From the NCBI GenBank assembly GCA_963808625.1, contig CAWEHK010000008.1:128001-192000 (forward strand): 64,000 nt of DNA, written 5' to 3'. Positions 1 through 64,000 of the stretch are shown one piece after another. Both the position numbers and the translations under genes were made by a program. The notes below the pieces were generated by a model that saw nothing but the letters and a program-made list of their open reading frames with translations, was not told the origin of the DNA and made no database searches. This DNA comes from an uncultured delta proteobacterium (GTDB taxonomy: Bacteria; Desulfobacterota; Syntrophobacteria; Syntrophobacterales; Syntrophobacteraceae). The first letter of the stretch is position 1, and the number at the start of each line of letters is the position of its first letter.

Positions 1-604
1 TCTTGTTGTCGAGCAGGGCCAGCACCATGGTGAAAACGACCAGCCCCAGGATGAGATTGATCTGGTATTCGGTGAACCTTCCTGCGGCCCCCGAAAGGAA
101 GAGATTCTTGTCAACAATCAGTTCTATCCCTTTTCTCAGGAAGACCAATCCGAGAGCGAGCTGGATCCCGCGAACAACCGGCTGGGTGAAGAGCTTGGCA
201 AGCGTATCCACCATCCGGGTAACGGAGAGGATGAGGAGAATGGCACCGAAAATGATACCCGACGCGCCAATGACCGGTTCGGTAATCTGGGCCGGATAGG
301 CAATGGCAATGGCTCCTACCGCCTTGAGCGGCTGCACGGGCACGGGCAGACGGTAGTATAGACCGGTAATCAGATAAAATAGCCCGAAGGAGAGGAAGAC
401 GGTCGTCGGGCTCAACTTGTTGATGAGGATCATGCCCACCACGATGGGAAGCAGCGTGCCCAAATCTCCGAAAGAACCGGCCAGCTCCACCCGATCAAAG
501 CGGAGGCCGTTAACCATCGCCGGGTCCGGTGGTTCGACGACAGCACCATCCGCAGGCTTCGCAGCTGTTTCGACTCCAACCACTGCTCCCACCGTTTTGT
601 CCAT
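1..604 (-). CDS. MOT1-family molybdate/sulfate transporter, 5' part (runs off window start)
   Basis: Manual translation from ATG 604: MDKTVG...RFDRVELAGSFGDLGTLLP...YYRLPVPVQPLKAVGAIAI...VVRGIQLALGL. GDLGT and PVPVQP(M/L)K are MOT1 motifs. Not in the ORF track because it has no stop in the window. Confidence 0.85.
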   Translation of the reverse strand, partial: MDKTVGAVVGVETAAKPADGAVVEPPDPAMVNGLRFDRVELAGSFGDLGTLLPIVVGMILINKLSPTTVFLSFGLFYLITGLYYRLPVPVQPLKAVGAIAIAYPAQITEPVIGASGIIFGAILLILSVTRMVDTLAKLFTQPVVRGIQLALGLVFLRKGIELIVDKNLFLSGAAGRFTEYQINLILGLVVFTMVLALLDNK

Positions 605-649
605 GAGGCGCCTCCCCTTATGAAAATGCGGAACATTCCCATTCTCTTG

Positions 650-720
650 TTGACAGGCTTATATAACACGAATAATCTAATATTCGTGTTACTTGTATCG
701 CCTGATTATGAAGATGTCAA
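650..720. promoter_or_regulatory. Divergent sigma70-like promoters overlapping a perfect 11-bp inverted repeat (putative TunR operator)
   Basis: TAACACGAATA-N6-TATTCGTGTTA at 664-691. Plus strand TTGACA(650)-17 bp-TAATCT(673). Minus strand TTGACA at 720-715. Confidence 0.75.
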
Positions 721-753
721 GAGACTTTTCGCGAGAATTGGAGGCTACTTTCC

Positions 754-1833
754 ATGAATCAGCCGCACTGTAGCATACCCACTCCTGCCAACCACTCCCG
801 AATCTTGGCGGGATCGGGCCCCTCCCGGTGTCTCGATGCGCTCCAGCTTCAGCGTCTCGAGGAATCGTTTCGGCGGTGGGCACAATCGTCACGGAACCCC
901 AACCTGCGATGGTCCAGAAAACGAATTCTTCTGATCTTCCTCCTGATCCGGTACACGGGCGCCAGATTGAATGAAGTTCTGAATCTTGACCCCGTGCTCG
1001 AGATCGACTGCGATCATCACATCGTTCGGCTTCGCAAGACGGGCCCCGACGGCGACGCTTCGAGCCGCGAAATCCAGATCCCGGAGCTCTTGTCGGCAGA
1101 GATCCGGGAGACGCTCCGGGAGCTGCAGCTCAAAGACCCTCAGGGAAAGCTTTTCAAGGTGGACCCGGCACATGTTCGCCGCAAGTTCTACGCCATGGCG
1201 GAAGCGGCCGGTATGCCACGGGAGTCGGGAACCCCTGAAGTCATCAGAAGATCCAGGGCGGTGGAACTGATGCAGAGCAACGTGCCTCTCCCCGTGGTGC
1301 AAAAGATCCTCGGCCACTCCACACCGAGTCTCGCCGCTTCTTACGTGGAGTTTTCCGATGATGACATTCGCGACGTGGCAAGGCACTTTGCCGACAAGGA
1401 GGATCAGCGCAGGACCAGTGCGCGGAATACTTTTTTCGGCAAAATCGATACTGTCCGCGTAGGCGATGTACAGACCATCGTGGAAATGGTGTCGCTCGGC
1501 GGGGCCCGGGTTTGTGCGGTGATCACCAATTACAGTCACGCCCGCCTCGGCCTGAAACCCGGCACGCTCGCCACAGCGGAAGTGAAGGCACCATGGGTGA
1601 TGCTTTTCAAAGGCGAGCAGGAACCGCATAGTACTGCTGAAAACAGGTTTTGTGGAAAAGTCAGCCGCGTTCTCAGGGGAAAGGTGACGACGGAAATCGT
1701 CGTGCGCATCCCGGACGGCACCGAACTATGCTCCATCATTACCGAGAAGAGCAAACAAACGCTCGCTATCAAAGAGAACGATACCATGTGGGTGGCATTC
1801 AGCGCCTTTGCCGTGGTCATTCATACCGACTGA
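754..1833 (+). CDS. tunR: TunR-like molybdate/tungstate-responsive regulator (XerC-like N-terminal domain + two TOBE/Mop domains)
   Basis: Tyrosine-recombinase-like YTGARLNE...RRSRAVEL...QKILGHS...Y, with the HxxR His replaced. C-terminal TSARN and TAENRF TOBE repeats. Lies among Mo/W genes. Confidence 0.85.
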   Translation: MNQPHCSIPTPANHSRILAGSGPSRCLDALQLQRLEESFRRWAQSSRNPNLRWSRKRILLIFLLIRYTGARLNEVLNLDPVLEIDCDHHIVRLRKTGPDGDASSREIQIPELLSAEIRETLRELQLKDPQGKLFKVDPAHVRRKFYAMAEAAGMPRESGTPEVIRRSRAVELMQSNVPLPVVQKILGHSTPSLAASYVEFSDDDIRDVARHFADKEDQRRTSARNTFFGKIDTVRVGDVQTIVEMVSLGGARVCAVITNYSHARLGLKPGTLATAEVKAPWVMLFKGEQEPHSTAENRFCGKVSRVLRGKVTTEIVVRIPDGTELCSIITEKSKQTLAIKENDTMWVAFSAFAVVIHTD

Positions 1834-2057
1834 AAGGGTCCGCTGTTTTTGACAGGTGCGCGTCATCCTTTAAACGCCCCATCCGTGCCCGCCTTTCCAA
1901 AGCAGATTTTTTCCTGTTGCCCGTTTCTCGCCAGGGTGATAAAAGCGTCTATGTCAAAATTGGCACAGAAGCGATATTCTCAAGCCGCTACGATACCCTT
2001 TGGGTGAGGCGGCTTTGTTGCTTCCGGTAATTCAGGTGATGGCGGGGAGACGGTGCG

Positions 2058-2787
2058 ATGCGGGTTTTCATTGGCTTTGATGATACGGACCATATTGATG
2101 CGGATCGGGGTACGGGAAAACTTGCCCGCTGGTTTGAACGGGAACTGCCCGAGGGTTGTCGTATTTGGGGTGTAGTGCGCCAGCAACTCCTGGTTCACGA
2201 GGACATTCCTTACACCTCCCACAATAGCAGCGCGTGTGCGGTGGTCGAGGTGGAGGATGATTCCCTGGTTGAGGACCTTATTTCGAGGGCCGCCAAACAT
2301 ATCGAACATTATTCTCTTGATGGCAGCGACCCGGGGCTTTGCGTGGCATCCGGTAACGGCCCCACAATGTCACGGTTGATTGCTTTCGGCCGTAAATGCA
2401 CGAGCCGGGTTGTCACGCAGAAAGAAGCCCTGGAAGCTTCCTCCGGGGTGCACCTTTCAGGTCATGGCGGAACCAATCAGGGGATCATCGGCGCCGCGGC
2501 GGCGGTGGGATTGACGGCTGACGGCTGGTGTGGGCGATTTATCGAGTTTCAAAAGCTGCGCAGTGTCCCGGACACGGGTGAGGGTATCAGAGCTTGAGAG
2601 TCGAAACATCTTCACGGTTTCTCTCGACCGGGACAGCAGGGTCCCAGCGCCCGAGGACGTTGTTGTCACCAAAGGTTGGCTGCGTCCGCGTCTTTGGGGC
2701 AGCAGAGCGGTTTTAGCGGTAATGCCGAGGGAAAATGGCGTGTGGGAGTCGCTCGGGGGGAAAAGGCAAAAAGCTGATACAGCCTAA
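2058..2787 (+). CDS. TiaS catalytic-core-like protein of unknown function (one frameshift near 2575)
   Basis: IGFDDTD..GTG, IPYTSHNSSAC, SDPGLCVA, GIIGAAAAVG resemble the TiaS N-terminal core. ORFs 2058-2597 and 2530-2787 join. Confidence 0.6.
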
Positions 2788-2810
2788 GGCTTCTGCCGCA
2801 TCAGGGACCA

Positions 2811-3197
2811 TCACGGTCCCTGATGATCTTTTTCTTTGGCTTCGTAGTATTCTTTGATCAGATCGCTGAGGTTCTTGGCCTGTTTCTCCATGTATCCTAT
2901 CCAAATGGCGAGCATGTGCTTGCCCTCGTCCGTTAAGTGGTAAATTCGCTTTGCCGGACCAGCCCCCTCAGTCTCCCATTGCGAGATAACCAGCCCGTCT
3001 TCCTCCAATTGGCGGAGGTGACGATAGATCATTCCCGGCGGCGCCTGTCCCTCCACAAACCCAAACCGCTGGATCGTTTGAATCAACTCATAGCCGTATG
3101 ATGGCTTGGTATAAAGGCCCATCAAGATCGACGGCTGCATGTAGCGATCTTTCTTCCCCTGCTGCGGACGGCGTTGTGATTTTTTTTGCTCTGCCAT
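2811..3197 (-). CDS. PadR-family transcriptional regulator
   Basis: PSYGYELI...PGMIYRHLRQLEEDGLV...GPAKRIYHLTDEG winged-helix signature. Confidence 0.9.
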   Translation of the reverse strand: MAEQKKSQRRPQQGKKDRYMQPSILMGLYTKPSYGYELIQTIQRFGFVEGQAPPGMIYRHLRQLEEDGLVISQWETEGAGPAKRIYHLTDEGKHMLAIWIGYMEKQAKNLSDLIKEYYEAKEKDHQGP

Positions 3198-3204
3198 ATT
3201 TTTA

Positions 3205-3233
3205 TTGACCTATATCTTTAAAGGATATATTCT
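3205..3233 (+). promoter_or_regulatory. Sigma70-like promoter with a palindrome in the spacer (putative PadR operator)
   Basis: TTGACC(3205)-17 bp-TATTCT(3228). TATATC-N7-GATATA at 3211-3229, between the divergent padR and a small gene. Confidence 0.55.
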
Positions 3234-3295
3234 CATATCGAAAGTTAACCCAGGAGTCCCGGTACGGAACCTTCAAACCATGAAAGGAGACACAC

Positions 3296-3499
3296 ATGGC
3301 AACAATCTTCGTCCGTGAGCGGCGTAAAATTGAAAAAGGCGAAAAGAAACCTCGCTTTCGGGTGGTTGGCGTCCACGGCAACGACCTGAAAATTTATGTC
3401 GAGCATATCCGCAAAAAGGAACTCGACCAGATTGTCGAAGCATCGGCAGCCAAGGTGGTCTATCTCAAGGCCGGGAAGGAAGAAGGGGGAGAAGAGTAG
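3296..3499 (+). CDS. Small hypothetical protein (67 aa)
   Basis: Strong RBS (AAAGGAG) before ATG, plausible composition, divergent from padR. Confidence 0.7.
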   Translation: MATIFVRERRKIEKGEKKPRFRVVGVHGNDLKIYVEHIRKKELDQIVEASAAKVVYLKAGKEEGGEE

Positions 3500-3569
3500 A
3501 AGCCGGACAGCCCCCTCGGCTTGGCTCGAGGAAGTGGTCAACCCTGGAGGTCGTCATCCTTCTCCGGGG

Positions 3570-4430
3570 CTACTCTTCTTTGTAGATGATAGTCCCCACG
3601 TGCTTCCCCTCGAGCGCTGCAAGAATATGTTCCGGATGATGCAGGGCATCCACGATCTGGAGCTCCTTGAGGCATTTGGCTCGCTGCAAAAGGGTGAGGA
3701 TAGGTCGCTCGATAATGAGATCGTCCAGGTCCAACTCAAGGAGCTCCTTCGCGGAAACCCTTCCGAAAAACTTTAGGCTGTCCCGTTTGGATGCTTCGAC
3801 CTTTTTCGGATCGCGATCGAACAGTCCCTTTTCGTCCTTCAAAAAAATCAGCGAGCGGGCGCCGATATTCTCCGCCAGCAGGAAGGCTCCGCAGTCGGTA
3901 CGATGGGGAGGGATGGAACCGATTTCCGCAGGATGTTCAAAAAAGCCGTAAGGTGGTATGCCATAAGTGATGGGCAGATACCCCAAGCGACAGAACATGG
4001 TGAGCTGCTCCAGGTTGTCTCCATGCCCGATCTTTACCCCTCCGTGCTTTGAGAGGAGCACGCTGAGCATCTCCGCATTCTGCCACGAAACCTTGTCTCC
4101 CAGTTTGGAAAGCACCCCGGTGGGCATCCCCAAATCAACCCCAATGTTGTAAACGTGCCTGGCCCGGGTGCCGCCTCCGGTCATCAGAAGGATTTTGTGC
4201 TTTTCTTTAGCCTCAATGAGCACGTCCAGGATTGGAAGGATCGCCTTGCGTCCGCGGTCGATGATACTCTGTCCCCCGATTTTGATGACGTTGATGTCCG
4301 GGTGCATGCGGAAGTAATCCACGGCCTCGGTCCGTTTGAGGAACTCTTTGCTCACCAGGGATTCACCCATCAGGGGGGACTCGATGTGGAGCCTCCCGGT
4401 ATCACTCTCTTCCTTGATCAATTTTGCCAT
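3570..4430 (-). CDS. Molybdenum storage protein subunit (MosA/MosB-like, amino-acid-kinase fold)
   Basis: ESPLMGESL, VIKIGGQSIIDRG, TGGGTRARH, IPPHRTDCG, LKDEKGL match the MoSto/UMP-kinase-like family. Mo/W gene context. Confidence 0.8.
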   Translation of the reverse strand: MAKLIKEESDTGRLHIESPLMGESLVSKEFLKRTEAVDYFRMHPDINVIKIGGQSIIDRGRKAILPILDVLIEAKEKHKILLMTGGGTRARHVYNIGVDLGMPTGVLSKLGDKVSWQNAEMLSVLLSKHGGVKIGHGDNLEQLTMFCRLGYLPITYGIPPYGFFEHPAEIGSIPPHRTDCGAFLLAENIGARSLIFLKDEKGLFDRDPKKVEASKRDSLKFFGRVSAKELLELDLDDLIIERPILTLLQRAKCLKELQIVDALHHPEHILAALEGKHVGTIIYKEE

Positions 4431-4580
4431 CTTGTTGCCGACCTCGCAGATATTTGTGCGTTAAAGCCCATCCCCATCGTTCCCTTCCACCCAAAACACG
4501 CATGATGAAATAGCACGCATTCGATGATATGGCGAGCATCAGACCAAGTCAAGCGCGCCTAAACACCACGACTGTGAAAA

Positions 4581-5441
4581 TCAGTCATCATACTGCTTTG
4601 CATAAACTGCATCATTATAGAGTCCCTCGCCGTAGCGATCCTTCCCGTAATCCCGGATGATTTGTTGACCCTCATCGGAGGCCACAAAATCGATGAACTT
4701 GATTGCCCATGCCGCTCCCGGGGTAGCGCCTTCAGGCTGGCTCAGCGTATGGTAGGTATTGATCAGGAATTTATCGCCTTTGAAGAGGATTTTCAGGTTC
4801 GGCATGTTCTTCTGTTCGGCTGCCCAGGTGCTGCTGTCGGTCATAAAGTAGCCTTTCTCGTCGTTTGCCCGTTTCAGAGTGGCAGTCATGAAATCCTTGG
4901 TGACGATGTACCAGTCACCGGAGGGAGTGATGTCGGCCTTCTGCCAAACATCGAGCTCCTTTTTGTGGGTCCCCGAATTATCACCTCTCGAGAAGAACTT
5001 TGCCTTGGCATTGGCGATGCGAATATAGGCGTCAGCAGCGCTCTTCGCCTCGGAAATCTTTGCTGGATCGTCAGGAGGCCCAACGATGAAGAATTCGTTT
5101 GAGCCGATGAGGACCCGCTTTACCGCCCAACCCTCCTCGACGGCCTTCTTTTCAGCCGCAGGAGCATGCACCATGATCATGTCCGCGGTTTTTTCTTTCA
5201 ACGCGGTGAGTGACTCTCCCGATCCCGCTTTCTTCCAGAGGAGGGTAGCATTCACCTTAGTATTGAAAGCCTTTGCCAACGCTTCAAGCAAGCCCAGCTC
5301 CCCCGGGCTTCCCGTGGCAACAGAGAATTTGTTGGAGCCGTCCCCATACACCCCGTCATACTTCTCTTCAGCCATTGACCGAGCCGCTGCCATTAACAGT
5401 ACAGCCAGGATTATTACGGCAAGAGTAACACGCATCTTCAT
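4581..5441 (-). CDS. TupA-like tungstate/molybdate ABC substrate-binding protein
   Basis: Signal peptide from ATG 5441 (RBS GGAGG). GSGE...MVHAP, SRGDNSGTHKKE, N.Y motifs. The usual TTTS motif reads TGSP. Confidence 0.8.
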   Translation of the reverse strand: MKMRVTLAVIILAVLLMAAARSMAEEKYDGVYGDGSNKFSVATGSPGELGLLEALAKAFNTKVNATLLWKKAGSGESLTALKEKTADMIMVHAPAAEKKAVEEGWAVKRVLIGSNEFFIVGPPDDPAKISEAKSAADAYIRIANAKAKFFSRGDNSGTHKKELDVWQKADITPSGDWYIVTKDFMTATLKRANDEKGYFMTDSSTWAAEQKNMPNLKILFKGDKFLINTYHTLSQPEGATPGAAWAIKFIDFVASDEGQQIIRDYGKDRYGEGLYNDAVYAKQYDD

Positions 5442-5642
5442 GATTTCCCTCCTTCCGTTGATGGAGCAGAACCGATCGGATCGCCATCTCCCAAACCGGC
5501 AATCCTCAGGAGGAGAACCCATACATCCTCCCTGAGACGATGAACAAGCAAAAAGATGGGGACGGTATAAGAGGCTCTCCCCGGACTCTCTATTTTGATC
5601 TGTTTCGGAACCGTCCGTTCTGGAAGAATAATCGCGCAGATG

Positions 5643-5671
5643 AGGGTATCAATGTCTTGATAGCATGTCAA
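5643..5671 (-). promoter_or_regulatory. Putative sigma70 promoter of the tupA-like gene
   Basis: Minus strand TTGACA-17 bp-TACCCT, about 200 nt upstream of the start. Confidence 0.4.
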
Positions 5672-5757
5672 CATTGGCATAATTCCCTTCTCGTACCGTG
5701 ATCAAGAGTCACAGACAACCCTCCAGTACAACCCGGCAGAAGTCCTCACCTCGTTCT

Positions 5758-5843
5758 GGTGGGCACGGTAAAGCGCTGTGCCCACCCTACACCGTTGCTC
5801 GCAGAAATCCGAGGTAGGGTGGGCACGTCTTTTTGTGCCCACC
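5758..5843. repeat. GTAG-type REP doublet (inverted pair)
   Basis: GGTGGGCAC..GTGCCCACCCTAC / GTAGGGTGGGCAC..GTGCCCACC. Second copy at 19398. Confidence 0.75.
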
Positions 5844-6113
5844 GGAACTGGTTACGGACCTTCGCCCAGCAGTACTGGAGCGAAGCCACGCATAGGGGGC
5901 GATGGGTGGTGAGGAAGGAAGGCCAAAAAGGCGGTGCGGTATGAAAGGAAATCACTGCTGGAGCTTTCCCGGCAGGAATCACCAGATCACTCTCACGCCG
6001 CCCAGGTCTTGCAGGGAAAAATCCAGGGTATGAGTCAGGGAACCCATAAACATCATGTTCTTGGGATGAGGAAATAGATCCGAAGAAGATTGTTCGCAAC
6101 CAGCAAGGTTCAT

Positions 6114-9100
6114 CTATTCTTGTGGTTCCGGCAACTCCGGGCAGGTCTTGCGGTACGGTTCATCACCCAGGAACTGCCGCCACTCGGAGCGGGTCAGGTT
6201 GCGATTTGCCATGCGGCAAGCTCTTGCTTTCCATGACTCAAGGTCAAGATCCCAGAGGATGACGGTAGCATCCTGACTTCCCGAGGCCAGGGTCTTGCCG
6301 TCGGGGCTGAAAGCGACGCTAAACACGCCATCCTTGTGGCCTCTTAGCGGGTCGCCCATGGGTTGGCGAGTGGTTACCTCCCAGAGGATGACGGTCTGAT
6401 CCCAACTCCCCGAGGCCAGGGTCTTGCCGTCGGGGCTGAAGGCGACGCTTGACACGCCATACTTGTGGCCTCTTAGCGGCTCGCCCATGGGTTGGCGGGT
6501 GGTCACATCCCAGAGGATGACGGTTTTATCCTCACTCCCCGAGGCCAGGGTCTTGCCGTCGGGGCTGAAGGCAACGCTGCGCACGGCTCTTCGTGGCCTC
6601 TTAGCGGCTCGCCCATGGGTTGGCGGGTGGCCACATCCCAGAGGATGACGGTTTTATCCCCACTCCCCGAGGCCAGGGTCTTGCCGTCGGGGCTGAAGGC
6701 GACGCTATCCACGTAATCCTTGTGGCCTGTTAGAGGTTCGCCCATGGGCTGGCGGGTGGTCACATCCCAGAGGATGACGGTTTTATCCCCACTCCCCGAG
6801 GCCAGGGTCTTGCCGTCGGGGCTGAAGGCGACGCTACGACACGCCATCCTTATGGCCTCTTAGCGGCTCGCCCATGGGCTGGCGGGTGGTCACATCCCAG
6901 AGGATGACGGTTTTGTCCTCACTCCCCGAGGCGAGGGTCTTGCCGTCGGGGCTGAAGGCGACGCTGTCACCGCGGTCTTTGTGGCCTCTCAGCGGCTCGC
7001 CTATGGGTTGGCGGGTGGCCACATCCCAGAGGATGACGGTTTTATCCCCACTCCCCGAGGCGAGGGTCTTGCCGTCGGGGCTGAAGGCGACGCTATACAC
7101 AGAATCCTTGTGGCCTGTTAGCGGTTCGCCTATGGGTTGGCGGGTGGTCACATCCCAGAGGATGACGGTTTTATCCCTACTCCCCGAGGCCAGGGTCTTG
7201 CCGTCGGGGCTGAAGGCGACGCTATCACAGGTAACCTTGTGGCCTGTCAGCGGCTCGCCCATGGGTTGGCGGGTGGCCACATCCCAGAGGATGACGGTTT
7301 CATCCCAACTCCCCGAGGCCAGGGTCTTGCCGTCGGGGCTGAAGGCGACGCTTATCACGTAACTCCTTGTGGCCTGTTAGCGGCTCGCCCATGGGTTGGC
7401 GGGTGGTCACATCCCAGAGGATGACGGTTTTATCCCAACTCCCCGAGGCCAGGGTCTTGCCGTCGGGGCTGAAGGCGACGCTCGACACGCCATCCTTGTG
7501 GCCTCTTAGCGGCTCGCCCATGGGCTGGCGGGTGGTCACATCCCAGAGGATGACGGTTTTATCCTCACTCCCCGAGGCGAGGGTCTTGCCGTCGGGGCTG
7601 AAGGCGACGCTCGTCACCGGATCCTTGTGGCCTCTTAGCGGCTCGCCCATGGGTTGGCGGGTGGTCACATCCCAGAGGATGACGGTTTTGTCCCCACTCC
7701 CCGAGGCGAGGGTCTTGCCGTCGGGGCTGAAGGCGACGCTATCCACACGGTCTTCGTGGCCTCTTAGCGGCTCGCCCATGGGTTGGCGGGTGGTCACATC
7801 CCAGAGGATGACGGTATTATCCCCACTTCCCGAGGCGAGGGTCTTGCCGTCGGGGCTGAAGGCGACGCTCAACACGAAATTCTTATGGCCTCTTAGCGGC
7901 TCGCCTATGGGTTGGCGGGTGGTCACATCCCAGAGGATGACGGTTTTATCCCCACTCCCCGAGGCCAGGGTCTTGCCGTCGGGGCTGAAGGCGACGCTCG
8001 TCACGGATTTCCTTGTGGCCAGAGAAAAAGGTGCCAAGGTAAGGGTTATGGAGAAGGGCATTCATAAGACTGCTTTTCGCTTCAAAGGTGTCATGGGCAC
8101 GCCATGATTCCACCCCCAACAACAGGGCCTGGTCCAGCTGAGTGTCCAACCGGTTTAGCGCTTGGGCAGCCAATTGGCGGGACAAGGCTATCCTGCGTTG
8201 CTCATCCGCCTTCTTCTCATTAGAAATTGCGATCTGAGTCTGAGAACGTGCGAACTCAGCCTGTTCTTCGGCTCGCCGGGCTTCGTTCCCCGCTCGCCGC
8301 CACTGCATCCCGGCAAGTCCTGCCAGAACCAGGAAGACGAGGGCTGCCGCAAGCGCACCGATGGTTATCCGCCGCCTCGAGCGCTCCCTGGCTGCCCGCT
8401 CACGTTCCCTCGCAGCCATGCTCTCCCTGATGAAGTCCTGTTCACCGGGTGGCAGGTCTTGAGGCCTTTCCGCAAGCCAACGCTCCGCCTCCGTGAGCGG
8501 CGCCCCGCGCAGGAGGGTCTCCGCATCATGATCGGTGCGCTCCCACTCTTCCAGAGCGACTTTCAACCGCTGGGACCACAGCAGGAACTCCCGGTCTTCG
8601 TCCACCCAGCCCCGCAGCCGCCCCCAGTTCCGGATGAGGGCCTCATGGGCCACTTCAACGCTTTGCACCCCGGTGGCCCGGTCCTGCCCCGTCACCAGGA
8701 GTCGTGCGTCTGCCAGGTTCTTCACCAGCGGTTGGGCTGATTCGGGCACTTCGGTTATGGCGGCGCGCCGCCGGGTATCTTCCACCCCCTCTCCGGGTTT
8801 TACCAACTGCATGAACACGCTTCGCACCATCTTCTGCTCGCGGGTCCGTCAGCCGTGCGAACAGTTCCTCCGCGCGGCAGGCGATGGCGCCCTGGACTCC
8901 TCCCATGGCCTCGTAGGCTTCGTGGAGCAGTTGGCCTCCATGGCGCTTTTCCCAGAGCTCCGTCAGGACGAACTCGAGCAGAGGAAGGTTTCCGGGCTCT
9001 TCCCTCACATCGTTCAAGATCCGCTTGACCAGGCCCGGTTCGAAGTTCAAACAGACCTTCTCCGCAGGACCCACAACCGCCCGCTCCAGTTCCTCCCCGG

Positions 9101-10182
9101 TCATGGGACCGAGATTGACCACGGCGTCCTGCAGGCGATCGGCCAGGGGGCGGTAGCTCAAAGCATGGCCGAAGAAATCCCCCCGAAGGGTGAGCACAAC
9201 GGTGAGGGAACCCGCCGCCGCGGCCTCGAGCAGTTGGTCGATGAACCGGGCGCGGATGGGTTCATCCTGGCAGAGGGTGTAAAGCTCCTCCCACTGGTCG
9301 GCCAAAAGGAGGAGGCGGTCCGTTCCGGGTTGTTTCTCGAGAGCTCGGGTCACCACGTCCCGCAGAGCCACCTCCCCTTCGGCAAAAGCCCTCCCCAGTT
9401 TCCCTATCTCGCGCAGACGCTCCGTTTCCGTCATCGCCGGCTCGAGGAGCGGGATCAGGGCAGCAGCCAGAGCATGCAGAGGGCGGTCACCGGGAACGAG
9501 GGTGGCCACGTCCCAAACCTTTCCCCCGCCTTCCCGCCTGAGGCGTGGCACCAGCCCTGCCCGAGCCACGGAGGACTTGCCGCAGCCCGAAGCCCCGACG
9601 AGTGCCACCAGGCTCTGCCGCCTGGCAGCTTGCAGCAGCTTGTCGGTGAAGGTTTCCCGTGCCGAAAAAGAAGGAAGCGTCTTCCTCCCGGAAAGGGCGC
9701 AGTCCACGGTAGGGGCAGACGGCGGCGAGGGTCGCCTGAATTCTTTCCTGGAAGGCGGGGCCCGGAGCTTCTCCGCGTATCGCTGCCGCGAGGATCTCCA
9801 GGGCCAGGGGGCTTTCCTGCCGGCTGCTCAAGTCCACCCAGGTGTTCAGGGAAAGAAATCCCAGGGCCGGTTCCGCCGCGGCAAGCAGCACGGGAATGAC
9901 CGGGAAGCGGGGATCACGAGCCTGGCGGTCCAATGCCAGATCTTTCTCCCGCTGCTGCCAGCGGCCCATTCCCTGGGGTCCGAGGAAGACCGCCACGGCG
10001 CGGCAGGAGTTCAGAGCCTCTTCCAGCGCCTGGGGCCACGGACGCCCGGCAACCAGATACCATCGGTCCAGAAAGACCTTCAGATCTCGTTCGCGCAAGG
10101 CCCAGGCAACATTTTCCACCGCCTCGCGATCCCGCCAGTTGTAGCTGAAAAAAACGTCGTATTTTTCGGGAGCAGGATTCAT
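6114..10182 (-). CDS. NLR-like TIR - nSTAND1 NTPase - TM - WD40x14 protein (about 6 frameshifts)
   Basis: TIR: YDVFFSY...W..RE. STAND: CPYRGLRPF, Walker A GASGCGKSS, Walker B LLLADQWEE, PGNLPLL, VEVAHEALIRNW. TM ITIGALAAALVFLVLAGLAG. WD40 array, then C-terminal ACRMANRNLTRSEWRQF...TCP. Confidence 0.9.
6250..8030 (-). repeat. 14 tandem 129-bp (43-aa) WD40 repeats with very high internal identity
   Basis: GGGGCTGAA (AFSPDGKTLASGS) recurs about every 129 bp from 6303 to 7981. Confidence 0.95.
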
Positions 10183-10236
10183 CGGATCACCCCTGTATCG
10201 AGGTTATCGTTGAATAATTTCCAGTGTGTTGAAATA

Positions 10237-10270
10237 AGAAACTGTCCAAGAATAACTTGCGCCCATTTCA
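10237..10270. mobile_element. Isolated end of the MITE family seen intact at 53287
   Basis: AGAAACTGTCCAAGAATAACTTGCGCCCATTTCA versus AGAAACTGTCCAAAAATAACTTGCACCCATTTCA (2 mismatches). Confidence 0.65.
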
Positions 10271-10422
10271 TCTTGAACAATGAGTTTGATAAACGCATCG
10301 CCCAGAGGCTTCAGCGCCTGCGCCGTCGCGGGAAACAGGGACCCGACCGCCACGCCAATGACGATGCCGCAGATGACGCGGAAATAGAGCGTCCGATGGA
10401 ACGTATGTTTTTGCCCGGACAT
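10271..10422 (-). pseudogene. dctA: 5' fragment of C4-dicarboxylate transporter DctA
   Basis: RBS AGGAGG. RTLYFRVICGIVIGVAVGSLFP...LKPLGDAFIKLI is the DctA N-terminus; it stops after about 50 codons at the MITE end. Confidence 0.75.
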
Positions 10423-10589
10423 CTATTCCTCCTATAGCAATCGACGGCATACGGGTGGCCAAGGTGAGATGATAAGAAATGGCTCTTTGAAAGTCTTTGG
10501 ATAGCACCTGTCGTGGATACTGTCAAAGACATTCAGGTGCCGATTTCTTGGTAGGCGATAAGGAAAACCATCTTTAGGAAAAACGGGTG

Positions 10590-10790
10590 CGGGCTCGGAA
10601 AACCGCATGGGGTTTCCGCGATTGGTCTCTGAAGTGGCCCTCGGCAAGGGAGGGGCCATTCTGGGCTTGGAGGTCAGCCGGTTGGCAAGATCGTGCTCGG
10701 ACTGGTACCGCCTCCTGGAGGCAGCCGCCCTGGCCGGGGCGCTGATCGTCGATGAGGAAGGGATCTACGATCCGAACGAGCACAATGCTC
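10590..10790 (+). pseudogene. Internal fragment of a large serine recombinase
   Basis: GFPRLVSEVALGKGGAILGLEVSRLARSCSDWYRLLE...IVDEEGIYDP. Similarity ends where the CHAT gene's 3' end overlaps it. Confidence 0.75.
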
Positions 10791-13682
10791 TAAAGAGCTG
10801 GTCAGGCATGGCATTGGGATCGCCATACAGGATGAACGCCAGGCGATCCATCCGGTTTGTCTCCAGCGGAATATCTCGCTTGGCCTCCCGCAGGCACTGG
10901 CCCATGGTGTAGGTTCCCTTGAGCAAAGACTCATAGAACTTTTTGACGAATTTCCTGGCGGAAGCGGAGTCAATGTTCCACAGCGTTCCGACGTAAGCCT
11001 CGACGCCAGCCCGCAGGAAGGCGCTGGGCAAGTCATAGGTTTGGTTCTCGTAGATCGCGGGCCGTGGATCGGCAGGGGTCGCGCTCTCGCACGATGAGCT
11101 GAACACCAGGACCGGCGGGGCCCCCTGGAGCGCGCTGGTCAAGAGATCGGTGGTAATTCGGCCGTCCTTCAAGGCCCATCCGCTGTCCTCGCCGTCGAAA
11201 CCACTGTGGCCAGAGTAGTGGATCAAGCCGTACTGTCCGCTGCTCAGGCGCTCCAACAGCGCCATCCACTCGCATTGCTTCGAGCCCATCAAGACGTCTT
11301 CATCTTTGATCTCAAAACGGCCGTCGCCCAGCAGCATCGTGCGCAGGTCTTCGATCTCCTCACGAGACGCCGACAGGTCATCGGTCGGGTCGCCAATCAG
11401 CAGGGTCCTAACCTTGGCGCCACCTCGCACGGGCGGCCGGATATTATGCGCTTCCGGTCCGACGATACTACGCCCGACCATGAATGGAAGGTCCTTGCCG
11501 GCATAGGCCGCCTCCAACATCAACTCCCATGGGATATGCTGCAAGCCTTCGTCGATGGTAAACAAGATCGTCGCATCGTCCGGCGGGTTGTCGAGATACC
11601 TCTTGATGGCGTCGGTCGTAAAGTAGGTCCGGATAAAATCTGCAACTTGCTCCAGGTTCTGCTCCAGGTTCTCCTTCGCCGTAGAGGCGTCGGACGGGGC
11701 CGGGTGCAGCAAATGGTTGACACGTTCTCGATAGCCTGCCAGGAACCGAGCCTTGGTGTCTGCTGTCATTCGCTTCTGGGCCGAGACGAGATGCGCACCG
11801 CGTCGGCCAAACAAGGTAGTGACAACGTTCGGATGAGGCTGGAGAAAGCGCGATGACCACGTCTCGTGGCTTGTCCTCGCGGCGATCCAGCAGGCCGAAA
11901 TAGCCCAGGAGCCATTCGGCAAAGGAGTCTACCATGAACTGGGCCGTTCTGGGGTCCGCCGTGTCGGTGAGATAGCCATGCCGGTCAAGCCAAACAAGCC
12001 ATTTCTGTTGCAAGTCGAGCCTGGGATCATCCTGTACCAACAGAGCCTGGTACTTCTCGCCAGCGTCCTTTTCTTTGTCGAGGACCCCGATCAACTGCGC
12101 GAGCTTCGCTCGCGGTTAACGGCCGCTGCCAGCGTCTTCAGGGTGTGCTTCTCCTCTTCGTTCAGCGGGCGGAGCAGGGCTTCAAAGAACTCGCGGCGTG
12201 GGCGCTCAATGTCTTGGATGGCACGATCATGGGCTTTTGTTGACCCATTTGCTTCCTTTTCATGGCGGATGAGCGCCGATGACGCCAGGGCAATGAGATA
12301 GGGGTGTCGCCCAGCCTCTGTGCTGACAAAGTCGGTGCTCCGCCTTCAGCCGGTTCCCGCATCAGGTAGGTCTTAAAGAGCTGTCACCCACTGTGTTCGC
12401 TCGTCTTCGGTGAGGCATGACAACCATACCAGCTTGATGGCGCTGTCGAAGCAAGCGCTCACCGCTTCCTCGATCATTTCTGTGGAACTGGCACTCACCT
12501 TATCTCGCATGTCCCTGTATCGGCGCTGGTCATTCACCGCAATGATGAATTGCGCCCCGGCTTTCTCCACGTCGTCCAGCACCTGCCAGAACATACGATG
12601 TTCTTGACTGGCTTCTTGGCTTACGGCCTCCGACAGAGGCACCCGCGCTATCCTGCCTCATCTTCCATGCTGGCTCGTCGACCAGGAACAGGAATCGCCG
12701 GTTGCGATCGCTTTCGGTTTTCAGGAAGTCCTTCAGCGATTTCTCCGGATCATCGCCGTCAAAAGCCTTGCGGAGCTCTTCCTTCTTGTCTTCCTCTTCG
12801 ATAGCCTCCAGGCTCAACAGGAACTTGCGATAGACGAAGTCTTCGGCCGTGTTCTTGTGCAACCGCCCGAAACTCACCTTGCCTACTTGCCAGTCCCGAA
12901 ACAGCCGCTCGGCATCAGGATCGTGGGCACGATAAAACAAGTGCTCCAGCAGCGCCGTCTTGCCCATATTCGGGCTGCCAAGGACCAGGACCCGGCGCCC
13001 ATCGCCGACTGCGCTTTCGATCTCCTTGATCTCAGCCTCACGGGCGCCGAAATCGCGGGCCTGCAGGCCATACAATGCTGCATCATGAGGCGTGCCCAGG
13101 ATACGCTCCGCCTCCTTAACGTATTTCTCGTTGTTTTCACGTTGCGTTTCGTAGCCTGCGTCCGCTTCTGGAGGAAGAAAGAGGAGGATATAGATCGACT
13201 TCAGCCCGCGCGGGGATGCCAGGAAAACCTTGAGGGCCGTGCACATCTGGCGAGCACATGAGCCGAATCCAACTCTTACCCGGCCTGTGGCAAAGGCAGG
13301 CAGCGCCAGGCTAGCTATCGAGAGCTTCTCCGCCTCACGCAGGCAATTGATGGTGACCTCGTAGACCAGTTGCTCTAAAGTATAGTTGTCCGGTGTCGTA
13401 GTCGATCACGGCGCCATGCAGGACGTGTTTCACGTTCAGACCCTGGCTTGGCAAATCGCCAGGTCCAGTGACCACAACCGTGCCGGCTTCCAGGGGACAT
13501 TGGCGATGGGCCTCTTCAACGTATGCCGGACCGGCTTTTTTGGCCAGCTGGAGAGAGACACCGGCCCCCATCGTGAGGTAGTTGTCGTCGCTGCTCGCCA
13601 CAGCGTCGACCGACGCGGGCGGATTCAGGATGTTACCCTCACAGATCTCGACCGTCGTGTTGCCGAATTGAAACTTAGCCAT
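10765..13682 (-). CDS. Macro domain - STAND/AAA-like ATPase - CHAT (caspase-like) protease fusion, about 970 aa (about 6 frameshifts)
   Basis: Macro: GNIL...DAVASSDDNYLTMGAGVS...VLHGAVI...SLALPAFATG. ATPase: GAREAEI, GSPNMGKT, FLFLVDE, AGRHPYLI (GxP), winged-helix-like WLDRHGYL...F.EW. CHAT: LQHIPWE, LLIGDP, IHYSGHS, FSSSCES, AFLRAG, FILYGDP. Confidence 0.8.
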
Positions 13683-13790
13683 CGGTGCTCCTCATTTTCA
13701 GCTTGCGCTCGGTCTAATCGCCAGCGTCCGCCCCCTGGTGGAAAATGCACTCGGATAGGGGGCGGACAATTTCCATACTACGCCATCAGC

Positions 13791-14713
13791 TCAGAGCGTC
13801 GAAAAGACTTGCAGGGTCCGCAGCTTCGGTCGGAGCATTCGAGCTGTGGCTTCTGCTCGTAACTCTTGAGGTTGGCCGCGGCTAGCTGGATCAGCGGCCT
13901 GTAGGTCAGATCGCCTGTCGGCCCCGTTGATTGCCTCGCCCAAAGCCCAGGTGAACGCCCCGCGCCACGTCGCTGCCGATCCTGGCATCGGCCGCAGTCT
14001 CACGGTCTTCGTACAGGCCGCCAGCAGGACGTGGCGGTCGAAGTCCACGATGCCGAACTTGTTCTGGCGGAAGCGATGGCGCAGTTCTTTCATGAACTCC
14101 TGCATCTTCGACGTCCCACTCCTCAGGTGGAACGCTTTGCAGCATCTTCGACAACTCTGTGCCGACCAGGTGTCGAACTCGGCGTCGCGTTTGCCTGCAT
14201 CGCTTCGATGCGCTCCTGTCGATCTCCTGCGGCGGTATCAGGTAGCGTGGAATGAACTCGACGGTGCTTCCTGGAGGGGCCTCTGGATGCTGCCGCTGTG
14301 ACAGCAATCGGCAATGAAGGTGAAATTGACCTCTGCCGGGAAAATCTCGAAGATGGCGCGCAGGTCGTCGTCACGGAACGGCTTGTCCCAGTCGTGGTCG
14401 TAGGGGACGATGACCTCGTCGAAGCCTTCCCACTCCTCGTTGTTCTGGTCCGTCACCTGCGTGCCGTGGCTGCGAGAAGTGGAAGACCCGAACGTCCTGC
14501 CGCTCTGCTAGTCGTCCAGCAGCCAGCCAGGCCGTCACATATGCCCTGGTTCGTGGCATCCTTGTCGTGTAGGAGCTTGATGTCATTATCTTGAAATCCG
14601 AAGTAGGTAGTCAAGAGGCTGTTCATCTCGATGGTATCGTTGATACAGCCTCGCAGCGCCCAATCAGGGCGGACAAAGTTGTTGATCCCGACCAGCAGTG
14701 CTCGTTTGACCAT
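13791..14713 (-). CDS. Metacaspase/orthocaspase (peptidase C14), several frameshifts
   Basis: RBS AGGAGG. KRALLVGIN...LRGCIND, FHFSSHGTQV (His), DEVIVPYD, IADCCHSG (Cys), LLAAC, GAFTWAL, QKPQL. Confidence 0.88.
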
Positions 14714-15186
14714 GGTTCATCCTCCTGTCAGATATTTGGTTTGGTGTGATTGATGCCGAAAGATCACGGATGTCTCCGATGCTATCACCTCCTTCTCCAC
14801 ACGTTAAACGTAAAACGGACAGCGTTTCTGCTTCCGACAGAGATCGGAGCGTCACGTCAAGACAAGCTCCGGGTATCCGCTCAGCGTGTGGAGCGACCAG
14901 GTCACGTCATCTTCACCCCTGTCCATCAAGCGAGCGTGGTGAAGCCTTAGGGACAAAATCCGGTCGGCGAGATTCTCGTATCGGTAGCGTTCCAAAGCCC
15001 ACGGGTAACGCTTAAAAAAGGAGCCGCGCAAAGATCCAGGATGCTGGATCAGCATGCTGCAGAGATCGTCATGTTCCAATGGGCTTGCAGCGCCAACACT
15101 GATGACATTCGGAAGATTCTTCCCATTGTGAAATGACCCTCAAAGGAGTCCTACGGGAGAGGTTCAGTCCAAAAAGCTGGTCCGCG

Positions 15187-16125
15187 TTAGGGAGACTCTT
15201 TGACGTTGAGCAGATGCTGGATCACCGGGACCAGTTGTCTGAGAATTTCTTCTCCCTGCTCATTTTCCACCATGGCCGCCAGGATGTATTTCCCTCCCGT
15301 TTCATCCCACACGAGGACCGAATCGGAATACCATACCTGCCAGGTTCCTGATTTCCGGTAGAGATGCGCGAGCGGGATACTTCTTTCCATGACGCTGACG
15401 AACTTGTCATGAATGTCCGGGAAGGACAGGATGTGCAGCATCTGTCGGGAACGCTCCGCGCTGATGAGCTTTCCCGTGGCCAGCAGGTAGTAGAACCGGC
15501 AAACCTGGGTGACGGTTGCCCCGTGGACCAGACCCTTGAGCGGATCGCGATCGACCTCCCCGCTATTGGCGAAGCGCCGGCCCAGCCAGATTCCTCCGCC
15601 CTGGTCCGGATCATAGAAACGATAATTCGGGTCGACGACCACCGCTTCGATCCTGCGCAGACCGATGCGATCAATCATGCGGTTGGTTGCGGCGTTGTCG
15701 GAACGACGCATCATCTCTATCATATCCCGATAAATCTCCGGGGTTTCCACCAGCGTCCCATCCTCGAAACCGCAATGGGCGGAAAAAAGAATGGCGAGCT
15801 TGGCGAGACTGCCCGCATACATCATGGTGCTGCCATTAACCTGGGCGAAACGCGGCGCCGCCGGGTCGGTTAAATCCACCACCCCCACGGCCATTTTCTC
15901 TTCGCTGATCAACGCTTGCCACAACGAGCTCCGCTTCAGGGCTTGCGCCAGCCGGTCCTCGAGGCTGCCGTCTTCATGCGCGGACAGGGGACGCCACGCA
16001 CCCTCGCTGATCGGCACCGGGAGCGGAGGAAGCTCAGCGAGGACAAGATTCGCGGCAAAGAGAAGCGGCGAAAGCAGGGCAAGAAGGCCCGCGACCATAA
16101 ATTTCATGATTTTCCGCCGCATCAT
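15187..16125 (-). CDS. Secreted serine hydrolase, class A beta-lactamase-like
   Basis: Signal peptide; SxxK (YAGSLAKL), SDN and KSG motifs. Confidence 0.85.
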   Translation of the reverse strand: MMRRKIMKFMVAGLLALLSPLLFAANLVLAELPPLPVPISEGAWRPLSAHEDGSLEDRLAQALKRSSLWQALISEEKMAVGVVDLTDPAAPRFAQVNGSTMMYAGSLAKLAILFSAHCGFEDGTLVETPEIYRDMIEMMRRSDNAATNRMIDRIGLRRIEAVVVDPNYRFYDPDQGGGIWLGRRFANSGEVDRDPLKGLVHGATVTQVCRFYYLLATGKLISAERSRQMLHILSFPDIHDKFVSVMERSIPLAHLYRKSGTWQVWYSDSVLVWDETGGKYILAAMVENEQGEEILRQLVPVIQHLLNVKESP

Positions 16126-16173
16126 TTGGAGTCGCCGGGAGGAGGCGTTTTCTTCCTCGTTGCCAGCAGCAGG

Positions 16174-17378
16174 TTAGCCGTTCCCGGCCGATGATGGTAC
16201 CCGACCCCGAAAGAAATGAGGGCGTATGTTCTTCGTCTTTTGATAGAGCTCGGCAAGGTCCTTTTGATACCGATAACTAAAGACCGGTAAGGGTTTCTGG
16301 TAGGTGCCGAAGAGTTTCAGGTTCCATATCGACGGGTCGAAGTACTTTATGGGGATTCCTGAATCGGTTTGCAGAATATGCATGCTGCGGTCAAGGATGA
16401 ACTGTCTTATCGCGGCAAAATCCGGGTCGAACATCAGGTAGGATGAAGCTTTTTCGAAGGTGACAAGGGGGCCGAAGCTCTTCAGGAAAGAGACGAACTT
16501 GTCGTTTTGGTCAAAGGAACCTCGAGCTAAATCGAAACGAAAATAATAAAGGGTCTGGGTTCGTTCCTGACCCTCCCGCTGAAAAACGATGCGCACTCCC
16601 GGAATGCTCCCTCTTTCGGAGGTGATTCGCTCCAGTGCGGGCATCTCCACGATGGTCCTGTTCGGATTCATGAACCAGTGCTGCACATCTGATCACCCGC
16701 ACCTTCTCTCTGGCCATGAACAGCAGGAGGAGCGGGAGAACGCCCTGCATGCCCTTCTCCTGCAGGGCGCTTCCCAGGTTGTTGGTGATGAAATAGTCGA
16801 GATCGAGCAGATCTTTATTGGCGCGCTGAAGGCCGGTAAAGAAAGCCTCGAGGTCGGGCTTTACTCATCGCCGGAAAATCGGGGATTCGGCCGACACGCT
16901 CCAGAGAAATCATGACGTAGGTCCCGGCGTCGGGAAAGAAATTGTACATGTTGGCAAAATCCGCCCCGCTGAAGGGATAAAACACGGTGTAGCGGGAAGC
17001 GTCAACGGCGCTAAGCTCCCGGGCGGCCCATTCCCTCATCGGCGTAAGTCGCCTCACCTCGAGGCCCTTCCAGCTCGCGTTGAAGGATTTGGCAAACTGG
17101 CCCCATGCCGGGCTGCTTTCCAAGGCAGCAAGGGAACCTTTCGGGTTGCTGATGCCGGCAATAAAGAGGGCGTAATCATGGTATGGATGGGTAGGCCGGT
17201 CGGCCTGCTCCTTTTGGGAAACGGTGCTCGTCTCGGTTCCGGGCGTCCCTTCCGCAGCATGGCTCCAGGATGCAAAAAGGCCGAGGGTGAACAGCAGAAA
17301 AACCGCTAAACTGAGCCGTACTTTGACGTCATTGAGCCGCGTCTTCAAGGGGTTCCTCCCTGCGTGCGATGTTCTCAT
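16174..17378 (-). CDS. Secreted conserved hypothetical protein (frameshifted)
   Basis: Signal-like N-terminus, VFYPFSGADF, GVLPLLLLFMAR, TFEKASSYLM, ILQTDSGIP across three frames. Confidence 0.65.
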
Positions 17379-17383
17379 CAAGG

Positions 17384-17764
17384 TCAGCCTCCTGTCTTCG
17401 TGAATTGCCTGGTGGCAAAGAGCCGGTAAAACAGTAGCCCGCATGCCACGGTGATCAACCCTCCAAGGGACGGGAGCGGTCTCTCGATCACCAGGTAGCA
17501 GAGCATCCACCCATTGAGCAACAGAAAAACCGCCGGGGTCACCGGGTACCCCCACGTCTTGAAAGGTCTCTTCGCGTGAGGTTCTTTGACGCGCATAACA
17601 AACACTCCCAGCACCGTCATCAAGGCAAAGAGGGCCAGCAAAAACCCGACATAGGTGAGCACGACCTCGAAGGTTGAGGTGACGACCAGGAAAAGCGCAA
17701 TCGAGGATTGCAGAACGATGGCCCGAACCGGAACTCCTCGGGCATTCCGTTTGGCAATGACCAT
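17384..17764 (-). pseudogene. 3' fragment of an APC-family amino acid permease
   Basis: NARGVPVRAIVLQ...RPFKTWGYPVTP C-terminal helices. No N-terminal two-thirds upstream. Confidence 0.75.
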
Positions 17765-18449
17765 TGGCGGAAAAAAGGGTGACAGGCTTGTGGTCTTCGG
17801 AAATCCCGTTCATCCTCTCTTTCTCATGACAGGGTGATAAAGTGATGAGAAGTTGCTTCTTCGAGAGTGTTGAGTAGCAGATATTGCGGGGTGACGTCAA
17901 TGGCATGAATGGATGCCGTTCCGATCATAACGCCTCCATGGGAAACGGTCCTGAATTTCTGCTACGGGCTATCGGGTTTCAGTCTTTTCTTCCATCAGAA
18001 GCACGTCACCCAGCGAGCTTGACTCGGGCCAAGGTCACCTGCCTCAAATGGCCAACCTCAGGAGATGGTGGGAGGCCCTGGCTTGCGCAAGGTCCCAACT
18101 CAAATATTCAGATCATATGGAAACAATTGGAGGATTTTAAGATGGGCAAGAAAGGCTAGCTTCTTTGGGAACCGGAAAGAGATGAAGTCGTTAATCAGGT
18201 TGGAGTCATTCAATGTTGGAATCGTGAACAGTCTATTTTTGAATTCAAAGAGCTTTGAGACGGTCAGCAACAGAGTAGGCCCTTATTTGATGCTTCGATT
18301 TCCGGGCGAATCTTTTTGGTGGTAATTTTGCCAGTGGACTATTATGCTTACATAACTGTTCGGCGGACTCTTTATGGCCTAGGGACAGAGCCCATTCGGT
18401 CCAGACGGGGGCTTTGGTGAGGGTTGAGCAAATACCCGATGGAGAATCC

Positions 18450-18899
18450 ATGAGAACCAAGATCTTAGCGGCACTCGTGCTGCTCTTTCTGATGCTTGGC
18501 TGTGCTGATGAGGCCCGGACTTCGGATGAGGTATCAAGGCCGGATGTCGCAGCTTCCGAAGCGATAGCCGGAATACCCACTCTAGCAGTCCCTGAGGCAG
18601 AATTCAATTTCGGAGAGGTGAGTGAAGGCAAAGAATACGTGCACGACTTCGTGATCATGAACAGGGGTACAGGGGTTCTGGAGATAAAGAAAGTCAATCC
18701 CGGCTGAGGGACCTCCATAGCCGGTTTCGATCGGTCCATCCCTTCGGGGTCCGAGGGGAAAATATCGATAAGGCTTCATCCCGGAGCCTGTGCGAGCGGA
18801 AGCAGGAAAGTTACCGAGGTATTCTGCAATGACCCCCAATATCCCCGCTTTACACTGGTCGTTCAGGGGAAATTGAAACCAACGGGCACCGAACCCTGA
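18450..18899 (+). CDS. DUF1573-domain lipoprotein with in-frame TGA at 18705-18707 (candidate selenocysteine)
   Basis: RBS GGAG, lipobox LMLGC, FNFGEV...HDF.I.N.G...LEIKKVNPG-TGA-GTSIAGFDRSIPSGSEGKISI...VFCNDP...LVVQG. The domain continues in frame for 63 codons. Confidence 0.8.
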
Positions 18900-19397
18900 C
18901 GGGGTCGGTCGTCTGGGGCCGGACTAAAAGAAGAAGCATGAAAAATGGGGATCTTCGGGAAAAGCTCGATCCCCGGAGATCCGGGAGAGTGTTAGCTGAT
19001 TTTCTCAAGAGAGATACCCGCGGGGACTGAATCACAGGCTTGCCGAAATCAGCAGCCAGACGACAGGATTTTATTTTTCCGCTAGAACCGGCACAAAAGA
19101 AATCGACTTTTTACTGAAGTAGCCCATACCCAGAGGACCAATTTCTCTCCACAGGGTTCGATGTAGAGCATGGATGTTTCGACCCTGATAAGCCCCTTCC
19201 TCCTCCCTTGCTCTGGGCTTGTGCTTGTGGATGCTCAACGGCATTCCGAAGACCTTCGCAGAGCTAATCCAGTCCTTGATCGCATTGATTTTGACCGGGC
19301 ACGGTCCATGGGCAGCCACGTATGAAGTCGACCTTTGTGCCATCGAGTCCGGTTTGGAGATACTCGCACACGTGGGCCGAAATAAGTAGCCGGTTCC

Positions 19398-19471
19398 GGT
19401 GGGCACGGTGAAGCTGTGCCCACCCTACAGTGTTCCCGGACCCGTAGGGTGGGCAGGTTTTTTTGCCCACC
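19398..19471. repeat. GTAG-type REP doublet, second copy
   Basis: GGTGGGCAC..GTGCCCACCCTAC / GTAGGGTGGGCA..TGCCCACC. Confidence 0.75.
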
Positions 19472-19599
19472 GCAAACATGCACGAACTTATGCCCATGTG
19501 CAGTAGACGATTTAGAAGGGAGGAGAGTCAGTTCTCCTGATCCGTTCTGATTCGGTCAAAGAACTGCGGGTATCTTGCTGCCGTTTGGAATTTGAGTTG

Positions 19600-20040
19600 G
19601 TGGCATCGTTGTCGGAACGACGGATCATCTCTACCATGCGCGGACAGGGGATACCGCGCACCTTCGCTGATCGGAATTGGGAGCGGAAGAAGCTCAGCGA
19701 GGACCGGATTCGCGGCAAAGAGAAGCGGCAAAAGCAGGGTAAGAAGGCCCGCGACCATAAATTTCATGATTCTCCGCAGAGCTTCAGGTTCCATATCGAC
19801 GGATCGAAGTACTTTGTGGGGATTCCTGAATCGGACTGCAGAATATGCATGCTGTGGTCAAGGATGAACTGTCTTATCGCGGCAAAATCCGGGTCGGACA
19901 TCAGCCAGGATGAAGCTTTGGTGACTCGTGGTCCCACCATGACCATGAAACCTAAACTGGAGAGCAGAGTGAGGCAGATAAGAAGGGTCATGGCAGTGCT
20001 CCTTCTCACGCCGAAGATAGACTTCGCCGATGCAAGACGA
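19600..20040 (-). pseudogene. Deleted mosaic duplicate of permease / hypothetical / serine hydrolase genes
   Basis: About 19605-19632 copies 15690-15720, 19633-19775 copies 15975-16115, and 19780-19917 copies 16312-16450. 19925-20040 encodes the APC-like IFG...LLSSLGFMVMVGPRV. Confidence 0.8.
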
Positions 20041-20426
20041 ACGCGTTTATTCTTGCGGTCGCTGCCTGAATCATCTATAATGAACGGGATGGCTGTTTTA
20101 CTTTGCATGCTAGCGTGTAATTGAGCCCGGGGAATCCGAATCCTGGCAGCATAGTGCTCCTGAGGCTCCAACCAAAGGATACAATGCTGCCATCTCCATA
20201 TCAGGAGACTCGAATAGCAGCAAAGATCAAGATCCTCGCACCAGGAGATTTTCTCGAATTCACTCCCAGCGGTGCCATTTTTTGTGATAGATTTGAGTGC
20301 TCTTCAAAACAGTTTTAAAGATGCCGATGTTTGGTCTGTGGAGAGATTGTTGGCCTGGTCATTCTGGAGGGTCGGCAATGGTAGAGAGTGGGTTGCTTAC
20401 AAAACAAACTAATGAGGAGGTGCACT

Positions 20427-20607
20427 ATGAAAAGATTTGGGCTCGTATTATTGGTTTTCTTCTTTGCTTTATCTTTGGGTGGTTGCGCATGTGTGCAGAA
20501 GCAAGTAAAGGAGGGAGACCCCTGCTCCTGTGCAGGTAGTCCAAAAGGCCCCTGCGCCTGAGCCGGTCAAACCGCTTCCACCGCCGCCCAAAAAGGACCG
20601 CAATTAA
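20427..20607 (+). CDS. Small Pro-rich lipoprotein (one frameshift near 20512), missed by ORF track
   Basis: RBS GAGGAGG. MKRFGLVLLVFFFALSLGGC lipobox, then TPAPVQVVQKAPAPEPVKPLPPPPKKDRN*. Confidence 0.6.
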
Positions 20608-20712
20608 ACTGCCACCGGAGCCCTGCCCCGCTCATTGCTAAAACGCGAGGCAGGGCTGCTTACGATTATTGCTGGACGAGAGAAACATGCCGATTCGGCA
20701 CGCGACAAGCAT

Positions 20713-21543
20713 ATGGCGACAAGTGGAAAGAAGATTGGGCTGTGCGTTTTGGCGACATTGCTAGGCATGAAGCGCTCAGCAAGCATACGCTCGCTTGCGG
20801 CGACCATCACCAAAGGGCTTTGTCTTGGCTTGCTGGTCGTCAGTTTTACCCCCCACCAGGTTGCCGCTTCGGACAATGCTGCGCCATTGTCCAACCCGAG
20901 CCACTCATTGCCTGCCCATGAAGGTGCAACAGCCCTCCTGACGATTCAGACACCACCCGCGGTGGCGCCTCATCCCAGACGGGCGAACTTCGAACGCGAA
21001 CCCAAGTCGCGGAACGCCCAACGTGTGGCAGACTGGGTCGTCGATTCAGGTGACAATGGCGGCATGCCATTCGTGATTGTCGACAAGATGGACGCCAGAG
21101 TCTTTGTATTCGATGCCGATGGGCGAATTCGCGGCGCAGCCCCTGCCCTGCTGGGCCTGGCGCTGGGTGATGACTCCATTCCCGATATCGGCAACCAGAA
21201 GTTGTCGGACATTCGTCCTGAGCAGCGCACCACACCGGCGGGGCGCTTCGTGGCTTCGCTGGGCTACAATTTCAGCGGCAAGGACATCCTCTGGGTCGAC
21301 TACGACCTTGCCCTTTCCCTGCATCGCGTGATTACGTCCAATCCCACGGAGCGCCGCTTGCAGCGCCTGGCCACTGCAACGTCTCGCGACAACCGTATTT
21401 CCTTTGGTTGCATCAATGTTCCGGCGGAGTTCTACGATAACGTCGTGAGCCCTGCTTTTACCGGGACGTATGGCATCGTCTATGTGCTGCCGGAAACCCG
21501 GTCGAACAGCGAAATCTTCGCATCGTATTATGATGTCGAGTAA
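20713..21543 (+). CDS. L,D-transpeptidase-like (YkuD fold) protein; start uncertain
   Basis: FVIVDK..ARVFVF, TTPAGRF, SLHRV...RISFGCINV (His/Cys motif). Confidence 0.8.
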   Translation: MATSGKKIGLCVLATLLGMKRSASIRSLAATITKGLCLGLLVVSFTPHQVAASDNAAPLSNPSHSLPAHEGATALLTIQTPPAVAPHPRRANFEREPKSRNAQRVADWVVDSGDNGGMPFVIVDKMDARVFVFDADGRIRGAAPALLGLALGDDSIPDIGNQKLSDIRPEQRTTPAGRFVASLGYNFSGKDILWVDYDLALSLHRVITSNPTERRLQRLATATSRDNRISFGCINVPAEFYDNVVSPAFTGTYGIVYVLPETRSNSEIFASYYDVE

Positions 21544-21707
21544 CCTTGGCCATGTCGCACCCGGCCTGCAAGTTTTGACAGCATTCTACTATCAGGAATC
21601 CTCATTGCGATGAATAACGTAACCCCCGTGGCTTAAAAGCAAGCCTGCGATCGGGTTCGACCTCAACGTCCCGCGACTGCTCGTCAGTCCGCATCTTGGC
21701 AGCTGGA

Positions 21708-24026
21708 TTAAAGGCGTGCTGCGAAGAATTTAAACCCGTTTTTGCCGCCCTCCGGGAGTTGCAGGCGTTCCGTGCCTTTACCCCGGGAATCCACCGGCCA
21801 CTGCAGGCCTTCGATGGGGATCTGTTCCGGGGTGACGCCGTTCAGTTCGCTAATGAACCGGGTGGCTTCGACAAAGGCCGCTTCTGGGGATGGCACCTGG
21901 AACTGCGGGCTGAGATACCCGAGCAAGGTGTTGATCACGTCAAAATCGGAAGGAGCTTCCTGCGGCGTGGCAAGGACCTTGTCGAGCCTCTGTAAGCGCC
22001 GTTCACAGTTGGTGGCGGTCCCGGTCTTTTCGACAAAAGTCGCAGCCGGCAGCACCACCTGAGCGTAATCGCAGGCTTTGGTTCGGTTGCAGTGCTGAAC
22101 GATCAAGAGTTCGAGGCGAGCGAGGAGCCCTTCAACCTTGAGCCTGCTCAGGCCCAGTTCAAACGGATCGATGCCTATCAGATAAAGGGCTTTGATCTCG
22201 CCTTTTTCGATCGCGCCAAACATTTCAGGCCAACTCATTCCGGCTTTTTTCGGAAACTCCGTCCCCCAGACCGTTGCCGCCAGTTTTCGGGATGCCGCGG
22301 CGGTTACCGGGCGGTAGCCAGGCAGGTACCCGGGGAGAGCGCCAAAATCAGCAGCCCCCTGGGAGTTGCCCGTCAGGCCCATGGCATTCACCCCGCCTCC
22401 CGGCACACCCACCGCTCCCAGGAGCATCTGCAGCGAGGCGCACATCTTGAAAAAGCCGTCGGACGCCGGCGAGTTTTGAAGATCAACGCCGTAGACCAGA
22501 CAGGCCGGGCGGCGGGAACCATAGAGACGTGCTGCCGACCGGATCTCGTCCTCGGGGAGACCCGTCTTCTCCACGATCTCGGCCATGTTCACTTTCTGCA
22601 GGCTGCGCTCGAGCTTGGCGAAATCCTGGGTGTATTCCTCGATGAATTTCCGGTCGTGGAGCCCTTCATCCACGATCACCTTCATCAGACCAAGGAGCAA
22701 TGCCGCATCGCCGCCTTCCTTGAGGGGCAGGTAGAGGTTCGCGGTCTTGGCCAACAACACGCGCGCCGCATTGGCGACGATCAGCGGAGCGCCGTCCCGC
22801 GCCGCCTTCCTCGCTCGAATGGCGGCGATGGCATGGTTTTCGAGGGTATTCGACCCCAGCGCCAGAATCGAACCTGCCTTGGCAATGTCATCGAGGCTAT
22901 TGGTCATGGCTCCCAGACCGAGGCTGTTCCCGAGCCCCTCGTAAATGGCCTGCTGCCAGGGGCCCCCAACGTTATCGATATGGTTGCTGAAAAGCGCGCA
23001 GCGGGCCAATTTCTGAGCAAGGTAGTATTCCTCGTTGGTGAGCATGCCCCCACAGATTACGGCAATGGCATCACCGCCGGCCTCGTCGCGGATCTTTCTC
23101 AGTGCGGACGCGGCGGTTTCCAGGGCGGTCTCTACGGAACATCCACCCAGTTCTCCCTTGTCGTTTCGGACTGCCGCTTCTTTGAGCCGGTCCGGGGAGT
23201 TGATGAAATCGAAGTTGAAACGGCCTCTTTTGCAGAGGGCCCCCCGGTTGGCCGGCGAACGAAAATCGCCGAGGACCCTGACGATCTTATTCTCGAAGCT
23301 GTCGTACTCCGCCCGGCAGCCGGATGGGCACTGCAAACAGATGGTGGAGGCCCGGTGCAGTTGCCAGGAGCGAGCCTCCCCGCGCCCTTTGCGGAAGCCG
23401 ATGGCATCCACGGGGCAAAAGTCGGCACAGTGGCCGCACATTTCGCAGCCCGCCTCCAGCAAGGGGAGATCGAAAGCCGTCGCAATGCGCTGATCAAATC
23501 CCCGACCGACTTTCGTCCAGATGTCGGCCCCCTGGATGTCGTGGCACGCCCGGATGCACCGCCGGCACAGGATGCACTTGTTCATATCGATGTGGAGGTT
23601 CGGGTTGGGATCGGAATCGACTTCGCGTTGGTGACGGGCACCCGCGTATTTTGTGGCCTTAACGGCGCAGAGGTGGGCCAGGTCCTGAAGTTCACACTCA
23701 CCGGTGGCGTAGCAGGTCATGCAGTCGTTGGGATGGTCGGAAAGCAGCAGGTCCATGATCGTGCGGCGCGCTTCGAGCACCTTCGGCGAATCGGTCTCGA
23801 TCACCATGCCGCTGCGGACCGGATAGACGCAGGCAGCCGCCAGCGACGACCAGTCCCCGCGCACTTCTTCCACCACGCAGATGCGACAGGCCTCTTCCAG
23901 CGGCAACCAGGGATGGTAGCACAGGGTGGGAATGTAGGTCCCGGCCTGCCTGGCGGCTTCCAGGATGGTGGTCCCCTTTTCGACCGTGACTTCCTGACCG
24001 TTGATCTTGAGTGTAACGTTTGCCAT
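21708..24026 (-). CDS. nuoG: NuoG-like / formate dehydrogenase alpha-like Fe-S subunit
   Basis: [2Fe-2S] C..C..C..C, HxxxCxxCxxxxxC, two ferredoxin CxxCxxC motifs, CxxCxxxC, then a molybdopterin-oxidoreductase fold lacking the FDH catalytic Cys/Sec-His (reads DNVGGPW). Confidence 0.8.
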   Translation of the reverse strand: MANVTLKINGQEVTVEKGTTILEAARQAGTYIPTLCYHPWLPLEEACRICVVEEVRGDWSSLAAACVYPVRSGMVIETDSPKVLEARRTIMDLLLSDHPNDCMTCYATGECELQDLAHLCAVKATKYAGARHQREVDSDPNPNLHIDMNKCILCRRCIRACHDIQGADIWTKVGRGFDQRIATAFDLPLLEAGCEMCGHCADFCPVDAIGFRKGRGEARSWQLHRASTICLQCPSGCRAEYDSFENKIVRVLGDFRSPANRGALCKRGRFNFDFINSPDRLKEAAVRNDKGELGGCSVETALETAASALRKIRDEAGGDAIAVICGGMLTNEEYYLAQKLARCALFSNHIDNVGGPWQQAIYEGLGNSLGLGAMTNSLDDIAKAGSILALGSNTLENHAIAAIRARKAARDGAPLIVANAARVLLAKTANLYLPLKEGGDAALLLGLMKVIVDEGLHDRKFIEEYTQDFAKLERSLQKVNMAEIVEKTGLPEDEIRSAARLYGSRRPACLVYGVDLQNSPASDGFFKMCASLQMLLGAVGVPGGGVNAMGLTGNSQGAADFGALPGYLPGYRPVTAAASRKLAATVWGTEFPKKAGMSWPEMFGAIEKGEIKALYLIGIDPFELGLSRLKVEGLLARLELLIVQHCNRTKACDYAQVVLPAATFVEKTGTATNCERRLQRLDKVLATPQEAPSDFDVINTLLGYLSPQFQVPSPEAAFVEATRFISELNGVTPEQIPIEGLQWPVDSRGKGTERLQLPEGGKNGFKFFAARL

Positions 24027-24041
24027 AGTGAATCTTCCTTT

Positions 24042-24896
24042 TTATTTCCTCTTTCGGCGCTGCCTCAGGGCCAGTTTTCGCTGGTGTTCAACCAGTGCTT
24101 TGCACACCCCGGCAGGGCATTCCCGCCGTTCAATGTGGGCCAGGAATTCATCTTCAAAATAGGTGATGGCGCTGAGGGCCGGACGCGAGCTGTGCATGGC
24201 GAACTCACAGTGAGGGAGAGTGATCATCGTCTGGCACAAAGCGCGAACCTGCTCCAGATCATCCAACTCCCCTTGACCGGCGACAATCCGGTCCATGCTT
24301 TCATACATCCGCTGCATGCCCAACCTGCAGGGAACGCATTTCCCGCAGGAAAGCCCCTTTTCGAAGTCGAGGAAATACTTGGCCACCTCGACCATGCACA
24401 CCTGGTCGTCAATCGCGGCCAGGAATCCGGTATCCCTTTCGTAATAGATATCGCTCCGGTAGGCCCGCTCCGGATTAATGGACAAATAGGGGAACAGGAT
24501 CCGCCCGTGGATGATCGTCTCATGAAGGATATCGGGAACATTTTCCGGGCTCACCCCGAGATAGAAGAACCCCTTCTGAGGAAAACCAAGGAAGGGTCCC
24601 GCCTGGCACCTTTCAGAACAGCCCGCTTTCGCGTTCCCCAAGGTGACCTCGAGTTGCAGCCTCGCAATCCCCTTGAGCAGGGCTTCACGGACGGCCTGGC
24701 AGCCGCATTCACAACCGGGCTTGGGACTGCAGACGGTGATGCAGGGCTTTTTCGACGCCGCGTCGCAGAAGCTTAGGATCTTCTTTTGCGCAGGTGCCTT
24801 CCCCGGACTGTCAAGCGGCGGCTCGGGACTCTTCTTCTCACCGGGAAACCACGGCTTCTTCGGCAATTCTCGCGTCAGGATTTTCAACAATCCCAT
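24042..24896 (-). CDS. Thioredoxin-like [2Fe-2S] domain fused to the NuoF C-terminal [4Fe-4S] domain (no FMN/NADH domain)
   Basis: C..C...GCSERCQAGP...Y.GV.PE.V..I, then CMVEVAKYFLDF...SCGKCVPCRLG...HCEF...F.DEF.AHI...CPAGVC. Confidence 0.8.
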   Translation of the reverse strand: MGLLKILTRELPKKPWFPGEKKSPEPPLDSPGKAPAQKKILSFCDAASKKPCITVCSPKPGCECGCQAVREALLKGIARLQLEVTLGNAKAGCSERCQAGPFLGFPQKGFFYLGVSPENVPDILHETIIHGRILFPYLSINPERAYRSDIYYERDTGFLAAIDDQVCMVEVAKYFLDFEKGLSCGKCVPCRLGMQRMYESMDRIVAGQGELDDLEQVRALCQTMITLPHCEFAMHSSRPALSAITYFEDEFLAHIERRECPAGVCKALVEHQRKLALRQRRKRK

Positions 24897-24946
24897 GATA
24901 CCAGCCTTTCAGGTTTATCCTTTTGCACTCACTGCAGCCCCTTTTC

Positions 24947-24996
24947 AACCACGAAGAACACGATAGCAGAAGAAATCACTTCGTGTTCTTCGTGGT
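24947..24996. repeat. ACCACGAA...TTCGTGGT palindromic repeat
   Basis: ACCACGAAGAACACGA...TCGTGTTCTTCGTGGT. Related copies at 53334-53390 and a half copy near 51917. Confidence 0.6.
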
Positions 24997-25027
24997 AAAA
25001 GAAGGCCTATCGTTATTGGACGCTTCC

Positions 25028-26449
25028 CTACGGCAAACTCCTTGCTGCAGCTTCGGTCAAAGCCACGAACTGATCGGGAAAGACTCCCAGATACACCATG
25101 GCAAGCACGAGGATGATACTGAGAGTGCGCGTCCAGGAATCCACAACAACCGGGGGATAGGGGTGGACCGGCTCCATGAGGTAAGCGGCCTTGATGACGA
25201 TCAAATAGTAGTAGAGGGAGATGGTCGCGTTGATCATGCCGATGATGACCAGAGCAAGATATCCCTTTTGGAGAGCGGCGGCGAAGACCAGAAATTTTCC
25301 GGTAAAACCGACCGTCGGCGGTATTCCCGCAAGCCCGAAGAGCCCCAGCATGAGGGTCATGGCCAGCAGGGGCGAGCGTTTGTGCAGGCCCGCCAGTTCC
25401 TTGATCTGAACATTGCGTCCATCTTCGGCAATTCTCATGATCACCATAAAACAGGCGTAGGTCATCACCAGGTAAGCGATGGCATAGTAGATGGCGCTGG
25501 CAAAACCACGCTGCGTCATGCTCAGAATGCCGATCATCATGTATCCGGCATGAGCGATACTCGAATAGGCCAGGAGGCGCTTGATGTCCTTTTGAATGAT
25601 GGCGACCAGGTTGCCGAAGGTCATCGAAAGGACGGAAAGGGCGACCAGCAGTTTGATCAGCACGTCGCTCTCGCCTCCTGAAAACCCCACAAACCGAATC
25701 ACCATCGCCGCCGCCGCCATTTTTGAAGCGGTCCCGATGAACGTGGTGACCTGGTTGGCGGCGCCCTGATAAACATCGGGGGCCCAGATGTGAAACGGGA
25801 AGAGGGCCTGCTTGAAAAAGAAACCCGAAAGCGCCAGGATCAGCCCGACAATGGCGGCCGGCTGGGTGATGACCGTGGGGAGCACCCTTACCACATCAAC
25901 GACATAGGTGCTCTTCACCATCCCAAAAAGAAGGCTGATGCCAAAAATCATGAAGGCGGAAGCGGTGACTCCGATCATGAAGTACTTGATACCGGTCTCG
26001 ACGTACTCGACGGCTCGCTGGCGCATGGGAACCAGCAGGTACAGAGAGTAGGAGGACAGCTCGATGGCAACATAGATGGTGAGGAGCTCGACCGCGCTGA
26101 CCAGCATCATCATCGCCAGGGTGCTGACCGACATCAGAAAATAGAATTCGGCATGCTGTTTTTCATCGATGCCTTTCAGCTCACTGCAGGAAAAGATGAC
26201 CCAGAAGGTCCCGAGAGCGAGAAGGATTTTGAAAAGCTGGCTGAAGAGGTCCACCCGGTAGGCATCGAAGAAGAGCATCCCTTCCTGGCGGGCGAAGAGC
26301 ACCGAAACCAGCAGACCCATCCCGGAGAGCGCCAGGGCCCAAATATAAAGGCGTCGCGGGTCGGCTCTATGGGACAGCGAAGCGCCGAAGAAGACGAGCG
26401 CCATCAATGCATAGAAAAGTTCAGGAACAAAAAGGACCCATGTCATCAT
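25028..26449 (-). CDS. nuoN: NADH-quinone oxidoreductase subunit N
   Basis: [48 protein letters not shown]. Confidence 0.95.
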
Positions 26450-26468
26450 CGTCGCGTCATCTCCTGAT

Positions 26469-27953
26469 TCAGGCGGTCAGGCTGGCTACAAAGGGAATCA
26501 CGGCGCTCTGGATCACATCCAGCATCACCCTGGGAAACATTCCGAAGAAAAGAATCACACCCACCAGAATGATCCGCGGCGTAGCCAGGAACAGGGGGAC
26601 ATCCGGAATGTGCTCCCACCGCTCGTTCTTTTCGCCGTAAAAAGTCTTCTGCACGACCCGCAGCATGAACAGGGCACTCACAACCAGCCCCATAACCGCC
26701 AGGATGCCCCGCACCGGGTAGGTCTTCACGGCTGAAATGAAGACCAGCAGCTCCGCCCAGAAACTCGCCATGAAGGGAACGCCAATGCCGGCAAACGCGG
26801 CAATGATAAAGAAGGCTGAAGCCACGGGCATGGTTTTGGACAGTCCGCCGAGCTCCGGGATCATCTTGGTGTGGGTCCGGTCGTAAATGTAGCCGACGGC
26901 CGAGAAGAGGAGGGCCGTCATGACGCCATGGGCGAACATCTGAAACACGGCCCCGTTGATGCCGTTAACGGTCATGGTGGAGAGCCCCAGTCCGACAATC
27001 CCCATGTGGGAGACGCTCGAGTAGCCGATGACGTACTTCAGGTCCGTTTGCGCGAGTCCGACGAACGCTCCGTAGACAATGCCAATGGTTGCCAGCAGGG
27101 CCATCAAGTCGGACCAGTACTGGAGCCCTTCCGGACAAAGGGTCATGCCCAGGCGCAGGATCCCGTAGGCTCCCAGCTTCATCAGCACCCCCGCGTGGAT
27201 CATACTCACCGCCGTGGGCGCCGCCACGTGGCCGACCGGGGACCATGTGTGGAACGGCCAGACACCGGCCAGGATCCCGAACCCCAGGTAGAGCATCACG
27301 AAAGCGATCCGCTGGACCTCAGGGGAAAACCCGATCCTTGCAGCTCAAACAGGTCGAAAGTGCTCGTCCGCCCTGGACCCACAGGTAAAAATTGCCGGCA
27401 GGATCAGCGCGCTGCCCGCGAGCAGGTACAGGGTGAGCTTCATGCCGCCGTATTCCTTGCGCGTGCCGCCCCAGATGGCAATGAGCGGGTACATGGGGAA
27501 CAGCGACACGTCGTACCAGACGAAGATCCAGAAGAGGTCCATCGACATGAAGACGCCGTAAACCCCCGCCACCAGCAGAAACATGAAGGCGAAGAATTCT
27601 TTGACCCGGTGTTCCAGCTCCCACATGGTGAGCACGCCGGTAAAGAGCACCACTGAGGTGAGCAGCAGCATCGGGGCGTTGATGCCGTCGAGGGCGTTGA
27701 ACCAGTAAATCCCCAGGCTTTTCACCCAAAGAGAGCGCTCGACAAATTGCAGGCCGCCCTTCTGCGCGTCAAAGGCGCAGTAGACCCAGATGGCCAGGAC
27801 CAACCCAACACCGGCAAACCCGAGACTGACCTGTTTGACCAGTTTGGGGCGGTCATCCGGGATGAAAAGGATGGTCACCAGGCCGAGGATCGTCGACATC
27901 AAGATCGCTGTCAGGAAGGGAAAGTGTGCCATTTCCATCGAAGTCATAAGCAA
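26469..27953 (-). CDS. nuoM: NADH-quinone oxidoreductase subunit M (frameshift near 27330-27380)
   Basis: [45 protein letters not shown]. Confidence 0.93.
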
Positions 27954-28012
27954 GCCCGTCCGCTCTATTTATGTGGTTTTGTTCTTTCTCGACCCTCGTA
28001 ACGCTTCCTTCC

Positions 28013-30009
28013 TCATCTGGTAGGACCCAGTGCCCGCTCGATCCAGCGTATCCTTAGACACAAGAAATAGAGCACCACCAATCCGACTGCCGCAATCATC
28101 ACGAGCAGGTTGTACTGGAGCATTCCGGACTGCAGGAAGCTGAACAGGCGCCCGCTCTCGATGGTAAAATTGCAGATGCCGTCGATGCCGCCGTCGATGA
28201 TGCGCCGGTCGTTTCGCGTGAAGAGACTGGTGAGCCCGAGTAGATCGCGGTATCGAGGAACTTGCGCAGGAAGTCGTCCATGTACCAGCGACTGGCGAAA
28301 AGTTCCTCAACCTTCGGGAGCCACCGCAGGAAGCCCTCCTGCGTGGCCCTCTTTCGCCCAAACTCCATCCACGCCCAGACGATACCGCCAACCGCCATGC
28401 TCACCGCCCAGATCAGCACCATGTAGTGGCCGCGCCGTGACCTTCCGCGCCGCATGGCCGGCACCGCCCTCGGTGGCTAGTGCATGGGCCCCGGCGCAGC
28501 CTTTCCCATCAGGAAGTGCTCGAGAGGCTTTGGGAAAAACCGAGAACCAGCGTCATGCCTGCCAGAATCATCACGGGAACCGCCATGCACCAGAAATCGT
28601 AGCCATGATGCTCGCTTCGTGACTCCCATGGCCGTGTCGTTGGCGTCATGATGCGCGCCATGGGCTTCGATTCCGCCCTTGGGGAAGAGCATGAAGAAAA
28701 TCAGCCGGAAGCTGTAGTACGCGGTCATCAGGGCCCCGAGCAGCCCCGCCAGCAGCCAGATTTTGTTGGGATGCGCGGCCAGCACCCCGAGGATCGCTTC
28801 CTTGCTGAAGAATCCCGAGAAGGGGAAAATCCCGGAGAGCGCCAGGGCGCCGATGGTCATGCAGACCATGGGGATGGCGAGCTTTCGCCCGCCTTGCCTG
28901 CCGATCACCCGGAAGTCGTTGGTGTGGTATTCGTGGATGAAGATGCCGGAGCAGAGGAAGAGCAGGGCCTTGAACCCGGCATGGGTGGTCAGGTGGAAGA
29001 CCCCGGCGAAGTAGCCGCCGGCGGCCAGGGCCATGACCATGAAACCGAGCTGACTGACGGTCGAATAGGCCCAGACCTGTTTCAGATCGTAGGTCGCCAT
29101 GGCCATCGTCGAGGAGAGGAGCATGGTGATCGTCCCGATGGCCAGGGCCATGGCCATGGCTTCCGGCGATGCGGAATAGAAGGGAAAAATGCGGCTGAAC
29201 ATGTACACGCCGGCGGCCACCATGGTCGCCGAATGGAGCAGCGCGCTGACCGGGGTGGGGCCTTCCATGGCGTCGGGCAACCAGGTGAGCAGCGGAAACT
29301 GGGCGCTCTTGCCCATCACGCCGCCGAAAATGAGCAGGGCGGAGAGGGTGAGGAGGTACGGGGAAATGGCATGAGCCTGGGCGGCCTCGTTCATTTTGAG
29401 GATGCTCAGATTGCCGAAGCCGAGCAGCAGAATGATCAGTCCCAGGAAGAAGCCGATATCCCCGAGGCGGGTCATCACGAAGGCTTTCTTGCCCGCCTGC
29501 GAGGCGCTCCATTTTTCGTAGTAGAATCCGATCAGGAGATAGGATGCCAGACCGACCAACTCCCAGAAAATGAAGAGCTGGATCATACTGGGAGAGATCA
29601 CCATGCTCATCATGGCCCAGGCAAACAGCGACTGAAAGGCGTAATACCTGCTGTAGCCGGGATCACCCGCCATGTAGCCCAGCGAGTACACCTGCACGAG
29701 GAAACTGATGGCCGCCACGATGGTGAGCATGAGCAGGCTGAGCGGATCCAGGAGATACCCGAAAGGGATCAACAGCTTGTCGGCCAGCAGCCAGGGGAAC
29801 TGGTACTGCAGCGGGACGCCGGCGTCGTGCAAAGTGAGCAGGAGGTAGAGGGCACAGAGCAGGGAGGTCGTCACCGCCCCGATGGAAATGCCCGCAGAGA
29901 GCCGTTGATGGTGGCGCGTAAAGACCAGGATCGCAGCCATGGAGAGGAAAGGCAGACTGGTCGCCAGGGCTGCTGCCAACAAGACCGGATCTTTGAAGAA
30001 TGCTGTCAT
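28013..30009 (-). CDS. nuoL: NADH-quinone oxidoreductase subunit L (frameshifts in 3' part; end approximate)
   Basis: WELVGLASYLLIGF, GKSAQFPLLTWLPDAMEGPTPVSALLHSATMV, LQSGMLQYN. Confidence 0.93.
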
Positions 30010-30015
30010 AAAATG

Positions 30016-30324
30016 CTATCCCCTCAACTGCTGCGCCCGTTCCACGTTGATCGAATGGATCCTGCGGAACAGGGCCAGGATGATGCTCAGGCCGATGGCC
30101 GCTTCCGCCGCCGCCAGGCCCATCACGAACAAGGTGATGATCTGCCCCACCGCCGGTTCCGGCGCAAGGAAGCGATTGAAAGCCATAAAGTTGAGATTGG
30201 CCCCGTTCAGCATCAGTTCGACGGAAATCAGCATGCCGATAAGGTTCCGGCGCTGGAGGACTCCGAGGAGGCCCAGGCTGAACAGCGCCGCCGCGATAAC
30301 CAGATACGTGCCCAGCGAATTCAC
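30016..30324 (-). CDS. nuoK: NADH-quinone oxidoreductase subunit K
   Basis: RRNLIGMLISVELMLN...AAAEAAIGL. Confidence 0.95.
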   Translation of the reverse strand: MNSLGTYLVIAAALFSLGLLGVLQRRNLIGMLISVELMLNGANLNFMAFNRFLAPEPAVGQIITLFVMGLAAAEAAIGLSIILALFRRIHSINVERAQQLRG

Positions 30325-30836
30325 GAGCTCAACCTCCGCGTGAATCCGGCCGTCACAATCGAGCCGATGATGGCCACCAGCAAGACCAGCGAGATGACTT
30401 CGAACACCAGGTCGTAGCGGGTCAGCAGCAGGTGGCCGATGGTTTCAACCGACCAGTCGGTGCCGCGTTCGGCCGCCGGTGTCCATGCCGTTCGGAAGAC
30501 CACCCCAAGAATTGCCGCGAAGAAAAGGAAACTGGCGCATGCCGCCATGGCCACCTTCGGCACCGCTCTCTTGGGCACCTCCAGATGCAAGGGACGGGAC
30601 AACATGATGGCGAACACGATGGCGATGGTGATCGCTCCCACATAGATCAGCAACTGCATCAGGGCGATGAAGAAGCTTCCGAGGTAGAGGTAGAACCCCC
30701 CCACGCCGGCCAGAGCCAGGGCCAGCCCGAGGACGTTATAGAGAATGTTGCGCGGAAAGACCGCGATGGCCGCGCCCCCAAAGGTGAGGCCGACAAGCAT
30801 CCAAAAGGCCATCTGAGCAAAAGCTTCGGTGTTCAT
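30321..30836 (-). CDS. nuoJ: NADH-quinone oxidoreductase subunit J
   Basis: QLLIYVGAI, FEVISLVLLVAIIG. Confidence 0.95.
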   Translation of the reverse strand: MNTEAFAQMAFWMLVGLTFGGAAIAVFPRNILYNVLGLALALAGVGGFYLYLGSFFIALMQLLIYVGAITIAIVFAIMLSRPLHLEVPKRAVPKVAMAACASFLFFAAILGVVFRTAWTPAAERGTDWSVETIGHLLLTRYDLVFEVISLVLLVAIIGSIVTAGFTRRLSS

Positions 30837-30843
30837 GAGTAAG

Positions 30844-31284
30844 CTAGGACTCCTTTTCTTCGAGTCTGGCGATGAGGTCGATTACGCCGTCCCACCGGTT
30901 CTCACTCGCCAGTTGGTATTCGGTCGAATATTTCAGGGTCTGCGTGGGACAGATTTCCACACAAAGTCCGCAGAGGCTGCAGCGGGAAAAATCGATAAAA
31001 TAATGCGTGGCCACTTTGTCGCTCTTGGCGCGCGGCTTAATTCCCTGGACCTTGATGACCCCCGAGGGACACTCCCGTTCGCACGCTCCGCAGGCGATGC
31101 AGCTGTGGGTCCCGGTGTCCTCGAAGCGCTTGAGCTCCGTATGACCGCGGTAAGCCGCCGAGAGCGGCAGGTGCCTGCGCGGGTACTGCACCGTAACCAC
31201 CGGGCGCCACAGGCGCTTCACGGTTACTCCCATGCCTTCGATCAGGCTCAAACCCCCGTCTACGATGTCTTTCCAGTAGCCCAT
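30844..31284 (-). CDS. nuoI: NADH-quinone oxidoreductase subunit I
   Basis: TVQYP, CIACGACERECP, CSLCGLCVEICP. Confidence 0.95.
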   Translation of the reverse strand: MGYWKDIVDGGLSLIEGMGVTVKRLWRPVVTVQYPRRHLPLSAAYRGHTELKRFEDTGTHSCIACGACERECPSGVIKVQGIKPRAKSDKVATHYFIDFSRCSLCGLCVEICPTQTLKYSTEYQLASENRWDGVIDLIARLEEKES

Positions 31285-31412
31285 AAATCCTCTACTTTTG
31301 TTGAACGGACCCGCATGACCCGGGATGGGTCACCGCGGGCCATGAAAATGGCGTCAGCTCCCCAGTTTCGCCTTCTTTCTGTCCACTGACCACCGTTCCC
31401 TGACCACTGCCT

Positions 31413-32393
31413 TCATACGAGCTTCAAAACTGCCGCCGTCACCAGCAAATTGACCAGCGCCAGGGGAATCATGACCTTCCAGGAAAAATTCATCAGTTGA
31501 TCGAAACGCAGCCGGGGAAAGGTCCATCGCACCCACATGATCACGAAGATCAGGATATAGGTTTTGACCAAAAACCAGACGACACCGGGAATTCCCAGCG
31601 AAAAGCCAAAAGGCCCTTGCCAGCCGCCGAAGAACAGGCTGGTTGCCACCGCGCTCACAATGAACATATTGGTGTATTCGGCAAGGAAGAATAAACCGAA
31701 GCGCATGCCGGTGTACTCGGTATGGAACCCCGCCACCAGTTCCGATTCGGCCTCCGGAATATCGAACGGGGCCCGGTTGGTTTCCGCCGTCGCGCAGATG
31801 AGGTAGATCAGCCCCGCGACAGGCTGCAGAAAAATGAACCAGACTCTTCCCTGGGCTTGAACGATATCGGAAAAGCGCAAGGAGTTGACCATCAGCACGA
31901 CGCTCAGAACCGCAAGGAGCAGGGGAATTTCGTAGGCTACATTTTGAGCCACCGAGCGGATCGCCCCGAGGAGAGCATACTTGTTGTTGGCGGCCCAGCC
32001 GCCGGCAAGGATGGCAAGGACGGTAAAGGCCGAGAACGCAAAGATGAGCAACACGCCCACATTCATATCACGAAGGATGAGATCGGGACTGAAGGGCAGC
32101 ACCAGAAATCCCACCAGCACCGGCATGAAGACCAGGACCGGGGCAATGACGAACAGCGGGCGATCCGCCGTCCGGGGCGTAATGAGCTCCTTGCCCACGA
32201 GCTTGATGCCATCCGCGATGGTCTGCAGCAGTCCAAAGGGCCCCACTTCCTTGGGTCCCAGGCGGAGCTGGATGTGTCCGGCCACTTTGCGCTCCAGCCA
32301 GACAAGGAAAAGAGCGTTCAACTGGGAGAAGGCCAGGACAATGATGATGCCGACGACCAATCGAATCCACTCCGAACTCACCAGATTTCCCAT
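31413..32393 (-). CDS. nuoH: NADH-quinone oxidoreductase subunit H
   Basis: ERKV...[40 protein letters not shown]. Confidence 0.96.
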
Positions 32394-32409
32394 ATCGTCC
32401 CCTTACTCC

Positions 32410-32556
32410 TTACTGCATCTGCACAGAATAAAGTGGCCGAGGTCCTTTCTGTCATTCCCGCCGTTGACCGGAAGCCGGAATCCAGAAAGGCACTGGATGC
32501 CGGTGTTCACCGGCATGACGAGGTGTCTACCGGACACTTACTATGCTGTGGTACTA
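32410..32556. mobile_element. MITE-like element with imperfect TIRs enclosing a CGTC-type REP pair
   Basis: GCACAGAATAAAGTGGCCG ... CGGACACTTACTATGCTGTGGTACTA, with internal GTCATTCCCG...GGAATCCAG / CTGGATGCCGG...CCGGCATGACG. Confidence 0.6.
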
Positions 32557-32559
32557 ACT

Positions 32560-33681
32560 TCATCGGTCGATTTCCGGGATCACCAGGTCGACGCTCCCCA
32601 GAATCGAAATGGCATCGGCAACCAGCGTTCCTCGCAGCACCTCGGTCAGGACGCTGAGGTTCCCGAAGCTCGGCACCCGGATATGGCAGCGGTACGGGCA
32701 GCGGCTGCCGTCGCTCACCAGGTAATAGGCCGTCTGGCCCCGGGCGCTTTCAAAGGCAACGTAGACCTCACCTTTCGGGGGCTTGAGCAATGCGGGCACT
32801 TTCTCGTTCCGGTATGGTCCTTCCGGAAGCTGATCCAGGGCCTGTTCAATAATCCGGCAGCTCTGCTCCATCTCCTCCATCCGCACGTAATAGCGATCGA
32901 GAGCATCACCATTGGTGCCAACCGGAATGTCGAAGTCAAAGCGGTCGTAAAGTTCGTAAGGTTCGCTCTTGCGAATGTCGAAGGCGATGCCGCAGGCGCG
33001 AAGGTTGGGGCCGGTAACGGCATACCTTCGAGCCAGCTCCGGGGTGATGACGCCCACATCGCGGGTGCGGTTGATGAAGATGATATTCTTGGTGACGAGA
33101 CTGTGGTACTCGGGAAAACGGCTTCGCAGGCGCTCGACAAAGGCCCTTGTCTGGTCCACGAATGCGCGATCCACATCCTTGGTGACACCGCCGAAGCGGC
33201 AATACGAGTAGGTGAGGCGCGACCCGCTCACCCGATCCAGAATATCCAGAATCTGCTCGCGATCGTCGAAGGCATAGAGGAATGGCGTGAAACCTCCAAG
33301 GTCCATGACGTAGGTGCCAAACCACAGGAGATGACTGGAAATGCGGTTCAGTTCGGAACAGATGACCCGAATGTATCGAGCCCTCGAGGGAACGTCGATG
33401 GCCGCGAGCTTCTCCACTGCCAGCACGAAGCCGTGATTGTAGAGCATCCCCGACAAGTAGTCCATCCGGCTCGTATTAGGCAGAAACTTAGCGTAGGTCC
33501 GGTTCTCGCCCATCTTCTCATGGCCGCGATGACCGTAGCCAACAATGGGGTCAGCCTTGACGATGTATTCCCCGTCGAGATCGAGCAATACCCTGAGCAC
33601 CCCGTGGGTGCTCGGATGCTGCGGCCCAAGATTCAGACTATAAATGTGCTCGACAACCGGTTGTCGAAGTTGCTCAGCCAT
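32560..33681 (-). CDS. nuoD: NADH-quinone oxidoreductase subunit D
   Basis: GPQHPSTHGVLR, GYGHRGHEK, RMDYL, IPEIDR. No NiFe-binding CxxC motifs. Confidence 0.95.
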   Translation of the reverse strand: MAEQLRQPVVEHIYSLNLGPQHPSTHGVLRVLLDLDGEYIVKADPIVGYGHRGHEKMGENRTYAKFLPNTSRMDYLSGMLYNHGFVLAVEKLAAIDVPSRARYIRVICSELNRISSHLLWFGTYVMDLGGFTPFLYAFDDREQILDILDRVSGSRLTYSYCRFGGVTKDVDRAFVDQTRAFVERLRSRFPEYHSLVTKNIIFINRTRDVGVITPELARRYAVTGPNLRACGIAFDIRKSEPYELYDRFDFDIPVGTNGDALDRYYVRMEEMEQSCRIIEQALDQLPEGPYRNEKVPALLKPPKGEVYVAFESARGQTAYYLVSDGSRCPYRCHIRVPSFGNLSVLTEVLRGTLVADAISILGSVDLVIPEIDR

Positions 33682-33719
33682 AGATGCCTTCTCGTCGCTA
33701 TGATTTCCCCATCCACCAA

Positions 33720-33799
33720 CTACTCATCATTCATCCCATCACCAGCCACTAGTCACTAGCCACCAAACACCAGCCACTAGCCACTATTCACTAGCCACT
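33720..33799. repeat. Degenerate heptamer tandem repeat (CCACTAG-like)
   Basis: accagccactagtcactagccaccaaacaccagccactagccactattcactagccact between nuoC and nuoD. Confidence 0.7.
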
Positions 33800-34270
33800 C
33801 CCATAAACCTCATCCCGTTCCCGATACGCATGGATCTTTCCGAAAGTCTTCTGCAAAGGATGGTAATCCGCGTCCTCGGGCAGCAGCAGCGGTCTCAAAT
33901 CAGGGTGACCGTCGAAGGATATCCCGAAAAAGTCGTGGACTTCCCGTTCCAGCCACAGGGCCGAAGGAAAGATATCGCTTAGGGTCGGCACCCTCTGCTC
34001 GTGTCCGCACAGGACCCGTAGCGCAAAGCGCGACTTGGGTTCGTAACAGTTGAAATGGTAGACCAGTTCCGCAGTATCAAGAAAATCAAGGCCGGTGATG
34101 GATTCGAGATAGCATCCCGCCGCTTCACAGGACCTTGCCGCCTCCCGCAAGGTCTCAATGGGCACCTGCACCGACAGGGCAATGCCGGCGCGATATTCCT
34201 CGTCAACCCTCATGGCATCTTTCGGGAGTAAGTTGCGGAGCACGCGGATGATGTCATCTATTATGGCCAT
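33791..34270 (-). CDS. nuoC: NADH-quinone oxidoreductase subunit C
   Basis: WLEREVHDFFGISFDGHPDLRPLLLP...HPLQK. Confidence 0.95.
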   Translation of the reverse strand: MAIIDDIIRVLRNLLPKDAMRVDEEYRAGIALSVQVPIETLREAARSCEAAGCYLESITGLDFLDTAELVYHFNCYEPKSRFALRVLCGHEQRVPTLSDIFPSALWLEREVHDFFGISFDGHPDLRPLLLPEDADYHPLQKTFGKIHAYRERDEVYGSG

Positions 34271-34272
34271 GA

Positions 34273-34815
34273 TCAGATCTTTCCTTCCAGGCGGCGAAAA
34301 CGCCTCAGCAGATTGCGCTCCTCGCCCCGGGTGATCTTGTCCTCGAGCGCCAGAAAGCCCTGGATAAGTCCCTCGGGGCGCGGCGGACAGCCGGGCACGT
34401 AAACATCAACCGGAACGATCAGGTCGGCTCCCGGAACGATGGCGTACTGTCCTTCATACTCGAAGGGTCCGCCGGAAATCGCACAGTTGCCCATCGCGAT
34501 GCACCATTTGGGGTTGGGCATCTGGTCCCAGAGCATCTGGATGGCGGAGGCCATCTTTCGGGAAATCGTGCCGGCAACGATCATCAAGTCCGACTGACGC
34601 GGCGAGGGGCGAAAGACGCCGGCGCCAAAACGGTCCAGATCGAAGCGGGAGGCTCCGGCAGCCATCATTTCGATGGCACAGCACGCCAGGCCGAAGGTCA
34701 TGGGCCAGAGCGAATTGGCTCGCGCCAGGTTCAGGACGTCGTCCAGGAGTGCAAACTGGATGACCGGCTCACCCGGCTCTATCTTTTGCGTTCCCACTCG
34801 AATACTCCCTTGCAC
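34273..34815 (-). CDS. nuoB: NADH-quinone oxidoreductase subunit B
   Basis: [29 protein letters not shown]. Confidence 0.96.
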
Positions 34816-35171
34816 CAGGCATAGACAATGGCCAGCGATAGGATGCCGACAAAGATGACTACTTCCAGAAAATCCCTGATGGCATACTTGCCGTAGGCCA
34901 GGGCCACCGGGAAAAGATAGAGCACGTCCACATCGAAGGCGAGAAAGATGAGGGCGTAGATGTAATAAGCAACGGTAAACTGGATCCAGGCGCTCCCGAT
35001 GGTCTCCATGCCGCTTTCATAGGTTTCTTCGCGCGTGATTCCCGTGCTGCGCTTGACGATCAGCGGGGAAATGATGAGCGGAACGACCGCGAAAATCACC
35101 CCGACCAGAAGGTAGAGTGCAACAGCCAAAAAGTCAGTGAGCAGTTCTTTCGGCAGCATGCCGGTCTCCAT
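34779..35171 (-). CDS. nuoA: NADH-quinone oxidoreductase subunit A
   Basis: [24 protein letters not shown]. Confidence 0.94.
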
Positions 35172-35174
35172 TTG

Positions 35175-37043
35175 CTAATCGACGCCCGCGCTTTCCACGT
35201 AAATGGCGCCAAATTTACAGTTCTCCAGGCAGATCCCGCAGCGTACGCATGCTTCTTCGTCGACGACGTGGCATTCTTTCTTGGCCCCGAGGATGGCGCC
35301 TTCGGGGCACTTCATCCGGCAGCGCCCGCACCCCGTACATTTGTCGAGATCGATCTCATAAGTGATTAACGGCTTGCAGACCCTGGCCACACATTTCTTC
35401 TGATAAATGTGCGCGTCGTACTCGTCCCGGAAATACCGGATCGTGCTGAGTACGGGATTCGGAGCGCTTTTTCCCAGCCCGCAGAGGGCCGACTCCTTGA
35501 TGCTGTTGCAGAGCTCCTCGAGCCGCTCCACGTCCCCCGGTTGACCCTTGCCCTGACAGATCCCGGCGAGGATCTCGTGCATCCGCTTGACGCCCATGCG
35601 GCACGGAACGCATTTGCCGCAGGATTCCTCGGTGAGGAAGTTCAGGAAGTAGCGCGCCACGTCTACCATGCAGGTTTCGTTATCCATGACGATCATGCCG
35701 CCGGAACCCATCATCGATCCGGCCTCTTTCAGCTTTTCGAAATCAACCGGCAGATCGATCAGCGCTTCGGGAATACAGCCGCCGGAAGGGCCTCCGGTCT
35801 GGACGGCCTTGAAGCATTTGCCGTTGGGGATGCCGCCGCCGATTTCGTACACGATTTTTCTCAGAGGCGTCCCCATGGCCACTTCGACCAGTCCGGTGTT
35901 GTTGATCTTTCCCACCAGCGAAAAGATCTTCGTGCCCTTGCTGCGCTCGGTCCCAATGCCCGCGTACCACTTGCCGCCATTGCTGATAATCATGGGCACG
36001 TTGGCATAGGTTTCCACATTGTTGAGATTGCTGGGGAGGCTCCAGAGACCCTTTTCGACGGTGTGGATGTGTTTTCCCCGAGGTTCGCCAATTTTGCCTT
36101 CCAGGGAAGCCATGAGCGCCGTGGATTCACCGCAGATAAAAGCCCCTGCCCCCCGGTTGATGTAGACGTCGAAAGTGAGCGGCGACCCCATGATGTTCTT
36201 CCCGAGCAGCCCATAGGCCCGCGCCTGCTCGATGGCCCAACCGGCGTTCTTCACGGCCAGGGGATATTCAAAGCGACAGTAGATGTAGCCTTCGGTGGCG
36301 CCGATGGCCCAGGCGGCAATGATCATCCCTTCGATCACCTGATGGGGATTGCCTTCCATAACCGAACGGTCCATGTAGGCCCCCGGGTCTCCCTCGTCGG
36401 AATTGCAGATGACATATTTGACATCGCCGCGCGCTTTCCGGCATGACTCCCACTTCACCCCGGCAGGGAAGCCGCCGCCGCCGCGACCGCGAAGTCCGGA
36501 TACTTTGATTTCGGCAATAACCTGTTCCGGGCTCATCTCCGACAGCGCCATGGCGAGGCCCGAATAACCGCCGCGGCTGATGTAATCTTCAATGTCGGTA
36601 ACGTAGTTGATGCCGGTGGAATGAAAAACCAGCCGCTCCTGCCCGGCGAAGAAAGGGATTTCACGCTCGTGAACAATCTTTGTGCCGGTTTCGGGGTTCA
36701 CATAGAGGAGGTCGTCCAGGACCTCATCGCCCAGGACCGTGCGCTCCATGATTTCGTCAACCCGGTCTGTACCCACCCGCGCATAGAAGACATTTTCCGG
36801 TTCGACCACGACGATTGGTCCCTGCGCACAAAAACCGTTGCAGCCGGTTGGTTTAACCATGTGCTCGGCGGCAAGTCCCCTGGCGTCCAGGCATTGCTGA
36901 AAGGCTTGGACCACTTGTTCCCCGCCCTGGGAGTGGCAAGCTGTCCCGGCACAGATTCGAATCCACTTCTTGAGCTTCCGGCGCCCGGCGATGGCTTCCT
37001 CTCGCAATGTTTCCAGATCCTGCACGCTATTCAGCCGCTTCAT
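35175..37043 (-). CDS. nuoF: NuoF/HydB-type diaphorase subunit with N-terminal [2Fe-2S] and C-terminal 2x[4Fe-4S] domains
   Basis: SGLRGRGGGGFP, NSDEGDPGAYMDR, GAGAFICGE, GGPSGG, ESCGKCVPCR, CTGCGRC..CP, CVRCGIC..C. Confidence 0.93.
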   Translation of the reverse strand: MKRLNSVQDLETLREEAIAGRRKLKKWIRICAGTACHSQGGEQVVQAFQQCLDARGLAAEHMVKPTGCNGFCAQGPIVVVEPENVFYARVGTDRVDEIMERTVLGDEVLDDLLYVNPETGTKIVHEREIPFFAGQERLVFHSTGINYVTDIEDYISRGGYSGLAMALSEMSPEQVIAEIKVSGLRGRGGGGFPAGVKWESCRKARGDVKYVICNSDEGDPGAYMDRSVMEGNPHQVIEGMIIAAWAIGATEGYIYCRFEYPLAVKNAGWAIEQARAYGLLGKNIMGSPLTFDVYINRGAGAFICGESTALMASLEGKIGEPRGKHIHTVEKGLWSLPSNLNNVETYANVPMIISNGGKWYAGIGTERSKGTKIFSLVGKINNTGLVEVAMGTPLRKIVYEIGGGIPNGKCFKAVQTGGPSGGCIPEALIDLPVDFEKLKEAGSMMGSGGMIVMDNETCMVDVARYFLNFLTEESCGKCVPCRMGVKRMHEILAGICQGKGQPGDVERLEELCNSIKESALCGLGKSAPNPVLSTIRYFRDEYDAHIYQKKCVARVCKPLITYEIDLDKCTGCGRCRMKCPEGAILGAKKECHVVDEEACVRCGICLENCKFGAIYVESAGVD

Positions 37044-37084
37044 GGCTTTTTCCCAGACCTCTTATCCTCGTCACTCATCTCTCA

Positions 37085-37220
37085 GCACAGGTCCCCATAA
37101 GTGGATGTCCGAAGTCAGTTCGTCATGCCGGTAAAAGCCGGTATCCAGGAGATCTTTCTGGGTTCCGGTTGTCACCGGAATGACGCGTCACATACATGGT
37201 TACTCTATTGCGCGAGCCAT
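37085..37220. repeat. CGTC-type REP pair / degenerate MITE copy
   Basis: CGTCATGCCGG..CCGGTATCCAG ... CTGGGTTCCGG..CCGGAATGACG at 37121-37185. Confidence 0.6.
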
Positions 37221-37225
37221 CTGAA

Positions 37226-37322
37226 CACTCATCACTCACGACCCATCACTCATCACTCGTTACTCATCACTCACTTACTCAGCACCCAGCACTCAGCACC
37301 CAGCACTCAGCACCCAGCACTT
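37226..37322. repeat. Heptamer tandem repeats (CTCATCA / CTCAGCA / CCCAGCA)
   Basis: About 13 consecutive 7-mers directly visible between nuoE and nuoF. Confidence 0.8.
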
Positions 37323-37326
37323 CCCC

Positions 37327-37806
37327 CTACCCTTCTTCTTTCTTTCTCAGATCTTTCGCGAGTTTGCTGACCTTGTTGGGGGTGACTTCGGCGTGGGTGA
37401 TGCCGTCCACCACGACTACCGGGGCCGAGGCACAGGCCCCGACGCAATTTACCGTTTCCAGAGTTATGGCCAAATCTTGGGTGGTGTCACCAGGCCTCAG
37501 GTGAAGGTCCTGCTCCAATCTGTCGAGCAGACGCGGCGTTCCCTTGACGTGGCAGGCCGTCCCCGTGCAGACATGCATGATGGTGCGCCCCCGGGGTTTG
37601 AGGCTGAAAACCTTAAAGAACGTGGCGACGCTGTAGACCTGGTTGATGGGCATGACCAGACGCTCGGCCACGCGAGAGATGCTTTCTTTGGGCAGGTAGT
37701 GATAGCGATGATTGATGTCAAGCATGATCTGCAGGAGGGAAGCCGGCTTCGGTCCCCAGTGATCGATGATGGCGTCGACATCTTGTACGTTGAACTCCAT
37801 GCACAT
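37327..37806 (-). CDS. nuoE: NuoE/HydC-type [2Fe-2S] subunit
   Basis: VYSVATFF, CTGTACHVKG, NCVGACASAP. Confidence 0.94.
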   Translation of the reverse strand: MCMEFNVQDVDAIIDHWGPKPASLLQIMLDINHRYHYLPKESISRVAERLVMPINQVYSVATFFKVFSLKPRGRTIMHVCTGTACHVKGTPRLLDRLEQDLHLRPGDTTQDLAITLETVNCVGACASAPVVVVDGITHAEVTPNKVSKLAKDLRKKEEG

Positions 37807-37947
37807 CCTCCATGCAGATCACAGATTCAGGGCAGTGGATCCAGTTTTGCGTGAGCGATGCTCACTAAATGCACGCCCAGATTCCTCACCACTCCCCCCC
37901 ATGCGATCCCGCTCAAACTCGTTACTCGTCACTCATCTCTGAACTGA

Positions 37948-39073
37948 TCACTCCTGCTTGCTTTGTCGAAAGACCGAAAAGATGGAGCCTTCTCCCAAGC
38001 GGCTCTGAACTTCGATCCTTCCGCCGTGAGCACGAATGATCTTTTGGGCGATCGCGAGGCCGAGACCGGTTCCCTGCTGCTGACGGACCTCCTTGGCCTT
38101 GCTTCGGTAAAACTGTTCAAAGATAAAAGGGAGCTCCTTCTCATCCATACCCAGACCGGAGTCCTCCACGGCCACCACCACCCCGTCATCCTGTACCCGG
38201 GCGCTGATGCCCAGTTTTCCCTCCGGCCGATTGTACTTGATGGCATTGGCAATGAGGTTGCTCAGGGCCTCCCGGAAGGTGTTCGGGTCGATACAGACGT
38301 CCGGGAAGTCCGGCGGAATGTCCACACAAAGGTCTATTCGTTTCTCGAGAACGCCCATTTCGAGTCCGGCCAGGGCCGCGTTTACGCACGGAGCGAGCGG
38401 GCAGGCCTGAAGGCGATGGACGATGTCACCGACCGCGATGCGGTTCATGTCCAACCAGTCGTTGATGAGCTGGAGCAAACCGTCGAGTCGTTCCCGGGCG
38501 CGCTCGATCATCTCGCGCTGCATCTCGCTCAGCCCGCCCCCGAGGTCGCTGAGGAGCACTTCGAAATATTGGTAGATGGCCCCAAGAGGGGAGCGTAACT
38601 GATGGGTCACCATGGTGACGAAGTTACGTTCCATGACCTTCTTCTCCTCGCGCAGAGACCTGGGATTCCCGATCCAGCCTTCGCTTCTCCAGGCCCCGCT
38701 GGACCACAATGACGAGTTCATCGGGCGTGAAGGGTTTGGGGAGATAGTCGTAAGCCCCTTCCTTGATCGCGGTAACCGCTGTCTCGATGGTGGCGTAGCC
38801 GGTGATGATAATGGTTACAATGTTCGGGTCGTAATTGCGGATGCGCCGGGCGACCTCCATCCCATCCATCTCCGGCATTTTCAGGTCGACCAGCACCAGA
38901 TCGTAAGGGTTGCGCATGAGCAGGTCGAGCCCCTCGCGACCGCTGGCGGTCTTCGTTGTTTCGATGCCGATCCGCGTGAGAATGCGCTCGCAGGAAATCC
39001 GGCTGATTTCTTCGTCATCGATCACAAGCACCTTGGGATAGGCGGCCACGTTGGTCCTCGGTGGAGACATCAC
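37948..39073 (-). CDS. Hybrid receiver-histidine kinase (frameshift near 38660)
   Basis: REC: VIDDE, DLKMP, TGY, KPF. HisKA: VTHQLRSP. HATPase: NAIKYN, DSGLG, GTGLGL. Confidence 0.9.
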
Positions 39074-39202
39074 CCTTCGTGGATTTCGGCTTCCAGGCCG
39101 GGAACTGAAGTGCAGGCTAAAACACGAGCTTCAAATGCCGCTGATGAGCGAGACCGGGCGCGCAGAATTGAGGGATGTGAAGGAACTGTCCGAAAGGCGA
39201 AA

Positions 39203-39618
39203 TCACCTCTCTTTTCGGATAAGGGCCGACACCTTCTCCAGCAGTTGTTTCGGTTTTATTGGTTTGTCCATGTAGTCATCGGGTTGAGGAGAGTCTCCCA
39301 TGTCTTCTTCGTCGGCAAAGGAAAAGCGGGAGCCGGTATCGGTCTTTACGCTCGATACCATCACGACCGGGACGGCGCTGAATTCCTCGAGGTCGGGAGC
39401 GGTCCTCAGCACCTCAAAAAACTGAAACCTTCAAAGATGCTCTCCATCATGATGTCGAGAAGCACCAGTTGGGGCCGGCTTTCCTTGATCTTTTCCAGCC
39501 CCTGCCTGGCATCCTCGGCGACCACCACCTCGTACCCATCGGCAAGGAGGATCATTTTGGTGGTTTTGACGAAATCGGGGTCGTCATCTACAATGAGAAT
39601 CCTCCCCTTGGTTGCCAT
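39203..39618 (-). CDS. Stand-alone response regulator receiver protein (frameshift near 39410)
   Basis: ILIVDDD, LLDIMM, PVVMVSS, DYMDKP. RBS GGAGG. Confidence 0.85.
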
Positions 39619-39870
39619 GGCAATACCTCCAAACATCGAAAGAGGGAGTTTGCACTAATATCGAAATGCGTTGAACGAGGCGTTTCTGCGAGCGGCGGAA
39701 GCGGACTGGAGACTCAGCTTTTTTCCGGTAGCGGCATTACTACTTATCCGCTAATGGGAGGAGAGGTCAAGGCAAAAAATTCATAAGGTTTCTGCCTGGC
39801 GCCTTGCATGGCGACGGCTGCCGCCTGCTGCCGGCTCGGTAGAATAAACCGTTTTCTGCGGAGCTTTACT

Positions 39871-40029
39871 TAATACGCCCCCGCATAAATGGGTGTCCGA
39901 ATGCCGCTCGCCATTCCCGCGTGTTCTGGCGGGAATCCAGGCTGTGCAAATTCCCTGGATTCCCGCTAAGAGCATGCGGGAATGACGAGCGGGTGGTAAT
40001 GGACACTTTATTCTGCTGTGCTGTACTTA
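39871..40029. mobile_element. MITE-like element enclosing an ATTCCCGC...GCGGGAAT REP pair
   Basis: TAATACG..GCATAAATGGGTGTCC ... GGACACTTTATTCTGC..GTACTTA. Same family as 32410 and 53421. Confidence 0.65.
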
Positions 40030-40270
40030 GTAAGATTACCATATGAACGTGACAAAGGAACGGCGGTGATCCCATGCAGGAAAATGCTGAGCAACACCGT
40101 GAGCACGATGATCGACATCATCCGATCATGCCCCGCGACGCCAATGTTCATAACGACTATCAACAGGTACAATATGGAGGCGATGCCACGGGGGCCAAAC
40201 CATCCGATGAAGGCCAATCGAAGGCCAGCCCAGCTTTGTCCCCACAATGCCGACGGCGACAGGTAACATG
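40008..40270 (-). pseudogene. 3' fragment of a CPA1/NhaP cation:proton antiporter
   Basis: FIGWFGPRGIASILY...TVLLSIFLHGITA. No upstream body. Confidence 0.75.
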
Positions 40271-40560
40271 CGGACAGGGGGCAAACTTGAGCCGTCAAGG
40301 ACATGAATGGAGGCAACTACGACAGGAGGCTTTTGAAAACAGAGCGCTCAATGGATGGTCGCTCCCGTGCAACATGCCTGACAGACAAGGCTTGTCCTGA
40401 TTTCCCGATCTGCTTTGTTCACGTCGGACTGATGTCTTAAAATCTTGACCTGCTCCCCTCAAACGAGGTACAGCTTGTTAGACTTCAATAGCCTGGGGAG
40501 ACTCGTTTTTTTCGAGAAGCAAACGCTGGCAACCAGTAATCAAAGAAGGAGGAGCACACG

Positions 40561-41283
40561 ATGCGTAGAAAACAGTATGGATTGGCTTCAGGACCCGAAA
40601 GATTGCTATTGACGCTGGTGGTGACCAGCCTGATCCTCGGGACGGGATTGGTGGGCTTGACCGGGTGTTCGCAGGAGGTTGCCTCCCCATCCATCCAACC
40701 GGCCGCCCTTCCCTACGGCCAAAACGCTCTGGAACCTTTCATCTCCCAGAAAACCCTCGAATTCCACTATGGAAAACACTACCGGGCCTACGTTGAAAAA
40801 ACCGTCGAACTGGTCCGAGGAACCCCGCTTGCGCCGCTCCCTCTCGAAGAGATCATGAAAAAGACGGCCGGTTCCGCCGACAAGGCAGCGATTTTCAACA
40901 ATGCGGCGCAAGCCTGGAACCACGAGTTTTACTGGAAGAGCCTGAAACCCGGAGGAAGCAAGCCTGAAGGCGAACTGCTGAAGAAGATCCAGGCGTCGTT
41001 TGGAAGCCTCGAGAACCTGAAAAAACAGCTCCTGGACGCGGCCCTGGCCCAGTTCGGAAGCGGATGGGCATGGCTGGTGCTGGAAGGCGATAAGCTCAAG
41101 GTGGTCAAGACCGGAAATGCCGACAATCCCGTTGTTCATGGGCAGATCCCACTGCTCACCATCGATGTCTGGGAGCACGCCTACTATCTCGACTACCAGA
41201 ATCGCCGGGCAGATCATGTCAAAGCCGTGATCGACAACCTCCTGAACTGGGAGTTTGCAGCGGCCAACCTGCCCAAGGCTTAG
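40561..41283 (+). CDS. sodB: Fe superoxide dismutase with lipoprotein signal peptide
   Basis: [33 protein letters not shown]-terminal MRRK...LVGLTGC. RBS AGGAGG. Confidence 0.92.
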
Positions 41284-41320
41284 GACCGCAACAAGACCTC
41301 TTCGGAGAGCCTAAATTTTG

Positions 41321-41384
41321 AGGGCGGGCTTTCCAGCCCGCCTTTTGCCCGATTGGGCCTGGCAGGCTGGAAAGCCTGCCCCAC
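41321..41384 (+). terminator. REP-derived hairpin followed by a T-run after sodB
   Basis: GGCGGGCT-TTCC-AGCCCGCC-TTTT, followed by GGCAGGCTGGAAAGCCTGCCCCAC (same family as 51760). Confidence 0.6.
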
Positions 41385-41494
41385 AGGTTTGACCTTTCCT
41401 CATCGGCGAGGAACAGCCATGCGGCAATGGTGGCTGGATGCGCTGGAACAGCGGGTGTGGGTTAGCTAAATCGTTGTATCGCTATGTTTTATGC

Positions 41495-41767
41495 AACCCC
41501 TTCAGGGTAGATATTCGTGTTGTACTTGGCTCCCCAGGGTGGCGCCAGCGCTGAACCCTGGGCTAATTTATGAAGCCCCTTCAGGGCAGTAAACTTAGGT
41601 TGATGCATATGCCGTGTCTCCCCCTCTCCGTATCTCCCCCCATCCCCGGGTTGATATGCGTGTTGTACTTGGCTCCCCAGGGTGGCGCTGGCGCTGACCC
41701 TGGGCTAATTTATGAAGCCCCTTCAGGGCAGTAAAGTCAGCTTGATGCATAGGCTGTGTCTCCCCCT
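41495..41767. repeat. About 142-bp direct duplication of a palindromic CCCCTTCAGGG / CCCAGGGT..ACCCTGGG element
   Basis: 41510-41625 and 41653-41767 are near-identical. Confidence 0.8.
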
Positions 41768-41900
41768 ACCCTTATCCCTGTGTCTCCCCCTCCCCTTATC
41801 CCTGTGTCTCCCCCTCCCCTTCTCCCCGCGCCTCCCCCTCCCCTTATCCCCGCGTCTCCGTGTCTCCCCGTCCCCGTGTCTCCCCTTCCCTTCTTCCCCC
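41755..41900. repeat. Pyrimidine-rich short tandem repeats (8/24-bp period)
   Basis: (TGTCTCCCCCTCCCCTTATCCCTG)n-like tract. Confidence 0.8.
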
Positions 41901-41909
41901 CCAGCCGCC

Positions 41910-42356
41910 TCATACCAGATGAATGATCTCGACGTTGCCCCATTGATCGGCCAGGTATTCGGCCACGAGGCGGCGGTGGCAGAATTGCGGGGTTTCCTCA
42001 CTGCACAGGAGACAGCTCCGGTGGATGAGGTCCTTCGGGACGAGCCTCTCGATCTGCCGCTGAGCGATGAGTTTCCAGGAAATCTCTTTCGTAGGCCGAC
42101 CAGTCGCCGCCGCTCTTGCGGAAGGCATCGAGGAGCTCTTTGGTGGGGGCGAGTTCGAGCCGGTGCACGTAGTCGGCGCCGCAGAGGGCTTTGAGAAAAA
42201 CCGCAGGTCATCCCGTTTGGCAAAACCGGCGAGCTGGGAGACATTATTCAGGCGGATGTCAACGATCCGTTGAACGCCGGCCCGGGAGAGCATCGTAAAA
42301 AACTGCTCGGCTGATTTTTTCGTAAAACCGATGGTGAAGAGCTTTATTCGTTCCAT
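41910..42356 (-). CDS. DUF488-family protein (compensating internal frameshifts)
   Basis: LFTIGFTKKSAEQFF, DIRLNNVSQLAGFAK, CLLCSE...CHRRLVAEYL. Confidence 0.88.
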   Translation of the reverse strand: MERIKLFTIGFTKKSAEQFFTMLSRAGVQRIVDIRLNNVSQLAGFAKRDDLRFFSKPSAAPTTCTGSNSPPPKSSSMPSARAAATGRPTKEISWKLIAQRQIERLVPKDLIHRSCLLCSEETPQFCHRRLVAEYLADQWGNVEIIHLV

Positions 42357-42978
42357 GACTGCTGTCCCTCGGCTTCTGGATCAACTTCTTGCGGGTATCA
42401 TCATCCCTGACGTAAGCGATTCTCTCGCCCTGGATGTCGTAAGCCCGCTGAATCAAATCTTCCGGGCGGTCGAACATCCGCAGCTGGCGCATTTTGAGCT
42501 CGATCATCAGGCGCCGTTCCGATTCCTGAAGGGTCTCGAGCCTGCCATCCTCCAAAATGTGGCAGATGGCTATCGGGTCAGACCGCAGCGCGCGGCACAC
42601 CAGGATCATCCGGTGGCAGGAATCGGATCTTTTTCCGCACACATGAGGGCAATGCGATAGGCTTCTCATGCCCGTGCGCACGCGCTCGAGGCCATGCTGA
42701 AAAACTTCGGTCTGAGCCAGGCGCCCATACTGAACCTTGCCGTTCAGGTAACAGGCCGGGTCTTCACTGCGCGGCCCGAGCTCGGCGCCGAGAAAAACAT
42801 AGGCAAGGTGATTTTCCTTCAGCGCTTTCTGTAGCGGTTCACGATTGTACTGGGGGTTGAATTTGCTGTAGGGGCTCGAACGCACATCGCCAACGGCGGT
42901 GATGGCGTGCATTTTCAGCAGTTCCATGAAGTGTTCGAGATCGTGATTGGAATGACCGATGGTGTATAGTTTATTCAT
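42344..42978 (-). CDS. DUF488-family protein (second subtype; frameshifts)
   Basis: LYTIGHSNH, DVRSSPYS, YVFLGAELG, IALMCAEKDP..CHR (across a frameshift), HILEDG. Confidence 0.88.
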
Positions 42979-43002
42979 CTCCCGATCCCGTAAACACGTA
43001 TA

Positions 43003-43700
43003 TCACCTTCGGGTGTTCCTGGAGCCCGCATCAACTGGCGGCAGGATGATGCCGGCCACCAGCTTGTAGCAGAAGCCTTCGAACGGTTCACTGATGCTGA
43101 CCGTCAGGTAGGACGGAACGCCCGTCAACGGGATAGCGGCCGGAAGCCGACTGCAGATAGCGGGCCTCGATGGCCGGATCGGTGACTGTCAGCCGGTAGG
43201 TTTCTCCCTTATAAGCGAATTCCGACCAGATCTTTTGCAACCCCCGAATGCCCTCCCCAACGACGATGAAGAGGTCTTCCGGCTGAATGAAGAGCAAGGA
43301 CGAGGACAGCGCCCGGCGAGTTCCAACGGCATGCGGTCATGCCGTCCGTTGAAGCTGTGGTAGCCGTTTATCCACAAACACTCTACGTCATCGCAGAGTT
43401 CCGGCAGCCGGGCGAAGGGGAAAGCGCCGTTCCGGACCCACCGGCCCTCGGCGGTACGGTGGTTTTCCGTTTGGTAAGCATGCGGGCAGGCTTCCTTCAC
43501 ATGGATGGTGATGATGTCCAGCAGCTTCGGCGCTTCTCCGTTTTGCATGCGCGATGTCGGTAGGCCCGAGCTCGCCCGTTGCTTCCCCGCTGACCGGCCT
43601 GATCCAGCCGCCGATGCCATCCCCGAGCAATTCCTTGCCCGCGACGCAGCACCCCGAGTATTTGCGGGAATTGGCCAGGCAGACGATTTTCCTGGTCTCG
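43003..43700 (-). CDS. Dual OB-fold-containing domain protein (frameshifted; possibly fused to RecQ)
   Basis: KIVCLANSRKYSGCCVAGKE...WIRPVS, PKLLDII, YQTEN, YRLTVTDP, YLTVSISEPF..CYKLVAGII. Confidence 0.75.
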
Positions 43701-43749
43701 TGCTGGCCGGGTAATTGCGGGCGCCGGAGGCAAAGCTGCCCGGGTCATG

Positions 43750-45987
43750 GAGACTCAAAAAGTGCAGGCGGATCACTTTGAAGATCATCATAGCCGACTT
43801 CCTCGTTCAAGGCTTCGAAGACCGGCCGGAGATATTGCGGACCAAGCTCTTCGAAGCGCGGCCATCGCCCTCGATAACTGGTCTTCGGGAACGGTCAGGC
43901 GCGCTTCGAATCCTCCGGGCCGTAGCGCATATCCGGCCTGAGAGTATCGAAAGAGATGATCCAGAACCGTCGCCTCCTTGATGCCGAATTCTCTGCGCCA
44001 GATCAGCAACGGATTGCCCGGCGTTGAACGCCTCGCCAATCACGATGTGCCGCCGCCTCCCGCCCGCCCTCGGCGCTGGCTGGGAGGCGGCTCGGGCGGG
44101 TGCCGAGGAATGGCCTCGATGGAACGATCCCGGCAATAGCTCTCGATGATCGACATGAAAGTGGCGCCATAGCTTCTCGAGCTTCGCTTCTCCAACGCCA
44201 TGGATGGTGAGCATGCCTTCCGCGGTCTGCGGAGGAAGGCGGCCATTTCGACCAGAGTGCGGTCGGAGAAGATCACATACGGAGGGAGTTTCGCGGCACG
44301 CTGCCAGCTCCCTGCGCTGCTGCCGCAACACCTCGAACAGCTCCTGATGGCAGGGCATCGGCCCTGTCTCCGCATCTTTCGCGGCAGCCTCACCGCAAAC
44401 AGTTTCTGATGGCGGGAAGCGGCCCTTCACCGGCATCTTTCCCCGGCGGCCGCGCCTCTTCGTGGGGGGCATCGATGCGGCAGCAGAAGGTTTCCCGGCC
44501 TTTGAGCACCTCCCATGCCCTGGCGCTCAGACGCAGTCCGCCGAAGTCCGCATCTTCGATCATAAGCCCCTGGTGAAGAAGCTGCCGCGCGAGCTGCTGC
44601 CACTGCTTGCGAGAATATTCCTTGCCGATGCCGTAAGTCGAAAGCTGGTCGTGCCTGCGGTTGAGGACCTTGTTCGCTCGCGAACCCAGCAGGACATCAA
44701 TGATATGATTGGCGCCAAAGTACTCGCCCGTGCGTTTGACACAGGACAGAAACTTCTGGGCCGGGATCGTTGCGTCCGTCGTTTCCCGTTCGCCGGCAAG
44801 GCAATTGTCACACATGCCGCACGAGGCGTCGGGAAAGGCCTCGCCAAAGTAGTTGAGCAGCGGAATGCGCCGGCAGACCTCGGATTCGACCAGCTTTATC
44901 ATGGCGTTGAGCTGCAGGTTGGCGGCCCTTCGGTCGAGGCCTTCCTTGTTCGCATGGAAAGTACTTGATCTTATGGATGTCCCCATAGGAAAAGAGCAGC
45001 AGGCATTCGGCCGGCAAGCCGTCTCGACCGGCGCGGCCGATTTCCTGGTAATAGCTTTCGATGCTTTTGGGCAGATCATAGTGAAGCACGAAGCGGATGT
45101 TCGATTTGTTGATCCCCATCCCAAAGGCGATGGTTGCCACAATGATGCGGACCTCATCCCGGACGAACCGCTCCTGGTTCCGATTCCGCTCCGTATCGGA
45201 CAAACCCGCGTGGTACGGGGAGGCGGAGAAACCCTCCCGGTTCAGAGCGACGACAGAGTTCATCAACCTGCCTGCGGGTAAAACAGTAAATGATGCCGGA
45301 TTCATTCGAGAATTTATTCAGGAAGGCGATGGCCTGGCGGAAGGGATCTTCTTTGGGGACGAAACGGATAAGGAGATTTTCCCGGTTGAAACTGGCAACG
45401 AATTCACTGGCATCGTCGAACCCCAGGCTGGCCTTGATGTCCTGCCGCACGCGCGGGGTTGCGGTCGCCGTGAGGGCGAGGCACACGGCCTCGGGCATCG
45501 CGGCTCGAACCTCAGCCAGTTGGCGATACTCGGGACGGAAATCCGGTCCCCATTCGGAGATGCAGTGAGCCTCATCAATCGCCAGGCAGGATACCGGGAC
45601 GGATTCAAACAGGCTGCGCACATTCGGCTTGAGCAGGGTCTCCGGCGCCACATAGAGCATCCTGGCCTGGCCTCGGCGCAGCCTTTCCACATTGCGCCGA
45701 TAATCCTCGGGGGACAAGGCGCTGTTCAGCAACACCGCCGGGACCGCCAACTCGGCAAGCTGTTCGACCTGGTCCTTCATGAGCGAGATGAGGGGTGACA
45801 CGACAATGGTGAGCCCTTCGAAGATCAGCGCAGGGACCTGGTAGCACAGTGATTTGCCGCCGCCGGTAGGCATCACCGCGAGCGTGTCCCGGCGTCGGAG
45901 CACGTTTTCGATGACCTCTTCCTGGAGAAAGATGAAGCCGTCGTACCCAAAGACCGACTTAAGGATATGTTTTGCCTGCTCGATCAC
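43750..45987 (-). CDS. recQ: ATP-dependent DNA helicase RecQ (several frameshifts; 3' end uncertain)
   Basis: MPTGGGKSLCYQ, IDEAHCISEWG, ALTATAT, ATIAFGMGINK, YYQEIGRAGRDG, CRR...CGMCDNC, RQC (STYGIG), HRDC (PPYVIFSD), C-terminal HTH (TVLDHL). Confidence 0.93.
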
Positions 45988-46004
45988 GATTTACTCCGGG
46001 GCGG

Positions 46005-46346
46005 TCAGGAAAGGTGCCGGAGGTCAACTATTTTGTTGTAGATCCAGCCGATCATCGCCCCACACGACGTCCCGACAGCAAAACCATAAAAAAAGCCAAT
46101 GATACTTCCAGAAAATGAAACCGTATATCCAATAAAGAATTGACTGAGAAGTTGTAGATGCGGCCCAACGACATATTCCCCCTGGGCGTTGATATGTCCG
46201 CCTTTGATCAAGAGCCAATTGGTCGCGATGAAGACCGCAAGGCCTATGAGAAGACCTAAAATTAGCCCAAAGATTTTGGCATTAAGCCTAAGGACCCCGA
46301 TAAACAATTTCTCTTCATCTGTTTCTCTATTGGTAGCCATGTTCAT
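46005..46346 (-). CDS. Small membrane protein homologous to the C-terminus of the upstream oxidoreductase
   Basis: ATNWLLIKGG...GPHLQLLSQFFIGYTVSFSGSIIG...IYN. Confidence 0.8.
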   Translation of the reverse strand: MNMATNRETDEEKLFIGVLRLNAKIFGLILGLLIGLAVFIATNWLLIKGGHINAQGEYVVGPHLQLLSQFFIGYTVSFSGSIIGFFYGFAVGTSCGAMIGWIYNKIVDLRHLS

Positions 46347-46352
46347 ATCCCA

Positions 46353-48191
46353 TCAGAAATGATCCAGGAAGTCTCTGAACGTCAGTACTTCTTCCTTCCT
46401 CTTAATTGAATAAATGTAATAGGCAAGGAAGAAATTCCTGAGGTATGCGAAAAGCCATCCGCCCAGAAATCCCCAGAGAAAGCTGTATGCCATGCCAATG
46501 AAGGCGCCTTTCACCGTTACCGAATAACCCAAGAAATACTGCCCGAGAAGCTCAAGACCCGGTCCTCGAACTTCGCCGCCCCATATGATTAACCATATGG
46601 TTGCGACAAAGGTGACGAAGCCGAAGACCGATCCCACGGCTGTAGCCAAGCCCAATTGGTCGATCCTGAGCATCATGCCGGCGAGGGCCTTCTTCAGGGC
46701 CGCCTGTTGTCCCGGTCCTTCCCTGATTTCCTCATGATATTCCTGTTCCTCATTGACTTCCCAGAGGTCATGATTTGCCCCTAGAATGTTTTCTGCCGCA
46801 AGCATCGCGGTCAGCATCGAGTGGTCCTGATTATTGTATTTGTGCATCCCATTGCGGCCCACACATTGAAAATTGACCACACCCAGCAGGAAGCGGCGCA
46901 CCTCCGCGAGCGATTCCCGATACGTTGAATCATAGATGGGATAAGCTTTGGGCATTCGTACCACAACACCATCTATAACGGCGTTTGCCTCGACCAATCC
47001 CAGGCGCTCCAATTCTTTTTTCCCGAGTTCGATCAATCCCTCATCGGGCATGGTCCAGAGACTGTCACCTTCGAAACAGAAGTATTCGAGCCCCAGACAG
47101 GTCCTGCCCGCATCAGGCACCATGAATGGGCTCCAATTCTTGAAGTTCTGGATCCTGCCCACTTTAACTTCAGGATCGTGGACATATATCCAATTGTCCG
47201 GAAAGACCTCACCTTGGTCGACGATAAGGGCTACCGTGAGGAAATCCCGGTACTTAAGATTTTCTGCCGCACCCAGCACGGCTGCCGGGACGGCGGGTTT
47301 GAACTTTGCGATGGCCTCCCGAATGGGCATGCTGCTGATGAAATCGGTGCCGTGGACCAGTTCTATATGCCCATGGCGTTCCACTTCCAGGGCCGTTACC
47401 CGGTTTCCGGACCACAAGATCCCGACGACCTCCGCTCCCTGCCAAACCTGGGAACCGTTTTTCTCCACGATATCCGCCGCCGTTTGCCACATCATGCCGG
47501 GACCGAATTTGGGATAGTCGAATTCCTCAATCAGGGTTTTGATCTTCTTGCTGCTCTGCGCACTGCGGATGAGGGCATTTTTCAGGGCGGTCAAGAGAGA
47601 AAGGCCCCGGATTCTCTGCGCCGCCCATTCGGCCCGGATTTCACTGCAGGGCATACCCCAGACTTTTTCCGAATAGGTCTTGAAAAAGGTCCTGTATAGC
47701 CGCTCCCCAAAACGGTTGACGACCCAGTGTTCGATCGTTTCTTCATTTTTCCAGGGGAACAGCCGGGCGTAAAGGAAGCTGAGCAGGACCAGGAAGCTGT
47801 TCCATATGCCCAGTCGGAACAGAGCATTGAGGGGGCGCAGAGGGTAGGCAAAGAATTTCTTGTTGTAGTAGATTCTCGAAAGTCTCTTGCGTCGAAGGAG
47901 GTCCTCGCCCAGCAGTTCCCTCCACAGATTATCCACTGACTTGATCTTCGTGAAAAAGCGATGCCCGCCGATATCAAAATAATAGCCGCGATGATTGACG
48001 GTCCTTGAAATCCCGCCAACCGTCCGGTCTTTTTCAAGCACAATCGATTCCACGCCGGCTTGAGCGAGAACATACGCTGCAGTCAGGCCCGCGGGACCGG
48101 CACCAACGACTACCGCTTTCCTGCTGTCGGACTTGTTGGGGGACTCCGCCATCACCGTCCCCCGGGTATTCTCAGCTGCCAAGGGAGCCAT
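46353..48191 (-). CDS. FAD-dependent oxidoreductase (HemY/UDP-galactopyranose mutase-like) with C-terminal membrane domain
   Basis: VVGAGPAGL, DIGGHRFF, FPDNWIY, GRNGMHKYNNQDHSM. Confidence 0.88.
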   Translation of the reverse strand: MAPLAAENTRGTVMAESPNKSDSRKAVVVGAGPAGLTAAYVLAQAGVESIVLEKDRTVGGISRTVNHRGYYFDIGGHRFFTKIKSVDNLWRELLGEDLLRRKRLSRIYYNKKFFAYPLRPLNALFRLGIWNSFLVLLSFLYARLFPWKNEETIEHWVVNRFGERLYRTFFKTYSEKVWGMPCSEIRAEWAAQRIRGLSLLTALKNALIRSAQSSKKIKTLIEEFDYPKFGPGMMWQTAADIVEKNGSQVWQGAEVVGILWSGNRVTALEVERHGHIELVHGTDFISSMPIREAIAKFKPAVPAAVLGAAENLKYRDFLTVALIVDQGEVFPDNWIYVHDPEVKVGRIQNFKNWSPFMVPDAGRTCLGLEYFCFEGDSLWTMPDEGLIELGKKELERLGLVEANAVIDGVVVRMPKAYPIYDSTYRESLAEVRRFLLGVVNFQCVGRNGMHKYNNQDHSMLTAMLAAENILGANHDLWEVNEEQEYHEEIREGPGQQAALKKALAGMMLRIDQLGLATAVGSVFGFVTFVATIWLIIWGGEVRGPGLELLGQYFLGYSVTVKGAFIGMAYSFLWGFLGGWLFAYLRNFFLAYYIYSIKRKEEVLTFRDFLDHF

Positions 48192-48215
48192 TATGAACGA
48201 TTCTCCTTCTCCGGC

Positions 48216-49674
48216 TCACCGGTCACTCTCGGTGGCACTATGCCAAGGTTTTTCGCCATCTGACGAGAGATTGGTTTCACCCAGGAACAAATAGAAGAGG
48301 AGAATCGCACCGGTCATTACCGTCAGTTTCAACAGGAGCAGGATGCCCGGAGCCGACCAGGATGCCGTGATCGCGTAGACGACCCCTGAGACCATAAGAC
48401 TCCCCAACAAGGCTTTCGCGGTCGGAAGAATTCCCCACAGGCGATAGGTGGCAAATGCCGAAGCCAGCGCCGCCCAACACGGCGCAGCAGGTGGTTACCG
48501 ACGCCGCCCCGATGGCGCCGAATCGCGGGATCATGACGAGGTGGCCGATGACGGCCAGGGGCACCAGGGGACCGCCCAGGGCAAAAGCCCAGACAGGCTT
48601 TCCGCCTGCCGTTAAAATGTTTGAGGAAACCGAGATAAAGACCATGGCAAGGGCCCCAAAAACCAGGATGGCGAGTACCGGCGCAGCAGAGGAATAGGCC
48701 GGGCCATAGACCAACACCGTGATCTCGGACGCGGCCCCGGCGGCCATGGCCGCAAACGGCAACAGCGCGATCACCGCTCGCTGGGCCTGACCGCCCATGT
48801 CCTTGGCGGAGCGGTCATGCTTGTCGATGAGCAGGCGGTTTATGGTGGAGAGCAGGAGCGGAGAAAAGGAGAGCACCAAAATGCCGGGAGGGATGATTGA
48901 CAGGTTTTGCGCCGCGCCATAAATGCCCGCCGCCGCGACACTGCCGCCCAGCACGGTGAGGGCAAAGAGATCCAGTTTTTCGAAGATTTGCATGCTCATC
49001 CCATAGGAAAACAGAGGGATCGAGTATTCCATGAATCTCCGCAGGGGAAAATGCGAACCGCCAGACAGGCCCGGACGAATAAAATACCGGCAGACCGCCA
49101 GTTCCGCGACGGTTGCGCCAATGTTGCCCAGGATGGCGCCGGGTACGGAAAGGCCCAGCTCAACCAGAAAGGCTATAAGGACCAATCTTGTGGTATAGCG
49201 ACCACCGCTGGCCAGTGCCCGCTGTCTGAAACCGCCGACACCGATAAGGATGTATTTGTGCGCCAGGACCAGCGAAAACAGGGGAACATCAAGGGCAAAG
49301 AGTCTCACATAATCAGCGATCAGGGGCTCACCCATCAGCGCAGCAAGCGGCGTGGCCAGCAAAAAGAGCAGGCCGGCCAGGGCGCAGCCCATGAGAAAAT
49401 GCATCCGCGTAAGATTTGCCCCAATTGGCTTCCAGTTCTCAGCCTCACTCACCAATTTGACCGTGGTGCGCGCGAACAGCGACGCGATGCTGGCTTCGGT
49501 CCACGCAATCAGGACCGCAGCAAGGGTGTAAAGGCCATACCCTGCCGGGCCGAGGCGGCGGGTCAGGAAGACGACGACCAGGAAACCGGTCGGCAAGGCT
49601 AAACCCTCACCGAGGAAGGACCACAAGGTGCCCTTGAGGGTGTGGCGAGCCGCTTGCGAAAATGACTCAGTCAT
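48216..49674 (-). CDS. Wzx-like oligosaccharide flippase (frameshift near 48450)
   Basis: TRRLGPAGYGLY, many TM helices, AGIYGAAQ, IPRFGAIGAA. Confidence 0.85.
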
Positions 49675-50779
49675 TTCTTCCTCGCACCCACGCCGAGAAG
49701 AATCCCAGGGTGTTTGCCGCCTGTGACACCAGCAGCAGCCACACAAGCAACATCCGCTGTCCAAGAGTCTGACTTGAAATCCCCCTGAATCCCCCTTTGC
49801 AAAAGGGGGACTTACTCTTGGCTGTCGGAGAACTTACGGTTCCCTTCATTTCGGAGGTTTTGTGACTCCCCCTTGGATGGAGGACTTACGGCTCCCCCCT
49901 TTGATAAAGGGGGGTTGGGGGGGATTTTGGAGTCGAGCGATCCGCAAAACCTGACTTTCTCGACAGCCTCTAAACGGGTAAAGGATCAAGTTCAGATAAA
50001 AGATTTTGGTTCAGGCAGGAAGGAACCTCGCCGCTTCCTCGGCGCGCACCCGGTGGAACAGGTAAGCCCCACAGCCGTAACCAAAATGCTGTCGCCAGAA
50101 ACTGCGGAACGTCAGAGCATGGGCGTGATAGACAATCGCTCTTGGCTCGTGAATCATGCCATATCCAAAGTCGAGCCAGCGCCGGCAAAGTTCCCTGTCT
50201 TCTGCTGCGGCAAGCGGATACCGGGGGTTGAAGCCGCCGACGAGGCGAAATCCCTTAGCCGGCATCGCCAGGTTATTGGAGGCGAGAAAACGTGAATGAA
50301 GAGGGTCCGCATTATAGTAGGAATGCAAATAGTCGATGAGCAGTTGACTGGCGGCTGAATAGCGGTTCTGCCGGAGGACATTGACGGTGCTCCCGCCGAC
50401 CGCACAATCCGGTGACGCGGCAACGCGGTCGGCCAGTCTCTTCAGCCAGTCGGCGGCAGGGACACAGTCGTCATCAAGGAACGACAAAAATTCACCTCTT
50501 GCGACCTCGGCACCGGTATTCCTGGCCACGGCAGGACCGGCATGCGGCTGCTCCAGAATGGTCAAGCTAAGGAATTCTTTGAGGTAGTCCAGTGGTTCTT
50601 TCCGGGGTTTCCCCTTGCCGTCGATAACCACGATGACCTCGAAGTGGTTCGCGGGGATAATCAAGACGAGCAAGGCCTTGCAGACAAACAAGGAGTTGTT
50701 CCGGGCGATTGTAGGACGGAATGATAATGGAAAAAGAGGGCCATCGCCGTCCCTTCGGGCAGCTCACCTCGGTCGTCAT
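49667..50779 (-). CDS. GT2 glycosyltransferase with a palindromic element inserted near the 3' end (frameshifts)
   Basis: SIIIPSYNR, GPAVARNTG, FLDDDC, GGFN...AEDRE. Tail LLLVSQAAN resumes after the insert. Confidence 0.8.
49776..49972. mobile_element. Palindromic/MITE-like insertion (CCCCCTTTG..AAAGGGGG hairpins; GGCTGTCG..AGAA inverted ends)
   Basis: GGCTGTCGGAGAACTT (49820) and GACTTTCTCGACAGCC (49953-49968), plus two CCCCCTTT/AAAGGGGG hairpins. Absent from the paralogous GT2. Confidence 0.65.
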
Positions 50780-51682
50780 TTCCCGTGCCTCTGCTCTCTC
50801 GTTCGCCTTGCCCATTCCCACAGGAAACCCGAGAAATTCGCCGCCTGGGACGCCATCAGCAGCAAGGAAATCAACAAGGATCGCCCTCCGGACTTCAGCC
50901 TGAAGGGATACCGCAACAAATTTGAATAGAACCTTCCAGGCTCCACCCGAACCCTCTCCTGTCCCCGGTTCGAGCGCACCTGCTGATAGAGGAACGCCCC
51001 GCGACCATACTTGAAATGCTGCTTGCAGAAGCTCCTGAAGGTCAAGTGGTGGGCATGGTAGACAATCGCCTCCGGGGCATAGGTCATACCGTAGCCACAG
51101 TACAGCCATCGGTCGCAGAATTCACGGTCTTCCGTGGAGATGCGAAGGGCAGGGTCGAAGCCTCCCAGTTCGCGGAAAAGCCTGGCCGGCAGGGCCAGAT
51201 TGTTGCCGGCAAAGAACGTAGCCCGGTTCGCGTCGGCATTGTAATAGGCGTAGAGGTAATCGATAAGAAGCTGGCTGGCTGCGGCATAAGGGTTGTCTTC
51301 GAGCTGATTGACCGTTCTTCCGCCAATGAGGCGATCCGGCGCAGCCGCAAAACGCGCCGCCAGGTTTGACAACCAGTCGGGAGCCGGAGCCGCATCGTCG
51401 TCCGTGAAGACCAGGAGTTCTCCCCGCGCCTGCCCGGCTCCGGCGTTTCGCGCCGGCCCACAACCCAGGTTTGGCTGGGTGAGCAGGACCAGGTTCAACC
51501 GGGAACGAAAGCGGAGCAATTATTGGTTCCAGCGGGATCTTGCTGCCATCATCCACGACGATGACCTCAAAACGGTCCCCCGGATAGTCCAACCGAGCAA
51601 GGGCTTGAAGACAGGCAGCAAGTTGTGCCGGGCGATTGTAGCTCGGGACAACGATAGAAATGAAAGTGTGTCTCTCGGTCAT
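50776..51682 (-). CDS. GT2 glycosyltransferase (frameshift near 51520)
   Basis: SIVVPSYNR, VVDDGS, GPARNAG, FTDDD, GGFD...EDRE. Confidence 0.9.
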
Positions 51683-51718
51683 CAAACTCAATCCCGTTTT
51701 GAAACGCTGCTGGCCCAC

Positions 51719-51872
51719 CTAGTACTAAAACGGGTACTTTCGCGTGAAACTCCAATCCGTGTGGGGCAGGCTTTCCAGCCTGCCATTTGGCCGAAGCTGG
51801 CCAAATGGCAGGCTGGAAAGCCTGCCCCACATGGATTAGGACCCCATGCGGAAAGCTCCGTTGTAGTACTAG
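51719..51872. mobile_element. MITE-like element with about 28-bp TIRs enclosing a perfect GTGGGGCAGGCTTTCCAGCCTGCC REP pair
   Basis: CTAGTACTAAAACGG... / ...CCGTTGTAGTACTAG. The inner 51760-51831 segment is a long perfect inverted repeat. Confidence 0.75.
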
Positions 51873-52139
51873 GAACCGGCCAAAAAGAACTTGCTCTCAT
51901 CCTGAGTCTACTGCAAACCACGAAACACACGAAAAACAGGAGGCTCTCTATTAACACGATTCAGCAGAATCACCAAGGCAAGTTGCCAGCTGCACGGTCT
52001 CTTCAACCGGCAGGACTTGCGCACTGCGAGGGCTGCAGTTCAGCGCGTCGATCTTGATTAGCGCATGCATAGCGGGCTATATTAGCACCCATCGAAACGT
52101 TCCGGCATCATATGAAAACAGGATCGTGATAAGGAGGGA

Positions 52140-53253
52140 ATGCTGCAGCGGATAGCGAACCTAAAGAAGAGAGGCCAGTTGCTGAGGGGGCTTGTCGATG
52201 GTCAGGCGGCTTTCACCGGACCCTACTACCTGGATGTGGAAGTTACCAGGCGCTGCAATATGTATTGCCTGGGTTGCCAATTCCATGCCTCAAAATCATG
52301 GGGGGCCGCCCCCGGCGACCATGCGGTGAAGGACATACCGCTATCGTTAGTTGAGCGGCTGTCCCGGGAACTGTCCAGGCTCAGCGTCCGTGAGGTGATC
52401 GTGATCGGCGAGGGAGAGCCTTTGTTGCATCCCCAGTTGTTTGACATCGTGGCGGCGTTCAAACAGGCCGGCTGCGGTGTCCATGATCTTCACCAACGGG
52501 ACTCTGATCGATGAAAACGTGGCCCGATCCATCCTGGATTCCGGTCTGGATGTCCTCAAAGTGTCCTTATGGGCAAGCAATTTGGAAGACTATAAGAAGA
52601 ATCATCCCGGGATTAACCCGAATAACTTTCAGAAGACCATGGATGGGGTGAAAATGGTTGCCGCCTTGAAAAAGGCGCGCGGCGCCAAGCGTCCTGCCAT
52701 CATCCTGACGCAACCGCTCAACCGCTACAATTACCGACCTGTCAGTGCCAGGATCGCCCTGGCGCAGTCCCTGGGTTGCGACGGCGTGCGCTTCTCGTGT
52801 TTCAATGCCTGGCAGAAAGAGTTCGCCGATGCCGACCTGACCGCGAAGGAAATCGACATCCTCCGCGAAGAATTGATCGAAGCCAAAAAGCACCTGCAAG
52901 CAATCCCCATGGTCCATAACATAGACAATGTCCTGCTGCGATACCGTTTGGGCGAAACCGCCTTTCGGAGCATTCCCTGCTATGCCGGATGGTTCTACAC
53001 GCGCGTCAAGGTAGATGGTACCGTGTTACCCTGCGGCTTCTGTTACTTCCCACTGGGCAACCTGACTGAAAGCAGCTTCGGAGAAATATGGAATGGGGCA
53101 AAGTACCGCTTCTTCCGCAGCCGGAGCTCAACCCTGACGGGCCTCGCGTCTCTCGGTGACTGCTGCAACTGCAACTGGTGTTGTTTCGTGGAAGATAACT
53201 TCCGCGTCCACAAATTCCTCAGATGGCTTGCTCCCTTTCGTGGAATCGGCTGA
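52140..53253 (+). CDS. Radical SAM/SPASM protein (frameshift near 52480)
   Basis: CNMYCLGC, GEGEPLLH, FTNG, CYAGW...DGTVLPC...GN...IWN...C..C. Confidence 0.9.
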
Positions 53254-53286
53254 AGTGCGGGGAGCTTCCGCCCCCACTCCAATGCT

Positions 53287-53422
53287 TAGAAACTGTCCAA
53301 AAATAACTTGCACCCATTTCAACCCTTTTTTTAACCACGAAAACGAGACACGAAGAAATCACTTTTTTCGTGATCTTCGGTGTTCGTGGTGAAAGAAGGC
53401 GCTTATTTTTGGACAACTTCTA
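53287..53422. mobile_element. MITE with 18-bp TIRs and TA flanks
   Basis: TA-GAAACTGTCCAAAAATAA ... TTATTTTTGGACAACTTC-TA, containing an ACCACGA..TCGTGGT palindrome. Confidence 0.75.
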
Positions 53423-53540
53423 AGTACAGCTCGGCCTGAATGAGTGTCCGATTTCCCAATTTTGTTGCTGGATTCCCGCCAGGAGCATGCGGGAATGACG
53501 ATCGGGGATAATGGACACTTCATTGGCTGGTGTTATACTA
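53421..53540. mobile_element. Second MITE-like element abutting the first (shared TA)
   Basis: TAAGTACAGC..GAATGAGTGTCC ... GGACACTTCATT..GTTATACTA, with internal GGATTCCCGC..GCGGGAATGACG. Confidence 0.65.
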
Positions 53541-54449
53541 CGGTCCCGCATTGCCTGGTCCAAGGGCATAACCGGCCATTTCTCCCAGGGCGCCCGTGAT
53601 CAGTCCCAGCAGCAGTGCCGGGATGATTCCCGGCAGCAGGTCCCGGCTCTTACCCGATCGCCGGATGTCCTTCCAGATCCGCCTGAACCGTACCAGCGGG
53701 ATAAGAGGGGCCCCCCCTGCGTAAAGAACGCGGCGAAGCACTGGCCATGACCGCGCGCGTGCCTCTGCAAAGGAACGACCACAGCCAAAATGTTCCTGTA
53801 CGGAAGCTGGGAGAGACTCGAAGTTGTGATGATAGACTTTCGCTCTGGGATCGAGATACAGATCATGCCCCCTGGCCCGCAGGCCCCGGTGCATGACACT
53901 GTCCTGGGCCCCATCCAGTAAAGAGTCCAGTTCCGGACCGTAGTCCAGCAGAACGTTCCTTTTATAGGAGCTGTTTTCGCCTGGAATATCGTCCGATATC
54001 CCGCCCTCTGTGCCTTCGATCCACGGTCCATAAAGGATGAATAGATTAGCCCAGCTCATGGTGGTGCCGGGGTTCGCATTGCCGATAACCGGCCCCACCG
54101 CTGCCCACGGCTGCGCGTGTGCCTCCAGGAGAGCCTCTGCCCATCCCGAAGCGGGGTAAGCATGATCTTCAATAAAGGCCACCACCGGCGCCATCGCCTC
54201 GTGAACCCCAACGGCCCTGGCCCGGCCCCTCGAGAAACGCTCCCCTACCGCGATGACCCGCACGGCCCAGAACCCCTCCCTCTCAGATTCGGTGAGGCCG
54301 ATCTCTGCTGCTGATGGGGCCACAATCATCAGCTCAAGGCGGTCGCTGAGCGTCTGTTTTCGGAGATGTTTGACCGTCTCGCGTATCGTTGGGCAGTGGT
54401 CCGGCTGGACGATGACTACCGACATCTCCGGAAAACTCCGAGCACTCAT
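53538..54449 (-). CDS. GT2-family glycosyltransferase
   Basis: SVVIV, RARAVG, VAFIEDH, AVGPVIGNAN. Confidence 0.85.
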   Translation of the reverse strand: MSARSFPEMSVVIVQPDHCPTIRETVKHLRKQTLSDRLELMIVAPSAAEIGLTESEREGFWAVRVIAVGERFSRGRARAVGVHEAMAPVVAFIEDHAYPASGWAEALLEAHAQPWAAVGPVIGNANPGTTMSWANLFILYGPWIEGTEGGISDDIPGENSSYKRNVLLDYGPELDSLLDGAQDSVMHRGLRARGHDLYLDPRAKVYHHNFESLPASVQEHFGCGRSFAEARARSWPVLRRVLYAGGAPLIPLVRFRRIWKDIRRSGKSRDLLPGIIPALLLGLITGALGEMAGYALGPGNAGP

Positions 54450-54577
54450 GGTCGAAACCTCCTCATCAAATCCTCGTCTTGAACCCTTGAGTCCTTTGCG
54501 TCCCTGAAAGTCCCTTTTGTCTCTCCTTAGTGCTGAAAAACAAAAAACCTAACCTTCACGCATATCCCAGCCAAGGC

Positions 54578-55705
54578 TCAGCGAAAAAAATACTCCTCCA
54601 CGATATCCTCCGTACTGCAAGAGCCGCCTTCAAAAGCATTGGTACACTCAGCACAGAGCCTAAGCTTTCGATAATCCGCGCTAAATTGGCTACGAAGCCG
54701 CTTGTAGGGAGCGCCGAACCAGATCTCTTTGAAGCTTGTTTGCTCGAGGTCGCCAAGCACGCTCCTCTCATGTGGGTCAAAGGTGCATGGACATACTTTG
54801 CCGTCCCAATGGATCGCCGGGTTGTTCCAAAGGGTCTTGCAGGGATTGCGCTTACGCCGAATGCGGGAATGCGTTTTCGAATCAAATGTAAACCGCTGGT
54901 AGCGGGAGTTTTCCGGAAGGAATTCGCTCCCGTCTTTTTTCGTCGCGCAATATTCTCCGTCGTCATAGGGATAGAGGGTCCTGAGGGTCAGCGCATCCAC
55001 TCCGAGATCTCTGGCAAAATCAATCAGCTCCGGGATCTCGTGCTCATTGTGCTTCATCACAATAAAGCGCAGATTGATCAGGGGAGTAGTTGAACCCAGG
55101 GCCTGTTTGGCCGCTACAACCTGCCTGATGGCGGCCACGACCGTCTTCAAATCCCCGCCTTCCCGGTATCTCTCATAGGTCTCCTGACGAATCCCGTCGA
55201 TGGCAAAAATCAGGGAGTCGATGCCCGAGTTCACCACATTCTCCGCGTTTTCTCGCCGGGCAAAAACGTGACCGTTGGTGCTCGAAACCACCTTGATGCC
55301 GCGTCTTTTTGCATACGCAATCATCTCGTAGACAGCCGGGTTGAGGAAAGGTTCTCCCCAGTCCCAGAGCAAAATCAGGAAAACATGGTCACCTATTTCA
55401 TCGATGAGTTTGGTGAAGAGCTTTGGGTTCATGAATCCTTTCGGTCGATCCATGCCTTCGGTGACGGGGCAAAGCGTGCACCTCAGGTTGCAGCGGTTGG
55501 TGGGTTCTACCTGCAGGTGGGTGGGCCATCCCCACGGCACCTGTGGTCTGAAATAAACCGATGCCTCAACCAGTAGCCAGTTCATGATTTTTTTCAGGGG
55601 CACCTTGTCAAACCGAAAAGGGATATGATCGCACTCGATTTCCAGGCTTTTCGTCGTCAGGGCACTGATGGCTTTCATCAGGTTAGAGCTTAGAATTTTC
55701 AGCAC
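54578..55705 (-). CDS. Radical SAM/SPASM protein
   Basis: CNLRCTLC, WGEPFLN, STNG, C..LW...DGKVCPC...LG..IW...CAEC. Confidence 0.92.
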   Translation of the reverse strand: MLKILSSNLMKAISALTTKSLEIECDHIPFRFDKVPLKKIMNWLLVEASVYFRPQVPWGWPTHLQVEPTNRCNLRCTLCPVTEGMDRPKGFMNPKLFTKLIDEIGDHVFLILLWDWGEPFLNPAVYEMIAYAKRRGIKVVSSTNGHVFARRENAENVVNSGIDSLIFAIDGIRQETYERYREGGDLKTVVAAIRQVVAAKQALGSTTPLINLRFIVMKHNEHEIPELIDFARDLGVDALTLRTLYPYDDGEYCATKKDGSEFLPENSRYQRFTFDSKTHSRIRRKRNPCKTLWNNPAIHWDGKVCPCTFDPHERSVLGDLEQTSFKEIWFGAPYKRLRSQFSADYRKLRLCAECTNAFEGGSCSTEDIVEEYFFR

Positions 55706-55834
55706 TGTTCCTTCCTTCGCGTTATCAGGGCCCGGTCAGCACGGCAGGGTCTGGTGGCAATAACCACGATCCGGCACGGGGTTGACCATGCTGATCGCCC
55801 TCTGATTTCCAATACAAGCCACTCGAAAATAGCC

Positions 55835-56828
55835 TCACCGGACCATCCTGTTCAATCGTCGCCGACGCAATCCGTGGCGGATGCATCCGATAGCGAATGC
55901 CAGCCCGCTGTAAACATAGTAGAAACAGTGCCAGGCAAATGCCTTCAAGGCAAACCACAGTCCCCGTTTCCTGCCGAAGAACAAAAAGAGCGGTGCATTG
56001 AGTAAAAACAGCGCCACCATCAGCCCGAGGGAGACCATAAGCAGCGGGGGCCACAACAGCGCTCCCATCATGGTGCCCGAGAATCCCAAAAGCTACCGGG
56101 ACACTTGCGCGGCTCGAGAAGCGCAGGTTCAGATCATTGATGAAGCGCCGGTCCCTCAAAATGAGCTCAGTCCAGGGGAGGGCCCGGCGGAGGAAGTCTG
56201 ATTCCAGCAGCGAGGCCACTCTCCAATGCTTCAAATGCTTGACCTGCAGGGACTTCAAGAGCCTGATTTCATAACCGGCGCTTTTCAGGCGGTAGCCCAA
56301 TTCGATATCTTCAATCGACGGATGGCGATAGGTCGCATCGAACCCTCCCATTTCAAGAAAAATCCGGCGACGAATCGCGCCGCACGCACCCCAGAAGGTC
56401 GAGGCGTCTTCGCGTGCCGTCTGGTGGGTATGGTGATGGAAAAGGTTCTTATACTGAGAAAGGAAGTTGGGGACGTCGGGAGTATCATCGTAAGATCCGA
56501 TAAGCGCCGCGAGCCCGGGTTCTTTCTCGAACGCGCCCGCAACCTGCCTGAGTGCGTCCGGCGGAATGGTTACGTCGGCATCCGTGAAAAAGAGAATGTC
56601 GCCGTGGGCGCTCTCGGCCCCAAGATTGCGAGCGTTCGCCGGACCTTGTGGGGCGGGAGTTCGCACAATGATCGCGTCGAAATTCTCTGCCAGACGCCAG
56701 GAACCATCAGAGTCGCCATCAGCCACGACAATGAGTTCATCGTCACCGGACCTGGCTGCGGCGATGCTTTCAAGACACCGGCGGAAGCTTTCGCCCCCAC
56801 CGTGAACCGGAACAATTACGGATACCAT
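55835..56828 (-). CDS. GT2 glycosyltransferase with C-terminal TM helices (frameshift near 56080)
   Basis: VSVIVPV, GPANARNLG, FTDAD, GGFD...IEDIELGYRL. Confidence 0.9.
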
Positions 56829-57043
56829 TGTCTGCCTCTTGTGTCTCCCTTCCGTTTGCCCCCGAAGAAGCCGCGGAGAAACCACCCACTCTCCTTCGGC
56901 AACAGTCGGCCCCATGACCCAACGTGGCCATCGGGAAGCTTCTCGTTGAGAAGGCGGCGAATGGAGGAGTTACTTGTTGCCAAATTCAAAAGTTTATTGC
57001 AAGGATATTCTGTCATCGAAAAATTTGAGAACAGGGGTTGCTG

Positions 57044-59137
57044 GTGAGCGCCAAACTAAAGTCAAAGGCAAAAACGGCAGTTGTAGTTAAGGAACCTCAG
57101 AATTCAACCCGGGCGGTCAATTTGCCGCCTTTTTCCATACCGATGCTTATTTTGTTGATTGGTTTGATATCCTCGTGTGTCATCCATTTCAGCCATCTAA
57201 GCTCCTGGAATGACGTCAAGGGTTCCTATTACTATGACAATGACCTCCCTCTTCTACTGACCGCCGATGGCTACTACTATCTGCGCCTCAGCTCAGATCT
57301 TACAGACGGCCAGTATAATGAAGTGGACGAACTGAGACCAGGGCAGACAAGACCAACTCCAATACCTCTACTTGCCAGATTGACGTCAGTTACGCATCAA
57401 ATCACTCAGATACCTCTTGAGAAAATCGCTTTCTATATCCCTCCAATCCTGGCTTTGTTAATGTTTTCCGTCTACCTTTTGTGGGGGTATGCAATCAGTG
57501 GGGCCGTGGTCGCTTTTTACTCATTATTGGCTGGAATTTCAAGCCCATGCTGGTACGGGAGCACTTGCCTGGGAAAATTTGATACGGATGTTTTAAATCC
57601 AGTTTTTGTGTACTTGATTTTGTACACAATGTACCGATTTGTAACAATTCAAGCCCGTAGCAGGTATATATACTTATTTGCTTCCATTCTGATATCCTTA
57701 ATATTTGGCCTCTGGTGGGACAATGTCAGATATCTTGGCATTTTTTTGGTTATATCAGTGTATTGTTTGAGCATTTTTCTGCCCTCATCCAAGATAGAGA
57801 GAGTCATCAAATCAATCCTTATCGTCATCCTATGTCTCATTGGAATAGCAGTTCTTTTCGATTTGCACTCCTTCTTTCCCGCCCCCCTGGATCGGCCGAT
57901 TCGCATTGCGTCGTTCTATCTGAACCTGACCTTAAAAGCGACCGGCTCCGAATTTCCGGATGTGGGGGAGAACATCAAGGAACTGCGGGCATACTCTCCC
58001 AAAGAATTCATATTCTTCACGGGAGGCTCCATGCGTTACCGTTCTCTTCTCCCTGGTGGGGCTGGTGGTGCTGTTTTGGCGTAAAAGAGCGGTCGCCCTG
58101 TGCCTCCTCCCCGGGCTTGCCCTCGGGCTTGGTGCTCTGCTTTCCCGACGCTACCTGATTTTCTTTGTTCCTCTCTACGCCCTCGGGTTCGGTTATTTTC
58201 TGGGGGAGGTTTTCTTAAACAGTGCCTACGTGCAGCGATGGCTGAAAAAACCGATCGCCTTCTGCGCCTCTTTGGTCCTTTGCTGTCATCCTGCTGATTC
58301 ACGCCTTTTGCCCACTGTCTAACGAAAACGATGATTCCCCGATTCACCGCTGACCGCGTTCCCCTGGCCCGCTCGCTGAAGACCGAAACGCCGCCGCAAA
58401 CGACCGTGTGGGCGCACTGGGACGAAGGCTTCTTCCTCCAGTACTTCGGCCGCAGGAGAACCTTCATTGATGGGAGCATGCAGAGCCCCTTGAGGTTTTT
58501 CCTGAGCGCCTTCCCGTTGAGGTGTGACAATCCGGTGTTGGCAGCAAACTGGATGCGCTTCTTCAGTGTTAATGACATACCAGGCTTTCACGCCTTGAGG
58601 ACGCAACTGGGGAGTACTGAAAAGACCGTTGCTTTGCTGAAACAGGTGCTGGCCAACCCGGACCAGGCAGAGAAGATCCTGACCGATTTCGGCCTTGAAC
58701 CCGATGAGTGGAAAGGCCGCCTCTTTCCCGACTCAGCAAGTGCCTCATTTCTTACTCCTGACTTGCTGGGTAAATCATATTGGTGGTTTTACGGTTCGTG
58801 GAATGTGCAGGAGCAAAGTGGCAGACAATTATCGATTGGCCAGGTTGACAGCCGTGTTGGTTCGCCTCAGGACAAGAACCCAAAAGGGACTATCGGCCCA
58901 TACAAATATGGCATGATTTTCGACATAGATTCCTCCGGGGTAAGGATCGAGGAACTCGATTCACAAGCCGAATATGTTCTCATCAGGATGAAAGGGCAAC
59001 CACACAGCTACCTTGCTGAAAGAGAGCTCCTCCGCTCGCTGGTGGGGCGTCTGCTCTATGCGGACCCAAACCGGACCGAGCCCTTTCGCACCATCCTCTA
59101 CAAACCCTTGGTTGGCGGTGTCTGGGCGGTCAACTGA
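57044..59137 (+). CDS. STT3/PglB/AglB-like oligosaccharyltransferase (frameshifts near 58040 and 58300)
   Basis: LLTADGYYY, GKFDTD, many TM helices, I.EL, RRY..F, WAHWDEG (WWDYG position), TFIDG. Confidence 0.78.
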
Positions 59138-59213
59138 TGCCTTCTATCCTTCGCGAGATTTGATGAGGTCAGGTGAGGAGTGTGTTCATGGACTCTATTG
59201 GAGCAGGAAGGAC

Positions 59214-59612
59214 TCAAGGAATCAGGTCAAAACCCTGTTCGGCGAAATGTGGGTCAAACGCGAACGCGGTCTTGATTCCCGAAGCACGCATGACCTCAAA
59301 GCTGACACAGTCGACAAGGCTCAGCCGCCGCTTGGACACAGCCAGCAAAGCGGCGATCCCCAAGCGATGGAGAGTGGAACTCACGAACTCAACATGAATC
59401 ATCGGCATCAAGTCATCATGGAAGCCCCGGACTGCCTTCAGCCCGAGCCGGCTCTGCAAAAGGGCAAAGGTCTCGACAAGAATGTAATTGCTGGAAATCA
59501 GTGTGTGCTCGCTTTGAATTATCTCGCTCCAGGCCTGCTTTGCAGATTCATGGTTCTGATCGTCTCTGTCCATCAGGGCATACAGGGCTGAGGTATCGAC
59601 CATGATTTTCAT
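59214..59612 (-). CDS. vapC: VapC-type PIN domain toxin
   Basis: VDTSALYA, ILVET, LSLVDCVSF, FAFDPHF. Confidence 0.92.
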   Translation of the reverse strand: MKIMVDTSALYALMDRDDQNHESAKQAWSEIIQSEHTLISSNYILVETFALLQSRLGLKAVRGFHDDLMPMIHVEFVSSTLHRLGIAALLAVSKRRLSLVDCVSFEVMRASGIKTAFAFDPHFAEQGFDLIP

Positions 59613-59857
59613 TCCCGGAATGCCTCCGCGAGATGACTATCGTGCCTGGTCGAAACGTCACTCTTGCCCGAACGGAATTTACCGACAATCTCCAGAGCCC
59701 GCTTTCGTTGATCTTCCCGAGCTTCGGCGGGAGCGGCCGCAAGCATCATGTCGACGGCCCGCCTCACCACCGCGGCCAGGGACTCCCCCTGGGCGGCGGC
59801 GACCCTCTTTATGGCTTTGACCTGCTCTTTCGTTAACTGGATCTGCGTTCTAATCAT
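59609..59857 (-). CDS. vapB: Ribbon-helix-helix antitoxin
   Basis: RBS GGAGG; MIRTQIQLT...SLAAVVRRAV...GKFRSG..DVS.RHD.HL. Overlaps the toxin start (ATGA). Confidence 0.88.
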   Translation of the reverse strand: MIRTQIQLTKEQVKAIKRVAAAQGESLAAVVRRAVDMMLAAAPAEAREDQRKRALEIVGKFRSGKSDVSTRHDSHLAEAFRE

Positions 59858-60237
59858 GCTGCCTCCTGTGATTACACATGTGACTGCATGATAGCACTCG
59901 GCATCCTCTTCGTCAAATCGCTCATTCCGGGAGCCACCGTGAGCTTCGCCCGGTGCTTTGCCATTTCCGAGTTCTTCCTGAGTGGCGGGTGGAGAAATTG
60001 AGTCTCCGCATTTTGTCATTGCACCGGAAGAGAATTGGTGGTGACGCACAGGATAGCCTTGGTCACCACGGAGTAGTGTTCGTACTGAACAATAGAATCG
60101 ATAATTCTAACAAATAGAAAGGAAAGGCCAACGCGCTGATCTTCCCTGACCTGGATGCCGGAAATATTTCCGAGAAACTGAGCGAACGTCTCGGCGGCGG
60201 CGCGATTTCTGGGCGGTCAACTGATGCCTTTTACGCT

Positions 60238-60735
60238 TCACGCGATTTGACCGCCCGTGCCGCAATGAAATTGCCCGTCAGGGTGCGGAGCGGCGCCGGC
60301 GAAAGCACTTCGAAGCGCTGCATCTCCGTGAGCAGCCTTTGGGAGGTTCGTGGGGAGCAATAACGTTCCAGGAGGCGCGCCGGCGTGTATCGCAGGCCAT
60401 TTTGGGAAATGCACCACGGCGGTCAGATCGACTTCTTTCAGGCGAGCTTCCGTCAGGTATCTGCGCAGTTGCGCCGGCCCACAAGTCGCGCCCACGTAAT
60501 CGGGGGTAAGCCCAAGGCGCGTTCGCCACTTATGAGGGATCGCGTTGCGCAAGGCTATTACCGGGTTGGAAAGATTGTCCAGGGTAATGAGCAGCTCACC
60601 GCCCGGAGCCAACAGAGATGCCAGGCTGTTCAGCGCCTTGCGTAATTCGGTTGCGGTGGCGAAGTGATCCAGGGTGGAGGTCGAAACAATGATATCAAAG
60701 GTCTCCGCCAGAAATGCCGGGGCCCGGATATCGCA
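60238..60735 (-). pseudogene. 3' half of a class I SAM methyltransferase
   Basis: CDIRAPAFLAETFDIIVSTSTLDHF...LLAPGGELLITLDN. The motif I half is missing. Confidence 0.75.
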
Positions 60736-60932
60736 TTGTTAGCTATGGGCTGATGACCACCGTCCAGGTCGATGATACTGAGGCGCCGCACCCCCAGTCC
60801 GATCCCCTTCCCTTCATGGAACCCCTCACTGTCGGGGCCTCGGTGAGCGATGACGCGCGTCATTCTCGCCAGGATTTCGTGGCTGACGCGTTCATCTGAA
60901 GACCGACCGGCAAAACCGCAAATCCCACACAT
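60736..60932 (-). pseudogene. asnB: 5' fragment of asparagine synthase (glutamine-hydrolysing)
   Basis: MCGICG...HRGPDSEG...RRLSIIDLDGGHQPIAN, then an abrupt switch to methyltransferase sequence. Confidence 0.85.
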
Positions 60933-60935
60933 ATC

Positions 60936-61953
60936 TTATGACTGCCTCTCCCGATCGAGAATACAGGCCGTGCCCAGCGGCACAGCGTTCCCGTCTCGCC
61001 AAACCAGGAGGCCCCGTGCACCCTCTGCCAGGTGAAGCGTCTGCGGCGGAAAAACCCAGATCCCGGAGTGGGGCCACGAGTCGAAACCGGGCGTGGCACC
61101 GAACCGGTGCTTATGCACAAAGACACCATCTTCCGTATGAGGCCGGCTGCGCAGCAGGTCTACCACTTTCATTGAGTGCTCGAGCGCCCACCGGATGAGG
61201 TAGTAATAAGTAGCGGAAAGCGCCCCCTGGCGCAATAAGTCCGCATAGTCCCCCCGCAGCCCGAAGGCAAAGGCCAGGACTTCCGCCTTTTGCCGCCGAC
61301 AGACCAGGCCGGAGATCCACTGGCCTCCCTGGAAAACCTTGAGGAGGAAGCCGCTCCGCATCGCTGCATCCAATTCATGAAAGGTGCGCAGGTGAGCCGC
61401 TCTTTCGAATCGGCGGAGAATGTAGGGGCAATAGAACTCGCGGTAAAATTCCTCCAACTCCCCTCGGTCCTGCACCAATTGACAATGCAATCCATAGCGT
61501 CGCACCTTACGGCCGTAAACACCGTCGATGCTCCGAACGCGCGTCCGGTACGCCAGGGCCCTCGAGCTGGATTTTTTGACGTATCCAGGGCAGAGTCACG
61601 AAGCCGCATGGGGGAACCAATCCGGAAAGCAGCCTGTTGACCTCTATGTACAGCAGGGATTCGCCCCGGCGTCTCATGATTTCCGCAGGCAGCCGAGCCA
61701 GCGCAATCGAGTCCGGCCCCAACGGTCCAATGCCCTTGTGGAGGCCCCCGAGGTAGGGCAGGCTCTCACCCTCTCCGACATAGATCGCCCTTTCAAAGCC
61801 GGCGCCCAAGACCACGCGCGACAGCCGCAGAGACCGTCCCAGGAGGGCAAAGCGTTTAAACCAGCTTACCACCTGGTAAAGCTGAGGATCAGATGGCTCC
61901 CGCAGGCCTGCACGGCGGGAGAAGCTATCCTTGTTTTGGCCACAATCCTTCAT
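60936..61953 (-). CDS. Hypothetical protein, possible GNAT/FemAB-like fold (frameshift near 61505)
   Basis: EEFYREFY.PY, ATYYYLIRWA...VDLLRSRP..DGVF.HK.RFG. Start uncertain. Confidence 0.55.
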
Positions 61954-61972
61954 TTTGGCGCACTCAGGAAAC

Positions 61973-62118
61973 AACCGCAGAGCACGCTGAGATCGCAGAG
62001 AAAGGCAATGACTTCAAATCGAAACCTCTCTGCACTGCGAATGTTCAGTGTCTTGAAATGTCATCAAGATTTCTCTTTAGCTCTTTGTCTCTGCGCCTTC
62101 TCTGCGCTCTCTGCGGTT
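61973..62118. repeat. Palindromic ACCGCAGAG...CTCTGCGGT element
   Basis: AACCGCAGAGCACGCTGAGATCGCAGAG ... CTCTGCGCCTTCTCTGCGCTCTCTGCGGTT. Confidence 0.6.
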
Positions 62119-62223
62119 AATTCTTTTGGTTGCGGCCGTGGCCTGCCCTGCGCTCACCGTGGTCGACAAAAAACCCATCCTTAACGAGTACAACAACCCT
62201 TGGAGTTCGGGCCCTCGGGGCCC

Positions 62224-63316
62224 TCACTCATGGTCCTTCTGGTAAAAGACAGATTTAAGACAGCTTTGATGCAGCTTCATTTCCGCCCAACAGCCCCCCC
62301 GGCAGGCACTCAAATGGTCACACCCGGCGCAGGACTCAGGCGTTTGCCATCGTCTCAGATCTTTGAAGCCCTTGCGCCAAATTACCGAAAATGGCCGCTC
62401 GCGGATATTTCCTTCGGCAAGGCGAAGGTCGTAGACCTGCTGGCAAGCGATGACGGAGCCCCCGGGCATGATCGCACAGCGGGTAAGGCCGGCGCCGCAA
62501 AAGAAGGGTTTCGTCAAGGGCATGCCGGTAAAACAGTTCAGATAGGTGTGGGACTCGCCCAGGGCCACCGGCATAACCTTCCTGCTCGTCGTGACAAATT
62601 CCACCAGTTGACGCAGTTGTGGACCGTTCAAGCGAAACCGGTCCTGGCCTTCGGCCCGCCCCACTTGTTGCATGGGCGTGAGATGCCACCGTGTCGCCCG
62701 GGAATTACTCACAATGCTGAGCATTTCCGGAAGGAGGTGAAAATTCTCGGGATGCACGACGGTATTGACAATCCTGAGAGGGACCCCGCGGTCAGCGAAA
62801 TGGTCCAGCGATTCCATCACCCGGTTAAAGGAACCTTTGACCCTCGCGGCGTCGTGGAAGCGGCGGGGGCCGTCAAGGCTGGTGAAGTACATGAAGTAGC
62901 GACCCCGCTCCAGTTCAGGCCACCGTTTTCGTGTCAAGAACCCGTTACTCACAAGCCCCAACCACAAATCCTTCCTTTTTGCATAGTTCACAATCGTTCC
63001 GAGGTCCTCGCGAACCAGAGGTTCCCCCCCGGAGATGACGAGACGTTTGGCCCCCATTGCGGCAAGGTCATCGATCAGAGAGAAAACCTCTTCCGTGGTA
63101 AGCTCATCCGCTTGAGCGACGTTTGCAGAGGCCTCACAGAAATCACATTGGAAATTGCATCGATACGTTGCAAGCCACTGTACAAAAGTGATCGGCTTCA
63201 GCCAACCAAGCCGATGAAGGAGGAGGCATGTCCCTCTTCTTCAGGGTCGCGGCCTTCCTGGCATAAAGCTTTCTCACCACCGGCAAGGCAAGCAGCAGAT
63301 GGTCAAATCGGTCCAT
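62224..63316 (-). CDS. Radical SAM/SPASM protein (frameshift near 63235)
   Basis: The frame of ORF 62224-63057 extends upstream through CNFQCDFC. SGGEPL, CGAG...IACQ, CAGC...CRGGC. Likely ATG at 63316. Confidence 0.88.
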
Positions 63317-63396
63317 ACAATGCCCCTTGTTTTCTCAGCCAGGCGGGACCCTTACACCATTCGAGGCGACGAATGAGGGGGCGAGCAACAGCGAGC

Positions 63397-64000
63397 CTAG
63401 CGCTTCACCACGCCCATGATGACGCCCGAATCGTTTGTTCCCCGAAAGGGCAGTCGCCGGATTTCACCTACGCCCGCATTGCTCAACATCTCCGCGATTT
63501 GCGCCCCGGAATAGGCCTGGCCACCGTTGGTACCGAGGAGCATGTTCAGTGAAAACAACGTCGGGAACAGGGGACCGTCCATGGTGTCGTCCAGAAGGAA
63601 TTCGTGGACCAGGATCAGACCACCCGTTTCCAACGCCGCCACCGCCTTCCCGACAATCATCTGACAGTCCTCGGGGCTCTCTCCGTGAAGGATTTGCGAA
63701 AGCCAGGCGACATCATAGCTCCCCTTGATCTCGCCTTGCACGTAGTCACCCTCCATAAAGTCGATGCGGCCGGTCATGCCGAACCTGGCAATCGTCTTTT
63801 CGGCAAACGGTCTGGTCGTCGGAAGGTCATAGACCGTTCCCCGCATCTGAGGATTGTTGAGGCAGAAGTGGATTGCATAGGTCCCGGGTCCTCCTCCCAG
63901 ATCAAGGAAATGCCGACGCCCGGAAAGATCGATGGTTTTGGTCAGCTCCGGGGCAACGGTCATGGCGATGTTGAACATGCCCATGAGGAAGCTTTCCCGT
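63397..64000 (-). CDS. O-methyltransferase (Methyltransf_2 type), 3' part; starts beyond window
   Basis: LDLGGGPG, VYDLP, GDY, LSQILH, GGLILVHE. Confidence 0.88.
   Translation of the reverse strand, partial: RESFLMGMFNIAMTVAPELTKTIDLSGRRHFLDLGGGPGTYAIHFCLNNPQMRGTVYDLPTTRPFAEKTIARFGMTGRIDFMEGDYVQGEIKGSYDVAWLSQILHGESPEDCQMIVGKAVAALETGGLILVHEFLLDDTMDGPLFPTLFSLNMLLGTNGGQAYSGAQIAEMLSNAGVGEIRRLPFRGTNDSGVIMGVVKR

Follow-up and report, generated by a model that had tools for sequence, protein, structure and literature searches.

Organization of the locus

The window analyzed is a 64,000-nucleotide stretch of DNA from an uncultured delta proteobacterium. It contains a caspase gene followed by a gene encoding a Macro-NTPase-CHAT protein (here called MAC), two gene scraps, and a gene for an NLR-like TIR protein, arranged as follows.

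13791-14713, minus strand: caspase gene, a stand-alone C14 metacaspase (PF00656, Peptidase_C14, from 14713; stop at 13791)
14471-14460 and 14312-14292, minus strand: catalytic His and Cys motifs, respectively, of the caspase, read from the sequence
10765-13682, minus strand: MAC, the Macro-NTPase-CHAT gene (start at 13682; three domain regions)
13100-13682, minus strand: Macro domain, N terminus of MAC, MacroD-like (PF01661 match at 13335-13682)
12979-12956, minus strand: Walker A motif of MAC, read from the sequence
11850-13100, minus strand: NTPase, helical, and winged-helix region of MAC, with a STAND/Cdc6-like P-loop (AAA_16 match at 12530-13246; also ATPase_2)
10765-11850, minus strand: pseudo-protease plus active CHAT module, C terminus of MAC (PF12770 match at 10765-11922; E value, 1.6e-23)
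11220-11206 and 11103-11083, minus strand: catalytic His and Cys motifs, respectively, of CHAT, read from the sequence
10607-10780, plus strand: resolvase (serine recombinase) scrap (PF00239 match at about 10610-10771; E value, 0.001, under the cut-off)
10268-10541, minus strand: dctA fragment, comprising the upstream region and the first 48 codons (10422-10279), with 94% amino acid identity to the N terminus of DctA from genome G007
6114-10182, minus strand: TIR-nSTAND1-TM-WD40 NLR-like gene (TIR_2 at 9487-10182, then nSTAND1 and WD40 pieces to 6114)
9960-9946, minus strand: Glu motif of the TIR domain, read from the sequence

As the first-pass annotation had reported, the caspase gene lies 108 bp upstream of the co-oriented MAC gene (from the stop at 13791 to the start at 13682), and the two protease genes stand in tandem. 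The His and Cys motifs of both proteases are present in the window DNA. The TIR-nSTAND1-WD40 gene had been described as following MAC; it is indeed on the same strand, but the resolvase and dctA scraps intervene.

Conservation of the caspase-MAC pair

The MAC family comprised 68 clusters at 90% identity, most of them full length with Macro and CHAT, and the Macro domain was detected by Pfam in 26 of the 33 alignment members. A caspase gene was located directly upstream of MAC in 11 of the 13 distinct loci having upstream DNA, and the gap between both genes ranged from 9 to 278 bp in the 10 loci measured. These loci do not count as independent observations, L036, L037, and L039 being closely related. 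Intact homologous operons were present in L014, L019, and L023. No close caspase was found anywhere in the genome of L018, where MAC is split, and L022 showed an intact MAC with no caspase within its 490 bp of upstream sequence. The distances between partners correlated (Mantel r = 0.93, P = 0.0002, n = 10 pairs), although this may reflect host relatedness only.

In a quick tree, the window caspase nested among MAC-linked caspases. All 13 rows of the caspase clade with the best support in this tree precede a CHAT gene; 10 of these partners are MAC and three have other sensors, with two CHAT-NB-ARC-TPR genes alongside the L095 caspase and a CHAT-repeat gene alongside those of L096 and L097. One MAC-linked caspase (L035) fell outside the clade, and CHAT was found near none of the more distant caspases (7 loci, 4 of them with at least 16 kb of flank). 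The caspase-MAC pair is rare and conserved. The adjacency, the correlated divergence, and a caspase clade that keeps its CHAT partners across different sensors lend genomic support both to the proposed two-gene core and to the idea of an initiator CHAT protease acting on an executioner metacaspase.

Features of the caspase

The homologous caspases, of about 305 amino acids, consist of p20, a short linker, an Arg-containing putative autoinhibitory motif, a helical insert, and p10. Their nearest solved relatives by sequence and structure matches were the metacaspases AtMC4 (E value of 1e-41 for the caspase profile), yeast Yca1, and AtMC9. His83, Cys138, Asp26, and Asp136 were each conserved in 10 of 10 sequences and the fold matched, as in metacaspases (C14B); an acidic loop matching metacaspase Ca-binding regions was also conserved. 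In PADLOC, the caspase matched the generic model PDLC02987.

Position 157 was Arg or Lys in 10/10 caspases, with a hydrophobic P4, and helices were predicted at residues 163 to 217, between p20 and p10 (model pLDDT, 66; linker, <50). Judging from motif likeness and position, this motif looks like the autoinhibitory basic motif described for the type II metacaspases AtMC9 and AtMC4 in the accessible part of PMC10235996, the AtMC9 motif lying some 20 columns further on in a phmmer alignment. Like both plant enzymes, the caspase has no prodomain and appears to show the order p20, linker, basic-residue motif, helical insert, and p10. Unlike them, it is bacterial, 305 amino acids long, and genetically tied to CHAT, and the autoinhibitory role of its motif is putative. 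According to the same source, metacaspases normally self-activate with calcium, and cleavage of the caspase by CHAT may therefore be unneeded.

Features of MAC

The Macro family matched TTHA0132 (2dx6; E value, 3e-21), and comparison of the domain with PARP14 macro 1 gave a Z score of 23.3. Pocket residues Asn42 and Gly49 were each present in 26/26 sequences; the loop-2 aromatic residue, which is counted among the features of MacroD-type hydrolases, was present in only 2/26. The best NCBIfam models, all far below their cut-offs, were those for "ADP-ribose-binding protein." The domain is predicted to be an ADP-ribose binder rather than a hydrolase.

The window MAC has canonical Walker A and B motifs. 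Across the family, the GK of Walker A was present in 25/26 members and the following S/T in 14/26, and in Walker B the first Asp was present in 26/29 and the second acid in 4/29; the Gly, His, and Pro of a GxP-like motif were each found in 30/30. AAA_16 matched 17 of the 33 alignment members, below the cut-off. Residues 201 to 604 of the P0002 model resembled the archaeal ATPase 2qen, which we take to be an MJ-type STAND (Z score, 14.1 over 312 residues), and residues 202 to 500 resembled the ORC-Cdc6 entry 7jgr_G (Z score, 14.2); hhalign of the region with an nSTAND1 protein reached only 27% probability. The STAND assignment made initially is only partly upheld by these matches, and ATP-driven STAND oligomerization is weakened because the family Walker motifs are mostly degenerate. 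The scaffold probably binds nucleotide and hydrolyzes it poorly. A classical STAND/NLR layout, with an N-terminal effector and a C-terminal repeat sensor, was considered and rejected: the domains of MAC run the other way round (Macro, NTPase, CHAT), and it contains no repeats.

In the C-terminal module, the CHAT His and Cys were conserved in 32/32 and 31/31 sequences across the family, respectively. Residues 615 to 969 align to separase, Csx29, and SAVED-CHAT, with Z scores of 21 to 23 for the module against Csx29 and separase and of 18.3 for the CHAT fold against SAVED-CHAT (8tl0).

Genes in the neighborhood of MAC

SIR2 genes were found nearby in 8 of the 13 loci with at least 2.4 kb of downstream sequence, the other 5 having none, and within 10 kb of MAC in 4/5 genome loci; for comparison, five host genomes totaling about 25 Mb contained 15 SIR2_2 matches. 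In one of the genomes, G415, both SIR2_2 genes and the sole nSTAND1 gene adjoin MAC. In 5 of 13 homologous loci, genes encoding nSTAND1 with repeats lay close to MAC, usually together with a SIR2 gene, and SIR2-trypsin fusions apparently devoid of trypsin catalytic residues were seen (L014). A NudF-type NUDIX gene (TIGR00052) was present downstream of MAC in 11/19 loci of varied chromosomal settings, and a TM protein weakly matching 8xMP, or else a DUF4760 protein, was encoded at the same downstream place in 12/19. Neither a TM nor a NUDIX partner was detectable in this genome (84.6% complete). Among the 92 of 208 neighbor ORFs scanned with Pfam, there was no Cas10, CD-NTase, PCi, sigma factor, or kinase.

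The SIR2 and NudF-type NUDIX neighbors point to ADP-ribose chemistry. ADP-ribose is a plausible input for MAC because the macro pocket is conserved and these genes lie close by. TM and NUDIX together form an independent module: 9/400 other genomes have this NUDIX clade but no MAC (10/401 genomes of the class overall have the clade), and the ADP-ribose-type neighbors may therefore reflect a shared island.

Comparison with known systems

Known systems are compared here as described in the accessible parts of the papers cited. The closest one, overlooked when the locus was first proposed as new, is SAVED-CHAT, which cleaves and activates PCaspase (Haliangium ochraceum type III-B CRISPR and CBASS-like loci; 10.1101/2023.06.23.546230). 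As there, MAC has a predicted nucleotide-sensor domain fused to CHAT and a co-encoded stand-alone C14 caspase, with both dyads intact; a caspase in the same cluster was found in 11/13 loci, and both His-Cys dyads are invariant. The sensor differs, combining a macro domain with a STAND-like NTPase scaffold in place of SAVED: no SAVED Pfam match was obtained in the 33 MAC members, and the PADLOC model SAVED_CHAT matched 1/33 (E value, 8e-4). Unlike in PCaspase loci, the caspase gene immediately adjoins MAC, its product is similar to the metacaspases of plants and fungi, and the neighbors are SIR2, NUDIX, and TM protein genes. The literature searched contained only this one bacterial CHAT-to-caspase cascade, which is cyclic oligoadenylate driven.

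Type IV Thoeris combines TIR with the caspase ThsE (10.1101/2024.10.24.620036). It resembles our proposal in that an Arg-specific, promiscuous C14 protease is the proposed end point of an NAD-derived signal, whereas MAC loci have no conserved TIR, a caspase without a C-terminal extension, and a second protease between signal and caspase. In type II Thoeris, a macro-domain effector senses His-ADPR (10.64898/2025.12.03.692087) and thus also reads an ADP-ribose-type signal; unlike MAC, this effector is a membrane pore and needs a TIR partner. The terms "CHAT" and "nudix" are absent from the main text of that survey of Thoeris types, as far as it was accessible. No conserved signaling TIR gene adjoins caspase-MAC as one does in types II and IV: none turned up in 26 homologous loci or on the MAC contigs of 5/5 genomes, and the TIR at this locus is NLR fused and genus resident.

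Craspase Csx29 (TPR-CHAT) and separase share with MAC a C-terminal module of pseudo-protease plus active protease, but they are regulated by Cas7-11 or securin via TPR or helical repeats and have no macro or NTPase region. The conflict systems of multicellular bacteria contain STAND, caspase, trypsin, and alpha/beta-hydrolase modules (PMC7159879, PMC8195603), and the MAC neighborhood is similar in its EAD8, nSTAND1, inactive trypsin, and caspase with alpha/beta-hydrolase; it differs in that no MoxR-vWA, VMAP, or EACC1 core was seen, and Macro-NTPase-CHAT is undescribed in the accessible text of those papers. The named hosts of MAC-type neighborhoods are Chloroflexota.

PADLOC-DB 2.0 has no Macro-NTPase-CHAT model, and only three marginal single-member matches were obtained among the 33 members. 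The claim of novelty holds insofar as MAC has neither a model there nor a description in the literature searched; in the light of SAVED-CHAT/PCaspase, caspase-MAC looks like an undescribed version of the bacterial CHAT-to-caspase protease cascade, not a new kind.

Proposed mechanism and alternatives

By analogy with SAVED-CHAT/PCaspase, the caspase and MAC may form a two-protein, ADP-ribose-gated CHAT-to-metacaspase cascade leading to death or dormancy, a reading to which we give about an even chance. MAC would be the sensor-initiator, its macro domain binding ADP-ribose or a close derivative from infection-time NAD+ breakdown. The source would be the linked SIR2-type enzymes in most hosts or another host or phage NADase or ADP-ribosyltransferase. 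Once the ligand is bound, the STAND-like scaffold would change its conformation or its oligomeric state and so switch on the separase/Csx29-type CHAT module, which would cleave the metacaspase beyond its catalytic Cys, at the conserved Arg motif or close to it, relieving autoinhibition. To extrapolate from PCaspase and plant type II metacaspases, the Arg/Lys-specific metacaspase would then degrade many proteins, with dormancy or death as the outcome. The caspase-MAC unit probably moved into this genome together, its usual downstream companions having been lost.

More tentatively, MAC might be a guard receptor for free ADP-ribose, a by-product of SIR2/TIR NADases and of phage NAD-consuming enzymes, so that NAD+ breakdown from any source would start the protease cascade via a type-II-like metacaspase zymogen. 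The NudF-type NUDIX would set the threshold, and the metacaspase clade would be a shared executioner for interchangeable CHAT sensors.

It is rather doubtful, by comparison, that the cascade is real but has another trigger, the macro domain reading ADP-ribose attached to protein or nucleic acid or, alternatively, an invader molecule being sensed directly by the degenerate NTPase, with SIR2, NUDIX, and TM as mere island neighbors. Such a trigger would suit the degenerate Walker S/T and second Walker B acid, the genomes with TM-NUDIX and no MAC, and the pairing of the same caspase clade with TPR-sensor CHAT proteins lacking a macro domain; in the accessible text of the sources, inactive STANDs are proposed as nucleic acid sensors (PMC8195603) and macro domains work on ADP-ribose whether soluble or conjugated (PMC9503650). 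Island proximity alone accounts poorly for a NUDIX clade so scarce in the class yet so frequent after MAC in differing settings, for SIR2 within 10 kb in most genome loci, and for the SIR2_2 pair and only nSTAND1 gene of G415 lying beside MAC.

That the proteases act in parallel or in reverse order is unlikely. A Ca2+-activated metacaspase would process MAC or another substrate, or both enzymes would cut a third target (the 8xMP-like membrane protein or the SIR2 fusion), in housekeeping or stress proteolysis. The conserved acidic loop and the TM or DUF4760 protein downstream fit this scheme, and the SIR2-trypsin fusions could be substrates or decoys, but no partner other than the caspase is nearly constant (the TM gene is missing here and in 7/19 loci), and the solved sensor-CHAT relatives are described as regulated, narrow-specificity proteases acting upstream in their pathways (10.1101/2023.06.23.546230, accessible part).

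The TIR gene

The TIR gene, with 14 WD40 repeat cores, showed 94% nucleotide identity to G007:C362 (same genus), the match ending at 10237. The G007 copy has a divergent marR as its upstream neighbor, and no caspase or MAC. At our locus, the dctA fragment is cut off and fused to the sequence upstream of the TIR gene. The resolvase scrap, of which tblastn found no other copy in this genome, touches the MAC stop; it is a probable rearrangement scar.

The first-pass annotation had linked the TIR gene to caspase-MAC. Scans for TIR came up empty for 26 homologous loci (two-sequence profile), for the 92 neighbor ORFs (of 208) covered by Pfam, and for the MAC contig in 5/5 genomes, in which TIR_2 is present elsewhere. 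A conserved TIR-caspase-MAC link is largely refuted, and the TIR gene is probably a genus-resident, unrelated neighbor, although the adjacent TIR-NLR could supply ADP-ribose in trans. We regard it as highly improbable that TIR-nSTAND1-WD40 is the dedicated sensor and signal-maker of a Thoeris-like three-gene system: the shared strand, the distance of 0.6 kb, the TIR catalytic Glu motif, and the nSTAND1-repeat plus SIR2 genes near MAC elsewhere, a functional analogue of TIR-nSTAND1, speak for it, but the intervening scraps, the G007 copy, and the absence of TIR from the homologous loci speak against it.

Integrity of the assembled genes

As assembled, the caspase, MAC, and TIR genes are all frame broken. 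Compared with the intact L023 caspase, the reading frame of the window caspase shifts 5 times within 0.9 kb (tblastn frame map); MAC has at least 4 such shifts with respect to intact homologues and is complete to its end, the tblastn match running to residue 975/976 of P0002; and the TIR-nSTAND1 part has 4 one-base indels with respect to the intact G007 copy. No in-frame stops were found within the six caspase pieces or three MAC pieces tested. The nuo genes of the window carry patchy one-base indels (3 in nuoM and 7 to 9 in nuoL per ∼1.9 kb, and none in other genes; comparison with three relatives), and at 14473, where one of the caspase breaks lies, related-strain contigs from two runs do not have the additional base (single contigs; depth of about 5). 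The frameshifts are probably assembly errors, because housekeeping genes carry indels too. Least probable of all is a decaying remnant, with true pseudogenes left by insertion and rearrangement in a family functional elsewhere: the density of caspase frame changes, the scraps cutting the operon exactly at the MAC stop, and the missing TM/NUDIX partners would fit, but the indels in essential-looking nuo genes, the stop-free pieces, and the related-strain contigs argue against it.

Implications

If the macro-gated version of the cascade is true, it would connect immunity based on NAD+/ADP-ribose with caspase cascades, no TIR being involved, and would provide a downstream effector for the uncharacterized SIR2-nSTAND1 genes of Chloroflexota. 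Plant type II metacaspases seem to have a bacterial counterpart in the caspase, for which a single activating Arg is predicted, and the question of how bacterial metacaspases are activated would become a two-protein, one-ligand problem.

Conservation of the caspase-MAC pair

A Pfam search of the window recovered, in order on the minus strand, Peptidase_C14, Macro, AAA_16/ATPase_2, CHAT, TIR_2, nSTAND1, and WD40. The stand-alone C14 metacaspase gene precedes the Macro-NTPase-CHAT gene (MAC), and the spacing of 108 bp given in the first-pass annotation was confirmed, with the caspase stop at 13791 and the MAC start after it. Signal in a promoter/terminator scan was at chance level only. Other features of the window were as follows.

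15187-20171, Beta-lactamase2-family gene and neighbors, with a partial duplicate at 19528-20171 and another on contig C34
5720-5880, 10460-10580, and 19368-19506, short extragenic repeats, present in several to many copies in the genome and genus

A word-index search with the AAA piece gave no match, which is weak evidence because a CHAT-piece search then recovered the MAC family; an atlas search with the AAA piece returned only generic AAA/STAND-like clusters. Among 1.84 billion representatives, the CHAT piece yielded about 28 matches that stood apart at the top, including 16 proteins of 905 to 1171 aa that bear Macro and CHAT. A MAC profile retrieved 68 clusters at 90% identity, three of which come from sources with taxon names (Caldilinea, Caldilineaceae, and Anaerolineae). 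MAC was present in five genome loci, all from Chloroflexota MAGs, and in 21 metagenome loci. It was not found in viral contigs, in 121 further genomes from the class of the window (AAA-piece query), in 300 genomes of its phylum, which gave CHAT-region matches only, or in 400 genomes of the class of genome G413. The family is rare. CHAT matches in close relatives, as read by eye, had other architectures (cyclase-CHAT-TPR or hydrolase-macro-like-CHAT). By the same reading, relatives commonly have cyclase-like-CHAT-TPR-CsgG-like proteins (loci L002, L003, L007, and L009-L012) and hydrolase-macro-like-CHAT proteins of about 1050 aa (L004-L006 and L008).

Dropping the near-identical loci L020, L024, and L026 and merging L033 with L027 reduced the 26 MAC loci to 22 distinct ones. 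The caspase lay directly upstream of MAC in 11 of the 13 distinct loci having upstream DNA, so that the proposed pair is indeed conserved elsewhere. The exceptions were L022 and L018; in the latter, MAC is split, and no close caspase occurs in the genome. Distances between cognate partners were correlated (r = 0.93, P = 0.0002, n = 10), a result that could also come from shared host history. More telling was a reverse test on the flanks of the best 10 non-self caspase matches (G585 omitted), from 26 matching genomes among 401. Three belong to the best-supported caspase clade of a quick tree (13 rows, 10 of them MAC partners), and all three lie ahead of CHAT genes whose sensors differ from that of MAC. 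In L095 these are two CHAT-NB-ARC-TPR genes; in L096/L097 it is a CHAT-repeat gene. No CHAT was found near the 7 more distant caspases (0/7), three of which lie on short contigs. One MAC-linked caspase, that of L035, falls outside the clade. The window caspase nests within the MAC-linked caspases in the unrooted quick tree, a placement consistent with transfer of caspase and MAC into the source genome as a pair.

At L095:6305-17562 (G811:C6), a fusion of metallo-beta-lactamase and caspase that shares 78% identity with a MAC-linked caspase lies upstream of the two CHAT-NB-ARC-TPR genes and an alpha/beta-hydrolase gene; its metallo-beta-lactamase part matches LmuA and Avs1a models. Such a fusion also precedes MAC once, in L017. 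More distant stand-alone metacaspases adjoin apparent restriction-modification genes in L103 and L104 (by eye).

Domain anatomy and proposed cascade

The AlphaFold model of P0002, an intact MAC homologue, had a pLDDT of 85. Its macro domain matched PARP14 macro 1 (Z 23), its central region gave Z 14 both with archaeal ATPase 2qen and with an ORC-Cdc6 chain, and its C-terminal part comprised a pseudo-protease and an active protease module, resembling separase, Csx29, and SAVED-CHAT. Across the family, the CHAT catalytic residues were invariant (His in 32/32, Cys in 31/31). In the family alignment, GK of Walker A was found in 25/26 sequences, but the S/T after it in 14/26 and the second acid of Walker B in 4/29; the Walker motifs are canonical in the window's copy.

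Among the predicted binding residues of the macro domain, Asp or Asn was kept in 23/26 sequences and Asn42 and Gly49 in 26/26, and the loop-2 aromatic was present in 2/26 only. In MacroD chemistry, absence of the loop-2 aromatic points to a binder. Since the binding residues are kept and this aromatic is mostly missing, the sequences suggest that the MAC macro domain is a binder.

The nearest relatives of the caspase are plant and fungal metacaspases. Behind its catalytic Cys, a short linker leads to a basic residue that is conserved (Arg in 9/10, Lys in 1/10) and has a hydrophobic P4; a helical insert comes next. The basic residue and insert resemble the AtMC9 and AtMC4 autoinhibitory motif and UNK domain (PMC10235996), although in the phmmer alignment the plant motif lies about 20 columns downstream. 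A complex prediction for the macro and CHAT module with the caspase scored 0.01, which counts neither for nor against.

Beyond the architecture, conservation, and linkage observed, we infer each step of a mechanism in which the macro domain would bind an ADP-ribose-type ligand, the NTPase-like scaffold would pass the change on, CHAT would cleave the basic motif of the metacaspase, and the ensuing broad proteolysis would lead to cell arrest. Such a ligand-gated CHAT-to-metacaspase cascade is the most likely reading, at about even odds. A trigger other than an ADP-ribose-type ligand is a distinctly weaker candidate, and it is unlikely that the two proteases act in parallel or in reversed order.

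ADP-ribose-related neighbors

In counts that rest on loci not independent of each other, a TIGR00052/NudF-like NUDIX gene was found downstream of MAC in 11 of the 19 distinct loci with at least 700 bp of downstream DNA, a TM protein in 12 (weak 8xMP match; DUF4760 once), and one or both in 13. Among the 13 loci with at least 2.4 kb downstream, a SIR2 gene was present in 8 and an nSTAND1-repeat gene in 5. Of the 11 SIR2 proteins checked, 10 retained the Asn and His motifs, and the SIR2_2 background was 15 matches in about 25 Mb.

The NUDIX as a dedicated eraser of the MAC signal was downgraded after a reverse search found its clade in 9 further genomes that have no MAC (the TM gene being present in 7 of these, nSTAND1 adjacent in 2, and SIR2 adjacent in 1); for this reason, NUDIX-TM is a module independent of MAC. 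The source genome has no NUDIX module at an E value of 1e-5, and a search of the literature on 8xMP/RipA found nothing. Loci L128-L134, from seven Chloroflexota-class genomes, pair an 8xMP-like/DUF4760 membrane protein with a NudF-type NUDIX in variable settings without MAC; the two-gene module also occurs at L014:19542-21164 and is fused in L022.

SIR2-trypsin fusions were seen at L014:18151-19530 (trypsin domain apparently without catalytic His and Ser), L015:17635-19174, and L016:13146-14543, and a SIR2-like and CHAT fusion, its CHAT seemingly without the catalytic Cys, lies directly downstream of MAC at L029:1503-3521. The source genome has two further protease clusters, both frameshifted: caspase, hydrolase, and CHAT-TPR-S at L105:5385-12739 (G000:C28) and SIR2, nSTAND1, DUF7379/LCAT, and CHAT at L106:4039-13345 (G000:C53). 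The SIR2 on C53 might supply ADP-ribose in trans.

The TIR-nSTAND1-WD40 gene

The TIR gene had been read as following MAC on the same strand and as one possible source of the ADP-ribose. Between the two genes lie a resolvase scrap that abuts the MAC stop and then the start of dctA, comprising 48 codons; neither resolvase nor dctA has a full-length copy in the source genome, and one of the short repeated extragenic elements lies between the scraps. The same-genus genome G007 holds a TIR-nSTAND1 gene at 94% identity, with its frame intact and a divergent marR upstream, and the match to the window's TIR gene stops at 10237. No TIR accompanied MAC in the 26 homologous loci (0/26, two-sequence profile), and 5/5 host genomes carry TIR_2 genes on contigs other than MAC's. 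A conserved three-gene system was rejected on these grounds, and it is very unlikely that the TIR gene is a dedicated partner; as anticipated, the two-gene core is better supported (caspase in 11/13 loci versus TIR in 0/26).

The region at 6249-8020 holds 14 WD40 repeats of ∼90% identical DNA that recur every 129 bp and contain variable positions, a pattern typical of fast-evolving repeat sensors.

Integrity of the genes

The source genome (G000), in which the window occupies C8:128001-192000, is in 54 contigs and 84.6% complete. In the window's copies, the caspase shows 5 frame changes, MAC at least 4, and the TIR gene 4 one-base indels across 2.1 kb. Compared with same-genus genomes, nuoM has 3 one-base indels, nuoL has 7-9, and other genes have 0. 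At one of the caspase breaks, the window has an extra base that related-strain contigs lack; these contigs do not decide the question, since they come from other strains and none spans the whole locus. Taken with the indels in nuoM and nuoL, this absence makes assembly error the likelier cause of the frameshifts, and decay of the locus in the source genome only is the least probable alternative.

Relation to known systems

In its proposed mode of action, caspase plus MAC resembles SAVED-CHAT/PCaspase (10.1101/2023.06.23.546230); MAC has no SAVED, and the pair is therefore not a member of that system. Thoeris types II and IV are defined by a TIR (10.1101/2024.10.24.620036; 10.64898/2025.12.03.692087), whereas caspase plus MAC lacks one. 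The suggested check of novelty with PADLOC agreed, there being no model for MAC, and no NCBIfam model reached its cutoff on the two MAC proteins tested. No description of the Macro-NTPase-CHAT architecture was found in the literature searched, nor in passages of PMC7159879, PMC8195603, and PMC9503650, although supplements could list it. We conclude that caspase plus MAC is a real, conserved, and rare two-gene module.

Follow-up and report, generated by a model that had tools for sequence, protein, structure and literature searches.

The split reading frames between positions 10765 and 13682 of the window, i.e. of the whole stretch of 64 000 nucleotides analysed, almost certainly form one fused gene, coding for a Macro domain, a STAND-type NTPase and a CHAT protease. 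Our overall reading, in which an ADP-ribose-type signal would act on Macro, then on STAND, on CHAT and finally on a C14 caspase, is a mechanism that we infer and to which we give about an even chance. The features of the gene are the following:

10765..13682, minus strand: Macro-STAND-CHAT gene, ~970 aa when read through seven indel breaks
13178..13682, minus strand: Macro domain, residues ~1-176, with motifs EGNIL, ASSDDNYLTMGAGV, LHGAVIDYD and LPAFATG (Pfam, profile and homologue-model matches)
11897..13040, minus strand: STAND-type NTPase module (weak AAA_16, ATPase_2 and nSTAND3 hits; homologue module model)
12961-12959 and 12652-12650, minus strand: K of Walker A GSPNMGKT and D of Walker B LVDE, in the NBD (frameshift-aware alignment)
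12312-12301, minus strand: GRHP, in the helical domain (frameshift-aware alignment)
12070-11897, minus strand: winged helix (frameshift-aware alignment)
10783..11863, minus strand: CHAT protease domain, with the His of HYSGH at 11208-11206 and the Cys of SSSCES at 11091-11089

The ATG at 13682-13680 and the stop at 10767-10765, both on the minus strand, confirm the limits that had been proposed for the gene. When four intact homologues of 974-1031 aa (P0001, P0003, P0004 and P0005) were compared with the window by tblastn, frames -3, -1, -2, -1 and -2 were traversed collinearly. A frameshift-aware alignment to P0003 spans residues 11-969 of that protein, with 459 identities over 925 aligned residues, and requires seven skips of 1-2 nt for read-through (near 13382, 12649, 12375, 12344, 12334, 12098 and 11845); the resulting frame contains no in-frame stop. 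Two apparent stops near 12375-12345 are due to a compensating pair of frame shifts. Stop-codon recoding was considered at this place and dropped, since both stops disappear once the compensating pair is followed. From end to end, the ~970-aa read-through is collinear with intact homologues of 966-1031 aa, and because these carry all three domains, the fusion is proven for practical purposes and the claim that the split frames make up a single protein is borne out. Structure prediction, one of the checks suggested in the original prediction, leads to the same picture: the model of a homologue (974 residues, pLDDT 86) is taken up over its whole length by the three domains, parts of which match Macro structures and the CHAT domain of Csx29. 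As foreseen, Pfam revealed no repeats and the protease lies at the C-terminus. All the motifs quoted earlier (EGNIL, ASSDDNY, GSPNMGKT, LVDE, GRHPYLIAL, HYSGHS and SSSCES) are present. The profile check was less uniform: Macro and CHAT exceed their Pfam cut-offs, but the NTPase does not, AAA_16 scoring 26.9 bits in the window and 24.5-26.9 bits in the family for a cut-off of 32.6, with nSTAND3 at E 0.007 and ATPase_2 weak. The original prediction had not recognised the architecture among described systems, and we likewise found no description of it in the literature that we searched.

Three further elements lie next to the gene:

13791..14713, minus strand: C14 caspase-like partner gene, directly upstream, with HG and DCCHSG motifs (Peptidase_C14 hits on fragments, Pfam)
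10607..10790, plus strand: serine-recombinase (resolvase) remnant between the CHAT and TIR genes (Pfam Resolvase E 0.001, profile positions 51-104 of 145)
6114..10182, minus strand: TIR-nSTAND1-WD40 NLR-like gene, split over at least six overlapping frames

The frame breaks of the Macro-STAND-CHAT gene are very probably indel errors of the assembly and not the result of pseudogenisation. We read them in this way because rpoB/rpoC, split across alternating frames in the same assembly, and RecQ, within the window, are broken in the same manner; a GT2 gene and an STT3 gene within the window are also split. The alternative, which we hold to be improbable, is that the gene and its caspase and TIR-STAND neighbours have genuinely decayed into a cluster of pseudogenes, within a defence island that is being lost. 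That all three adjoining conflict genes are broken, whereas a number of long ORFs in other parts of the window, along with gyrA, dnaE and other STAND genes of the genome, are intact, would agree with decay, and so would the strain-specific nature of the island and its recombinase remnant; but the 16 indels counted over 3.8 kb are accompanied by no nonsense codon at all, identity to homologues is maintained at 50-64% with all catalytic motifs kept, and the breaks in RecQ and in the essential rpoB/rpoC are of the same kind. Moreover, near-identical metagenome contigs cover a single break, and there their frame is open: two related contigs (~97% and ~90% identical over the compared stretch) have a further two bases precisely at 12381-12383. 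This is one break of seven, those near 13382, 12649, 12098 and 11845 being uncovered, and the contigs are short, come from relatives and are of low depth (at most 0.12 of sampled words). Overlapping same-strand ORF pairs, at 4.6 per 10 kb everywhere genome-wide, are too noisy for mapping frameshifts. Given its many indel errors, the 'pseudogenes' of this assembly should not be taken as biology; and the errors in the window copy are no obstacle to study, since intact homologues (e.g. in L004, L006 and L029) exist.

Pfam CHAT (PF12770) reaches 84 bits on 10768-11928, for a cut-off of 24, and Peptidase_C25 39.7 bits, while Csx29 TPR-CHAT is the structure closest to this part of the homologue model (Foldseek E 8e-14). 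The His (SGH) and Cys (SSCES) reported as intact are indeed kept, and HYSGH and SSSCES are invariant in all 25 family sequences. As to the C14 gene, it has nine indels and no stop, and 191 of 299 residues are identical to its orthologue in locus L033 (frameshift-aware alignment). A C14 caspase is found directly upstream in 10 of the 14 family loci with enough upstream DNA, and as a remnant in one more; L005, L031 and L032 are without it. The Macro-STAND-CHAT protein probably works with the caspase; a conserved linker, EFxPRYLxPP, is a candidate place for CHAT to cut the C14 protein. This conserved upstream partner had been overlooked in the earlier examination of the sequence, as had the probable origin of the frame breaks in assembly errors that also affect rpoB/rpoC.

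The central module was originally described as a P-loop NTPase with a GxP motif and a winged-helix-like segment, a description supported both by its motifs and by structural matches to NB-ARC modules. The P-loop of the window consists of Walker A GSPNMGKT and Walker B FLFLVDE. In the family, the Walker A glycines are invariant and the lysine is present in at least 90% of the sequences, one member being devoid of it; no variation is seen at G446, H448 and P449 of the GxHP motif. The Ser/Thr after the lysine and the second acid of Walker B vary among family members, and therefore ATP hydrolysis may be weak. A model of the module from a homologue (pLDDT 84) comprises an NBD, a helical domain and a winged helix. 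It is closest to two archaeal ATPase_2 proteins, PAB2304 (Z 18.7) and SSO1545 (Z 17.3), followed by plant NLR NB-ARC (Z 14.6 over 298-301 residues), EfAvs5 (Z 12.0) and CED-4 (Z 11.7), the overall range for CED-4, MalT and Avs3/4/5 being Z 10.8-12.

The family is rare, with ~16 full-length representatives among 1.84 billion proteins and ~40 representatives altogether. It was not found in 60 relatives of the source genome, in which the CHAT part matches solely unrelated cyclase-CHAT-TPR proteins. With two genomes of the same genus (G001 and G002), the alignment of the window begins at ~15154-15184 and extends rightwards only, the other side of these genomes being occupied by unrelated housekeeping-type genes; from this synteny only the right border of the island can be placed, and nothing in it indicates a defence hot spot. 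The TIR-nSTAND1-WD40 gene (TIR_2 88.7 bits, nSTAND1 271 bits and WD40 repeats with Pfam) could possibly be an NAD-cleaving signal source, or else an independent defence gene; since the recombinase remnant separates it from the Macro-STAND-CHAT gene, their adjacency may be accidental. Among the family loci, a SIR2 or TIR gene occurs at 10 kb or less in seven of the 10 with usable flanks. TIR is a neighbour in two loci only, the window and L031, and SIR2 is commoner, taking its place in L004, L005, L006, L029 and L032; a combination of SIR2 or TIR with nSTAND1 and repeats is found near family members in L004, L005 and L006. Other recurrent neighbours are a SIR2-trypsin protein (L004, L006, L029 and L031, with a remnant in L032) and, in seven loci, a pair formed by a TM protein and a NUDIX protein, the latter scoring above the curated cut-off of the ADP-ribose/YffH-AdpP family (138.5 versus 79.55 bits). 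The SIR2-trypsin and NUDIX partners were not found in the window's own genome.

Pfam Macro (PF01661) gives 28 bits on 13338-13682, for a cut-off of 22, the C-terminal half (profile positions 73-117) being in the next frame; intact homologues score 46.8-67.2 bits. In a sequence search against the PDB, the Macro profile matched TTHA0132 (E 2e-19) and Af1521, and no other part of the protein found a match. The fold in the homologue model resembles Af1521, macroH2A1.1 and TTHA0132 at TMt 0.72-0.80, the range with MacroD2 being 0.63-0.80. MacroD-type ADP-ribosylhydrolases need the asparagine(s) of NAAN and the aspartate of GDIT. These residues are replaced or variable here: the family has S[ST]DD, aligned opposite the NAAN of TTHA0132, and G[DNSE]I, with N after the glycine in the window, which upholds the earlier observation of GNI for GDI and SSDD for NAAN. 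Candidates for a conserved pocket are the GxGV loop, FPAFATGxG and the invariant N42, H97 and D102 (P0003 numbering). PADLOC gave no hit for the whole protein or for its Macro part, and the latter is not of the ThsA type. That the domain is a ligand sensor, a role that would fit the neighbouring NAD/ADP-ribose genes (SIR2, TIR and the ADP-ribose pyrophosphatase-type NUDIX), is in our estimate a little short of an even bet.

It is less probable, and on balance unlikely, that Macro is an enzyme or effector acting on ADP-ribose marks or NAD-derived molecules, e.g. in countering phage ADP-ribosyltransferases or in resetting signalling. The STAND module would then be switched on by something else, be it a partner NLR or a phage protein that attaches to the winged helix or to the N-terminal region of CHAT; but three domains fill the 970 aa of the protein and leave no second domain that could be a sensor. 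Fusions of related Macro domains occur with EAD7 adaptor domains, with TIR and at the C-terminus of AAA_35-WD40 proteins, and these fit an effector or enzyme as well as a sensor. Since the position on EAD7-tagged proteins is usually that of effectors, an enzymatic role retains some credit, and the hydrolases Af1521 and MacroD2 are among the closest solved relatives; yet the NAAN asparagines and the GDIT aspartate are replaced or variable in the family, and a neighbouring gene already codes for a dedicated ADP-ribose pyrophosphatase. The chances are slimmer still for a Macro domain that would stand guard, binding host proteins or nucleic acids ADP-ribosylated by phage transferases instead of a free messenger, and so triggering the protease. 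The structural neighbours include Macro domains of the macroH2A-like type and of PARP14, which, according to a published account (PMC11204291), bind ADP-ribosylated proteins non-catalytically, and no NADase gene is present in the available flanks of L030/L037 and L033; however, with SIR2, TIR and ADP-ribose pyrophosphatase genes recurring nearby, the context speaks for free NAD-derived nucleotides.

If Macro is a sensor, the following chain of events may be envisaged. Upon infection, NAD-cleaving SIR2 or TIR domains, often borne by nearby NLR-like STAND-repeat sensors, would release ADP-ribose or a derivative, which would be bound by the Macro domain. Ligand binding would free the STAND switch for oligomerisation, the oligomer would bring CHAT domains together and activate them, and active CHAT would cut and activate the C14 caspase encoded next to it and possibly SIR2-trypsin as well. 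Degradation of cell proteins by the caspase would then abort the infection. The pair of membrane protein and ADP-ribose pyrophosphatase might remove background ADP-ribose and thereby set a threshold or, alternatively, be a second ADP-ribose-responsive effector. A more specific version, rather doubtful at present, would make the protein a bacterial 'helper NLR' with the logic of the apoptosome. Nearby SIR2/TIR-nSTAND1 NLRs with WD40, TPR or HEAT repeats would detect the phage and emit an ADP-ribose-derived molecule; Macro-STAND-CHAT, as the second tier, would be nucleated by this small molecule instead of a protein ligand and be the initiator protease for the executioner C14 caspase, with the membrane/NUDIX pair as threshold setter. 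Such an arrangement would parallel both the plant pathway from TNL through a small molecule and EDS1 to a helper NLR, and the succession of Apaf-1, caspase-9 and caspase-3.

Should our reading prove true, a single protein would unite NAD-derived signalling, NLR-like switches and caspase cascades, which until now have been investigated in different systems. As a STAND protein gated by a small molecule, it would be a rare case among NLR-like switches, and it would make two-tier NLR networks and the logic of initiator and executioner proteases accessible in a tractable bacterial model. The recurrent set of C14 caspase, SIR2-trypsin protein and membrane protein with ADP-ribose pyrophosphatase provides concrete partners that can be tested.

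Several known systems share part of these features. Avs/AVAST proteins (EfAvs5, which is SIR2-STAND, Avs3 and Avs4) likewise combine a STAND switch of NBD, HD and WHD with a death effector and reside on variable islands. In Avs proteins the effector is N-terminal and C-terminal repeat sensors bind phage proteins. Here, by contrast, repeats are missing, the protease is at the C-terminus and the N-terminus carries a fold of small-molecule-binding type. Csx29 TPR-CHAT of the type III-E Craspase, the structure that CHAT here matches best, is also a regulated CHAT protease with a dedicated substrate, but it is activated by the RNA-guided Cas7-11 complex through TPR contacts and has neither Macro nor NTPase. 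The NTPase-centred conflict systems of multicellular bacteria described by Kaur, Burroughs, Iyer and Aravind (PMC7159879, PMC8195603) draw on the same domains (STAND, caspase, trypsin, TIR, Macro, Nudix and EADs) and occur in taxa of the same kind, Chloroflexota and similar; the passages of these accounts in which such terms occur contain no Macro-STAND-CHAT protein or its gene set.

Closer parallels exist for single steps. In Type II Thoeris (TIR ThsB and TM-Macro ThsA, PMC11204291), Macro is the receptor of a TIR-made ADP-ribose-type signal, whose binding leads to effector oligomerisation. The effector there is a membrane domain, whereas here it is STAND-CHAT, and the Macro subfamily differs, there being no PADLOC hit to ThsA; the adjoining TIR gene of the window encodes a fusion to STAND-WD40 and is separated by the recombinase remnant. 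In Type IV Thoeris, where a caspase-like effector is activated by a TIR signal, an NAD-derived nucleotide activates the caspase-like protease ThsE, which cuts many proteins; this protease is single and small, with a C-terminal sensor of unknown fold, and Macro, STAND and a second protease are not part of the system as described there (10.1101/2024.10.24.620036). The nearest precedent is SAVED-CHAT/PCaspase of the Haliangium type III-B CRISPR-CBASS hybrid (Steens et al., 10.1101/2023.06.23.546230), in which a nucleotide sensor is fused to CHAT, as we propose here. There, CHAT becomes active when the ligand makes the protein oligomerise, and SAVED-CHAT then cuts and thereby activates PCaspase, the adjoining caspase-like protease being both substrate and executioner. 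In our family too, a second caspase-like protease is encoded beside the sensor-CHAT gene (10/14 loci). On the other hand, Macro and STAND occupy the position of the sensor, without SAVED; the presumed ligand is of ADP-ribose type and not cA3; a STAND NTPase is inserted between sensor and protease; and the context is neither CRISPR nor CD-NTase. Our reading would combine principles already known, namely the Macro sensor of Thoeris II, the step from SAVED-CHAT to PCaspase and the switch of NLRs; Macro-STAND-CHAT may work like the SAVED-CHAT/PCaspase cascade, but is not a member of it.

The Macro-STAND-CHAT gene lies on the minus strand and opens with the following frame, after which four more frames lead down to a stop at 10765:

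13682 (ATG), minus strand: Macro-bearing first frame, 115 aa

With these pieces taken separately, Pfam gave a Macro match of 28 bits against a cut-off of 22, which runs on into the following frame with the profile's C-terminal half. CHAT matched strongly, at 84 bits, whereas the P-loop matches (AAA_16, ATPase_2 and nSTAND3) were weak; AAA_16, at 26.9 bits, stayed below its cut-off of 32.6. The 291-aa middle piece, used as query in a search restricted to longer proteins, found five relatives; four are intact proteins of 974–1031 aa carrying Macro and CHAT families, and two of these four also have AAA_16. All four are collinear with the window gene through frames -3, -1, -2, -1 and -2 (tblastn), and a frameshift-aware alignment to one of them, P0003, covers its residues 11–969 with 459 identities out of 925 aligned positions. 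This alignment requires seven skips of 1–2 nt (near 13382, 12649, 12375, 12344, 12334, 12098 and 11845) and contains no in-frame stop; two apparent stops at 12375–12345 vanish when the reading takes in two shifts that offset each other. The claim that the split ORFs make up one three-domain protein therefore holds, and every motif quoted for it is present (EGNIL, ASSDDNY, GKT, GRHPYLIAL, HYSGHS and SSSCES).

Less probably, the breaks are the mark of a true pseudogene. Both neighbouring genes are broken as well: the C14 caspase gene directly upstream, which shares 191 of 299 residues with its orthologue in locus L033, carries nine indels within 0.9 kb but no stop codon, and the TIR gene is split too. 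Nor is breakage peculiar to the island. Elsewhere in the window RecQ falls into three overlapping same-strand ORFs (DEAD, Helicase_C and Zn-bind/RQC), and a GT2 and an STT3-like gene are likewise split:

6114-10182, minus strand: TIR-nSTAND1-WD40 NLR-like gene (neighbour), spread over six or more overlapping frames; read-through product about 1350 aa
43807-45987: RecQ
50011-51718: GT2 glycosyltransferase
57038-59591: STT3-like gene

Outside the window, this assembly also has the essential rpoB gene in three profile pieces, the frame alternating about nine times in 6 kb of the rpoB/rpoC region (G000:C22:91500-98500). The errors are patchy, since gyrA and dnaE are intact, as are several long STAND genes. 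Independent data bear on a single break, at 12381-12383: there, exactly where the frame is lost, two extra bases are present in two metagenome contigs of relatives, whose identity over the aligned stretch is about 97% and about 90%. Sixteen indels without a nonsense codon, the kept catalytic motifs and the broken essential genes together make it very probable that the frame breaks are assembly indel errors. The assembly is rich in such errors, and its 'pseudogenes' need checking at the level of reads. Another MAG (L005:9959-12942) probably shows the same kind of error, as both its family member and the preceding SIR2/nSTAND1/WD40 gene fall into overlapping frames.

The alignment of 25 full-length family members extends from end to end and reveals invariant residues (P0003 numbering): N42, G49, H97 and D102 in the Macro domain, the Walker A glycines, GxHP, and HYSGH and C867 in CHAT. 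In the AlphaFold model of P0003 (mean pLDDT 86, pTM 0.64), the Macro end matches Af1521, macroH2A1.1, TTHA0132 and MacroD2, and the CHAT end Csx29 TPR-CHAT and separase (Foldseek). The middle module, modelled alone (pLDDT 84), finds its best matches in two archaeal ATPase_2 proteins, PAB2304 (Z 18.7 over 307 residues) and SSO1545 (Z 17.3); plant NLR NB-ARC modules come next (about 300 residues, Z 14.6), with further matches to ORC/Cdc6, EfAvs5, MalT, CED-4, Avs3/4 and NLRC4. By these model matches it is a predicted STAND/NB-ARC-like unit in which a nucleotide-binding domain is joined to a helical domain and a winged helix. Two NTPase positions are not constant across the family, namely the one that follows the Walker A lysine and the second acid of Walker B; the lysine itself is missing from one member. 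In the window copy both motifs are canonical (GKT and DE).

The neighbours appear to share an NAD/ADP-ribose theme, in which SIR2 and TIR would be makers, Macro a binder and NUDIX a destroyer. Of the 14 loci with at least 450 nt upstream, 10 have the C14 caspase (~305 aa, with intact HG and DCCHSG motifs) as the immediate upstream gene on the same strand (the window, L004, L006, L029, L030, L033, L036, L038, L039 and L041); L042 keeps a remnant, and L005, L031 and L032 have none. A conserved SIR2-trypsin fusion of ~460 aa follows in four loci, with a remnant in L032. A 4–5-helix membrane protein is paired with a NUDIX protein in L004, L005, L006, L029, L036 and L043, and in L032 the two are fused into one protein:

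L004:13161-14555; L029:18175-19551; L031:5659-7059: SIR2-trypsin fusion (also in L006)
L032:6174-7640; L029:19488-21185; L043:1020-2466; L036:12090-13444: membrane protein/NUDIX

The SIR2 part matches pAgo-associated SIR2 and PDC-S65 models (PADLOC), and the fusion may be a signal maker or a protease-activated effector. The NUDIX part scores 138.5 bits against a curated cut-off of 79.55 for the ADP-ribose pyrophosphatase family TIGR00052, and the pair recalls channels that are gated by ADP-ribose through a NUDT9-like domain. Instead of simply erasing the signal, it could thus act at the membrane as an effector that responds to ADP-ribose. NLR-like genes (SIR2 or TIR, nSTAND1 or NACHT, and WD40, TPR or HEAT) are found near the window gene and in L004, L005, L006, L029 and L033; the TIR-nSTAND1-WD40 gene is the likely counterpart of the SIR2 and nSTAND1-WD40/TPR pairs in L004, L005 and L006. 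Since the window's genome has neither SIR2-trypsin nor NUDIX partners, the constant core is the caspase and the Macro-STAND-CHAT protein. The same genome holds a second, unrelated pairing (G000:C28:67384-68172 and 73077-73538): a C14 caspase that shares 27% identity with the partner family and, about 5 kb away, a protein of 1322 aa, part of which is CHAT-like.

In three published studies, binding of ADPR or IAD by ThsA Macro domains is followed by oligomerisation (PMC11204291), SAVED-CHAT filaments with bound cA3 cleave and activate PCaspase (10.1101/2023.06.23.546230), and a TIR product switches on type IV Thoeris' caspase-like effector (10.1101/2024.10.24.620036). From these parts and the neighbour theme we infer each step of a pathway: an ADP-ribose-type ligand would bind the Macro domain and let the STAND module assemble, CHAT would be activated by proximity, and it would then cut the C14 zymogen, whose conserved EFxPRYLxPP linker is a candidate site. 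Another possibility is that the protein guards ADP-ribosylated proteins. Or the Macro domain may itself be an enzyme or effector, as related ones sit on EAD7-tagged, TIR-fused and AAA_35-WD40 proteins. The subfamily, marked by DDNY[LM]TM and HG[AT]VIDYD motifs, recurs as a mobile module, built into many further conflict-type architectures of Chloroflexota, Cyanobacteria, Actinomycetota and a Desulfobacterales MAG:

L022, L023, L027: Macro-EAD7
L012, L014, L021: AAA_35 with or without WD40, C-terminal Macro
L026: Macro-TIR
L008, L013, L015, L017, L020: Macro plus ~200 aa

A MacroD-type hydrolase mechanism is unlikely on sequence grounds, because S[ST]DD stands in the alignment where TTHA0132 has its NAAN motif, and the position that follows the conserved Gly of 'GDIT' is variable.

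A profile search of 1.84 billion representative proteins (E <= 0.001) gave 18,325 matches, but only the first 36 extend beyond CHAT, about 16 of the full-length type and the rest fragments; thereafter the score falls from 222 to 211 bits and lower, and the proteins are CHAT-only. Three family loci came from a genome scan and 16 from a metagenome scan, the named hosts being Chloroflexota (Anaerolineaceae, 'Chloroflexia' MAGs). The window's genome is distinct from these, its conserved molybdopterin oxidoreductase being 66-68% identical to Syntrophobacteraceae and Desulfoferrobacter proteins. A search of 60 relatives, including seven from the same genus, did not find the gene; the matches there were unrelated cyclase-CHAT-TPR proteins only. 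Synteny with two same-genus genomes breaks off near 15154-15184, a little beyond the caspase gene, and a recombinase remnant lies between the CHAT and TIR genes:

10607-10790, plus strand: serine-recombinase (resolvase) remnant

The gene is therefore accessory and was probably acquired horizontally. Contigs from unrelated metagenomes share a 35-nt piece of the remnant (10740-10775), at a depth of up to 38x and between differing flanks; a conserved recombinase motif or a repeat would be expected to behave in this way.

The architecture had not been recognised from described systems, and full-text literature searches, covering the running text of mostly open papers, PMC8195603 among them, gave no description either. 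The protein is not an Avs, because it has no repeat sensor, as originally noted, and its polarity is reversed. Thoeris II and IV follow a similar logic, but the protein has no ThsA/ThsB-type profile match and TIR is only an occasional neighbour. Lacking a SAVED domain, it is not a member of SAVED-CHAT/PCaspase, which nevertheless appears to be the closest system in mode of working.
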